Assembly: GCA_031406795.1 (NCBI GenBank)
Contig: JANOHV010000075.1
Span: 1-46,239 of the forward strand
From: Candidatus Rokuibacteriota bacterium
GTDB lineage: Bacteria; JAUVQV01; DATDCY01
Length of the DNA stretch: 46,239 bases
Direction of reading: 5' to 3'
Of this stretch, positions 1-46,239 are shown one piece after another; within the stretch, counting starts at the first letter, position 1; each line of letters begins with the position of its first letter. The notes under the pieces are model-generated. The model was not told where the DNA came from. It saw nothing but the letters and a program-made list of their open reading frames with translations, and did not search any database. The position numbers were made by a program, and so were the translations under genes.

Positions 1-2043
1 GCGATGCGCAAGGTCCTTCAGCGGGACCGTGAAGCGCTTTTCGCCGACCAGCACCGTCGCAGTCCCCTGCCCTTCGACCGGCTCGACCACCGTGCCCCAG
101 CTCTGCAGCAGATTGACGAAGACGCGCTCCCCGGCGGCCAGGGCCGCCGGCGGCGGCGCCGCCAGCTCCGGTGGTGCGAGGTGTTCGGCCGACAGATCGC
201 CGAGTCGTTTCGCGGCGGCCTTGACGCGATCGGTCGCCCCCGCGCCGGGCGTCTCGCGCAGCAGGCGCAACTGCTCCTTGAGTTCGCGCTCGGCCTCGCG
301 CAGCGCGGGGCGGACTTCGCGCTGGAGTTTTTCCTTGCGCTCGGTCCAGGCGCGTTGCTGCTGCGCCGCGTGCGCCTCCAGCTCGCGGCGCTCCAGCGCG
401 AGCGCCGCGCTCGCGGCGGCGGCCTCCCGGCGCTCGCGCACCGCCGCGCCGCGTTCGTGTTCGAGCTGCTCCATCAGCCGGTCGAAGCGCTCCTCGCCGA
501 TCGTGCGCTGCGCGCGGGCGCGCGCGATCACCGCCGGTTCGAGACCGTAATTCTCCGCGATCGCGAAGGCCTGGCTGCGTCCCGGGATGCCGGCGAGCAG
601 CCGATAGGTCGGCCGCAGCGTGCGATCGTCGAACTCCATCGCGGCGTTCATCGCGCCCGGGGTGGTCGCGGCGTAGATCTTGACGGCGTTGTGGTGCGTC
701 GTCGCGATGGTCACGGCGCCGCGGCGCTGCAGCTCCTCAAGGATGGCGACCCCGAGCGCCGCCCCCTCCGACGGGTCGGTGCCGGCGCCCAGCTCGTCGA
801 GCAGCACGAGCGCGCCCGGACCGGCCTTGCCGAGGATCGACACGACGTTCTTCACGTGCCCGGAGAAGGTCGAGAGATTCTGCTGGATCGACTGCTCGTC
901 CCCGATGTCGGCCAGCACCTGCGTGAAACAGCTCATGCCGGTGCCGGCCTCGCCGGGCACGTGCATCCCGCTCTGCGCCATCAGGCAGAAGAGCCCGGCG
1001 GTCTTGAGCACGACCGTCTTGCCGCCGGTGTTCGGCCCGGTGACCACCAGCGTGCGCACCTGCGCGCCCGCCGCCAGATCGATCGGCACCGTGCGCTCGC
1101 CGAGCGCGGCCAGCAGCAGCGGGTGGCGGGCGCCGACCAGCGCGATCCTCCCGTCCTCCTCGAAGATCGCCGGCTCCACCATCGCCCCGTCGTCCGCGTA
1201 CGCCGCGCGCGCCCAGATCGCCTCGAGCTCGGCCATCGCCGCCGTCGCGGTTCTGAGCTCCCCGCCGCGGTGGCGCACGCGCTCAGAGAGCATCCGCAGG
1301 ATGCGCCGCGTCTCCTCGCGCTCGGCGAGGATCTGCTCGCGCAGGACGTTGTTCATCTCGACGACCGCCTGCGGCTCCACGAACACCGTCTGCCCGCTGG
1401 CCGAACGATCGTGGACGATGCCGGGAACCGCGCCGCGGCTGCCGCTCTTCACCGGGATGACGTAGCGCTCCTCGCGCAGCGTCACGATCGGCTCCTGGAT
1501 CGCCGTGGCGTGCGCCGCCTCCCCCATCATCCGCTCCAGGGCGCCCACGACGTCGCGTCGGGCGCGGCCGATCCCGCGGCGCAGGCGCAGCAGCTCCTCG
1601 CTCGCGTCGTCGCGAACCTCCCCCTCCGGGGTCAGGCAGCGGCGGATCTCCCGCTCGACGTCGGCGACCTCCGGTATGCCGTCGGCGTGGTGCACAAGCT
1701 CCGGGCACCCTTCGGCGCCGCGGATTGCGCGGGCGATGCGCCCGCAGGCGCCGGCGAACTCCGCCACGAGCACGAGGTCCTGCCCGTCGATCCAGGCGTT
1801 TTCCGCGCGCAGCTGCTCCAGGTGCGGGGTGATGTCCCGCGAGCCGCCCCACGGCAGCGCGCCGTTGACCTCGCGCAGTTTTCGCATCTGCGATGTCTCG
1901 CGCAATCGCAGGCGCACCAGCCTTCGATCTGTCTGAGGCTCGCTGGCGGTGATCAGATCGGCCCCGAGCGAGGACGGCGCCCGCTCGCGCACAAGCTCGA
2001 CGACGCGTCGGAATTCCAGGACAGCGAGGCTATGTGGATCCAT
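1..2043 (-). CDS. mutS2: Endonuclease MutS2 (3' end runs off the window)
   Basis: Manual translation from ATG at 2043: MDPHSLAVLEFRRVVELV..., with Walker A VVTGPNTGGKTVVLK, ADIGDEQSIQQNLSTFSGHV and LLDELGAGTDPSEGAALG. Absent from the ORF track because there is no stop in the window. Confidence 0.93.
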   Translation of the reverse strand, partial: MDPHSLAVLEFRRVVELVRERAPSSLGADLITASEPQTDRRLVRLRLRETSQMRKLREVNGALPWGGSRDITPHLEQLRAENAWIDGQDLVLVAEFAGACGRIARAIRGAEGCPELVHHADGIPEVADVEREIRRCLTPEGEVRDDASEELLRLRRGIGRARRDVVGALERMMGEAAHATAIQEPIVTLREERYVIPVKSGSRGAVPGIVHDRSASGQTVFVEPQAVVEMNNVLREQILAEREETRRILRMLSERVRHRGGELRTATAAMAELEAIWARAAYADDGAMVEPAIFEEDGRIALVGARHPLLLAALGERTVPIDLAAGAQVRTLVVTGPNTGGKTVVLKTAGLFCLMAQSGMHVPGEAGTGMSCFTQVLADIGDEQSIQQNLSTFSGHVKNVVSILGKAGPGALVLLDELGAGTDPSEGAALGVAILEELQRRGAVTIATTHHNAVKIYAATTPGAMNAAMEFDDRTLRPTYRLLAGIPGRSQAFAIAENYGLEPAVIARARAQRTIGEERFDRLMEQLEHERGAAVRERREAAAASAALALERRELEAHAAQQQRAWTERKEKLQREVRPALREAERELKEQLRLLRETPGAGATDRVKAAAKRLGDLSAEHLAPPELAAPPPAALAAGERVFVNLLQSWGTVVEPVEGQGTATVLVGEKRFTVPLKDLAHR

Positions 2044-2096
2044 AATCGTTTCTCTTGATCGTCCTGTTCTTCCCTAGGGGCGAGAATGAGCTGGGT

Positions 2097-2124
2097 GGAG
2101 GGGTGGCGCGGAGGGGAGGCCTCC
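2097..2124. repeat. 28-bp G-rich intergenic repeat, copy 1
   Basis: GGAGGGGTGGCGCGGAGGGGAGGCCTCC; 27/28 identical to 3220-3247. Confidence 0.8.
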
Positions 2125-2141
2125 GTCGCCGCAAATTCTTT

Positions 2142-3095
2142 CTAGCTCCTCTTGAAGCGCTTGAACCCTGAGGTCTCGATGATCTCGAGCGGCCCCTGCT
2201 TCTCCAGCACGTCGAGAATGTGATTGATCCCGACGTTGTCGCTGGCAATGTGCCCGGCGATCACCGCATTGATGTGGTTCTTCTCCGCTTCCTTGATGTG
2301 ATCCTCCGACAGATGCATGCAGACCACGGTGCCGACATCGGTGCGCGAGAGCTTTTCGAAAGCCTCCTTCGATCCCTCCGTGCCGCCCGTCATGTCGACG
2401 AGGACCTTGCCGCAGCGGTTCTTTTCCGCCCCGCAGACGATCTTCGGGGGGATGCCCAAGCTCGCGGAGTGGCGATATTCCGGGATCTCCAGCAGCAGGT
2501 CGACCACCGCGCCGACGGTCTGAGGCCGCTTCGCGTCGAAGATCTTCTGCAGACACGAAACCACCTGGTTGTCCCCGGGGGTGTGCACGCACATGAACGG
2601 CAGGCCGAGCAGACGCGCGGCGTCGACGGCGCGGGTGTGGTTCAACGGCAGCAGCCGGCGCGAGACCTCGCCGATGCGCGTGTTCAGCAGCGCCTCCGCG
2701 GTCGCGATCGGCACGCCGACCGAGTGCAGGATGTCGGCCTGCATTCCCATGACATCGCCGAGCCTGGCGAGAGCGCGCCCCTCGGGGTGGTGGGTGAGCA
2801 CGAGATCGAGCCGCCGCTTTTCCCGCAGCCGGTCCGCAAGCATCAGCTCGCCGACCTCCATGTCGATGCCGACGATGATCGATTGCACCTCGGTCTCCGG
2901 GGCGCCGTTGAGGATGCGCGTGTCGGCGTAGGGGTTCGTCAGGCGCTCGTGGTCGAAGAATTCGCGGTCCTTCTCCTTGAGCTCGTCGTACTCTTTTTTC
3001 ACCGCGGCGAGTTCCTGCTCGATCCGTTCATTCCCGCGCGGGTCCGCATCGCGCCCCGCCTGCACCGCAGTGCGGTAGATGTCGATCAGCTTCAC
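2142..3095 (-). CDS. NIF3/NGG1p-interacting factor family protein
   Basis: NPYADTRIL, VGIDMEVGE, HHPEG, HTPGDN, DMTGGTEG and AGHIASDN motifs. Confidence 0.85.
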   Translation of the reverse strand: MKLIDIYRTAVQAGRDADPRGNERIEQELAAVKKEYDELKEKDREFFDHERLTNPYADTRILNGAPETEVQSIIVGIDMEVGELMLADRLREKRRLDLVLTHHPEGRALARLGDVMGMQADILHSVGVPIATAEALLNTRIGEVSRRLLPLNHTRAVDAARLLGLPFMCVHTPGDNQVVSCLQKIFDAKRPQTVGAVVDLLLEIPEYRHSASLGIPPKIVCGAEKNRCGKVLVDMTGGTEGSKEAFEKLSRTDVGTVVCMHLSEDHIKEAEKNHINAVIAGHIASDNVGINHILDVLEKQGPLEIIETSGFKRFKRS

Positions 3096-3219
3096 GTTCG
3101 CTCCTCCTGGCTGTTCTTCAGCTCATCACGCCGACGGGAATACCGCACGGCCGGAAGAGTGTACACCGAAAAGCCGGCGGCTCCTCGCCTGCCGCTGTCC
3201 TGTTCGTGAACGAGATGGC

Positions 3220-3247
3220 GGAGGGGTGGCGCGGAGGGGAGGTCTCC
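3220..3247. repeat. 28-bp G-rich intergenic repeat, copy 2
   Basis: GGAGGGGTGGCGCGGAGGGGAGGTCTCC; followed by hairpin GGGTAC-TGAAA-GTACTC near 3307-3323. Confidence 0.8.
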
Positions 3248-3341
3248 ATGGCGGAGCGCAGCGAGGCCGATGGAGGTCCGCAGCGACAGGACCCCGCAGC
3301 CTGCACGGGTACTGAAAGTACTCCGGGGACGTTTGGTTTCT

Positions 3342-3788
3342 TTACGCGGAGAAGCGGGCTTTAATCAGCTTGTTCACTTCGGCCCCGTCCGCGCGGCCGG
3401 CGATGCGCGGCACGATCCACTTCATGATCTTGCCGATGTCTTTCATCGACGCCGCCTGGGTCTCGGCGATCGCCTCGGCGACGAGCGCCTCGAGCTCCGC
3501 GGCGCCCATGCCGGCCGGGAGAAAGCCCTCGATGACCTTGAGCTCGGCGGTTTCCTTCTCGACCAGTTCCGGGCGGCCGCCTTTGGCGAACATCTCGATC
3601 GACTCCTGCCGCTTCTTCACGCCCGAGCGCAGGATGTTGACGATCTCGTTGTCCTCGAGGGGACGGCGCTTGTCGATCATGGCGTTCTTGATTTCGGAAA
3701 GGGAGAGCCGGATGGCCGCGACGGCCACCCGGTCCCCGGACTTCATCGCCGCCTTGAGCCCGTCTTCGAGCTGGTCTTTGAGGCTCAC
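3342..3788 (-). CDS. yqeY: GatB/YqeY domain protein
   Basis: MSLKDQLEDGLKAAMKS...KKRQESIEMF...GRADG; directly downstream of rpsU, the usual context. Confidence 0.9.
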   Translation of the reverse strand: MSLKDQLEDGLKAAMKSGDRVAVAAIRLSLSEIKNAMIDKRRPLEDNEIVNILRSGVKKRQESIEMFAKGGRPELVEKETAELKVIEGFLPAGMGAAELEALVAEAIAETQAASMKDIGKIMKWIVPRIAGRADGAEVNKLIKARFSA

Positions 3789-3800
3789 GGACAGCGTCTC

Positions 3801-3977
3801 CTACTTGCGCTTCTTCTTGCGGGCGGCCAGCGCCTTCTTCTTGCGACGGACGCTGGGCTTCTCGTAATGCTCCCGGCGGCGGATCTCGGAGAGGACGCCG
3901 GACTTCTCGCAAATCTTCTTGAAACGACGCAGGGCACTCTCGAAGGATTCATTTTCCCGAACCCGGATGCCAACCAT
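3801..3977 (-). CDS. rpsU: 30S ribosomal protein S21
   Basis: Manual translation (58 aa): [66 protein letters not shown] upstream. Confidence 0.97.
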
Positions 3978-4027
3978 CTAGTATGCTATCCCCCCCTTCA
4001 CCGCAATGTAGTCTGCGAAATTTTTGC

Positions 4028-4057
4028 ATTCTAACTGACATGTGCCAACAAACGCAA
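4028..4057 (-). promoter_or_regulatory. Putative sigma70 promoter of rpsU
   Basis: TTGCGT-18 nt-TAGAAT on the minus strand in an AT-richer gap. Confidence 0.45.
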
Positions 4058-4110
4058 GGAAAAAGGGCGCCCGGTGCGCTTCCCGCCGCAACGAATCCGC
4101 CCGCTCCCGG

Positions 4111-4479
4111 CTATTCCGCCGCTCGCGTCAGCGGCAGCGGCTGAAAGAAGCAGCTCACACTCCCGGTGTGGCAAGCCGGCCCGGTCTGGTCCACCAGCAC
4201 GAGCAGCGTGTCGGCGTCGCAGTCGGCGCGCACCTCGCGCACCCGCTGCAGACACCCTGAGGTCTCGCCCTTCTTCCAGAGCTTCTGGCGCGAACGACTC
4301 CAGAACACGGTGAACCCGGTCGTCAGCGTCAGTTCCAGCGACGCGCGGTTCATCCAGGCCACCATCAGCACCTCGTGGGTCGTGGCTTCCTGCACCACCG
4401 CCGTGATCAGACCATCCGCGCCGAACCTGAGCGGGGGAAGCGCCCCCGGCGGGAATTCCGTGTGCTGGTGTCCGCTCAT
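4111..4479 (-). CDS. hisI: Phosphoribosyl-AMP cyclohydrolase
   Basis: [32 protein letters not shown] and ACHTG..SCF motifs; start taken at MSGHQH. Confidence 0.93.
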
Positions 4480-4548
4480 GCTTTCACGCACCTGGCGTCC
4501 CGGAACTGCGGCTCTGCGGTCATGGCTCGTGCTGCGCAACCTGGAGGG

Positions 4549-5133
4549 TCAAAGCACGCCTTTCGTCGAAAGCGGACCCGCGATGCGCGCGTCGGCGGTG
4601 GCGGCCTCGCCGAAGGCGCGACCGAACGCCTTGAAGAGCGCCTCGAGGATGTGGTGCTGGTTGCTGCCGTAGTTCAGCGAAAGGTGCACGGTGGCCTGGA
4701 GGTTGGTGACGAGTGCGCGGAAGAACTGCTCCGCAAGGTCGATGTCGAACCCCCCCATCTGCCCGGGGATGGTCGAAACGTTGTAGACCAGGTACGGACG
4801 GGTGACCAGATCGATGTGCACGCTCGCGAGCGCCTCGTCCATCGGGACCCCGGCCTGCCCGTAGCGACGGATGCCGGCACGGTCGCCGAGCGCCTGGCGC
4901 AACGCCTGACCGAGCGTGATGCCGACATCTTCGACCGTGTGGTGCAGATCGATGTCGGTATCGCCGGAGGCTTCGATCTGCAGGCTGAACAGCCCGTGTT
5001 TCGCCAGCAGGGTCAGCATGTGGTCGAAGAAGGGGATGGTGGTGCTTACCTGGATGGGACCGCCCTCGAGGCCGACCGTGACCGCGACCCGGGTCTCGGT
5101 GGTTTCGCGCCGGATGCTCCCCGTCCTGGCCAT
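4549..5133 (-). CDS. hisB: Imidazoleglycerol-phosphate dehydratase
   Basis: RETTET, FFDHML, DLHHTVEDVG, PMDEAL, NQHHILEALFKA and STKGVL motifs. Confidence 0.96.
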   Translation of the reverse strand: MARTGSIRRETTETRVAVTVGLEGGPIQVSTTIPFFDHMLTLLAKHGLFSLQIEASGDTDIDLHHTVEDVGITLGQALRQALGDRAGIRRYGQAGVPMDEALASVHIDLVTRPYLVYNVSTIPGQMGGFDIDLAEQFFRALVTNLQATVHLSLNYGSNQHHILEALFKAFGRAFGEAATADARIAGPLSTKGVL

Positions 5134-5200
5134 CGTGAATCTTCCCCGCTCCCGCCGTGCCAAGGTTGCCTGCTGCAAACGCCGGATTGTACCGCCGCAG

Positions 5201-5266
5201 ACAGTACCGCCGCCGCCGTGGTAAGTCAAGATTATTCTTGACATTAGGGTGAGTCGCCACTACCAT
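5201..5266. promoter_or_regulatory. Back-to-back sigma70 promoters for hisB (minus) and rpmH (plus)
   Basis: Plus: TTGACA(5238-5243)-17-TACCAT(5261-5266). Minus: TTGACT(5229-5224)-17-TACTGT(5206-5201). Confidence 0.65.
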
Positions 5267-5330
5267 TTCCCTCTTTGATGAACGGTATGGGACCGTTCGC
5301 AGCACAGGTTGGTGACGAGGAGAGCACTCG

Positions 5331-5465
5331 ATGTCCATTACGTATCAGCCGAAGAACAAGAAGCGTCAGCGGACCCACGGGTTCCTCGAGCGCATGAGCA
5401 CGGTCGGCGGCCGCAGGGTCATCAACCGGCGGCGGCAGAAGGGCCGGAAGAAGCTCAGCGTCTAG
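5331..5465 (+). CDS. rpmH: 50S ribosomal protein L34
   Basis: Manual translation (44 aa): [44 protein letters not shown]; precedes rnpA. Confidence 0.96.
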
Positions 5466-5475
5466 CCCGCGATTC

Positions 5476-5826
5476 ATGGGCGAGTTTGAATTCCCGACCG
5501 GTCTGCATCTCAAGAAGCCGTCGGAGTTCCGGGCGGTCTTCGACCGGGGGTCAAAGCGCCACACGCGGGGCTTCATTCTTTTTCGCGCGGCGAACCGTCT
5601 GGATCGGCCGCGCCTCGGCGTTTCGGTCAGCCGCAAGATCGGGGGAGCCGTCGTGCGCAATCGTGTCAAGCGGCTGATCCGCGAGGCCTTCCGACTGAAC
5701 TGGCGCGCCTGGGAACTCGCGGGCGCGGATCTCGTGGTGATCGCCAAGCGGGGAGTCGATGCGCTGAGCTTTCAGGAAGTCTCGCGGGAGTTCGCCGGTG
5801 CCCTGCCGTTTCGAACCCGCCGATGA
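5476..5826 (+). CDS. rnpA: Ribonuclease P protein component
   Basis: [25 protein letters not shown] (RNR motif). Confidence 0.96.
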
Positions 5827-6041
5827 AGACCGGCGCCAGGCTGCTGATCGGCCTTCTAACCCTGTACCGGCGGTTCATCTCCCCGCTGCTGCCGGCCGCC
5901 TGCCGCTTTTACCCGTCATGTTCATGTTATGCCATTGAGTCAATTGAGAAATATGGTGTCGGTCGCGGGGCGCTGCTGACCCTGCGACGGCTCGCGAAGT
6001 GCCATCCTTTCCATCCCGGCGGGTACGACCCGGTTCGCTGA
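5823..6041 (+). CDS. yidD: Membrane protein insertion efficiency factor YidD
   Basis: CRFYPSCS and [13 protein letters not shown] motifs. Confidence 0.96.
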
Positions 6042-6061
6042 CCCGTCCGGTCGAGGAGCAC

Positions 6062-7756
6062 ATGGATAAGAGAACGATCCTGGCCGTCGGCCTGATCATC
6101 CTGGTGATCGGGGCCTACAATCTCTTCATCATCCCGACGTTCGCACCGCCGCCACCGCCGGCACCGCCGGCACCCCTGGCGCAGCGGGATGCACCGGCTC
6201 CCGCGCCGACGGCCGTCCAGCCGATCGCTGCGGTGCCCGCCGCTGTGCCCGGCCAGGCTCTCGCGCCTGCCCCGGTGGTGGCCGTGCCTGCCGAGGAGAT
6301 CGTGATCGATCGCCCCAACTGGGCGGCCACCTTCTCCAACGTCGGCGGGGGCCTCAAGAGTTGGGGGCTCAAGTCCTACACGTATGCCAAGGGTCAGCTC
6401 GATCCTGCCGGCGCCGCGATCGGGGGCGCGCCTCTCGAGATCGTGCGCCCCGGATCGGCAGCACCGCCGCTGTCGTTCACGTTTGTCGACCCGGCAACGC
6501 AGGCGGCTTTTTCCGCGCCCATGGCGATCACGAAGACGGCTGACGGCTTCACCCTGACGGGTGACGACAGCCATGGCCTGCGTCTGACCCGGACCTACCG
6601 TTTCTCCGCCGACCAGTACCTCATGGAAATGCTGATCTCCATCGAGAACAGCGGCGAGAGCCCGCGCTCGATCCCCTGGGAAATGGCGTTCGGCCCCGGC
6701 CTTGACCGCAATCTCCCTGAAAAGGACAAAACCGACGAGGGCATCAAAATTCTCGTGGCCGGGAGCCTGGACGATGTGAAGATCAAGAAGGTCGGCGAGC
6801 GCCGGGAGCTGGGGCAGGTTTCGTGGGCAGCCATCGGCAACCGCTACTTCCTCGCCGCCCTGGTGCCCATGGAGGGCTCGCTGTCGGCCTTTGCGCGGCG
6901 GACCACCACGACGGGCGAGGAGGTCGGCCTTCGCTCCGAGAGTGTCTCGCTCGCGCCGCGCCAGGCGGTGAGCTACCGCATCGCGACCTACCTCGGGCCC
7001 AAGGACCGGGCGCTGCTCACCGCGGCCGTCCCGGGCAAGGAGCTGGAGCGCGGCGTCGACTACGGCTGGTTCTGGTGGCTGGCGCTGCCCTTCCTGGTCA
7101 TCCTGCAGTTCTGTTTCAAATTCCTACACAGCTACGGCCTGGCCATTGTCGCGCTGACGCTGCTGGTCAAAGCCGCGCTCTTCCCGATCAGTTTCAAGAT
7201 GTTCCGCTCGATGAAGAAGATGCAGGAGCTCCAGCCAAAACTGGCGTCGCTCAAGGCGAAGTTCAAGGGCGACAACCAGGGCCTGCAGCAGGCGACCATG
7301 GCGATCTACAAGGAGCACAAAGTCAACCCGATGGCCGGCTGCCTGCCGATGGTCGTGCAGATCCCGGTCTTTTTCGCGCTGTACAAGGTGCTCTACAACG
7401 CAATCGAGCTGCGCGGCGCGGGGTTCCTCTACATTCCGGACCTCTCGCTCAAGGATCCCTACTACATCACGCCGATCCTGATGGGCGTGACGATGCTCAT
7501 CCAGCAGCGCATGACCCCGTCGGTCGGCGACCCGATGCAGGCGAAGATGATGATGTTCATGCCGGTGATCATGACCGCCATGTTCATCAACTTCTCCTCG
7601 GGACTGGTGCTCTATTTCCTCTTCTCGAACATCATGTCGATCGGCGAGCAGAAGCTCTTCCGCGCGATCGCCGCCCGGGGGCAGGCGAAGCCCGCCCCCG
7701 AGGACGATTCCGGCGGCGGCCGCAGGAAGAAACTGCCCCGCGAAAAACGCCAGTAA
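6062..7756 (+). CDS. yidC: Membrane protein insertase YidC
   Basis: MDKRTILAV N-terminal TM, VDYGWFW, NPMAGCLP and DLSLKDPYYITP motifs. Confidence 0.96.
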   Translation: MDKRTILAVGLIILVIGAYNLFIIPTFAPPPPPAPPAPLAQRDAPAPAPTAVQPIAAVPAAVPGQALAPAPVVAVPAEEIVIDRPNWAATFSNVGGGLKSWGLKSYTYAKGQLDPAGAAIGGAPLEIVRPGSAAPPLSFTFVDPATQAAFSAPMAITKTADGFTLTGDDSHGLRLTRTYRFSADQYLMEMLISIENSGESPRSIPWEMAFGPGLDRNLPEKDKTDEGIKILVAGSLDDVKIKKVGERRELGQVSWAAIGNRYFLAALVPMEGSLSAFARRTTTTGEEVGLRSESVSLAPRQAVSYRIATYLGPKDRALLTAAVPGKELERGVDYGWFWWLALPFLVILQFCFKFLHSYGLAIVALTLLVKAALFPISFKMFRSMKKMQELQPKLASLKAKFKGDNQGLQQATMAIYKEHKVNPMAGCLPMVVQIPVFFALYKVLYNAIELRGAGFLYIPDLSLKDPYYITPILMGVTMLIQQRMTPSVGDPMQAKMMMFMPVIMTAMFINFSSGLVLYFLFSNIMSIGEQKLFRAIAARGQAKPAPEDDSGGGRRKKLPREKRQ

Positions 7757-7937
7757 ACAACGGTGCAGGAGCCCGGGGAGCCTGCCATTCCCGTGCGGAC
7801 TTCGGGGTCCTGCCGGCCACCCCGCCGCCGGGGCGGACCGGTGCACTCGCGAACTGCGAGTGCACGCAGGATCAGGGGCGAAGCCCTTCCTCTCCGGCGC
7901 GTCGACCCGCGAGTCGGGACGACGTGAAAAGCGCCTC

Positions 7938-9323
7938 ATGAAGAGCCCCGGCGACGACACGATTGCGGCGGTGGCCACCGGGGCGGGGGGAGGCATCGGC
8001 ATCGTCCGGATCAGCGGCCCCGACGCGCTCGCCATCGCCGCCCGCATCTTCCACGGCCGGGGAGGGCGCTCACTCGAAACCGCCGCCCCTTTTCTTCTCG
8101 TGCTCGGCGCTGCACACGACCCCGATTCTTCCGAACCGATCGACGAGGTCTTCGCCGTCCACATGCCGGAGGGCCGCTCGTACACCGGCGAGCCGATGGT
8201 GGAGATCCAGGGCCACGGTGGCCGCGTCGTGCTCGAGGCTGTGCTGCGCGCCACCCTCGGCGCGGGCGCGCGGCACGCCGGTCCTGGAGAGTTCACCAAG
8301 CGCGCATTCCTCCGCGGCCGGCTCGATCTCACCCAGGCCGAAGCGGTGGCCGAACTGATCTGCGCCGAGGACGATGCATCGCGGCGCATCGCGCTGCGCC
8401 AGCTTCATGGCGCAGTCGCGAACGAAATCGACCACGTGCGCGAACGGCTGCTCGATCTTGTCGCTCGCGTCGAGGCCGCCCTTGATTTCGAGGAGGGGGA
8501 GATCCCCGATGAACTCCCCTCGCCGGATCAATTTGAGTTTCTCGCCGGCGAGATCAGGCGCCTGGCGGGAGGAGCCGGCAGCTCGGGCGGCTCGAGCAAG
8601 GGCGTGCGCGTCGCGTTCGCAGGGCGCGCTAATTCAGGAAAATCAAGTATTTTCAATTACTTACTTGATTTCGAACGATCGCTTGTCGCCCCACTTCCCG
8701 GTACGACCAGAGACTATATCGAGGAGCGGTCCATGATTGGCGGGGCTGCGGTGACCCTGATCGATACGGCCGGCCTGCGTGCGACTGCCGACCTCGTGGA
8801 AGCCGCGGGGATACAGAGGAGCCTCCAACGGATCAAGGACGCCGATCTCGTCATCCTGGTCCTGGATGGATCGGAACCCGCCCACCCCGATGACCGGGGA
8901 CTCTTCGAACTTGCGTCAGACCGCTCGCCAATGGTCATCATCAGCAAAGCCGACTTGCCGGCGCGCCTCGACCTCATCGCCTGCCGCTCCACTGCGGTCG
9001 ATCTCCCGCTCTTCAACCTCTCGACGGTCACCGGCTCGGGTTTTCCTGAATTCACCGCCGCCCTGACCAGCCGCTGCCAAGCCGCTCGCCGGGCGAACGG
9101 CCCCGCGACGACGGTACCGAACATCCGGCACCGTGACGCTCTGGAGAGGGCCTCGGAGCACCTTGGCGCCGCGGCCCTGCACGCGCATTCGGGCGAAGGA
9201 GTGCTTGATCGGGTGGCGCTCGAGCTTCTTATGGCGTTAGCTGCGCTCGGAGAAATTTCCGGCCAGACCGCGACCGAGGAAATCCTCGAGCGTATCTTCG
9301 GCCGCTTCTGTGTCGGGAAATAG
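7938..9323 (+). CDS. mnmE: tRNA modification GTPase MnmE
   Basis: DTIAAVAT, SYTGE, GEFTKRAF, GRANSGKSS, GTTRD, DTAG and C-terminal FCVGK. Confidence 0.95.
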   Translation: MKSPGDDTIAAVATGAGGGIGIVRISGPDALAIAARIFHGRGGRSLETAAPFLLVLGAAHDPDSSEPIDEVFAVHMPEGRSYTGEPMVEIQGHGGRVVLEAVLRATLGAGARHAGPGEFTKRAFLRGRLDLTQAEAVAELICAEDDASRRIALRQLHGAVANEIDHVRERLLDLVARVEAALDFEEGEIPDELPSPDQFEFLAGEIRRLAGGAGSSGGSSKGVRVAFAGRANSGKSSIFNYLLDFERSLVAPLPGTTRDYIEERSMIGGAAVTLIDTAGLRATADLVEAAGIQRSLQRIKDADLVILVLDGSEPAHPDDRGLFELASDRSPMVIISKADLPARLDLIACRSTAVDLPLFNLSTVTGSGFPEFTAALTSRCQAARRANGPATTVPNIRHRDALERASEHLGAAALHAHSGEGVLDRVALELLMALAALGEISGQTATEEILERIFGRFCVGK

Positions 9324-9330
9324 GCCAGCG

Positions 9331-9993
9331 GTGAATGATTCGCAGCGAGAACTGCTGGTTTCCGGAGCCGCCGGGCTGGGGGTCGAACTCACCGACGACG
9401 CTTTGGAGCGCTTCTCGGCCTACCTGGCCCTGCTCCAGGTGTGGGGAAAGAAGATCAACCTCACCACCCGCCTGGAGGCGTCGGAAGCGATCGTCTATCA
9501 TTTCCTCGACTCCCTGGCCGGGGCCGCCATCCTCTCGGGAGCCCCGACTGCTCGCGTGGTCGATCTCGGCGCCGGCGCCGGGCTGCCGGCGCTGCCGCTG
9601 AAATTCGCTTTGCCCGGGCTTCGGTTGCTGCTCGTAGAGAGCGTCCGAAAGAAAGTCGCCTTCTGCCAGGAAGCCATCCGGGCTACCGGCGTGACGGGAG
9701 TGGAGGCGATCTGGGGCAGGGGAGAGGAATTCGGCGCCAGCCCGAAGCACCATCGGGGATACGACTGGGCCGTCAGCCGGGCGCTCGGAGCTTCCGCGGA
9801 CGTTGCCAGGCTGGCGCTTCCGTTTCTCGCCCCGGGTGGTCGTCTCCTCCTCTACAAGGGGGAACCGGACCTCAGAGAACTCCAGGAGCTCGAATCATTC
9901 TGCAGGGAGGGAGGCGGTTCCTGGGAGCTGCGCAAGGTTAATGTGCCCCATCTGAAGGCCGCGCGATCCCTGATTGTTGTCAAATTCCGGTAG
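9331..9993 (+). CDS. rsmG: 16S rRNA m7G527 methyltransferase RsmG
   Basis: WGKKINLT, HFLDSL, DLGAGAGLP and VSRAL motifs; GTG start assumed. Confidence 0.92.
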   Translation: MNDSQRELLVSGAAGLGVELTDDALERFSAYLALLQVWGKKINLTTRLEASEAIVYHFLDSLAGAAILSGAPTARVVDLGAGAGLPALPLKFALPGLRLLLVESVRKKVAFCQEAIRATGVTGVEAIWGRGEEFGASPKHHRGYDWAVSRALGASADVARLALPFLAPGGRLLLYKGEPDLRELQELESFCREGGGSWELRKVNVPHLKAARSLIVVKFR

Positions 9994-10121
9994 GCCCTGA
10001 CGTACAAACTCACCTCTCGTTCGCGTGCGCGAGGCATCGGAGGCAGCCCTTCGGTCGTGCGTCAGCGCCGCTCCGTGCTTTTCGGCGGCGCCGCGCATCT
10101 TCCCCAACGGGGCCGAAGCGA

Positions 10122-10137
10122 TGTTCCACGTGGAACA
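10122..10137. promoter_or_regulatory. parS: parS site 1
   Basis: Perfect palindrome TGTTCCACGTGGAACA upstream of parA. Confidence 0.93.
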
Positions 10138-10163
10138 TTTATCAACGGTCCCGGCGGCGGCGA

Positions 10164-10179
10164 TGTTCCACGTGAAACA
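10164..10179. promoter_or_regulatory. parS: parS site 2
   Basis: TGTTCCACGTGAAACA matches the parS consensus. Confidence 0.93.
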
Positions 10180-10289
10180 ATCCTCCCAAGCTCTTGTGGC
10201 TTCTCCCCTTTCATCACCTGGAGGTGTGTGCTAGCATGCTGCGTATTCCGGGGGAAAGCGGCAGTGGCAGCATTCGGGAAAGGCGGAGC

Positions 10290-11102
10290 ATGGGACGGAT
10301 CATAGCCATCGCCAACCAGAAGGGCGGGGTTGGCAAAACCACCACCGCCGTAAATCTTGCCGCGGCGCTCGGCGTCGCCGAGAAGCGAACGCTGCTCATC
10401 GACATCGACCCCCAGGGAAATGCCACCAGCGGGACCGGTATCAGCAAACATGAGGTTCCCCTGAGCATCTACCATGTCCTGATCGGCGAGAAGACTCTGG
10501 CCGAGGTGGTCCTGCCGACGGCCATACCCTCACTGTTCGTCGCGCCCTCCAACATCAATCTCGCCGGTGCCGAACTGGAGCTCGTCAATCTTCCCGAACG
10601 CGAAACCAGGTTGCGGGACGCCGTCTTGCCCTGCCTTGAAGAGTACGACTACCTCATCATCGACTGCCCCCCCTCTCTTGGGCTCTTGACCGTCAACGCC
10701 CTGACCGCTGCCGGAAGCGTCCTGATTCCCCTGCAGTGCGAGTACTATGCTCTTGAGGGATTGAGCGAGCTTCTGAATACCATCGGCCTCATCCGGGCCA
10801 GCTTCAACCAGCAGCTCGCCATCGAGGGGATCCTGCTGACCATGTACACACCGCGAATGAACCTTTCCAAGCAGGTCGAGGATGAGATCCGCGAACATTT
10901 TCCCAACGAAGTGTGCCGCACGATCATCCCCCGCAATGTCCGTATCAGCGAGGCCCCGAGTTTCGGGCAACCCGTCATCCTCTATGATGTGCGCTCGAAG
11001 GGCGCAGAGTCCTACCTGCTGCTGGCTGAGGAGATTTTGACGCATGACCAGAAAAGTGCTGGGGCGGGGGCTGGGAGCCCTCATCCCGTCGAGAACGCCT
11101 GA
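10290..11102 (+). CDS. parA: Chromosome partitioning ATPase ParA/Soj
   Basis: IAIANQKGGVGKTTT, DPQGNAT, IDCPPSLG and EAPSFG motifs. Confidence 0.96.
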   Translation: MGRIIAIANQKGGVGKTTTAVNLAAALGVAEKRTLLIDIDPQGNATSGTGISKHEVPLSIYHVLIGEKTLAEVVLPTAIPSLFVAPSNINLAGAELELVNLPERETRLRDAVLPCLEEYDYLIIDCPPSLGLLTVNALTAAGSVLIPLQCEYYALEGLSELLNTIGLIRASFNQQLAIEGILLTMYTPRMNLSKQVEDEIREHFPNEVCRTIIPRNVRISEAPSFGQPVILYDVRSKGAESYLLLAEEILTHDQKSAGAGAGSPHPVENA

Positions 11103-11913
11103 ACATATCCCGGCTCCGGCGGCGATCGCCCCTTCGGCCGGGCTGCTTCAGCTTGACCTCGGAAAGATCGTCCCGAACCCCCATCAACCCCGCAAGGAGT
11201 TCGCGGCGGACAAGCTCGACGAGTTGTCGGCGTCAATCACCTCGCGCGGGATGATCCAGCCGGTCATCGTACGACCCCTGGGCGATGGCCGCTATGAACT
11301 CATTGCCGGGGAGCGCCGCTGGCGGGCCGCTGGACTGGCCGGCCTCGCGAAGATTCCCGCCGTGGTGCGCCACGCCGAGTCGGCGGAAGCCCTGGAGTTG
11401 GCGCTGATCGAGAACATCCAGCGTCAAGATCTGAACCCGATCGAGACGGCCCAGGCCTATCGGTACCTGGCCGAGACTTTCGATTTCTCCCACGAAGAAG
11501 TGGCGGCCAAGGTCGGCAAAGACCGCTCTTCGGTCACCAATCTTCTCCGGCTCCTGAACCTTCCCGAGGAGATCCAGCAGGACCTTGTTTCGGGAGCACT
11601 CAGCATGGGCCACGCCCGCGCGATTCTCGGGATCCAGGACCGCTCCGGTCAGCTTGCAGCCCGAGCCGCCGTGCTCGGAAAAGGTCTCTCCGTGCGCGAG
11701 ACCGAGCTGCTGGCAAAGCGCTTCGGCAGGCCAAAGAAAGACCAGCCGGGGAAAGATGTTAAAAAAGACATATATATCAATGAGTTGGAGAATTCGATGC
11801 GCGCTGCCCTCGGCACCAAGGTGACGATCAGGCACCACGGAAAGCGCGGCGTCATCGAGCTGCATTATTTTTCGGTCGAGGAACTCGACCGTCTCGCCAA
11901 CCACCTTCGCTAA
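11044..11913 (+). CDS. parB: Chromosome partitioning protein ParB
   Basis: LGRGLGALI, NPHQPRKEF, IAGERRWRA and ENIQRQDL motifs. Confidence 0.96.
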   Translation: MTRKVLGRGLGALIPSRTPEHIPAPAAIAPSAGLLQLDLGKIVPNPHQPRKEFAADKLDELSASITSRGMIQPVIVRPLGDGRYELIAGERRWRAAGLAGLAKIPAVVRHAESAEALELALIENIQRQDLNPIETAQAYRYLAETFDFSHEEVAAKVGKDRSSVTNLLRLLNLPEEIQQDLVSGALSMGHARAILGIQDRSGQLAARAAVLGKGLSVRETELLAKRFGRPKKDQPGKDVKKDIYINELENSMRAALGTKVTIRHHGKRGVIELHYFSVEELDRLANHLR

Positions 11914-11925
11914 AAGGAGTCTTGG

Positions 11926-12390
11926 ATGACACTCTCGGCCCGGTTGTTCGGAGAGGAAGAGCGCTCCACGAAAAAAGAACGCGTGCCGGCCGCCGCGAAC
12001 GGCAGCAACCTCAACGCCTTCCTCGGCGAGGGAACCAGCTTCAAGGGCACACTGACCTTCGAAGGAACCGTCAGGATCGACGGCCGCCTGGAGGGGGAGA
12101 TCTTCACCAAGGACACCCTGGTCATCGGTGAAGGCGCCCAGGTGAGCGCGGCCATCCACGCCGGCATCGTGGTGATCAGCGGCACGGTGCACGGCAACAT
12201 CACCGCCGAGCGCAAAGTCGACATCCACGCGAGCGGGCGGCTCTACGGCAACATCAGCACGCCGTCGCTGGTCATCGAGGAAGGCGTCATCTTCGAGGGC
12301 ACCTGCACCATGGGCAGCGGCGCCGAGCAGAGCGCGGAGCAGGCCGAAAAAGCTCATGCCGACGAGCGGGAGCGGCTCTTTTCCCGATAG
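11926..12390 (+). CDS. Bactofilin (polymer-forming cytoskeletal protein)
   Basis: Beta-helix repeats LGEGTSFKGTL..VRIDGRLEGEI..LVIGEGA..IEEGVIFEGTC. Confidence 0.9.
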   Translation: MTLSARLFGEEERSTKKERVPAAANGSNLNAFLGEGTSFKGTLTFEGTVRIDGRLEGEIFTKDTLVIGEGAQVSAAIHAGIVVISGTVHGNITAERKVDIHASGRLYGNISTPSLVIEEGVIFEGTCTMGSGAEQSAEQAEKAHADERERLFSR

Positions 12391-12406
12391 AACCCGGACT
12401 CACCTA

Positions 12407-12610
12407 GATCCGCGCGTACGCGCGGATCCAGCAGAACAGCAGGCCTCTCAACTCACCGGGAAAAGCCTGATTTCGCCCACGAAGAGCAGGGGGGGCAGCG
12501 GTCAAGCAACGCTTGCAGCGAGCATCACAGTCCGGTATGAGCCACAAAACCCGAAACACAAGACCAGCTAACAAACCTGCCTCAACTGATCCGCGCTTTA
12601 CGCGCGGATT
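12407..12610. repeat. Pair of related palindromes in the gap upstream of the atp operon
   Basis: GATCCGCGCGTACGCGCGGATC (12407-12428, perfect) and GATCCGCGCTTTACGCGCGGATT (12588-12610). Confidence 0.7.
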
Positions 12611-12628
12611 TGGGACTCATTTACCTAC

Positions 12629-12659
12629 TTGACAAAAAACGCCTACAATAAGGTAGAAT
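12629..12659 (+). promoter_or_regulatory. Putative atp operon promoter
   Basis: TTGACA followed by TAGAAT, but the spacer is 19 nt (suboptimal). Confidence 0.4.
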
Positions 12660-12704
12660 CCACGCGCTTCACCGGTCTTGTCGGTAACAGCGAGGAGAGG
12701 GTCC

Positions 12705-13130
12705 ATGCTCGACATTAACTGGACGTTTTTGACTCAGCTCGGCTTCTTCCTCGCCTACATGGCGATCGTCAACCTGTTCCTCTTCCGTCCGATGCGCGCC
12801 TACCTGGCGCGCCGACAGCGCACCATCGACAATCTCAGGGCCACGGCGGGGGGCTCCGAGTCCGCCCTTGGCGAACTCTCCGCGCAGTACACCCGCAAGA
12901 TCGGCGCGGCCCGCGAGGAGAACCTCTCCTGCCGAGCCGACGTTCGCCGGCAGGCCCTCGCCGAGCAGAAGACCCGGCTCGACGAGGCCAAGCGGCAGGC
13001 GGTTATCGCCATCGACGCCGCGGAGGATGACCTGGCGAAGGAAGTCGCCGCCGCCCGCGCTCACCTGGAGCGCGATGCCCAGACGCTCGCGGCGGCAATC
13101 TCCGCCAAAGTTCTCGGGAGGGCTTCGTAA
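12705..13130 (+). CDS. atpF2: ATP synthase F0 subunit b'
   Basis: MLDINWTFLTQL TM helix, LFRPM and coiled coil; first gene of the atp cluster. Confidence 0.88.
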   Translation: MLDINWTFLTQLGFFLAYMAIVNLFLFRPMRAYLARRQRTIDNLRATAGGSESALGELSAQYTRKIGAAREENLSCRADVRRQALAEQKTRLDEAKRQAVIAIDAAEDDLAKEVAAARAHLERDAQTLAAAISAKVLGRAS

Positions 13131-13717
13131 TGCGCCGCCTGTTCAGGACCGCCGCTGTGCTCACCCTGCCCGTGGTGCTGGGCGCCAGCGCCGCCTTCGC
13201 CTCCGCAGGGGGCGGGCACGAGGCAATGCCTCTCGACAAGATCCTCTGGGAGATGGGGATCAAGATCCTTGATGTCGCCATCATCGCTTTTTTCGGGTTC
13301 AAGTTGCTCTCCAAGCCGATCGCGCAGGCCATGGCCGACCGCAGCGCGGCAGTGCGCCGCGCCCTCGACGAGGCGACGGCCGGTCGCCGCGAGGCCGAGG
13401 CCCGCCTCGCCGAGTTCCAGGCGAAGGCTGCGGGACTCGACCTCGAGATCGAGGCGCTGCGCGTGCAGGCCGGCGCCGACATGGAGCGCGAACGCGCGAT
13501 GCTGATCCAGGAGGGCAAGGCCGCCGCCGAGCACGTCGCGCAGCATGCCCGCGAGACCATCCGCCAGGAGGTCGCCAAAGCCCGGGCCGAACTGCACCGC
13601 GATGCGGCCGACCTCGCCGTACGCCTCGCCGAACAGCAGGTGCGCTCGACGATGACCGCCGCGGATCAGAGCCGGCTCGCCGGCGACTACTTCAAGGAGA
13701 TGGAGGCCGCGCGATGA
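13130..13717 (+). CDS. atpF: ATP synthase F0 subunit b
   Basis: AFAS leader, TM segment, KPI..R coiled coil; precedes atpH. Confidence 0.88.
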   Translation: MRRLFRTAAVLTLPVVLGASAAFASAGGGHEAMPLDKILWEMGIKILDVAIIAFFGFKLLSKPIAQAMADRSAAVRRALDEATAGRREAEARLAEFQAKAAGLDLEIEALRVQAGADMERERAMLIQEGKAAAEHVAQHARETIRQEVAKARAELHRDAADLAVRLAEQQVRSTMTAADQSRLAGDYFKEMEAAR

Positions 13718-14267
13718 TCGCCCGAACCATCGGTCGCCGCTATGCCAAAGCCCTGATGGCCGTGACCATCGATCGCCGGGAACAACCCGAGGATCTGCTC
13801 GCCGAGCTTTCGGCCGTCGCGGCGGCCCTCGCGGGCGAGCCGCGCTTCGGGGAACTCATGAGCAACCCCAAAGTTCTTCTCTCGGAGCGCCTGGCTTCTC
13901 TCGGCCGGTTTCTGGACAGCCTGCAGCCCCGTCCGCTGGCCCGCCACTTCTTCGAGATGCTCCTGAACAAGGGGCGCCTCGGCGCGCTTCCCGAGATCGT
14001 CGATGAGTTCCGCCTCCTCGCCGACGAGCGGGCAGGGGTGATCCGGGCCGCGGTGACCTCGGCCGCGCCGCTCGCCGACACGGACACCGAGCGCCTGCGC
14101 GCGATCCTCGGCGCCCGCTTCGGCAAGACCGTCGTTCTCACCAGCGCCGTCGACCCCGGGCTCATCGGGGGTCTGGTCGTGCGGATCGGCAGCCTCTCGT
14201 TCGACGGGAGCATCCGCTCGCAACTCGCCGCCATTCACCGTCAACTCCTGGAAGAGGTGACCTTTTC

Positions 14268-14271
<4 letters not shown>
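13714..14271 (+). CDS. atpH: ATP synthase F1 subunit delta
   Basis: [15 protein letters not shown] and DGSIRSQL motifs. Confidence 0.94.
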
Positions 14272-15776
<1,505 letters not shown>

Positions 15777-15809
15777 GCGAGCTCTCCCGGAACCGGCAGG
15801 AGATCAGCG

Positions 15810-16664
15810 ATGGCGAACCTCCGCGACATCAAGCGGCGGATCAAGAGCGTCAAGAGCACGCAGCAGATCACCAAGGCCATGAAGCTGGTCTCGGCGGCGA
15901 AACTGCGTCGGGCCCAGGAGCGCGCGCTGGCCTACCGCGACTACGCCGACGGCATCCGTGAGGTCGCCGTGCACCTCGCGGCGCTCGGCGGCGCCGAGGG
16001 CAACCCGCTCGCCGAGACGCGCGAGACCCGGGCGATCGATCTGATCGTCGTTTCCTCCGACAAGGGCCTCGCCGGCAGCTTCAACTCCAACGTGCTCAAC
16101 GCCTCGCGGCGCTTCATCCACGAGAGGGCCGACACGGCAGTCAGCATCGTGGCCGTCGGGAAGAAGACCCGCGACTTCTCGCGCCGCCGCAGCTGGGCGA
16201 TCGTCGACGAATATCTCGACACCTTCCGCGGCGTCAACCGCCCGATGGCCGCCGTGATCTCCCGCCAGGCCACCGAGCGCTTCCTCGGCGGCCAGAGCGA
16301 CGAGGTCTGGCTGCTCTACAACGAGTTCGTGTCGGTCATGACCCAGAAAGTGGTGCTGCGCCGGCTGCTGCCTCTCGAGGGCGCGGAGGCCGAGGAAGCC
16401 GGCGGCGATCCGATCTTCGAGCCGAACCGCGCCGAAATCGCCCGCCAGCTCTTCCCCGAGCTGGTCCTGAGCCAGATCTACCGCGCCCTGCTCGAGAGTT
16501 CCGCCAGCGAGCACGGGGCGCGCATGGCCGCGATGGACTCCTCGACGCGCAACGCCGGCGAGATGATCGCAAAACTGACCCTGATCTACAACCGTGCCCG
16601 CCAGGCCGTCATCACCAAGGAGTTGATCGAGGTGGTGAGCGGCGCCGATGCACTGGCCGGCTAA
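15810..16664 (+). CDS. atpG: ATP synthase F1 subunit gamma
   Basis: QITKAMKLVSAAK and YNRARQAVITKELIEVVSGA motifs. Confidence 0.98.
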   Translation: MANLRDIKRRIKSVKSTQQITKAMKLVSAAKLRRAQERALAYRDYADGIREVAVHLAALGGAEGNPLAETRETRAIDLIVVSSDKGLAGSFNSNVLNASRRFIHERADTAVSIVAVGKKTRDFSRRRSWAIVDEYLDTFRGVNRPMAAVISRQATERFLGGQSDEVWLLYNEFVSVMTQKVVLRRLLPLEGAEAEEAGGDPIFEPNRAEIARQLFPELVLSQIYRALLESSASEHGARMAAMDSSTRNAGEMIAKLTLIYNRARQAVITKELIEVVSGADALAG

Positions 16665-16683
16665 CACGAACACATGAAAATTG

Positions 16684-16807
16684 CAGGTTGCTCAAAAAGG
16701 TCCAGGTGCAAGGCGGGCGAAGGCCCGAGGAATGAGGCGTACGAGTTGTACGCCGCAGTGACGAGGGATGAGCCCAACGCCGCAGATGGGCCTTTTTCAG
16801 CGACCTG
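16684..16807. mobile_element. ~124-bp MITE-like element with terminal inverted repeats
   Basis: Left end CAGGTTGCTCAAAAAGGTCCA versus reverse complement of right end CAGGTCGCTGAAAAAGGCCCA (18/21); internal hairpin GCGTAC-GAGTT-GTACGC; no ORF. Confidence 0.75.
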
Positions 16808-16812
16808 TTTAA

Positions 16813-18369
<1,557 letters not shown>

Positions 18370-18807
18370 GTGAGCACCGCAACGACGACCGGCCTGCTGT
18401 TGCTCAAGGTCCTCACGCCCGAGGGCTCGATTCTCGAGGGCGACGTCTCCGAGGTCACCCTGCCGGGCAGCGAAGGCGAGCTCGGGGTGCTGCCTGCGCA
18501 CGCGGCGCTGCTGACGAAGCTCATACCCGGCGTGCTGGCCTACCGCGCGCCGGACGGGCAGGGGACCATCGCCGTCGGCCGCGGGGTGGCCGAAGTCCGC
18601 GACGACCGGGTGATCGTTCTGGTGGAGAGGGCCGTGCCGGCCGAGCTGATCGACGCCGCCGCCCTCGATCTGCGGCGCAAGCAGCTGTTCGCCGAACGCG
18701 ACTCCGGCGTGGCCGAGGAGCGGCTCGAGGCGATCGGGGAAGAACTCGCGCTCCTCGAGGTGCAGCTGAGCATCGCCCGCCCCGGCAGCCCCGAACCTGG
18801 GCACTGA
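18370..18807 (+). CDS. atpC: ATP synthase F1 subunit epsilon
   Basis: LKVLTPEG and GSEGELGVLPAHA motifs. Confidence 0.93.
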   Translation: MSTATTTGLLLLKVLTPEGSILEGDVSEVTLPGSEGELGVLPAHAALLTKLIPGVLAYRAPDGQGTIAVGRGVAEVRDDRVIVLVERAVPAELIDAAALDLRRKQLFAERDSGVAEERLEAIGEELALLEVQLSIARPGSPEPGH

Positions 18808-19555
18808 CCGGGACCACGGCGGACTGATCCTCAGGCAGCCGGAGCGCGGGTACCGCTACAGCCTCGACCCGTTCCTGCTCGCCGACTTCTGCCGGCCTCG
18901 AGCCGGCGAGCGCATCCTCGATCTCGGCGCGGGCGTCGGGGTGATCGGCCTGCTGCTCGCGAAACGCCATCCGACCGTCAGCGTTACCGCCATCGAGCTG
19001 CAGCCTGAGCTTGCGCGCTTTGCGGCTGAAAATGCCCGCTCCAATGCCCTGGAGGACCGCTGCCGAGTCATCCGCGGCGACCTGCGCGATGCGCCACGGT
19101 TTCTGCCGCCGGAGCACTTCCACCGGGTGGTCGCCAACCCGCCGTTTCGCCGGCCGGGCTCCGGCGCGACTCCCCCCGACCCCGGCAGGGCCCGCGCCCG
19201 GCTGGAGTTGAGCTTCACCCTCACCGACCTCGCCCGAACGAGCGCGGCGCTGCTGCGATTCGGCGGAACGCTCGGCGTGATCCATCTGGCGGAGCGCCTG
19301 CCGGAACTCTGTCACGCCCTGGCGGCAGCCGGTCTGACGCCAAAAAAACTCCGCCTCGTCGCCGCCCGCGCAACCGCGGCGCCGCGGCTCTGTCTGGTCT
19401 CGGCCATCAAGGGGGGGCGGCCCGGTCTTGCCGTGCTGCCGCAGCTCACGCTTCACGATGCGGGGGGGCGGTATACCGACGCCGTGGCCGCGTTGCTGCG
19501 GGAGCAGGGCGCCGACAAGCCGGCGGGAGTCAAAAAACACTCACCTGACGAATAG
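18797..19555 (+). CDS. tRNA1(Val) A37 N6-methyltransferase-like (TrmN6/YfiC) SAM methyltransferase; start uncertain
   Basis: In-frame QPERGYRYSLDPFLLADF and ILDLGAGVGVI lie upstream of the ORF-track GTG (18941); VVANPPF motif; AR(L)E motif. Confidence 0.8.
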   Translation: MGTDRDHGGLILRQPERGYRYSLDPFLLADFCRPRAGERILDLGAGVGVIGLLLAKRHPTVSVTAIELQPELARFAAENARSNALEDRCRVIRGDLRDAPRFLPPEHFHRVVANPPFRRPGSGATPPDPGRARARLELSFTLTDLARTSAALLRFGGTLGVIHLAERLPELCHALAAAGLTPKKLRLVAARATAAPRLCLVSAIKGGRPGLAVLPQLTLHDAGGRYTDAVAALLREQGADKPAGVKKHSPDE

Positions 19556-19584
19556 TTGCGACACTGTCGCGTTTGTACTATATT
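19556..19584 (+). promoter_or_regulatory. Putative sigma70 promoter
   Basis: TTGCGA-17-TATATT, upstream of a GGAG SD and ATG 19609. Confidence 0.5.
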
Positions 19585-19608
19585 CCTCCGCACGGAGACT
19601 AAAAGAAA

Positions 19609-20103
19609 ATGGTGCCCGGATTCAATACGGATTTCAAGTACCGCGGAGAGACCTACCACGTGCAGACCGAAGACAACGGGGTGGGCAACCCGGTGGTGGT
19701 CACGCTGCTCTACCACAAGGGAGCGATCCTCGCCTCCCGTCGGACGCCGTACCACGAGCTGGCCGGCAAGCCCGGGTTCGAGCAGGAACTCATGGGACTC
19801 ATGAAGAGCCAGCACAAGGATCTGATGCGTGCTCTGCTGGCCGGCGCCTATGACAAGAACGGGGCCGCGCCCGCGATTGCCGGGAGCAGCGGCGAACACC
19901 CCTCCGACGCTGCCGCCGCGGTTGCCGGCACGGCGCCACCCCCGCCGCTCGAGCCCAAGCCCGCCATCAGGCCCCTGCGCGCCCCGCGCGCGAACGACGC
20001 TGCGTGCCAGACGGCGGCGCCCCCGACGTCAGCATTGACGCTCGACGAAGCCATCCGCAACTACCTGGAGAGCTTTGCCGCGACGGCGGCCGCAGCCAAC
20101 TGA
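19609..20103 (+). CDS. Conserved hypothetical protein
   Basis: SD GGAG; globular N-terminus (GFNTDFKYRGETYHVQTED...MKSQHK), Ala/Pro linker and C-terminal LDEAIRNYL helix. Confidence 0.75.
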   Translation: MVPGFNTDFKYRGETYHVQTEDNGVGNPVVVTLLYHKGAILASRRTPYHELAGKPGFEQELMGLMKSQHKDLMRALLAGAYDKNGAAPAIAGSSGEHPSDAAAAVAGTAPPPPLEPKPAIRPLRAPRANDAACQTAAPPTSALTLDEAIRNYLESFAATAAAAN

Positions 20104-20158
20104 GACGATCGGCACCTGGCGAGAGCCCGGCGAACCACTAAAGGAGCCGCGAAAACGA

Positions 20159-21538
20159 ATGGGAGTGTTCAAGCAGAGAAACCTGGGATCCGCGACGATC
20201 GTCCTGCTCGCACTCGTCGCGAGTCTCGTCGTGGGGGTGAGCAACTTCGAAGCTGCCACCGGCAGAGAGACCTACGACAAGCTCAAGCTGTTCTCCGAGG
20301 TTCTCTCGCTCGTCGAATCCAGCTATGTCGACGAAGTCGACTCGGGCAAGCTCGTCCAGGGCGCCATCCGCGGCATGCTCAAGGAACTCGACCCGCACAC
20401 GGCGTACATGGACGAAGAGATGTTCAACGAAATGCAGGTCGACACCAAAGGAGAGTTCGGCGGGCTGGGGATCACGATCGGCCTCAAGGCCGACGAGCTC
20501 ACGGAGATTTCGCCGATCGAGGACACACCGGCCTGGCGCGCCGGGATCCTGGCCGGCGACCGCATCATCAAAGTCGACGGCGAGAGCACCAAGAACATGA
20601 GCGTCGAGAACGCGGTCAAGAAGATGCGCGGGGTGCCGGGGACGCCGATCACCGTTTCGATCATGCGCGACGATTTCAAGGAGCCGAAAGACTTCACCAT
20701 CGTCCGCGACGTCATCAAGCTCAAGAGCGTCAAGTCCCGGATCATCGACAATGCGGTCGGCTACATCCGCGTCACTCAGTTTCAGGAACGCACCGAAGCC
20801 GACCTCGAGCAGGCCCTGGCCGCCCTGTGGACGCAAAACGCCGCCCTCAAGGGGCTCATCCTCGATCTGCGCAACAACCCGGGAGGTCTGCTCGAGCAGG
20901 CCGTGCAGGTTTCCGGGTCGTTCCTGGAGAAAGGCAAGCTGGTGGTCTACACCAAGGGACGGAAGGCGAACAACAATGTCGAGTACAAGGTGCGCGGCAA
21001 TGGCGGGCGCACCGCCTTCCCGATGGTCATCCTCGTCAACCACGGCTCGGCCTCCGCCTCGGAGATCGTGGCGGGCGCTCTCCAGGACTGGGGCCGCGCG
21101 GTCATCCTCGGCGTCGACACCTTCGGCAAGGGTTCGGTCCAGACCGTGATCCCGCTTGAGGACGGCTCCGGCTTGCGCCTGACAACGGCGAAATACTACA
21201 CGCCGAAGGGCCGCTCGATCCAGAACACCGGGATCAAGCCCGACATCATCGTCCCGGCCGCGGTCATTCAGGTCAAGAAGGCCGGTGAGAGCCAGCTCGC
21301 GAAAGAAAGGGACCTCGACGGGCATCTCGCCAACGAGACCGAGCCTGCGCCCGCGGGCACGCCGCCGCCCGCCACGCCGGTAAGACCCGCGCTCGAAAAC
21401 GAAGAGGACGCGGATCCCGAAGCTTTCGAAGCGACGAGCGACGAGGAGGACTTCCAGCTCCAGCGGGCCCTGGACCTGCTCAAGACCTGGGACATCTTCC
21501 ACAAGAACCAGGGTGCCTCCACCGCGAAAGCGGACTAG
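20159..21538 (+). CDS. ctpA: Carboxy-terminal processing protease (S41, PDZ)
   Basis: LDPHT, GEFGGLG, DLRNNPGGLL, SASASEIVAGALQD and FGKGSVQ motifs. Confidence 0.95.
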   Translation: MGVFKQRNLGSATIVLLALVASLVVGVSNFEAATGRETYDKLKLFSEVLSLVESSYVDEVDSGKLVQGAIRGMLKELDPHTAYMDEEMFNEMQVDTKGEFGGLGITIGLKADELTEISPIEDTPAWRAGILAGDRIIKVDGESTKNMSVENAVKKMRGVPGTPITVSIMRDDFKEPKDFTIVRDVIKLKSVKSRIIDNAVGYIRVTQFQERTEADLEQALAALWTQNAALKGLILDLRNNPGGLLEQAVQVSGSFLEKGKLVVYTKGRKANNNVEYKVRGNGGRTAFPMVILVNHGSASASEIVAGALQDWGRAVILGVDTFGKGSVQTVIPLEDGSGLRLTTAKYYTPKGRSIQNTGIKPDIIVPAAVIQVKKAGESQLAKERDLDGHLANETEPAPAGTPPPATPVRPALENEEDADPEAFEATSDEEDFQLQRALDLLKTWDIFHKNQGASTAKAD

Positions 21539-21539
21539 C

Positions 21540-22655
21540 GTGGCCGCACGCCCCCGGAGGCGTCGGCGCGTTGCGCCCCGGCTGCGCTTCCGACGCTGGC
21601 TGCGCCGACAGGATCGCCTCACGCGCGTGCTCGCGATTGCGGTGATCGCGCTCTCGATCGTGGTGGTTGCACTGATGGCCCGGCTTCGCGACGGGACCCC
21701 GCCGAATGCCGGAGCCGCGCGCGGCGCACGTACCGGCGAAGCCATTTCGCAGGCGACGACGAAACGGGCACCCGCGGTGCGGGGCCACCCCGCGCGAACG
21801 CCGGGGAAGGCGCCAACGCCGCAATCCTTGTCGCCGCAAAAGGCGACGCCCGTTCTTGCTCGAACGGCGACTGCCGCATCCGATCACCCCGGCGGCCCGC
21901 GCCTCGCCATCGTCATCGACGATCTGGGGCAGAGCTACACCCATTTCGAGCAGCTGGCCGGCCTGGACATCCCGCTTTCGATCGCCATAATCCCCGGGCT
22001 GCCGGCTTCGGCGCGCACGGTGAGCGAGGCCTCCCGGCGCGGCATCGAGATGCTCCTGCACCAGCCGATGGAACCGCACGAGGAAGGGGGCAAGAACCCC
22101 GGCGCGGGCGTGCTGCTGACTTCGATGACCGCGGCGGCCCTGCGCGCGCAGGTACGCGCCGGTCTTGCCGCGGTTCCCGGCGCTGTCGGCGTGAACAACC
22201 ACATGGGCTCGCGGTTCACCGAGGACCCCGCCGGCCTCGGCGCCCTGATGGCCGAACTCAAGGAGCACGGCCTGTTCTGGCTCGACAGCCGGACCACGGC
22301 CGCGACCCGCGGCGTCGAGGCAGCGCATGCCGCCGGCGTGCCGGCGCTCGAACGCGACATTTTCATCGATGCCGAGGTCAGCAGCGATGCCATCCGCGGC
22401 CAGGTGCGCAAACTCGTCGAAACGGCGCGAAGCCGCGGTGCGGCCGTGGGTATCGGCCACCCGCACCCGGAAACGATCGCGGTCCTGCGCGAGCTGCGCT
22501 CGGAACTGCTCGCCTCCGGCGTGAGCCTGGTCGGTGTTTCGGCACTCCTGCGCAGCTCCCCCGTGGGCGGCCCGGGCGCGAGGCTCGCCGCCGCGCTGAC
22601 GGACAAGGCCGGCAGTGGCGGCACGGCAGCAGCAACGAAGGCGGCGACGCCGTGA
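21540..22655 (+). CDS. Divergent polysaccharide deacetylase family protein
   Basis: AIVIDDLG, LHQPMEP, VNNHMGSRFT, LDSRT and IGHP motifs; N-terminal TM. Confidence 0.9.
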   Translation: MAARPRRRRRVAPRLRFRRWLRRQDRLTRVLAIAVIALSIVVVALMARLRDGTPPNAGAARGARTGEAISQATTKRAPAVRGHPARTPGKAPTPQSLSPQKATPVLARTATAASDHPGGPRLAIVIDDLGQSYTHFEQLAGLDIPLSIAIIPGLPASARTVSEASRRGIEMLLHQPMEPHEEGGKNPGAGVLLTSMTAAALRAQVRAGLAAVPGAVGVNNHMGSRFTEDPAGLGALMAELKEHGLFWLDSRTTAATRGVEAAHAAGVPALERDIFIDAEVSSDAIRGQVRKLVETARSRGAAVGIGHPHPETIAVLRELRSELLASGVSLVGVSALLRSSPVGGPGARLAAALTDKAGSGGTAAATKAATP

Positions 22656-23725
22656 GAGCAGCCGCGCCCGGCGCGAGTTCCCGGCTCATCCTCGGCCTCG
22701 AAACCTCCTGCGACGAGACGGCGGCGGCAGTTGTCGAGGAAGGTCGCCGCGTGCTCTCCTCCGTTATCGCCTCGCAGGTCGCCGACCACCGGCCCTACGG
22801 CGGGGTCGTCCCGGAGATCGCCGGACGCAAGCACCTGGAAAATCTCATACCGGTCGTTCAGTCCGCGCTCGATCAAGCCGGCGTGCTGCCCGCCGATCTC
22901 GGTGCGGTCGCCGTGACCTCAAGCCCCGGACTGATGGGGGCCCTGCTGGTTGGCACCTCTTTCGGCAAGGCGCTGGCGATGGGTTGGCGCCTGCCCCTCG
23001 TCGAAGTGAACCATCTGCACGCGCACGCCCTGGCGATCTATCTCGACCACCGACGCCCGCGCCTGCCGTACCTCGCGCTGGTGGTCTCCGGCGGACACAC
23101 GACGCTGTTCCGCGTCTCCTCGGCGCTGGACCTGGCGATCATCGGGCAGACGCGCGACGACGCCGCCGGGGAGTGCATCGACAAGGTCGCGAAATTCCTT
23201 GGGCTCGATTATCCGGGAGGGCCGGAAATCGACCGGCTCGCCGCCGGGGCCAACCCGCAGGCGGTGCGTTTTACGCGCGCACTGGCGCACGCCTCGACGC
23301 TCGATTTCTCCTTCTCCGGCCTGAAGACCGCCGTCGTCAACCATGTGCTCGGCACCAGCCGGCTCCAGGGCCCGCTGAACCACCAGCAGGCCCCCCCGCT
23401 TGCGCAGGCGCAGCTGCGCGATCTTGCGGCGAGCTTCCTGGAGGCGGTGGTCGACACGCTCGTGGGCAAGACGCTGCGGGCCGCGCGCGAACACGGACTT
23501 TCGACCGTGGTCGTCTCCGGCGGCGTTGCGGCGAACAGGCGTCTGCGCGAGAAGATGACGACGGCCGGGAAGGCGCAAGGGGTGCGGGTGCTGTTTCCCG
23601 GGCGCGAACTGTGCACCGACAACGCGGCCATGATCGCCGGCGCCGCCTGGCATTTGGCGCGAAAAAAGCGCTTCGCCGGGCTGGATCTGCGCCCCTCGGC
23701 AAGAATGAAAACCGGCGCGTGCTAG
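22652..23725 (+). CDS. tsaD: tRNA N6-threonylcarbamoyltransferase TsaD
   Basis: LGLETSCDET, GGVVPE, VSGGHT, DDAAGE and CTDNAAMI motifs. Confidence 0.96.
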   Translation: MRAAAPGASSRLILGLETSCDETAAAVVEEGRRVLSSVIASQVADHRPYGGVVPEIAGRKHLENLIPVVQSALDQAGVLPADLGAVAVTSSPGLMGALLVGTSFGKALAMGWRLPLVEVNHLHAHALAIYLDHRRPRLPYLALVVSGGHTTLFRVSSALDLAIIGQTRDDAAGECIDKVAKFLGLDYPGGPEIDRLAAGANPQAVRFTRALAHASTLDFSFSGLKTAVVNHVLGTSRLQGPLNHQQAPPLAQAQLRDLAASFLEAVVDTLVGKTLRAAREHGLSTVVVSGGVAANRRLREKMTTAGKAQGVRVLFPGRELCTDNAAMIAGAAWHLARKKRFAGLDLRPSARMKTGAC

Positions 23726-23726
23726 G

Positions 23727-24911
23727 ATGAGCGGCATGCAGGATCCGCGCGCACTGATCTATCTCGACAACGGCGCGACCTCGTTCCCGAAACCGCCGAC
23801 GGTCGCGGCCGCCATGTCGCACTTCCTGCTCGAAGTCGGCGGCAGCCCCGGGCGCTCGGGACACCGGCTTTCGCAGGAGGCGGCGCGCGTGGTCTTCGAG
23901 TGCCGCGAGGCGCTCGCGCGGCTCTTCGGCGCCGCCGATTCACGGCGCATCATCTTCACGCTCAACGCCACGCAAGCGCTCAACACGGCCATCTACGGCC
24001 TGCTCAAGCCGGGCGACCGGGTGCTCACGACGGCCATGGAGCACAACTCCACGATGCGGCCGCTGCGGGATCTGGAGCACCGGGGCGTCATCTCCCTCGA
24101 GGTGCTCCCGTGCGACCGCGCCGGCCGCCTCGACCTCGGGCGCCTCCAGGCGGCCCTCGCGACGCGCTCAAAGCTGCTCGCCGCCGTGCACGCCTCCAAT
24201 GTCAGCGGCGCCATCCTGCCGCTGCGCGAAGTCGGCGCGATGACGCGCGCCGCCGGGACACTGCTGCTCGTCGATGCCGCCCAGTCGGCGGGTGCGCTGC
24301 CGATCGACGTGGAAGCCGACGGCATCGACCTGCTCGCCTTCACCGGGCACAAGGCGCTGTTCGGTCCTCAGGGTACCGGCGGCCTCTGGGCCCGCACGGG
24401 AGTCGAGCCGGAGCCGCTCGTTCGCGGCGGCACCGGCAGCAACTCGGAACTCGAAATGCAGCCGGAGTTCTGGCCCGACCGGCTCGAAAGCGGCACGCAG
24501 AACGCGGTCGGCATCGCCGGCCTTCTCGCCGGGGTGTCCTTCATCGCGGAGACCGGGCTTCCGGCGATACAAACGCGCGAGGAGGCGCTGACGAGGCGGT
24601 TGATCGACGGGCTGGAGGGTGTCGCCGGGATCACGCTGCACGGCCCGGAGCGCGCTGCCGCGCGCTCGCCCATCGTGTCGGCGACCTTCGCCGGCCTCGT
24701 CCCGTCCGAAGCCGGGTTCCTCCTCGAGGAGGGCTTCGGCGTACTCACCCGCGTCGGGTTGCACTGCTCGCCCGCCGCGCACCACACGCTCGGGACCTAC
24801 CCCCAGGGCACGGTCCGTTTCGCGCCGGGGTTTTTCACGAGCGACGCGCAGATCGACGCCACGATCGCGGCCTGCCGCTATCTCGCGGCGAAAAAGGCGG
24901 GCGGCCGATGA
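23727..24911 (+). CDS. Cysteine desulfurase/selenocysteine lyase family aminotransferase class V
   Basis: YLDNGATSFPKP, EHNS, DAAQS, FTGHKAL and RVGLHCSP motifs. Confidence 0.92.
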   Translation: MSGMQDPRALIYLDNGATSFPKPPTVAAAMSHFLLEVGGSPGRSGHRLSQEAARVVFECREALARLFGAADSRRIIFTLNATQALNTAIYGLLKPGDRVLTTAMEHNSTMRPLRDLEHRGVISLEVLPCDRAGRLDLGRLQAALATRSKLLAAVHASNVSGAILPLREVGAMTRAAGTLLLVDAAQSAGALPIDVEADGIDLLAFTGHKALFGPQGTGGLWARTGVEPEPLVRGGTGSNSELEMQPEFWPDRLESGTQNAVGIAGLLAGVSFIAETGLPAIQTREEALTRRLIDGLEGVAGITLHGPERAAARSPIVSATFAGLVPSEAGFLLEEGFGVLTRVGLHCSPAAHHTLGTYPQGTVRFAPGFFTSDAQIDATIAACRYLAAKKAGGR

Positions 24912-25168
24912 GCGCCGCTGCGGGAGCATTCGCGATCGCCACCTTTCACTCGACGCACATGGTGCTCAAGGCCGAGAAGCTGCTCAAGCAGGCCGGGGTC
25001 GGCGAGGTCCGCCTGGTGCCGGTGCCGAGTCAGGTCTCCTCGGACTGCGGGGTGACGGTGCGCTTCGCGGCCGCGGACGTCGCGCGCGCGGCCGGGCTGC
25101 TGCGGCCGCTCGAGGACCTCCAGGGGATCTTCGTCGAGAGCGGTGACGGCTGGACGCCCTACGCCTGA
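24908..25168 (+). CDS. DUF3343 family protein
   Basis: ATFHSTHMVLKAEK..LVPVPSQVSSDCG; ATGA overlap with the desulfurase. Confidence 0.85.
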   Translation: MSAAAGAFAIATFHSTHMVLKAEKLLKQAGVGEVRLVPVPSQVSSDCGVTVRFAAADVARAAGLLRPLEDLQGIFVESGDGWTPYA

Positions 25169-25301
25169 GCGGCGGGACTCCGGTCCCGCGTGCGGACGGC
25201 GGTGGCGTCCCGTCGCTCGCGCTTCAGCGCCGCGACCCCGGCGCGCTCCCCCGAGCTCGTTGATGCCGATTCCGACTCCGAAAGAAAACCCCCAAGCCAG
25301 G

Positions 25302-25330
25302 GTGGCATTTTCCCTGTTGTGTTCTATAAT
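25302..25330 (+). promoter_or_regulatory. Putative promoter of tRNA-Sec
   Basis: GTGGCA-17-TATAAT, ending 12 nt before the tRNA. Confidence 0.55.
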
Positions 25331-25342
25331 CCCTGCCAGCAC

Positions 25343-25441
25343 GGGAGCGGATGGGTCACTGGTGGGCCCCCCGGACTTCAAATCCGGTCGGCGGGCGCTA
25401 ATCACGTCCGCGGTAGGTTCGATTCCTACACGTTCCCGCCA
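25343..25441 (+). tRNA. selC: tRNA-Sec (anticodon UCA)
   Basis: Anticodon arm CCGGA-CTTCAAA-TCCGG, long variable arm, T arm GTAGG-TTCGATT-CCTAC, 3' GCCA. Confidence 0.93.
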
Positions 25442-25470
25442 CGCCGCAGCCACATCAGGGGAGGGCGATC

Positions 25471-25674
25471 ATGCCTTATGCAAACATCCGCGTGACCAGA
25501 ACCGGCGTCACCCGCGAGCAGAAGGCCGAGATCATCAAGGGGGTCACCGACGTGCTCGTGAAGGTGCTCGGCAAGGATCCCGAGCGCACCTTCGTGGTGA
25601 TCGACGAGGTCGACACCGACAACTGGGGGATCGGGGGCGAGAGCATCACCGCCCGCAACTCGAGAGCGAAGTAG
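25471..25674 (+). CDS. 4-oxalocrotonate tautomerase family protein
   Basis: Catalytic Pro after Met (MPYANI), TREQKAEII and IDEVDTDNWGIGG; GGAGG SD. Confidence 0.92.
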   Translation: MPYANIRVTRTGVTREQKAEIIKGVTDVLVKVLGKDPERTFVVIDEVDTDNWGIGGESITARNSRAK

Positions 25675-25684
25675 CGCCCCCGCG

Positions 25685-26758
25685 CTAGCGGTCGCCCTCG
25701 GCCATCGCCTTGCCGAACGCGGCCCAGAACGGATCGACCCGGGGGTGCTCCAGCGTACGGATGCGGCCGCCCTCGGCGAGCGTGATCCCCTCGGCCTCCG
25801 GGAGCGTCTCGCCGATGACGGCGGCGGCAATGCCCTTCGCAGCGAGGCGAGCCAGAATTTCCGCCGTCCGGTGCTTCTTGCACGTCAGCACGAGCGTCCC
25901 CTCGCTGATCGACGTGAACGGGTCGATCGCGAAGAGGCGGCAGACCTTCTCGACCTCCTCCGGCACCATGATCCGCTCGCGCTCGATGCGCATGCCGACG
26001 CGCGAGGCCCGGGCGACCTCGTACAGGCCGCCCCAGAGGCCGCATTCGGTCGCATCGTGCATCGCGGTCACGCCGTCCTCGCGCACGCCCACGGATGCTG
26101 CGATCGTGGCTTCCTCGACGACGCTCATTTGTCCGAACATGGCGTCCGCCCGCCGGGCGAAATCGGCCCCGTAGGCCGCCGCGACGCGTTTCGGGAAGGT
26201 CGCGGCGAAGAGCGCCGTCGCCTCGATGGCCGGGCCCTTGGTGATCACGACGTCCTCGCCCGCCCCGGCCATCGCCGGCGTCACATAGCGATCGCGCGGG
26301 CCGGTGGCCATCACGGTTGCCCCGCCGATCATCGGGTACTCGCAGCCCTGGTAGCGCGCCGTGTGCCCGGCGATGACGGCGATGCCGAGCTTGTCGCACT
26401 CGGCGTGCATCGCGCGCCAGAGGGTGACGAACTGCTCCTTGGTGATGCCGAGCGGCAGGTTCAGGTCGATCGTCATCCACCGCGGCGCCAGCCCCGAGAC
26501 GGCCGCGTCCGAGGCGAGGATGTGCACCGCGAACCACGCCGAGCGCTCCCAGCCGTACTGCGGCACGACGAAGACCGGGTCGCACGTGACGGCCATGACG
26601 TTGCCGCCACCGATGTCCACCACGCCGATGTCCACCCCGTGCTGCGGCGGCACGAGCACCGCGGGGTCGCGGCGCCCAAGCCGCGGGTAAATGACTTCCT
26701 CGAAGATCTCGGGCGAGATCTTGCCGATCTCGGGCAGCTCGTGCACGTGCTCGTTCAT
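25685..26758 (-). CDS. AIR synthase/HypE/ThiL-superfamily protein
   Basis: IGKI, GVDIGV, TCDP, ASDAAVSG, AGHT, MHDATECG and ISEGTL motifs. Confidence 0.88.
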   Translation of the reverse strand: MNEHVHELPEIGKISPEIFEEVIYPRLGRRDPAVLVPPQHGVDIGVVDIGGGNVMAVTCDPVFVVPQYGWERSAWFAVHILASDAAVSGLAPRWMTIDLNLPLGITKEQFVTLWRAMHAECDKLGIAVIAGHTARYQGCEYPMIGGATVMATGPRDRYVTPAMAGAGEDVVITKGPAIEATALFAATFPKRVAAAYGADFARRADAMFGQMSVVEEATIAASVGVREDGVTAMHDATECGLWGGLYEVARASRVGMRIERERIMVPEEVEKVCRLFAIDPFTSISEGTLVLTCKKHRTAEILARLAAKGIAAAVIGETLPEAEGITLAEGGRIRTLEHPRVDPFWAAFGKAMAEGDR

Positions 26759-26761
26759 CGC

Positions 26762-26848
26762 TTTCCCTCCGCAGGCATTACCCTGACAGGTTGCGGGGTC
26801 GGCCCAGGCGGACCCTCTCAGCCGTCCGCAGACAGCTCCCCCAAGCAT
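26762..26848 (-). ncRNA. TPP riboswitch
   Basis: Minus strand GGGGGAGC...GCTGAGAG...GACCC..AACCTG..AGGGTAATGCCTGCGGAGGGA matches the THI-box consensus. Confidence 0.92.
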
Positions 26849-26855
26849 GGTCGGT

Positions 26856-27962
26856 TCAGTTCTTCGTGAAGAACTCCTTGATCGCGCCAGCCACCGTTTC
26901 GATCTGCTCGCCGCTGAGCCCCGGGAAGACCGGCAGCGAGAGCACCTGCTCCTGAATGCGCTCGGTCACCGGGAATTCGCCGGTCGCATAGCCGAGACCG
27001 GTGAAGATCGGCTGCTGGTGCAGCGCCTTCGGGTAGTACACCATCGACGGGACGCCGCGCTCCTGCAGGTGCGCCCGCAGCGCGCTGCGGCGGTCGGTGA
27101 GGAGGCTGAACTGGTTGTAGCTGTGCTGCGCCCCGGCCGCCTCGGTCGGCAGCGTGAGACCTTCGATGCCGCCGAGCAATTCGCGGTAACGCGCGGCATT
27201 CGCGCGGCGCTGCGCGTTCCAGCCCTCGAGCAGCGGCAGCTTGATCGAGAGCACGGCCGCCTGCAGCGAGTCGAGACGGCTATTGTAGCCGAGCAGCTCG
27301 TAGTGGTCGCGCACCTTGGCGCCATGACCGCGCAGCATGTGCACCTTTTGGGCGAGCGTGTCGTTGTCGGTCAGGATCATCCCCCCGTCCCCGATCGCGC
27401 CGAGGTTCTTCGTCGGGAAGAACGAAAAGGCCCCGGCGTCGCCGAGGCCGCCGACCAGCCGCCCCATCCAGCGCGAACCGGTGGCCTGGGCGCAGTCCTC
27501 GATCACCTTGAGCTTGTGGCGCTGCGCGATCTTGCCGATCGCCGCCATGTCGCACGCGAGGCCGTAGAGATGCACCGGAATGATCGCGCGCGTGCGCTCG
27601 GTGATCCGCGCCTCGATCTGCGACGGGTCGAGGTTGAAGGTCGCCGCATCGATGTCGACGAAGACCGGCCGCGCCCCGGCGTGTTCGATGACCTCCGCGG
27701 TCGCGACGAAGGTGAACGGCGTCGTGATCACTTCGTCCCCGGGCCGCACGCCGGCCCCGAGCAGCGAGAGCAGCAGCGCATCGGTCCCGGAAGCCACCCC
27801 GATCGCGTGGCGCACGCCGTGCAGCCGCGCCATCTGCTCCTCGAACCGGACCAGCGCCGGCCCGAGGATGTACTGGGCCCCCCGCAACACCTCGGTGAAC
27901 ACCCGCTCCAGCTCGGCCTCGATCGGGCGGTGCTGGCAGGACAGGTCGATGAATGGGATCAT
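26856..27962 (-). CDS. DegT/DnrJ/EryC1/StrS sugar aminotransferase
   Basis: SGTDAL, PVHLYG, EDCAQA, SFFPTKNLGAIGDGG and GYNSRLD motifs. Confidence 0.95.
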   Translation of the reverse strand: MIPFIDLSCQHRPIEAELERVFTEVLRGAQYILGPALVRFEEQMARLHGVRHAIGVASGTDALLLSLLGAGVRPGDEVITTPFTFVATAEVIEHAGARPVFVDIDAATFNLDPSQIEARITERTRAIIPVHLYGLACDMAAIGKIAQRHKLKVIEDCAQATGSRWMGRLVGGLGDAGAFSFFPTKNLGAIGDGGMILTDNDTLAQKVHMLRGHGAKVRDHYELLGYNSRLDSLQAAVLSIKLPLLEGWNAQRRANAARYRELLGGIEGLTLPTEAAGAQHSYNQFSLLTDRRSALRAHLQERGVPSMVYYPKALHQQPIFTGLGYATGEFPVTERIQEQVLSLPVFPGLSGEQIETVAGAIKEFFTKN

Positions 27963-28043
27963 GACTGGGTCTCTCCCTGTTCCGCGCTGAAGCGCGGAAC
28001 CATGTAGCAGCGTTTGTCACATCGCCACGTTTGACGCATGGAT

Positions 28044-29072
28044 TCAGTTTTCTCCAGCTATCTTGATCTCGCGGCCCCCGGCGCACTGAGACTTCTCGGC
28101 GGCTTCGAGCACCCGCAGGACCGTCACGGCATTCTTGCCGCCCGCCCGCGGTTCGCGGCGGCGGCGGATGCACTCGAGGAATTCCCGGCACTCGGCGGCG
28201 AGCGGCTGGCCGGCCTCGATGTCGACGGGGCTGGCCCCCTCGTCGAGGTACTCGAAGACCTTGAGCGGCACGCCGGGGCGCACCTTGATCTGCTTGGCGA
28301 AGTGCTTGAGATGCGCCCCGTCCGCGGCCAACTCGTCGAACAGCAGCATGCCCTTGTCGCCGACCGCCAGCAGCTGCCGCTCGCGCAGCGGCGCCATCCA
28401 GCTCTCCTCGATGTGCGCGAGCGCGCCGCCGACCAGCGAAATGGCCGTGAATGAAATCTCCGGGAGACCCGGCTGGATGAACGCACGGGCCAGGCTCGAG
28501 ACCGCCGCGGGGCGTCCGCCGGTCACCATCAGGGCGATGCTGATGTCGTGCGGCCCCAGGTCCCACAGCACGCTGCAGCCGCCCTGGAGCCTGCCGAAGG
28601 CCCGGCGGCGGATGCCCAGGTAGCGCACCTTGCCGATCCGACCGCGGCGCACGAGATCGGCCATCGCGATCACCGCCGGGTGGTACATCAACAGGTGACC
28701 GACCATCAGCGTGCGGCGACGCTCACGCGCCAGGTCGAAGAGCCGCTGCCCCTCGCGGCTGGAGAGGGCCAGCGGTTTTTCCACGAAGAGATGCTTGCCG
28801 GCCAGCAGCGCCTCCCGGCCGATGCGGTAGTGCGTCTCGGACGGGGTCGCGATTGCGACGGCGTCGATCGCCGGGTCACGGAGCAGCTCCCGGTAGTCGC
28901 CGGTGAACTCGGGGCGCTCGCCGGCGATCTCCAGCCCGCGGAACTTCTTGTCGTCGAGGTCGGCCACCCGCCGCACGCGACAACCGCCGACCGACCCGAA
29001 CGTGCGCAGCAGGTTCGGCCCCCACGCGCCGAGCCCGATCAGGCCCAGCCCGATCTCCCGTGACATTGCCAT
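28044..29072 (-). CDS. Gfo/Idh/MocA oxidoreductase
   Basis: IGLGAWG, AIATP, VEKPLA, MVGH and DLGPHD motifs; start at 29072 or 29066. Confidence 0.92.
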   Translation of the reverse strand: MAMSREIGLGLIGLGAWGPNLLRTFGSVGGCRVRRVADLDDKKFRGLEIAGERPEFTGDYRELLRDPAIDAVAIATPSETHYRIGREALLAGKHLFVEKPLALSSREGQRLFDLARERRRTLMVGHLLMYHPAVIAMADLVRRGRIGKVRYLGIRRRAFGRLQGGCSVLWDLGPHDISIALMVTGGRPAAVSSLARAFIQPGLPEISFTAISLVGGALAHIEESWMAPLRERQLLAVGDKGMLLFDELAADGAHLKHFAKQIKVRPGVPLKVFEYLDEGASPVDIEAGQPLAAECREFLECIRRRREPRAGGKNAVTVLRVLEAAEKSQCAGGREIKIAGEN

Positions 29073-29094
29073 GTCCTGCGCCCCCGTGTCCGAC

Positions 29095-29124
29095 AAAAAA
29101 ACAACGGGGAGCACCGCTCCCCGT
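29095..29124 (-). terminator. Rho-independent terminator after tRNA-Phe
   Basis: ACGGGGAGC-GGT-GCTCCCCGT followed by TGTTTTTTT. Confidence 0.85.
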
Positions 29125-29134
29125 CGCGACAATC

Positions 29135-29200
<66 letters not shown>

Positions 29201-29210
<10 letters not shown>

Positions 29211-30292
29211 CCGCTACAGCGCACGCATGGTACCCGCGGCCCCGGGGGGTTGTCAATCTGAACGGCCGGCATCCCCGGGGCGGGCCCCCGTCGCGGCCGG
29301 GCAACCACCGTCCCCGACAGCAGATCGGCCCAACCGCGGCGCCGCGGCTCGAACATCGCCCAGACGATGCCGACACCGGCGCACATCAGGCCGAGGACCG
29401 CGCCCAGCCAGCGCAGAAAGGTCCGGCTCCAGCTGAGGCCGCCGCCGTCGCCGGCCCGCACTTCGATGCCGACCAGCAGCTTGCCCGGCGTGCACCCCGT
29501 GGTTCCGTGAAAGAAGCCGAAATAGCCGAGACTGAGCAGTACGCCCAGCAGACCAAAGGGCAGCGCCGACGCCTGCAAGCCGGCGGCGGCCAGGAAAGCG
29601 CCCGTATCGAAGCCGCCAAGGTGAAAGGCGAAATACGCGCCAAGAAAGAAGAACCCGAGAATGGCCAGCAGCAGCGACTGATCAACCAGAAGCGCCAGCG
29701 ACCGGCGGCCGAGGCCGGCGACCTCCGGCGCCCAACAGCGCTCGGGGACCTCGTCGTCACGGTCGATGATCGGGGCGCCGCACGCTTCGTCGCCGGTTGG
29801 CCCGGCGGGGAACGTGAATGCCGGCCCCGGCAGGTCTGCGCCGGCCGCCGGCCAGCGCTCACCACGATCGGCCCAATCGACCGGGTCCAGCGCGATTGCC
29901 GGCACCTCCGGGACCGCGGGCTCCCCTCCCGCGAACAGGTCGTCGTCGATGCGAAACGGCGAGACGCCGACATCGTCGACGACTCCGGGATCGGCGACAG
30001 ATGCCGCCTCGAGATCATCCTCGCCAACTTCGATCGCTTCGCGCTCGATCATCCCCACGACATCACCTCCATGCTCGCTTCGTCTGCCGGGGGCCGCCCG
30101 GCGCCGCCGGTGACCCGGGAGCCACTGCCCGGGCAGTGAGTACTCCGGTTCGAAACGCGCGCCCGGCAGGTCGTCCGCCGGCTCGATCGGCGGGAATCCC
30201 GCCGCCGCGGCGGTCGCCATCATCGGGGCGCCGCAGTGTGCGCAGGCCTCGAGGAGATTCCGGCTCTCGTGGCCACAGCCGGGGCACCTCAT
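29201..30292 (-). CDS. RDD family protein with N-terminal zinc ribbon
   Basis: MRCPGCG..CAHCG, acidic linker, RRSLALLVD, GCTPGK..GIEV and RGWADLLSGTVV motifs. Confidence 0.85.
29227..29256 (-). promoter_or_regulatory. Promoter of tRNA-Phe
   Basis: TTGACA-18-TACCAT. Confidence 0.6.
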
Positions 30293-30314
30293 CGGCGAAA
30301 ACCTTCGCGCCCGC

Positions 30315-31061
30315 TCACCCGAGGTCCCCCCAGCGGCTCTGAAGCACCGCGAGCGCCGCAATGCCCGCGGTGTCCGTCCTCAGGATGCGCGGCCCGAAGC
30401 TGACCGCGGCGAATCCCGCCTGCTGCGCCAGGCCCACTTCCTGCTCCGACCAGCTGCCCTCGGGACCGATGGCGACGAGCACGGATCGCGGCGCGGTGCG
30501 CGGGTCGATCACCTCGCGCAGCCCCTGTGCCGCGTGCTCCCAGAACAGCAGCCGCAGTTCGAGGGGGCTCGGGTCCGCCAGCAGGTCCTCGAACGAACAG
30601 AGCGGGTGCAGCACCGGTAGACGGGTCCTCCCGGACTGGGCGACGGCGGACTCCAGCACGCGCCGCCAACGGGCAACCGCCGCGGCGCCGGCGCCCCCCG
30701 CGGCCACTGTGCGCTGGGAGATCAGGGGCCTGATGCCGCTCACCCCGAGTTCCGCGGCTTTCTCGAGAACGAACGAGAACCGCTCGCCCTTGGGGAGCGC
30801 CTGGGCGAGAACGACGTTCAGGCCCGACTCCCGCAGCGGCTCGGCGCGGGAGAGAACGAGCCCGCGGCCACGATCCCGTCCGAGGTGCTCGACCCGGACC
30901 TGGTACTCGGCGCCCGCGCCGTCGGTCACTTCGAACTCGTCGCCCGGCCCGAGCCGCAGCACCGAGCGCAGATGGCGCAGACGCTCCCCGTCGAGCACCA
31001 GCCCGCCATCGCAGAATGCTTCGGGCGGGGCGAAGATGCGCCGCGGCTCAGCCATGGCCAT
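30315..31061 (-). CDS. rsmE: 16S rRNA m3U1498 methyltransferase RsmE
   Basis: HLRSVLRL, EKAAELGV, IGPEGSW and GPRILRTDTA motifs. Confidence 0.94.
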   Translation of the reverse strand: MAMAEPRRIFAPPEAFCDGGLVLDGERLRHLRSVLRLGPGDEFEVTDGAGAEYQVRVEHLGRDRGRGLVLSRAEPLRESGLNVVLAQALPKGERFSFVLEKAAELGVSGIRPLISQRTVAAGGAGAAAVARWRRVLESAVAQSGRTRLPVLHPLCSFEDLLADPSPLELRLLFWEHAAQGLREVIDPRTAPRSVLVAIGPEGSWSEQEVGLAQQAGFAAVSFGPRILRTDTAGIAALAVLQSRWGDLG

Positions 31062-31884
31062 CGCTCATCGGCCGTCTCACGACTTGGCGCGCGCGGGGCT
31101 TCGGCGCCGCCGCGCCGCCGGAACGCTTGGCTGGCGCGGCGGGTGCCGCGTCGGGGCGGGGCAGGGTAAAGCGCACGGTGAAGTCACGCCCGTAGCGCGA
31201 GCTGGCGCGGACCGTCCCCCGGTGCAGCCGCACGATGCGTTGGACGTTGTACAGCCCGAGGCCGGTGCCGGGCTGCGGGGTGATCTTCTCGTCCTGCACG
31301 CGGTAGAATTTCGTGAAGACCTTGGCGAGCGCCTCCGGCTTGACCCCCTGGCCCTCGTTGGTGACGAACATCTCCCAGGCGCTTTTCCGAACGCTGCAGC
31401 CCCAGACAATCTTTCCCGCCTGCCGCCCGTACTTGAGGGCGTTGAAGAACAGGTTGTCGTAGATGGTCAGCAGCATCTGCCGGTCGGCGAAGACCCGCAT
31501 CGCCGAGCAGCAACCGTCGCGGCGGACCCGCCCGAGCCGGGACGCGTGGTGAGGGAACTTGGCGGTCAGGTCGCGCAGCGTCACCTCGACCACATCGGTC
31601 TGCAAATCAAGCCACTCCCAATGCAGCATCTCCTCGCCGCCGTCGACCCGCCGCAGATTGAGAAAATCGCCGGTCATGTGCTCGATCCGGTAGGCGCTCG
31701 CGAGGACCCGGCCGAGCACCTCGGCCTGCTTCTGCGGCACCGCGCCGTACGCCCCCTCGGTCAGCAGGTTGCTGAACATGATGATCGAATTGAGCGGGTT
31801 CCTGATCTCGTGCGCGATGAAGTCCAGCAGGAACTCATACATATCGAGCTTGCGCTGCATCGGCGTCGTCGGCATGGCGTTCAC
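31048..31884 (-). CDS. Cytoplasmic histidine kinase (HisKA + HATPase)
   Basis: AHEIRNPL, NLFFNALKY, NEGQG, FTKFYR and GTGLGL boxes. Confidence 0.9.
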   Translation of the reverse strand: MNAMPTTPMQRKLDMYEFLLDFIAHEIRNPLNSIIMFSNLLTEGAYGAVPQKQAEVLGRVLASAYRIEHMTGDFLNLRRVDGGEEMLHWEWLDLQTDVVEVTLRDLTAKFPHHASRLGRVRRDGCCSAMRVFADRQMLLTIYDNLFFNALKYGRQAGKIVWGCSVRKSAWEMFVTNEGQGVKPEALAKVFTKFYRVQDEKITPQPGTGLGLYNVQRIVRLHRGTVRASSRYGRDFTVRFTLPRPDAAPAAPAKRSGGAAAPKPRARQVVRRPMSDGHG

Positions 31885-32741
31885 TCCCTCTCGTTGCGGG
31901 AAGGCGCAGTCTGGCCCCCCTGCTGGGCGATGCGCTCGCGGGCACGGCCGATGCGCTGGTCGACCAGACCCGGGTTGGGGTAGGTCGAGCGCACGCGTTC
32001 GAATTGCGCAAGCGCGCCAGGCAGGTCGCCGGCCTCCTCGAGCGAGGTGGCGATGCCGAACCCGGCCTCGGCGGCGAGCGCCGGATCGCGGGACTCCCGC
32101 TGCGCCTGCTGGTAGAGCTTCACGGCCTGGCCGAAGCGTCCGGTGACGTACCAGGCGTTGGCGATGCCCGCCAGCGCCTGGGGCTTGAGCGCGCTCTCGG
32201 GGTAGCGCTCCAGCAGCAACTCATACTCGGCGCGCGCCTGGTCATAGTCCCCGAGCGCGAATGAGCAACGCGCGACGGCGAACTGCGCCGCGTCGTTGCC
32301 CTCGCCGCGCGGATCGAGGCCGATCATCCGCTGGTACTCGACGATGGCCTGGCGGCAATCTCCCTGGCGCATTTCGAAGATCTCCCCGAGCAGCTGCTGC
32401 GCCCGCCGCGCCCAGGCTCCGGAGCCCTCCCGCCGTGCCAACGCGCGCAACACGACGACCGCCTCGCGCGGGTCGTTGAGGAACAGGTAGCTGGCGCGTC
32501 CGAGCCGGAAGAGCGCCTCCGGGGCGAGCCGGTGATCGGGATAGCGCTCGGTGAGCTCGCGAAAAAGGGCCGCCGAGCTGCGATAATCCCCCCGATCCCA
32601 CGCCGCCTCCGCGTTGCCGAACGCCCGCCGGGCGCCCCAGTGGTCGCGCGCCGTCGTGACGAGCACGGCGGCGAGCACCCCGACGGCCAGGCTGCCGGCG
32701 AGCCAGCGCGCCCATCGCGACGCGATCAGCGAGCGTGGCAT
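31881..32741 (-). CDS. Tetratricopeptide repeat protein with N-terminal membrane anchor/signal
   Basis: Repeated YP.S..A..A helix pairs and a hydrophobic N-terminus. Confidence 0.85.
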   Translation of the reverse strand: MPRSLIASRWARWLAGSLAVGVLAAVLVTTARDHWGARRAFGNAEAAWDRGDYRSSAALFRELTERYPDHRLAPEALFRLGRASYLFLNDPREAVVVLRALARREGSGAWARRAQQLLGEIFEMRQGDCRQAIVEYQRMIGLDPRGEGNDAAQFAVARCSFALGDYDQARAEYELLLERYPESALKPQALAGIANAWYVTGRFGQAVKLYQQAQRESRDPALAAEAGFGIATSLEEAGDLPGALAQFERVRSTYPNPGLVDQRIGRARERIAQQGGQTAPSRNERE

Positions 32742-32758
32742 GCGTCAGCTCCGCGCCG

Positions 32759-35220
<2,462 letters not shown>

Positions 35221-35235
35221 TCTCGTCACTTTCTC

Positions 35236-35297
35236 GGGAGGGGGTGAACCCCTCCCCTACACAAGGGTTGTCGTAGGGGCGGGGTTCATCCCCGCCC
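35236..35297. repeat. GTAG-type REP doublet
   Basis: GTAGGGGCGGGGTTCATCCCCGCCC (35273-35297) and inverted GTAGGGGAGGGGTTCACCCCCTCCC (35260-35236). Confidence 0.85.
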
Positions 35298-35305
35298 GTG
35301 CGAAA

Positions 35306-38000
<2,695 letters not shown>

Positions 38001-38012
38001 CGGCGTCAGGCC

Positions 38013-39134
38013 CTAGAGCCGCATCGGCATCACGACACAGCGGTAGCCGTCGTCACCCAGGGGCCGCACGAGCGTGGGGCTCAGGATCTCGTTCATCTCG
38101 ATGATGACCTTCTCCTGCTCGATGACGGCGAAAACATCCTGCACATACCGGCCGTTCAGACCCAGTTCGATGTCGCCGCCGGTGAACTCGATTTCGACAT
38201 CCTCCGTGGCCTCGCCCAACTCCGGGTTGACGGCGGTCACGGCGACTTTGTCCGCCGAAAAACCAAAGCGCAGCAGGTTCACCCGGTCGGCGGTCACGGT
38301 GGAAACGCGGCGCACCGCGCGATAGAACGATTCGCGCTCGACGATGGCGACCCGGGTGCCCCCCGTCGGGATCACCTGGTGATAGTCGGGGAACTGCCCG
38401 TCCACCAGCCTCGTCACCAGCAGGCTCGCCCCGATGCTGATAAAGAGCCGGTTTTCCTGGAAGGACATTTCGACCGCCGAACCGATGTTCTCCTCGCCGA
38501 TGAGCTTGCGCACCTCGGCGATCGCCTTGCGCGGCACGATGACTCCGCGATTCCCGACGACCGCGGCCCGGCAGCGACGCTGGATGAAGGCCAGCCGGTG
38601 ACCGTCCGTGGCGATCAGCCGCAGATCGGCCTCGTCGCCGCTGACGGGCGCCACCTCGAGAAGAATGCCGTTGAGCGCCTGCCTCGTCTGATCGTGGGAC
38701 ATGGCAAAGGCGGTCTTCTCGATGGCTTCGGCGAGAAGCGCCGGGGGAATCTCGATCTTCTCTCCCTCCTGCCCGATCGGCAGGGCGGGAAAGTCGTCCT
38801 TCGGCAGACTCATCACCTTGAATCTGGCCCGGCCCATTTCGATCCGTAACCACCCCTTGTCGCCGTCGATCAGCCGGACATCGCCATCGGGCAACTCGCG
38901 CACGATCTCGAAGAGCTTCTTCGCCGGGGCGGTGACCACCCCCTCCTTGGCGATCTGCACCGGGTAGCGGCTGCGCAGGAAGATCTCCAGGTCCGTCGCC
39001 GACACGGCCAGTTCGGAACCGTGGGCTTCGAGCAGAACGCTCGAGAGAATCGGGACGGTGTTCTTCTTCTCGACGATCCCCTGGACCCGTGCGAGAGCAT
39101 TCGCGAGATCAGCCTTGGTGATGGTGATGTCCAT
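38013..39134 (-). CDS. dnaN: DNA polymerase III beta clamp
   Basis: ATDLE, ATDGHRLA, GQFPDY and VVMPMRL motifs. Confidence 0.98.
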   Translation of the reverse strand: MDITITKADLANALARVQGIVEKKNTVPILSSVLLEAHGSELAVSATDLEIFLRSRYPVQIAKEGVVTAPAKKLFEIVRELPDGDVRLIDGDKGWLRIEMGRARFKVMSLPKDDFPALPIGQEGEKIEIPPALLAEAIEKTAFAMSHDQTRQALNGILLEVAPVSGDEADLRLIATDGHRLAFIQRRCRAAVVGNRGVIVPRKAIAEVRKLIGEENIGSAVEMSFQENRLFISIGASLLVTRLVDGQFPDYHQVIPTGGTRVAIVERESFYRAVRRVSTVTADRVNLLRFGFSADKVAVTAVNPELGEATEDVEIEFTGGDIELGLNGRYVQDVFAVIEQEKVIIEMNEILSPTLVRPLGDDGYRCVVMPMRL

Positions 39135-39139
39135 GAGGT

Positions 39140-39363
39140 GTTTCCCCCCGTTCTTTACTAGTTGTTCGAACTATTAAAGAAAAACAACGTCGTTGTACTA
39201 GTACCTGTTGGAGCGGTGGAGAAAGAGAAAAAACCGAAGCGCAATCCGCGGTTGCCGACCGGGCAATGCTGTGGAGGAAGGAGGAAGTTATCCACGCTTT
39301 TGTGTTGCCGGAGGTTTCCACACGAAGCTGGGCCGCTGTCCACAGGAACAGTGTTGAAAGATC
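39140..39363 (-). other. oriC: Replication origin oriC (dnaA-dnaN intergenic region)
   Basis: DnaA-box-like TTATCCACG 39288, GTTTCCACA 39314 and CTGTCCACA 39336. Tandem boxes at 39206-39223 followed by GG, trio-like TAC TAG TAC AAC GAC and an AT-rich tract. Confidence 0.85.
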
Positions 39364-40701
39364 TCACGCCTGTATCCTCCGTGTGATCGTGTCGATCGTG
39401 TTCTGGACTTCGACGCTGGTCTTCTTCTTCTCGGCGATGATGTTCAGCGAGTGGATCACCGTCGAGTGGTCGCGGCCCCCGAACATCTTGCCGATCACCG
39501 GCAGCGAGGAGGAGGTCAACTGGCGGCACAGGTGCATCGCGAGCTGGCGCGGGTAGACCAGGTTCTGCGTGCGGCGCTTGGAGATCAGGTCGGAGAGCTT
39601 GATCCCGAAGTAGGTGGCGACCTCGCGCTTGATCTCGTCGATCGTGATCGTCTTCTCGCTGGCCGCGAGCATGTCCTTGAGGGTCTCGCGGGCGAACTCG
39701 ATCGTGATCTCGCGGTTGCCGAGCGAAGAGTACGCCCCGAGACGGACCAGGGCGCCCTCCAACTCGCGGATGTGCGACTTGATGGAACTGGCGACGAAGA
39801 GCGCCACTTCGTCGGGAATGGCGATCCCGTTCTGTTCGGCCTTCTTGCGCAGGATCGCGATCTTGGTCTCCAGGTCGGGCATCTGGATGTCGGCGATCAG
39901 GCCCCACTCGAAGCGCGATCGCAGCCGCTCCTCGAGATCCGGGATGTCGCGCGGCACCTTGTCCGAAGTGAGCACGATCTGCTTGTGCGACTCGTGGATC
40001 GAGTTGAAGGTGTGGAAGAACTCCTCCTGGGTCTTTTCCTTGCCCGCGATGAACTGGATATCGTCGATGAGCAGCAGTTCCATGTTCCGGTAGCGGTTGC
40101 GAAACGCCGACATGCGGTCGTAGCGGATGGATTGGATCAACTCGTTGATGAACGTCTCGGCGGTCAGGTACATGATGCGGGCGCCCGGGTTGCGCTCCAG
40201 GAATCGGTGCCCGATCGCATGCAGCAGATGGGTCTTGCCGAGACCGACGCCGCCGTAGAGAAAGAGCGGGTTGTAGGTCTTGGAGTGCCCGTCGGCAACG
40301 GCGAGGCTCGCCGCGTGCGCCATCTGGTTGCTGGAGCCCACGACGAACGTGTCGAAGGAATACTTGTTGTTGAGGACCGTGCCGCCGTGATGGATCGTCC
40401 GCGTGAAGGGCAGGTCATCCTGGCGCGGGCGCTCTTCCTCTGCCTTGCGCTCCGCCGGCTGGAAGACGACGGTGCACTCGCGCCCCGCGATCGCGGAGGC
40501 CGTCTCGCGGATCAGCACCTGGAAGTTCTCATTGAGCCAGTCCTTGAAGAATTTGCTGGGCACCGAAACGACGAGCGTCCCCTCGGAGAAGCGCTCCTGG
40601 AGCGTCGGGGAGAACCACGTCGAGAAGCTCTGTTCGTTGACGTGCGAGCGCACGCGCTCCTTGACCTGATCCCAGAGATCGAGAGGCTCCTGCGTGCTCA
40701 T
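39364..40701 (-). CDS. dnaA: Chromosomal replication initiator DnaA
   Basis: YNPLFLYGGVGLGKTHL, DDIQF, RLRSRFEWGL and GGRDHSTV motifs. Confidence 0.99.
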   Translation of the reverse strand: MSTQEPLDLWDQVKERVRSHVNEQSFSTWFSPTLQERFSEGTLVVSVPSKFFKDWLNENFQVLIRETASAIAGRECTVVFQPAERKAEEERPRQDDLPFTRTIHHGGTVLNNKYSFDTFVVGSSNQMAHAASLAVADGHSKTYNPLFLYGGVGLGKTHLLHAIGHRFLERNPGARIMYLTAETFINELIQSIRYDRMSAFRNRYRNMELLLIDDIQFIAGKEKTQEEFFHTFNSIHESHKQIVLTSDKVPRDIPDLEERLRSRFEWGLIADIQMPDLETKIAILRKKAEQNGIAIPDEVALFVASSIKSHIRELEGALVRLGAYSSLGNREITIEFARETLKDMLAASEKTITIDEIKREVATYFGIKLSDLISKRRTQNLVYPRQLAMHLCRQLTSSSLPVIGKMFGGRDHSTVIHSLNIIAEKKKTSVEVQNTIDTITRRIQA

Positions 40702-40781
40702 GCCACCGTGGGAATATTCTTGAAAAGAATCAAGCTAACCTCTCGCCGGACAAGCAAAATCTGCCCCTGAAACGCCACGAA

Positions 40782-40814
40782 TTACACACAGTCTTTTCAA
40801 CATCTGTTGAGAAT
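40782..40814. promoter_or_regulatory. Degenerate DnaA boxes upstream of dnaA
   Basis: TTACACACA 40782, TTTTCAACA 40794 and TGTTGAGAA 40806. Confidence 0.55.
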
Positions 40815-40903
40815 CGCAAAAAGCCGTGTGTCTTCAGCAAGTTAGAGCAATTCGTCACGGCTGGTTCGGCAGCGTTTCCGCCCCAGATCCGCTCATGGCG
40901 CCG

Positions 40904-40932
40904 ATGATAGCGCAGCAGGCCGCGAAAGACAA
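40904..40932 (-). promoter_or_regulatory. Putative dnaA promoter
   Basis: TTGTCT-17-TATCAT. Confidence 0.55.
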
Positions 40933-41040
40933 GGGCCTTCTGTGATTTCCCCGCGCTCCCGAGGGACGGCTTGACGCGGCGGCGGCGGCTGTGGTTAGAT
41001 GCCGCGACCGGCGCCAGACATCCAGACGCAGAGGGGCGAA

Positions 41041-41664
41041 ATGTACGAGCGGATCGACGAGTCGCGGCTGGACATCCTTCGCGAAATCTGCTCCATCGGT
41101 GCCGGCCACGCCGCGACCGCCCTCTCCCAGCTGACCGGCCGCCGCATCGATCTGGAAGTACCAAGAGTGCTCTTCACGAAGGTCCAGGAGGTTCCGCGAA
41201 TCGCCGGCGGCGCCGAGACCGTCGTCGACGGGCTGTACTTCCGCATCCTCGGGGACGCCAGCGGGGTGATCCTGATGATCTTCCCCGAGGAGAGCGGGCG
41301 CGAGATCGTGCGTCTGGTGCTCGGGAGCCAGCAGGCGCAACCCGAGGATGCGCTGAGCGTGTCGGCGATGCGCGAGATCGGCAACATCCTCACGTCGGCC
41401 TTCCTCTCGGCGATCGGCCAGCTGGCCGGGCTCTCGCTGATCCCCTCGGTGCCCGGGTACGCGCGCGACATGGCGGGGTCGATCCTCGATCTCGTGCTCA
41501 TCGAGCTCTCGCGCCTCGAGGACACGGCGCTGGTGATCGAGACCGTGTTCCGGGAGGCCGGCGAGGGGATCCGCGGCCACTTCTTCCTGCTGCCCGACCC
41601 CCACACCCTCGAGGCCACGCTGAAGGCCGCCGAGCGGGCCGGCTCGCCGCGAGGGCCGGCTTGA
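41041..41664 (+). CDS. cheC: Chemotaxis phosphatase CheC
   Basis: DILREICSIGAGHAATALSQL, SAMREIGNIL and DMAGSIL motifs. Confidence 0.93.
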   Translation: MYERIDESRLDILREICSIGAGHAATALSQLTGRRIDLEVPRVLFTKVQEVPRIAGGAETVVDGLYFRILGDASGVILMIFPEESGREIVRLVLGSQQAQPEDALSVSAMREIGNILTSAFLSAIGQLAGLSLIPSVPGYARDMAGSILDLVLIELSRLEDTALVIETVFREAGEGIRGHFFLLPDPHTLEATLKAAERAGSPRGPA

Positions 41665-42149
41665 GCAGGATCGCGGTCGGGATCGCCGAACTGCGCACCG
41701 GCGGTCCGGGGGAGGTGCTCGCCGCGGTCGGCCTCGGCTCCTGCGTCGCCGTCGCCATTCGCGACCGCACCCGACTTCGCGGTTCGCTGGCGCACATCAT
41801 GCTCCCGCAGCAGAGCGACGGCCTGCGCCGCCCCGGCGAAAACATGCACAAGTACGCCGACATCGCGGTGCCCGAGGCGATCCGGGCGCTCGAATACATC
41901 GGCTGCCGCCGCGCCGACATGGAGGCGAAGATCGCCGGCGGCGCGAGCATTTTCGATCTCGGGCGGGGCGTCGAGGGCGGGGACATCGGCAGACGCAACG
42001 TCGAGGCGGTGATCCGCGCGCTCGAAGAGCAGGGCATCCCGATGCTGGGCTCGGACGTCGGCGGTCGCGAGGGCCGGACCGTCGAGTTCTCGATCGACAC
42101 GGGAGAGCTGGCGATCAAGACCGTCCGCGGCGCCCGCCGCACGGTGTGA
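41661..42149 (+). CDS. cheD: Chemoreceptor glutamine deamidase CheD
   Basis: VGIAE, GLGSCVAV, AHIMLP, KYAD, AKIAGGA and DVGG..GRTV motifs; TTG start overlaps the cheC stop. Confidence 0.93.
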   Translation: MSRIAVGIAELRTGGPGEVLAAVGLGSCVAVAIRDRTRLRGSLAHIMLPQQSDGLRRPGENMHKYADIAVPEAIRALEYIGCRRADMEAKIAGGASIFDLGRGVEGGDIGRRNVEAVIRALEEQGIPMLGSDVGGREGRTVEFSIDTGELAIKTVRGARRTV

Positions 42150-42150
42150 C

Positions 42151-42177
42151 GGCCGCTGAAAAGGGCCCAGCTGCGGC
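42151..42177. repeat. Isolated end of the MITE-like element
   Basis: GGCCGCTGAAAAGGGCCCAGCTGCGGC is 24/27 identical to the reverse complement of 16779-16805. Confidence 0.65.
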
Positions 42178-42180
42178 CAA

Positions 42181-43449
42181 TTAGCCATCCGCCGGGCTTC
42201 TCACCATCAACCCCGGCCGGTTGAGCACGTGCGTGTAGATCATCGTCGTCGAGACATCCGAGTGCCCGAGCAGTTCCTGCACAGTGCGGATGTCCGCGCC
42301 GGATTCGAGCAGATGGGTCGCGAACGAGTGGCGCAGCGTGTGGCAACTCGCGCGTTTGGCGATCCCGGCGCGAGTCACGGCGGCCTTCACGGCCTTTTGC
42401 AGGACGCTCTCGTCCACGTGGTGCCGGCGAGTTCTTCCGGTTCCCGGCTCAATGCAGAGGCGTGCTGCTGGAAAGACATACTGCCAGGGCCATTCTCTCG
42501 GGGCTCCGGGGTACTTGCGTTCCAGGGCGGGCGGGAAGGTCGTGCCGAAGAACCCGGCCTCGCTATCGAGCCTCCAGAGGGCGCGGATCCGCTCCAGATG
42601 CTGGACAACCGCCTCCCGGTAGCGCTCGGGCAGTACCGACAGGCGGTCCTTGCGGCCCTTGCCCTCGCGCACCGTAATCTGCCGGCGCTCCAGGTCGAGA
42701 TCCTTGACCCTCAGAGTAATCAGCTCCTGCAGCCGCAGACCGGATCCGTACAGCAGGCTCGCCATCAGGGCGGTGTCCCCATTCATGGCCGCAAGGAGAC
42801 GCGAGATTTCGGCCCGGGTCAGCACAACGGGGATGAAGCGCGGTCGCTTGGATTTCTGGAAATCCCCCAGATCGCCGAGTTCCCTGCCCAGGGCCTGTTT
42901 GAACCAGAACACCAGAGCGTTGAGAGCCTGAGCCTGCGTCGATGCCGATACCATCCCGGCGACGACAAGCTGCTCCAGAAAAGCCCTGACGAGTGCGGCG
43001 TCGGATCCGACGGTCGGTCGGGCTTTGCGGAAAGCCACGAAGCGGCGAACCCACTGAGCGTACGACTCCTCGGTTCTGCGGGAGTAGCCCCGCGCACGAC
43101 AAGCGGCCCGCAATGGGTCAAGATCGCCATCAACCGTGCGCCCAGGGGGAGCATCCTCAACCACCTCCCAACGCTTGCCATACACTGCGGTAAGCAGTAA
43201 CCTCAACGAATAATACGCACTGCGGATTTTCCAGTCCTCGGCGCCGGGCGTGGATCGGAGGGTTGTCGTGAACGACTCCACATCTTCTCTGACTGCCGCA
43301 GGTAGCGGTTTTCCCTCGAGAAAACCAGCAAACCGCTCGACCCAACGCACGCACCACGGCCGCAGTGTCGCCGGCACCCCGGTGATTTCAAGTGCACGAA
43401 GATACGGCGTGTACCACGAAGCATCGGCGCAGAGCTTCCCGTCATCCAT
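42181..43449 (-). CDS. intI: Integron integrase (long form with extra N-terminal domain)
   Basis: YSRRTEESY, SASTQAQALNAL, LLYGSGLR, GKGRKDR, integron-specific ALERKYP..W.WQYVFPA..RRHH, HTLRHSFATHLL and LGH..VSTTMIYTH. Confidence 0.96.
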   Translation of the reverse strand: MDDGKLCADASWYTPYLRALEITGVPATLRPWCVRWVERFAGFLEGKPLPAAVREDVESFTTTLRSTPGAEDWKIRSAYYSLRLLLTAVYGKRWEVVEDAPPGRTVDGDLDPLRAACRARGYSRRTEESYAQWVRRFVAFRKARPTVGSDAALVRAFLEQLVVAGMVSASTQAQALNALVFWFKQALGRELGDLGDFQKSKRPRFIPVVLTRAEISRLLAAMNGDTALMASLLYGSGLRLQELITLRVKDLDLERRQITVREGKGRKDRLSVLPERYREAVVQHLERIRALWRLDSEAGFFGTTFPPALERKYPGAPREWPWQYVFPAARLCIEPGTGRTRRHHVDESVLQKAVKAAVTRAGIAKRASCHTLRHSFATHLLESGADIRTVQELLGHSDVSTTMIYTHVLNRPGLMVRSPADG

Positions 43450-43509
43450 GACCCATCCTCCCGCTTGGGCGACTGGGGTAGCAAAAGCCATGCTAGGCCG
43501 CCACCGCCC

Positions 43510-43574
43510 CGACTGGATAACACGGCGGCGGGTACGACTGGATAAAGCTGCCGCCACCTAATCAACTGTTAGCC
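43510..43574 (+). other. attI: attI site
   Basis: Core GTTAGCC (43568-43574) is the complement of the first attC R'' GGCTAAC; 11-bp direct repeats CGACTGGATAA upstream. Confidence 0.8.
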
Positions 43575-43579
43575 AAGAA

Positions 43580-43897
43580 ATGGAAAAGAAACTGTTCTCC
43601 AGTTCAGTGTTCGAGTCACTGACTGACGTTGATCGTCGATCGCGATTGGATCAAATGGAACAGGAACTCAAAGCAATCATCGGTCAGTGCTCGTCACCAC
43701 AGCAATTTATCCATCGAACCAAACAATCAGTCGAAATCCTCAGGTGTATGGGACACGATCTGTGGAACGTTGACTCAGACAAAAAGACATTTGAAATCTG
43801 GGAAAGTGAATACATCCGTCCAAAACTGATGGGAAGGCTCGTCGTCGCCTTCAAGTACCCCAATCAAGTGCACGTCGAATGGTCGAGCAAATTGTAA
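43580..43897 (+). CDS. Integron cassette 1: hypothetical protein
   Basis: Lower-GC ORF filling the attI-attC1 interval. Confidence 0.8.
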   Translation: MEKKLFSSSVFESLTDVDRRSRLDQMEQELKAIIGQCSSPQQFIHRTKQSVEILRCMGHDLWNVDSDKKTFEIWESEYIRPKLMGRLVVAFKYPNQVHVEWSSKL

Positions 43898-43900
43898 AAT

Positions 43901-44027
43901 GGCTAACCAGGCGTTGTAGCCGACGGATCACGCTTGCATTTCTGCCCTTTGAGGCTAAGGTCAATGCCAGCGGCAACGTTCTAATACGGGCAGGCAAGCG
44001 CGCCCGCGGCTAAACGCTACGTTAGCT
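43901..44027 (+). other. attC: attC site 1
   Basis: GGCTAAC-CAGGCGTTGTAGCCG...CGGCTAAACGCTAC-GTTAGCT; imperfect palindrome. Confidence 0.92.
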
Positions 44028-44040
44028 TTGAAAGGATAAG

Positions 44041-44613
44041 ATGACCAAGGAGCGGAAGGCAATTCCACGGGTGATCCGGGATGGGGTGCTCAAGGAATAT
44101 CATCACTCCTGTGCGATATGCGGTGGCAAGAATCCGCATTTGCACCACATCGATGAGAATCCGAACAATAACGAACCCATGAATCTTATCCCTCTGTGCC
44201 CGAACCACCATCTTCGAGACCAACATGATCCGACGTCACCACTTGAAGCCGGAATTCTTGTCCTATTCCGGAAATTCAAGGATCCAACAGTCTTGTCACC
44301 CCAATTCTACCCACTCTACAAACGTCTCAAAGTGCTTGACACGCATATTGCCAATATCAGGGACCCAGACGTTCTCAAACAAGACCTGAAAGATCTCATA
44401 GAATTTGTGTCTACATTGGCTATGGGACAGTACTATTCGAAGAAGATTAAGGAAATCATGAAGATCTCTTCTTGGGCCACCACAACGGAAGACATATTGA
44501 ATTTCCGCTCACCACAATCTCCCCAGTACCTGTTTCGAAATGAGAGGGAACAAATCGAGGAAATGGTTGTTGAACTTCTCCGTTACCAGGGATGGGAATA
44601 CAAAGCAAGCTAA
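44041..44613 (+). CDS. Integron cassette 2: HNH endonuclease domain protein
   Basis: CAICG..HLHHID..N...NLIPLCPNHH; stop codon lies inside the attC2 R''. Confidence 0.88.
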   Translation: MTKERKAIPRVIRDGVLKEYHHSCAICGGKNPHLHHIDENPNNNEPMNLIPLCPNHHLRDQHDPTSPLEAGILVLFRKFKDPTVLSPQFYPLYKRLKVLDTHIANIRDPDVLKQDLKDLIEFVSTLAMGQYYSKKIKEIMKISSWATTTEDILNFRSPQSPQYLFRNEREQIEEMVVELLRYQGWEYKAS

Positions 44614-44704
44614 CCAGGCGTTGTAGCCGACGATCCGGTCTGTCACGGTCTGTGCAGAGCACAGCCCGCGCCATCCCGTCCCGCGGTTAAACGCAACGTT
44701 AGGC
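44608..44704 (+). other. attC: attC site 2
   Basis: AGCTAAC (complement of GTTAGCT at 44021)...CGGTTAAACGCAAC-GTTAGGC. Confidence 0.92.
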
Positions 44705-44715
44705 GGAAAAATACA

Positions 44716-45189
44716 ATGACAACAGACCGGCCCCAGTTCATCGCAATCGCGTTTGCTGGCATCGTGACCATAGCAGTCGTCTTCCGGGCACTACATGGCA
44801 TACTGAAGGCCGCCATTGCATCAACTATCCTCAATGCATGGCCTAAATACATGCCCTCTGACTTTCAACCGAGTGCCATGTTTACGGTGCTCATCAATGT
44901 GTTTGTCGATGCTATCACTGCTCTTCCAGTTGCGGTCCTTGTCGCGATCTTCGCTCGAATACTTCTCAGAAGACAGATACTGCCAGTGGCTAGCCTGTCA
45001 GCTCTTCTTATGCTTGCCCTCGATAAGAGAGTTCATCATTTCGTTCGAAATGAGTACGACGAGAACTATCTCGCCTTCGTGCTGAGTGCGGCGATCGGTC
45101 CAATAGTTCTACTCATAGCATCTTTTGTGTCAGACAAGGCCAACACTTCGAAGCAAGGAGCAGAGAAAATGCCTAACCAGGCGTTGTAG
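44716..45189 (+). CDS. Integron cassette 3: hypothetical membrane protein (~4 TM)
   Basis: Four hydrophobic stretches; fills the attC2-attC3 interval. Confidence 0.8.
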   Translation: MTTDRPQFIAIAFAGIVTIAVVFRALHGILKAAIASTILNAWPKYMPSDFQPSAMFTVLINVFVDAITALPVAVLVAIFARILLRRQILPVASLSALLMLALDKRVHHFVRNEYDENYLAFVLSAAIGPIVLLIASFVSDKANTSKQGAEKMPNQAL

Positions 45190-45292
45190 CCGACAGTCAC
45201 GCTTGCATTTCTGCCCTTTGCGTTTAGAGTCGGCTCCAAGGGCAACTATGCAAATACGGGCAGGCAAGCGCGCCTGCGGCTAAACGCTACGT
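45171..45292 (+). other. attC: attC site 3, interrupted in R' by the intron
   Basis: GCCTAAC (complement of GTTAGGC at 44698)...CGGCTAAACGCTAC-GT, then GTGCG instead of TRRRY; interior close to attC1. Confidence 0.9.
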
Positions 45293-46100
45293 GTGCGAGG
45301 TCTCGAAACCATCATCTTGCGATCTGAAAGGAGATCGCCACACCAAGTGCCCTTGTGGGTGTGTAGGCAGGAGGCGGGCTGGCGTGGTAACACGGCGGTC
45401 GAACATGCCTCGACACGGCACCGCGAAGGCTCGCTCTGCAATGGGGCGGGTCGTACCCAGTCGGGGGTGCTGGCCAAACGTGCAGGCCGCAGCATAAAGC
45501 GAACAGTGCAGCCTCGTGAATTTAGGCCGGACGGCGATAGCTGGGAGAGTCCGGTAGCGGGATAAACCAACGCGAGTTGGCTACGCGCCGACCCTCTACG
45601 TAGAAGGGGGCCAGTGCCTGTCGGGAAGCAAAGGGCAAACGCACCGATGGGGGACCCGGGGTAAGGCTGACAGCATGCACGGACAGATGATGGAGGTAGG
45701 ACCTGAAATCCCACCGTACCCCGTCGTTCTCCGACGGCGGTAAGCGGGCGCCAAGTCGGGTGCAACCGGCAAGATGACCGTTACGGGCGGAGGGATGTCG
45801 GAGGGGCCGGAGAAGTGAAGATGGGCAGGAGAGAAGAGTCTGCCTGGAGCGTGCGGCCCTGCTTCGACCAAGTCTGTTTTTCAGGGAGGGAGGCATGAGT
45901 GCCGTCAAGGCTAGGAACATGCGAAACACGGTCCGAGCCCTGCAAAACACACTCTTGTGCAGCGAAACAGTCGCTGGATAGGAGATTCGGAGCCCTCTAC
46001 GATAAAGTGTATCGGGAGGACGTACTGCGGACGGCCTGGAAACAGGTCAGGGCGAACGATGGGGCGCCCGGAGTCGATCGGCAGAGTTTCGAGTACATCG
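45293..46100 (+). mobile_element. Group II intron, 5' part only (DI-DIII and start of the RT ORF)
   Basis: 5' GTGCGA; AGCGAA..GCCTCG..GCCGAC EBS1 stem; TCGGAGGGGCC...GGAGCG..GGCCCT DIII-like segment; RT0 motif downstream; no DV/DVI seen. Confidence 0.88.
45895..46100 (+). pseudogene. ltrA: Group II intron reverse transcriptase/maturase fragment
   Basis: GGAGG SD and ATG 45895 [20 protein letters not shown], frameshift near 45955, then [41 protein letters not shown]; similarity ends near 46100. Confidence 0.88.
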
Positions 46101-46198
46101 TAAGTCCTCGCCCTACCCCGACTGCACATTTTCCTCGTCGGCAGGCGTCTTCGTGATGGCCGCCGGGTCACGGTCGAGCGCCGGTCCGGCCGGGCGGT

Positions 46199-46239
46199 CT
46201 ACTGCAGGGTGTTCTTCTTCAACTCCGCGGGGAGGAAGG
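46199..46239 (-). CDS. Probable 3' end of a chromosomal gene entering from beyond the window
   Basis: FLPAELKKNTLQ* with high-GC3 codons. Confidence 0.35.
   Translation of the reverse strand, partial: FLPAELKKNTLQ

Follow-up and report, generated by a model that had tools for sequence, protein, structure and literature searches.

Evidence for a IIB-like group II intron inserted in the top strand of an integron attC site and selecting it by base pairing

Results

An integron array whose third attC site is interrupted by an intron

The window, by which we mean the whole 46,239-nt stretch of DNA analysed here, is the entire contig C235 of a 278-contig Candidatus Rokuibacteriota genome. It carries an integron: downstream of intI, whose ORF as listed encodes 458 aa with the IntI domain at residues 146–457, lie three plus-strand cassettes, each with an attC site at its end, and the attCs form one sequence family. 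The last of these sites, attC3, gives way within R' to a group II intron that reads sense to the cassette ORFs and divergently from intI. The features of this part of the window are listed below.

42181..43557, minus strand: intI, integron integrase (TIGR02249, 403.1 bits, cut-off 265)
43901..44027, plus strand: attC1, intact, R'' GGCTAAC ... R' GTTAGCT, identified by sequence and used as the reference for attC3
44608..44704, plus strand: attC2, intact, R'' AGCTAAC ... R' GTTAGGC, identified by sequence
45171..45292, plus strand: attC3, cut after GT of R', identified by sequence (arm score 15)
45293..46099, plus strand: 5' segment of a group II intron (domains I–III, start of domain IV and reverse transcriptase (RT) N-terminus), from nhmmer homology and a sub-threshold RF02003 match
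45895..46099, plus strand: RT N-terminus, frameshifted, with 2 nt missing after 45956 relative to sibling alleles
46100..46239, no strand assigned: end of a multi-copy, IS-like but unclassified repeat at which the contig stops, with the same end on contigs C221, C37, C128 and C212

attC3 begins with R'' GCCTAAC at 45171–45177 and has the hallmarks of an attC site: ends of the form R''...AAC and GTT...R', an L box that pairs and whose L'' arm carries extrahelical bases, and a place in an array beside intI; two single-base bulges on its 5' arm mark the strand as the top strand. Aligned with attC1, it is 85% identical over 128 nt, and the final 19 nt are identical, to ...GGCTAAACGCTACGT (45292), past which attC1 reads TAGC and attC3 reads GTGCGAGG. 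The site runs to ...CGCTACGT and the intron 5' end (GUGCG) lies at 45293, placing the 5' junction at 45292|45293. In 18 relatives that are full-length or complete at the 5' end, homology starts at 45293–45295, and GTGCGAGGTCTCGAA is common to the relatives L068 and L008. That attC3 follows attC1 up to an intron beginning at 45293 had been the starting observation of the first-pass annotation, made from the letters alone, and both the 19 identical nucleotides and the point at which the relatives' homology starts bear it out.

Group II identity and the encoded reverse transcriptase

The boundaries conserved in the family, 5' GTRCGAGG and 3' GGTTCTACTCTAC ending ...CUCUAC, agree with the group II GUGYG/AY pattern. 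Neither in the window nor in the relatives scored did any Rfam group II model attain its gathering score. Below that level, RF02003 matched 45325–45497 of the window (32.9 bits, E 2.3e-5, sub-threshold against a cut-off of 49) and scored 40.7 and 29.4 bits in relatives, likewise under 49; RF00029 gave 33.7 and 32.0 bits in relatives (cut-off 40), the matches in L014 and L013 ending exactly at the predicted 3' ends.

The RT starts at ATG 45895, which leaves 602 nt of ribozyme 5' of the ORF, close to the 600 nt or so that had been estimated beforehand. A 47-residue query from the RT N-terminus retrieved 2615 proteins at E <= 0.001, including the full-length protein P0010 (429 aa), to which the window's N-terminus, split over two frames, is 79–79.6% identical. 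P0010 contains RVT_1 and GIIM domains only and has no endonuclease (En) domain. Its matches to solved RTs had E-values of 5.3e-51 (LtrA), 1.1e-49 (GsI-IIC), 4.5e-48 (6me0 maturase RT) and 7.1e-47 (7uim); with these entries placed in the intron classes that we take to be theirs, this rough test suggests that P0010 is about equally distant from solved IIA, IIB and IIC RTs.

A putative 3' half of the intron and the insertion point

Besides the N-terminal fragment in the window, we found only two group II RTs in the source genome, on contigs C157 and C198. The C157 intron is an unrelated full-length intron with boundaries like those of UHB.I2 (UUGCG..GU), and its RT had no relatives outside the source genome among 6 genomes of the window's phylum. 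The C198 RT part begins at the contig end, corresponds to P0010 residues ~205–429 at 56% identity and matches TIGR04416 (E 7.5e-53, under the whole-protein cut-off for this partial protein). The AGC triad is present in a domain V (DV) on C198, at reverse-complement positions 726–759, and a long domain VI (DVI) at 760–872 has its bulged A 7 nt upstream of ...CUCUAC, as expected of a group II intron. The RF00029 search did not report this DV. Using nhmmer with 45293–45900 and the C198 3' part, we found both halves in the same relative loci, ~2.26 kb apart.

On the 3' side of the intron, C198 reads TCGCC and TCGCCAGAAAG, followed by a brnT/brnA pair. Joining the two flanks gives ...CGCTACGT|TCGCC and restores R' GTTCGCC, so the intron would lie between GT and T of R'; the joined ACGT|TCGCC resembles intact ACGTTCGGC sites of the same genome. 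The sequences support a top-strand insertion at GT|T of R' that reads in the cassette direction. IntI crosses over at G|TT, and by this rule the intron lies one base 3' of the crossover. The junction and the C198 3' exon together match the position, strand and direction that the first-pass annotation had proposed. A search with P0010 found no RT residues ~70–204 in the source genome; the 5' and 3' halves, on different contigs, are therefore not physically linked, and TCGCC is a putative partner of attC3. Unitig depth in run X1 was 11–16, which fits a single copy.

State of the window copy

We compared contigs of four public runs (X1, X2, X4 and X15) with 44900–46239. The metatranscriptome run, X15, contains contigs of a ~97% identical relative, and DNA carry-over is possible there. 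Sibling alleles in X2, X4 and X15 have 2 extra nt (CC or TC) behind 45956, which restores the RT frame, and those in X2 and X4 have GAA behind 45608, beside the EBS1 hairpin, where the window has lost 3 nt of domain I. X1, which holds 89% of the window stretch's sampled words, has the window's deletions, and the frameshift is real in that run.

RT homology stops at 46099/46100, at a repeat found at five contig ends of the source genome and present in X1 at a depth of 174, against ~11 for the flanks. In all four runs the contig goes past 46100 with non-repeat sequence (8 letters in X2, 160–255 in the others) that, read by eye, keeps the RT frame, and no unitig bridging the intron into the repeat was listed in them. 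Because the repeat is multi-copy and unbridged and the runs continue with RT sequence, we read the interruption at 46100 as a minority allele or else as a join made in assembly. The window copy is decayed, with an RT frameshift, a 3-nt loss and the repeat at 46100.

The broken state of the contig end bears on whether an insertion into attC3 took place at all. The intron fragment might instead be the cargo of a cassette placed by IntI, or the junction might be an assembly artefact; the contig does end in a repeat, at a join that is unbridged and from which the four runs depart. IntI, however, joins at G|TT with both T's downstream, whereas here one T stands on each side of the intron, and the same attC–intron junction recurs in L008 (behind a full attC), in L088 and in unitigs of the four runs. 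Those unitigs begin at 45276–45289 and cross the junction; none in the four runs has at least 31 nt on both sides of 45292|45293. We regard cargo or artefact as very improbable.

Intron elements that covary with the 5' exon

Four short elements in and next to attC3 bear on how the site might be recognized.

45280..45284, plus strand: IBS2 CTAAA, inside the attC3 L' box, complementary to 45521–45525
45287..45292, plus strand: IBS1 CTACGT, the spacer plus GT of R', 6/6 pairs with 45598–45603
45521..45525, plus strand: EBS2 TTTAG, from covariation and a shuffle control
45598..45603, plus strand: EBS1 ACGTAG, in a hairpin loop, from alignment and own-exon pairing

In an alignment of 19 introns, the hairpin loop assigned as EBS1 varies along with the last 6–7 nt of the 5' exon, and the EBS2 element, which follows a conserved CGTRA, contains an exon complement of at least 6 nt in 14/19 introns (columns ~260–268). 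EBS1 of the window intron has 6 nt and EBS2 has 5 nt, and IBS1 and IBS2 fall within the last 13 nt of attC3. Two other candidates for EBS2, the loop at ~45530–45545 and AUAAAGCG (~45495), were ruled out for want of covariation.

We tested the pairings on 55 distinct intron–exon combinations, drawn from the 57 of 69 introns that have both anchoring motifs. Of the 6 EBS1 positions, 5.40 on average paired with the own exon and 3.05 with the exons of other introns, and 50 of the 55 own combinations reached at least 5. For EBS2, the longest run averaged 5.82 nt with the own exon and 4.28 nt in cross pairings, and runs of at least 6 occurred in 32/55 own pairings versus 511/2968 cross pairings; this contrast with shuffled pairs is weaker than that for EBS1, and the EBS2 pairing in the window is only 5 bp. 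Pairing of both elements with the exon is the way in which IIA/IIB-type introns home, and not that of IIC. Since both elements covary with the exon and the relative's RT lacks an En domain, the sequences support a IIB-like rather than a IIC intron in attC3, as had been suspected from the start.

A class C IIC-attC intron of the S.ma.I2 kind, merely in the opposite orientation, would also account for GT|T at the end of the attC inverted repeat, a local motif shared with the TTGT/T of IIC-attC introns. The intron nevertheless has an EBS2–IBS2 pairing, an EBS1 of 6 nt and 602 nt before its ORF, it lies on the other strand and in the other direction from IIC-attC introns, and P0010 is no nearer to the solved IIC RTs than to LtrA or the 6me0 maturase RT, all of which makes a class C intron hardly credible here.

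Recurrent insertion of relatives at attC sites

Scans with the C198 RT part gave 100 relatives in genome contigs and 335 in metagenome contigs, of which we retained the best 80 loci per set. Among these 160 loci (best 80 of 100 plus best 80 of 335), the 5' junction could be placed in 68, the 3' junction in 81 and both in 53. The test set was the 61 insertion sites whose 5' flank reached 60 nt or more, with 8825 GTT positions in the same loci as controls; 22/61 sites end in GT followed by T or an undetermined base, and 39/61 are not GT|T. A first attC test (minimum free energy (MFE) fold with AAC paired to GTT) was dropped as unspecific, with 8/61 sites and 69/861 controls positive.

A strict attC pattern (AAC, spacer, helix, 1-nt bulge on the 5' arm, helix, second bulge, helix, spacer, GTT) matched 7/61 sites compared with 13/8825 control positions, and an arm-alignment score of at least 14 was reached by 11/61 sites compared with 48/8825 controls (0.54%). 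The 11 positives are the window intron, L014, L025, L068, L094, L097, L110, L111, L124, L132 and L163; by eye, L008, L011, L088 (short flank, same attC family), L119, L147 and L158 also sit at attC, and L161 is doubtful. Bulges on the 5' arm outscored bulges on the 3' arm in 11/11 sites and in 16 of 17 compared (one tie), a comparison biased by our having picked the sites on their 5'-arm score. In the attC-sited members examined, EBS1 reads ACGU and EBS2 differs with each host's L' box, and the first base of the 3' exon is T at every attC site with a known 3' junction.

Metagenome flanks were mostly too short to reveal arrays or intI, and independent integron context was found in three cases: the window, with intI adjoining; L008, where three cassettes (GNAT, BrnTA-like and HicAB-like), each with an attC, lie between two ends of the same intron; and L068, where a further copy of the same attC lies 2.2 kb upstream. 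L068 and L008 are also derivatives, the former ORF-less and the latter internally deleted. The tyrosine recombinases neighbouring L024 and L067 were considered as integron integrases and rejected as Xer-like, so they give no evidence for an integron there; the sites of L024 and L027 were left without a class. By their MAG labels, hosts of attC-sited members belong to Rokubacteria, Pseudomonadota (three) and Pirellulaceae, with Spirochaetaceae added by eye, and their attC sequences differ.

Distribution of attC insertion within the family

Our careful tree comprises 50 rows; another 31 that were short or contained stops had been excluded. On it the window intron groups with L008 (100/100) within a family clade supported 100/98, and the attC label requires 3 changes, 2 of them forced. 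A quick tree of 104 rows, from which L166, L028 and L055 were dropped and in which four of the distant L029–L053 and L056–L087 were kept as an outgroup, contains a 55-row clade (support 82) with 34 non-GT sites and 0 attC sites; all 17 attC-labelled rows fall in other lineages, outside this derived clade. The simplest reading of the trees is that attC targeting is old in the family and that one clade shifted to other targets. Because the label needs 2–3 changes on the careful tree, attC targeting may instead have been gained several times independently. The first-pass proposal of an attC-homing element, for which the flanks of relatives had been named as the check, thus stands as to recurrence at attC in several lineages, but not for the derived clade with its non-attC sites.

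These distributions bear on whether the attC3 insertion reflects any specialization. An ordinary homing IIB intron, from a lineage not specialized on attC, could have entered an attC that happened to resemble its site: introns of this kind generally change targets through base pairing, 39/61 sites are not GT|T, and the 55-row clade uses other targets, with EBS1 and EBS2 altered to match. Chance of this kind sits poorly with 11/61 sites passing the arm test when 0.54% of control GTT positions do, with all 11 lying at the same GT|T position and favouring top-strand bulges (though selection is biased that way), and with attC-sited members in several host phyla whose attC sequences differ. We consider a chance insertion distinctly unlikely.

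The pairing data speak to a further alternative, in which the intron, as IIC introns do, would recognize mainly structure: it would read the hairpin into which the attC top strand folds, and EBS–IBS pairing would be secondary. The insertion does lie at the 3' foot of a hairpin, as do IIC introns that follow a terminator or an attC bottom strand, and a role of this sort for the hairpin was speculated on by Sonbol & Siam (both in the accessible text of PMC7923331); the short, 5-bp EBS2 pairing of the window also fits. Against it, both EBS elements vary in step with the exons, in attC and non-attC members alike, and no attC-type hairpin was found at the insertion sites of the derived clade. Mainly structural recognition therefore seems to us unlikely, although a little less so than a chance hit.

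A model for entry into attC

En-minus homing introns such as RmInt1 prime from the replication fork and choose their targets by EBS–IBS pairing. Priming of En-minus introns by the nascent strand at the fork is described in a review (PMC4424553, accessible text). We consider it highly probable that an En-less, IIB-like intron reverse-spliced into the top strand of attC3 at GT|T, its target chosen by RNA–DNA pairing. The intron RNA would reverse-splice into the top, cassette-sense strand between GT and T of R', with EBS1 ACGUAG predicted to pair with the spacer plus GT (CUACGU) and EBS2 UUUAG with the L' box (CUAAA). As the RT lacks an En domain, the replication fork would probably supply the primer, on the template of the lagging strand. 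GC skew in the window is negative from 1 to ~38 kb and changes sign near dnaA/dnaN at 38–41 kb; judged by this skew, the plus strand of the cassettes would serve as lagging-strand template, as expected of the strand that the intron enters.

Being sense-oriented, the intron might in principle splice out of a cassette transcript driven from Pc. In DNA, its insertion swaps GTTCGCC for GTGTGCG, so attC3 is presumably disabled, and IntI recombination at the site would be lost for as long as the intron stays. The family is widespread, and every lineage except the one derived clade has members at the same attC position in different hosts. A broader claim, that these are En-minus IIB-like specialists of the attC top strand, with EBS1 fixed on the nearly invariant ..CGU where spacer and R' meet and EBS2 re-tuned to the L' box of each host, and that they amount to a second colonization of attC, independent of IIC-attC introns and differing from it in strand and in mode of recognition, we favour only slightly over its negation.

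Discussion

The first-pass observation is confirmed and its interpretation was largely right; insertion in the top strand and in sense is in itself not new. What the attC3 intron adds is an exact insertion point with readable recognition elements, recurring in several host phyla, where the accessible text of PMC7923331 gave neither the point in R' nor a mechanism. If the model is confirmed, integrons would harbour two unrelated intron lineages on opposite strands. A sense intron would in principle be removable from cassette mRNA and yet disable the recombination site in DNA; it could leave cassette expression unaffected and yet tie adjacent cassettes to one another in DNA. Recombination between intron copies could, if this is true, link an attC to new downstream genes. 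Confirmation would bear on the stability of cassette arrays and on models of cassette formation, and would provide a natural base-pairing intron aimed at attC.

The absence of documented top-strand or sense insertions, which the first-pass annotation had supposed, is contradicted by UHB.I2, by H.ha.F1/F2 and by an Enterobacter cloacae IIC intron, all in the accessible text of PMC7923331, and these prior reports of sense IIB and top-strand IIC introns at attC reduce the novelty of our case, documented top-strand insertions being among the refuting conditions that the annotation itself had named. UHB.I2 is a sense-oriented CL1/IIB1 intron just after an attC, with UUGCG..GU boundaries (Sonbol & Siam 2021, Mob DNA 12:8, PMC7923331), and H.ha.F1 and F2 are 5'-truncated class-E fragments in a CALIN rich in BrnT/A cassettes (PMC7923331). 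As described there, these three resemble the attC3 intron in being IIB-type with En-minus IEPs, cassette-sense and beside attC in BrnT/A-rich arrays, and the BrnT/BrnA pair on the 3' exon side of C198 recalls their toxin–antitoxin arrays. The boundaries reported for UHB.I2 match the C157 intron and not the attC3 intron, and the insertion point of H.ha.F1/F2 was lost to 5' truncation, whereas the attC3 intron has an exact 5' junction. For the relatives of UHB.I2, the accessible text notes poor exon conservation and proposes no attC pairing (PMC7923331). The top-strand intron in Enterobacter cloacae (Rodriguez-Martinez, Nordmann & Poirel 2012, J Bacteriol 194:150, as cited in PMC7923331) is reported there as group IIC, in contrast to the IIB-like attC3 intron.

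Our literature searches, the supplements of PMC7923331 aside, found no report of an intron lineage homing by base pairing to R'. They likewise yielded no exact GT|T in R', no pairing of EBS1/EBS2 with the attC 3' arm and no recurrence across lineages, nor ORF-less or internally deleted derivatives like L068 and L008, nor further IIB or top-strand attC introns beyond the cases in PMC7923331. In the accessible text of the review PMC4424553, attC targeting is attributed to class C introns only, other lineages homing to ordinary sites.

The closest parallel in target is the IIC-attC group (S.ma.I2; Leon, Quiroga, Centron & Roy), which enters the attC bottom strand at TTGT/T of R'', antisense to the cassettes, as given in the accessible texts of PMC3001079 and PMC7923331. 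Going by these descriptions, IIC-attC introns and the attC3 intron are both group II retroelements placed in attC at GT|T, at the 3' hairpin foot of the entered strand, and in each case a cassette is parted from a portion of its recombination site. They differ in that IIC-attC introns, as described, have a class C RT and a small IIC ribozyme without EBS2, whereas the attC3 intron appears IIB-like with covarying EBS1 and EBS2, and in that the former insert in the bottom strand at R'' in antisense and the latter in the top strand at R' in sense. RmInt1-type introns and the attC3 family, for their part, are alike in having no En domain and in choosing targets by EBS–IBS pairing; RmInt1-type introns use a single-copy site of 20–35 bp, whereas the attC3 family would take variable recombination sites as its target.

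Genomic setting of the integron

The integron lies in the same part of the window as the replication genes:

38013–39134, dnaN
39364–40701, dnaA
42181–43557, intI
44041–44613, cassette 2 protein gene

At most 1.5 kb separates intI from the dnaN/dnaA region, where the GC skew of the window turns. The integron appears to adjoin the replication origin. As listed, the intI ORF has ~145 residues ahead of the IntI domain (the model covers residues 146–457), and the true start is probably internal. The cassette 2 protein, for which a Pfam search returned no hit, matches the IscB HNH region weakly (E = 5.6e-4). Three RNA features elsewhere in the window scored above the Rfam gathering score:

25343–25437, tRNA-Sec
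26747–26852, TPP riboswitch
29138–29210, tRNA

The host phylum is poorly sampled, with just 6 genomes in a searched set of ~200,000 species.

On the other side of the integron, the contig ends in a repeat:

46100–46239, multi-copy repeat

An identical end is found on four other contigs of this genome (C221, C37, C128 and C212), and in X1, the public sequencing run that carries the deletions of the window, depth is 174 over the repeat against ~11 for the flanks. One X1 contig joins position 45292 straight to 46100 with a side of 21 nt, as would be seen if, elsewhere, an attC ...ACGT were likewise followed by the repeat.

Target sites and arrangement of relatives

The derived clade of relatives inserted at non-attC sites (L013, L016, L023, L028, L015, L055, L012 and ~30 metagenome loci) has two types of insertion site, one between ...GGGTCGCATCTAAATTAT and AAAGT..TTGACA and the other between ...CTTGAATAG and TGAAT. 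L055 has its target in a perfect palindrome, within the 5' arm. L028 has an attC-like GTTATGC ~110 nt before its insertion site and an intI fragment 2.2 kb from it (TIGR02249, 81 bits on 82 aa). Another relative, L008, is a 3428-bp contig with the same intron sequence at both ends (115 nt identical) and three cassettes between them; its intron copy lacks the stretch between about intron position 276 and RT domain 2. Either two copies have been collapsed here, or the arrangement is a tandem or circular one.

Other group II introns of the same genome

Two further contigs of the genome, C157 and C210, carry intron sequence:

C157, ~4373–6570, reverse complement, second full-length group II intron (locus L168/L006)
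C157, 1–245 (contig end), reverse complement, ORF-less relative of that intron, followed by a cassette ORF
C210, ~1830–2289, 5'-truncated intron fragment

The C210 fragment has a degenerate DV, with AAC where the AGC triad is expected, and is directly adjoined by the inner part of an attC. Unrelated to the intron of the window, the full-length C157 intron is likewise inserted in an attC's top strand in sense orientation: it follows ...ACGTTCG, extends from TTGCGAC to CTCGGT and is followed by GCAGAG. Its 495-aa RT comprises RVT_N, RVT_1 and GIIM domains and lacks an En domain. Its UUGCG..GU boundaries match those given by Sonbol & Siam 2021 (PMC7923331) for UHB.I2, a sense-oriented IIB1 intron beside attC.

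Follow-up and report, generated by a model that had tools for sequence, protein, structure and literature searches.

Group II introns lodged in integrons have so far been treated almost wholly as IIC-attC introns, that is, as antisense elements that enter the bottom strand and recognise their site by its structure. As described for this group, these introns enter R'' (TTGT/T) on the bottom strand and run antisense to the cassettes, with an IBS1 of 3-4 bp plus a hairpin and without EBS2 (PMC3001079; PMC7923331), and a whole IIC ribozyme comprises 412 nt (PMC3753933). Introns of classes IIE and IIF are characterised as IIB-like and compact, with a 5-nt domain V loop, with EBS1 and EBS2 both in DId and with alpha' on a DId3 stem-loop, and IIF introns additionally possess a long structured domain VI (PMC3753933); the RTs of classes E and F have no endonuclease domain (PMC3552965). 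RmInt1, an intron of class D (IIB3), homes by EBS/IBS pairing into the single-stranded lagging-strand template (PMC8914252). Within integrons, UHB.I2 has been described as a IIB1/CL1 intron in an array from a soda lake, and class E fragments have been recorded in an attC cluster (Sonbol and Siam, 2021; PMC7923331). Since both were reported in 2021 (PMC7923331), attC-associated group II introns outside class IIC are already a known kind, to which the lineage and the exact site treated here are additional; in the papers we searched for introns at attC sites, no other account of a non-IIC intron at such a site came up.

The window analysed here, the whole stretch of 46,239 nt, is one entire contig (G000:C235). 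It carries an integron with three cassette ORFs on the plus strand, each with an attC site at its end, and a divergent integrase gene, intI, on the minus strand (Table 1), whose true start probably lies further inside the longest ORF. Beside intI, the array has sites with R'' of the form RYYYAAC and R' of the form GTTRRRY around an imperfect palindrome, and the core pairs read GGCTAAC...GTTAGCT in attC1, AGCTAAC...GTTAGGC in attC2 and GCCTAAC...GT in attC3, where the intron begins. attC1 and attC3 are 85% identical over 124 nt, and their ends are identical over the last 16 to about 30 bases. The 16-base target that the first-pass annotation had seen unoccupied in attC1 is indeed there (CGGCTAAACGCTACGT at 44007-44022, followed by TAGC), as is the CAACGT variant it had read in attC2 (...TAAACGCAACGT at 44688-44699). 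In attC3 the same end, ...CGGCTAAACGCTACGT, runs up to the intron, where the R' core breaks off, only its opening GT (45291-45292) being left. The plus strand is shared by the intron, the cassette ORFs and the attC sites read from R'' to R'. The usual crossover point of IntI within R' is G/TT; the intron lies one base beyond it, within R', and attC3 should hence be disabled for recombination. dnaA and dnaN lie at 38013-40701, and the GC skew stays negative up to roughly 39 kb, beyond which it is close to zero. With an origin by dnaA, replication would use the plus strand of the integron as lagging-strand template; as no more than 6 kb lie to the right of dnaA/dnaN, this reading is merely suggestive. 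As to how this arrangement arose, we consider it very probable that an IIB-like group II intron, with an RT expected to lack the endonuclease domain, reached attC3 by retrohoming in which EBS1 and EBS2 together chose the target.

Table 1. Coordinates of the integron, of its attC sites and of the intron elements in the window, with examples of exon ends and EBS1 loops from related introns.
Feature	Positions	Strand	Remarks
Integron integrase gene intI	42181..43557	-	longest ORF; TIGR02249 403.1 bits (cut-off 265), residues 146-457
attC1	43901..44027	+	R'' GGCTAAC ... CGGCTAAACGCTACGT/TAGCT; intron target copy, empty
attC2	44608..44704	+	R'' AGCTAAC ... GGTTAAACGCAACGT/TAGGC; 2 bases off the intron target
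attC3, part 5' of the intron	45171..45292	+	R'' GCCTAAC at 45171-45177; 16-mer end as in attC1
IBS2 of the window copy, CTAAA	45280..45284 (exon -13..-9)	+	complementary to 45521-45525; one base off the family position -14..-8
IBS1, CTACGT	45287..45292 (exon -6..-1)	+	exact reverse complement of 45598-45603; columns covary
Group II intron, 5' part (807 nt)	45293..46099	+	domains I-III, start of domain IV, first ~67 RT codons
EBS2 loop, AUUUAG	45520..45525	+	single-stranded, directly 5' of hairpin 45527-45532/45549-45554; unpaired in RNAalifold
Hairpin after EBS2, CCGGAC/GUCCGG, conserved loop	45527..45554	+	100% of cells paired; 4/6 pairs vary on both sides
Small DId3 hairpin CCAAC GCGA GUUGG, candidate alpha'	45567..45580	+	97% of cells paired; 5/5 pairs vary on both sides
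EBS1 hairpin	45587..45611	+	outer stem 45587-45589/45609-45611; inner stem 45592-45595/45605-45608; RNAalifold consensus
Intron-encoded RT/maturase, start	45895..46099	+	frameshift near 45956; two frames needed
End of multi-copy repeat	46100..46239		cuts into the RT gene and runs to the contig end; 119-140 nt of it recur at the ends of four other contigs (99-100% identity)
Exon end / EBS1 loop			TGAATAG / CTATTCA
Exon end / EBS1 loop			AAATTAT / ATAATTT
Exon end / EBS1 loop			AGTGAAT / ATTCACT
Exon end / EBS1 loop			TTGGCAT / ATGCTAA
Exon end / EBS1 loop			TGGGCGT / ACGTTTA (three G-U pairs)

The intron starts with GTGCGAG at 45293 (GUGCG, which fits the GUGYG of group II introns), and among 21 related introns the 5' end reads GUACG in 15, GUGCG in four, and GUAUG and AUACG in one each. 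At gathering thresholds the Rfam search of the window returned no intron match; under the gathering score of 49, positions 45325-45497 matched RF02003 (group-II-D1D4-4) with 32.9 bits (E 3.5e-5). Among five genomes of the same order and six of the same phylum, copies of the intron were found in one other genome only, G002 of the same genus, which holds two of them: they are 986 and 987 nt long, have no ORF, score 32.0 and 29.4 bits on RF02003, and align with 86-89% identity from intron base 1. Both reside in other attC-like sites, again at GT/T, with 3' exons TGGGC and TGGCA. In the plasmid collection, blastn in its distant mode with the intron as query gave no match.

About 600 nt of the intron lie 5' of the RT ORF. 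The two frames of the window yield a group II RT N-terminus that homologs read in a single frame. In full-length relatives the RT/maturase stops directly after the maturase domain (the full-length homolog L023 scores 384.9 bits on TIGR04416), and an endonuclease domain is therefore not expected in the RT of the window intron. At the end of another contig, C198 (72364 down to 71493), there is a 3' intron part with the RT C-terminus, domain V and a long domain VI, which we infer to be the 3' part of the window copy; no contig bridging the two was found. This part reaches 63.1 bits on PF08388 (cut-off 23), 179.9 bits as a fragment on TIGR04416 (cut-off 300) and 26.7 bits on RF00029, under the gathering score of 40. 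Its domain V, GAGCCGUACCGGGGAAAACCCGAUGUCCGGUUC, presents in the minimum-energy fold a 5-nt loop GAAAA on a 4-bp upper helix, the roughly 108 nt that separate domain V from the 3' end form, as domain VI, a single long irregular stem, and the terminal ...CUACUCUAC is kept in more than 20 loci. The 3' exon begins with TCGCC, and the joined exons (...CTACGT+TCGCC) would give a full R' core, GTTCGCC, of the kind present in the attC sites nearby. On the 3' side of the intron there is a cassette resembling a toxin-antitoxin system, beyond which the genes are ordinary and rich in GC. The first-pass annotation had taken 45293 for a true junction, and it is a true intron 5' end: base 1 of the intron is where the alignment with both same-genus copies starts, and the 3' part on the other contig would complete the R' core. 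Single-sequence folding energies were no better than those of shuffled sequences, with z of +1.10 for the domain I piece containing both loops and -0.54 for domains V-VI.

For a wider comparison, a 270-aa RT fragment was scanned against genome contigs and 80 loci were kept, 45 of which were matched by nhmmer with domains I-III of the window, 19 of them from intron position 2-4. Eighteen of these 19, the window and the G002 copy on C13 make up the 20 rows of alignment A3, which spans exon position -20 to about intron position 345. L016 was left out because an internal deletion removes its EBS1 region, and so were L028, L039, L094 and L018, whose 5' ends are lost at contig ends, together with about 25 more distant loci, mostly from Bryobacterales, that matched only from intron position ~70-180 and whose 5' ends and EBS1 loops were not placeable by simple motifs. 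Four near-identical rows of A3 come from a single genome, and another three groups of rows are closely related. Of the 20 introns, 18 are distinct in their EBS/IBS motifs; the EBS1 loop occurs as 13 different 7-mers and the exon end as 16.

The proposal of the first-pass annotation was that ACGTAG, within the stem-loop GCCGAC-CCT-CTACGTAGA-AGGG (GCCGACCCTCTACGTAGAAGGG), is the EBS1 of the intron, with TTTAG as a tentative EBS2, and every string is found where it was placed (CTACGT at 45287-45292, ACGTAG at 45598-45603, TTTAG at 45521-45525 and CTAAA at 45280-45284). ACGTAG occurs a single time in the 807-nt intron part. Taken alone the match is weak, because mononucleotide shuffles of the first 420 nt hold ACGTAG somewhere in 10.9% of 20,000 trials; ACGTAG together with TTTAG 40-120 nt upstream is found in 0.16% of them. 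What makes the match more than chance is its position. RNAalifold, run on A3 with no structure supplied, places the EBS1 7-mer in a 9-nt terminal loop, which in the window is 45596-45604 (CUACGUAGA) with ACGUAG at 45598-45603, on an inner stem paired in 97.5% of cells and an invariant outer stem of 3 bp. Moreover, the loop columns (ACGTAGA in the window) covary with the exon end among the 20 introns, pairing with the last seven exon bases in 85.0% of A3 cells, and 7/7 pairs vary on both sides. Homologs that keep ACGTAG while sitting at non-complementary sites would have spoken for another EBS1; the opposite is seen, loops changing together with exon ends (examples in Table 1). EBS1 forms on average 5.83 of 7 pairs with its own exon, compared to 3.82 of 7 with foreign exons, and the window EBS1 forms 6 of 7, which is equalled by one of 16 foreign exons. 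The misses are the G002 copy on C13 and L033 (4/7 each) and L022 (5/7), the same-genus G002 copies pairing over just 4-5 of 7 positions.

EBS2 lies about 75 nt upstream of EBS1. Its columns (283-291) pair with exon columns 7-13, that is -14..-8, in 77.1% of A3 cells, and 6/7 pairs vary on both sides; a compensatory case is provided by CAAAGCT/AGCTTTG in L023 and CAAATCT/AGATTTG in L063. The longest EBS2 run averages 6.44 with the own exon and 3.31 with foreign exons, the misses being the G002 copy on C13 and L027 with a run of 3 each. As judged from this covariation, the TTTAG loop is the EBS2 of the family, so that the annotation had named the correct loop; its pairing in the window copy stays tentative, because it comprises only 5 bp, is shifted by one base from the family register and is matched equally well by 4 of 17 foreign exons. 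Considered together, the 14 EBS/IBS pairs are formed in 81.1% of cells, compared to 55.2 +/- 2.1 in shuffles, a value reached by 0 of 500 shuffles in a control that overstates independence because the rows of A3 are related. Sliding the 14 pairs by 1-3 columns lowers pairing to 33.7-42.9%. The counts of pairs and of pair types were less extreme, being reached by 11/500 and 3/500 shuffles, respectively. Within domain I, an alpha partner for the hairpin at 45567-45580 was sought by eye and nothing convincing was found, and no domain I column was complementary to the first 3' exon base as expected of EBS3, a comparison of 18 introns with low power since this base is T in 13 of them.

The 13-mer target CTAAACGCTACGT occurs at nine places in the genome. 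One holds the window intron and six are empty, four of these with T at +1 including attC1; the other two, likewise attC sites, are followed after 3 more nt by a second intron type, which starts TTGCGAC and is UHB.I2-like (TTGCG...GGT). Across the family, an exon ending in ...CGT with T at +1 is seen in 8 of 21 introns: the window, the G002 copy on C13, L076, L016, L019, L022, L035 and L032. Once joined, the sites of L019, L022 and L076 each form a long hairpin whose closing point is the junction, L032 has a 5-base match to the expected R'' 100 nt upstream, and for L035 the expected R'' was sought upstream and not found. The other members, mostly Desulfobacteraceae-type records, occupy unrelated sites, with 7+7 bp of pairing and no hairpin.

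Further alleles of the locus were obtained by aligning Logan contigs of four public runs (X1-X4) to 43800-46239. X1 is identical to the window over 45504-46100. Contigs of X2, X3 and X4 have an extra GAA behind 45608, which restores the family GGGGAAGGCC beside the EBS1 stem, and an extra CC behind 45956, which brings the RT N-terminus into one frame as in homologs; the EBS1 letters of X2 are the same as in the window. Past 46100, the contigs of X1 and X3 continue for 187 letters that are unlike the window repeat, and that of X2 for 8 letters (AGGAAGTG) that keep the RT frame. Since contigs of X1-X3 thus read into non-repeat sequence, these samples contain an allele without the repeat insertion. 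X1-X3 also have contigs of 2503-2505 nt that begin exactly at 46100, as expected of a repeated element. No transposase was seen in the repeat, and we call it a probable insertion sequence, and only that, because its interior was not found in the genome. Relative to these alleles, the window copy bears three lesions, namely a 3-nt deletion, a 2-nt frameshift and the repeat insertion at 46100; it is decayed, has probably lost mobility of its own and would need an RT in trans. A 68-nt contig of X2 joins the intron start to ...GCGGCTAAACGCTACGT, and the preceding 13 letters are unique to the attC2 spacer in this genome, which weakly hints at a second attC occupied in that sample, the flank being short and the runs being available as contigs alone. 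The read joints 44023-44028 / 45166-45175 were left unused, as their sides measure just 20-30 letters of repeated attC sequence. The annotation had further implied that sister attC sites are potential targets. The four empty 13-mer sites with T, the related copies in other attC sites and the X2 contig agree with this; the window copy itself is broken and probably immobile.

Could the intron have found attC mainly as a structure, in the manner of IIC introns? A top-strand hairpin, an IBS1 of 3-4 bp (ACGU) and T at +1 would then be what is recognised, and the extra EBS1 bases and EBS2 would be minor at attC sites. CGT/T is common to all 8 attC-type insertions, the same-genus copies reach just 4-5 of 7 pairs in EBS1, and the attC-lodged copy on C13 shows no real EBS2 pairing; in addition, EBS2-IBS2 has been described as dispensable for self-splicing of IIE and IIF introns in vitro (PMC3753933), and, of the solved structures, IIC RTs come closest to a full-length RT of the family. 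We nevertheless judge such recognition improbable, given that EBS2 covaries with positions -14..-8, including attC-type members L035, L032 and L019 with runs of 7-9, that members outside attC pair over 7+7 bp with no hairpin at all, and that a ribozyme with about 600 nt before the ORF and an EBS2 loop departs from IIC introns, which are described as having no EBS2 (PMC3753933).

Recombination offers a different origin for the junction: an intron-bearing segment might have been exchanged between attC sites, by IntI or by homologous recombination, rather than the intron retrohoming into attC3. The 85% likeness of attC1 and attC3, with the last 16 bases identical, would suit such an exchange, and the intron start behind an attC with a different spacer in X2 is a possible product of it. 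However, an R' core split by the intron would be expected to be a poor substrate for IntI, the junction has the sequence that EBS1 and EBS2 predict, even if it was exchanged later, and GT/T is also the position of independent copies elsewhere, in other genomes, all of which leaves this origin very unlikely. Pure coincidence, with the true EBS1 elsewhere in domain I, is scarcely credible: a 6-mer match within a 420-nt domain I does turn up in 10.9% of shuffles, but covariation falls at exactly those columns, pairing drops to 34-43% once they are slid by 1-3 columns, and the loop position is the one predicted by RNAalifold.

On retrohoming guided by EBS1 and EBS2, the intron would have been inserted into attC3 by reverse splicing into the DNA strand with cassette sense, followed by reverse transcription. 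EBS1 (ACGUAG) in the loop of the DId3 hairpin would pair with the last six exon bases CTACGT and EBS2 (AUUUAG) with CTAAA at -13..-9, and the two would jointly recognise the conserved L'-R' end of the attC sites in this genome, so that the intron enters R' behind GT and in front of T. By analogy with IIB introns without an endonuclease domain, the RNP may reverse-splice into single-stranded DNA, for which the lagging-strand template could serve as target, and a replication primer may start cDNA synthesis; being oriented in sense, the intron could be spliced from cassette transcripts. We reconstruct this route from the two loops and their covariation with the exons of the family, from the sense orientation and exact 5' boundary, and from the target copies at other attC sites. 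A broader reading, which is a tentative though serious possibility, is that an IIB-like lineage apart from IIC-attC and present in several phyla has specialised in the attC top strand. Such introns would read L'-R' by EBS1 and EBS2 and enter at GT/T, the mirror of the IIC-attC position; lying in cassette sense, they would be spliceable and could spread through arrays at low cost, and the top strand would be the exposed lagging-strand template preferred by endonuclease-less introns, because in integron arrays the bottom strand of attC is usually kept as leading-strand template.

The meaning of the locus lies in a different type of ribozyme reaching the same recombination site by guide pairing, on the opposite strand and in cassette sense, as suggested by comparative support from about a dozen independent exon/guide combinations. 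Should the lineage be active, the splitting of R' may lock neighbouring cassettes together while the intron would still be removable at the RNA level, and it would supply natural examples of attC-directed guide sequences. In annotation, an interrupted attC beside GUGCG or GUACG is not necessarily an IIC-attC intron.

Compared with the IIC-attC introns (S.ma.I2 and relatives), the window intron likewise lies in an attC site and is cut after the GT of a GTT core, and both families have an RT without endonuclease domain and often occur towards the end of an array, at its last cassettes. In contrast to them, it resides in the top strand at R' (ACGT/T) and in cassette sense, its family has an EBS1 of 6-7 bp and an EBS2 that covaries, and the ribozyme extends over about 600 nt before the ORF, against the 412 nt described for the whole IIC ribozyme (PMC3753933). 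As it departs in three defining features (strand and sense, EBS2, and size before the ORF), it is not a classical IIC-attC intron. The RT side is ambiguous: among solved structures the full-length RT (L023) scores 206.4 and 181.2 bits with the IIC RTs, 160.6 with LtrA and 149.9 with the T.el4h RT, whereas with the C-terminal 270 aa alone the T.el4h RT ranks first, and a kinship with class C may exist on the protein side. Classification by RT motif was tried and rejected, as the window RT and some homologs have FADD instead of YADD and others have YADD.

The layout of the RNA, its 5-nt domain V loop and the location of both EBS in DId resemble IIE/IIF introns (Cl.be.I2, Pe.th.I2 and Ge.ur.I1), a likeness drawn from described hallmarks, and the RTs of full-length relatives, which stop behind the maturase domain, are of the kind reported for classes E and F (PMC3552965). 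The small extra DId3 hairpin at 45567-45580 is a candidate for the one described for IIE/IIF, and the long structured domain VI, seen in the C198 part, is a likeness to IIF; the window intron thus has an IIB-like RNA with IIE/IIF hallmarks, and it may belong to these classes. Homing to attC does not figure in the accounts of classes E and F drawn on here (PMC3753933; PMC3552965). With UHB.I2, as described, it has in common the IIB type, the cassette orientation, the attC 3' end and IBS1 plus IBS2 in the 5' exon (PMC7923331); UHB.I2 is described with UUGCG..GU boundaries, a position immediately after attC and a CL1-class RT (PMC7923331), whereas the window intron starts with GUGCG, lies inside R' and has an RT of another family. 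RmInt1 is comparable in mechanism only: its RT also has no endonuclease domain, and, with an origin by dnaA, the target strand of the window would likewise serve as lagging-strand template, whereas RT class and target differ. Overall, the intron is mechanistically ordinary for an IIB-like intron, and it differs from the IIC-attC introns in strand, in sense and in its mode of recognition.

The RT gene of the group II intron in attC3 is interrupted at position 46100 by a repeat (Table) in which five contigs of the same genome (G000) terminate, the window contig included, and the first base of this repeat is also the exact start of contigs of 2503-2505 nt assembled from three public sequencing runs (X1-X3). 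We take the repeat to be a probable insertion sequence some 2.5 kb in length; its interior was not found among the G000 contigs, and no transposase was seen for it.

Coordinates of the repeat, of the intron copies and pieces, and of other RNA features in the window
Feature	Locus	Position	Remarks
Repeat in RT gene		window 46100-46239 and ends of G000 contigs C221, C37, C128, C212	begins GTAAGTCCTCGCC
ORF-less intron piece	L005	G000:C210:about 1810-2290	own domain V (RF00029, 37.3 bits)
Second intron type	L002/L008	G000:C157:13121 down to 10909	boundaries TTGCG...GGT
Second intron type		G000:C255:121	
Second-type fragment	L003	G000:C157:17482-17239	domain I piece, about 20 nt, then domains V-VI
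Window-intron derivative	L016	L016:2755-3428	domain I position about 276 fused directly to RT coding region
Selenocysteine tRNA		window 25343-25437	69.2 bits
TPP riboswitch		window 26747-26852	57.8 bits
Ordinary tRNA		window 29138-29210	

The 5′ end of the window intron, GUGCG, is shared with its three closest relatives, namely both copies in the same-genus genome G002 and L016, whereas in an alignment of 21 family introns 15 begin with GUACG as against the consensus GUGYG, and one record with AUACG. The G002 copies (L012 on contig C13 and L013/L076 on C15) are ORF-less derivatives of 986-987 nt that retain only the first 35 nt or so of the RT gene, and the former has mismatches in domain V; their guide loop EBS1, ACGTTA, matches the exon bases CTACGT less well than the ACGTAG of the window intron. 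The joint in L016 lies such that the EBS1 hairpin is missing, and the identical joint is found in a run X1 contig, which has its loose end at window 45567.

In the stretch window 38013-43557, some 1.5 kb separate the integron from dnaA-dnaN (TIGR00362, 567.9 bits; TIGR00663, 299.9 bits), and the GC skew switches sign near 39 kb, suggesting that the array may adjoin the replication origin. The other RNA features of the window, called with Rfam at gathering thresholds, bear no relation to the intron finding. The ORF of cassette 2 (window 44041-44613) has a weak HNH-like match to an IscB model (E 5.6e-4). The cassette following the presumed 3′ intron end (G000:C198:71440-70930), which by eye we take to resemble a BrnT/BrnA-type toxin-antitoxin pair, has no attC behind it, as though it were the final cassette. 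Elsewhere in G000, a small attC cluster on C210 adjoins ordinary genes, and the intron piece L005 terminates within an attC there, taking the place of the 5′ half of that site.

A second intron type in G000, unrelated to the window intron and encoding its RT in an open frame of 534 aa, is inserted 3 nt downstream of the window-intron site at two other attC sites, where it is preceded by GTTCG and GTTGG; the same attC end is thus used by two intron lineages in one genome. L003 is a derivative of this second type with an internal deletion, truncated by the contig end. Similar boundaries are reported (PMC7923331) for UHB.I2, a IIB1/CL1 intron beside attC in a soda-lake integron array.
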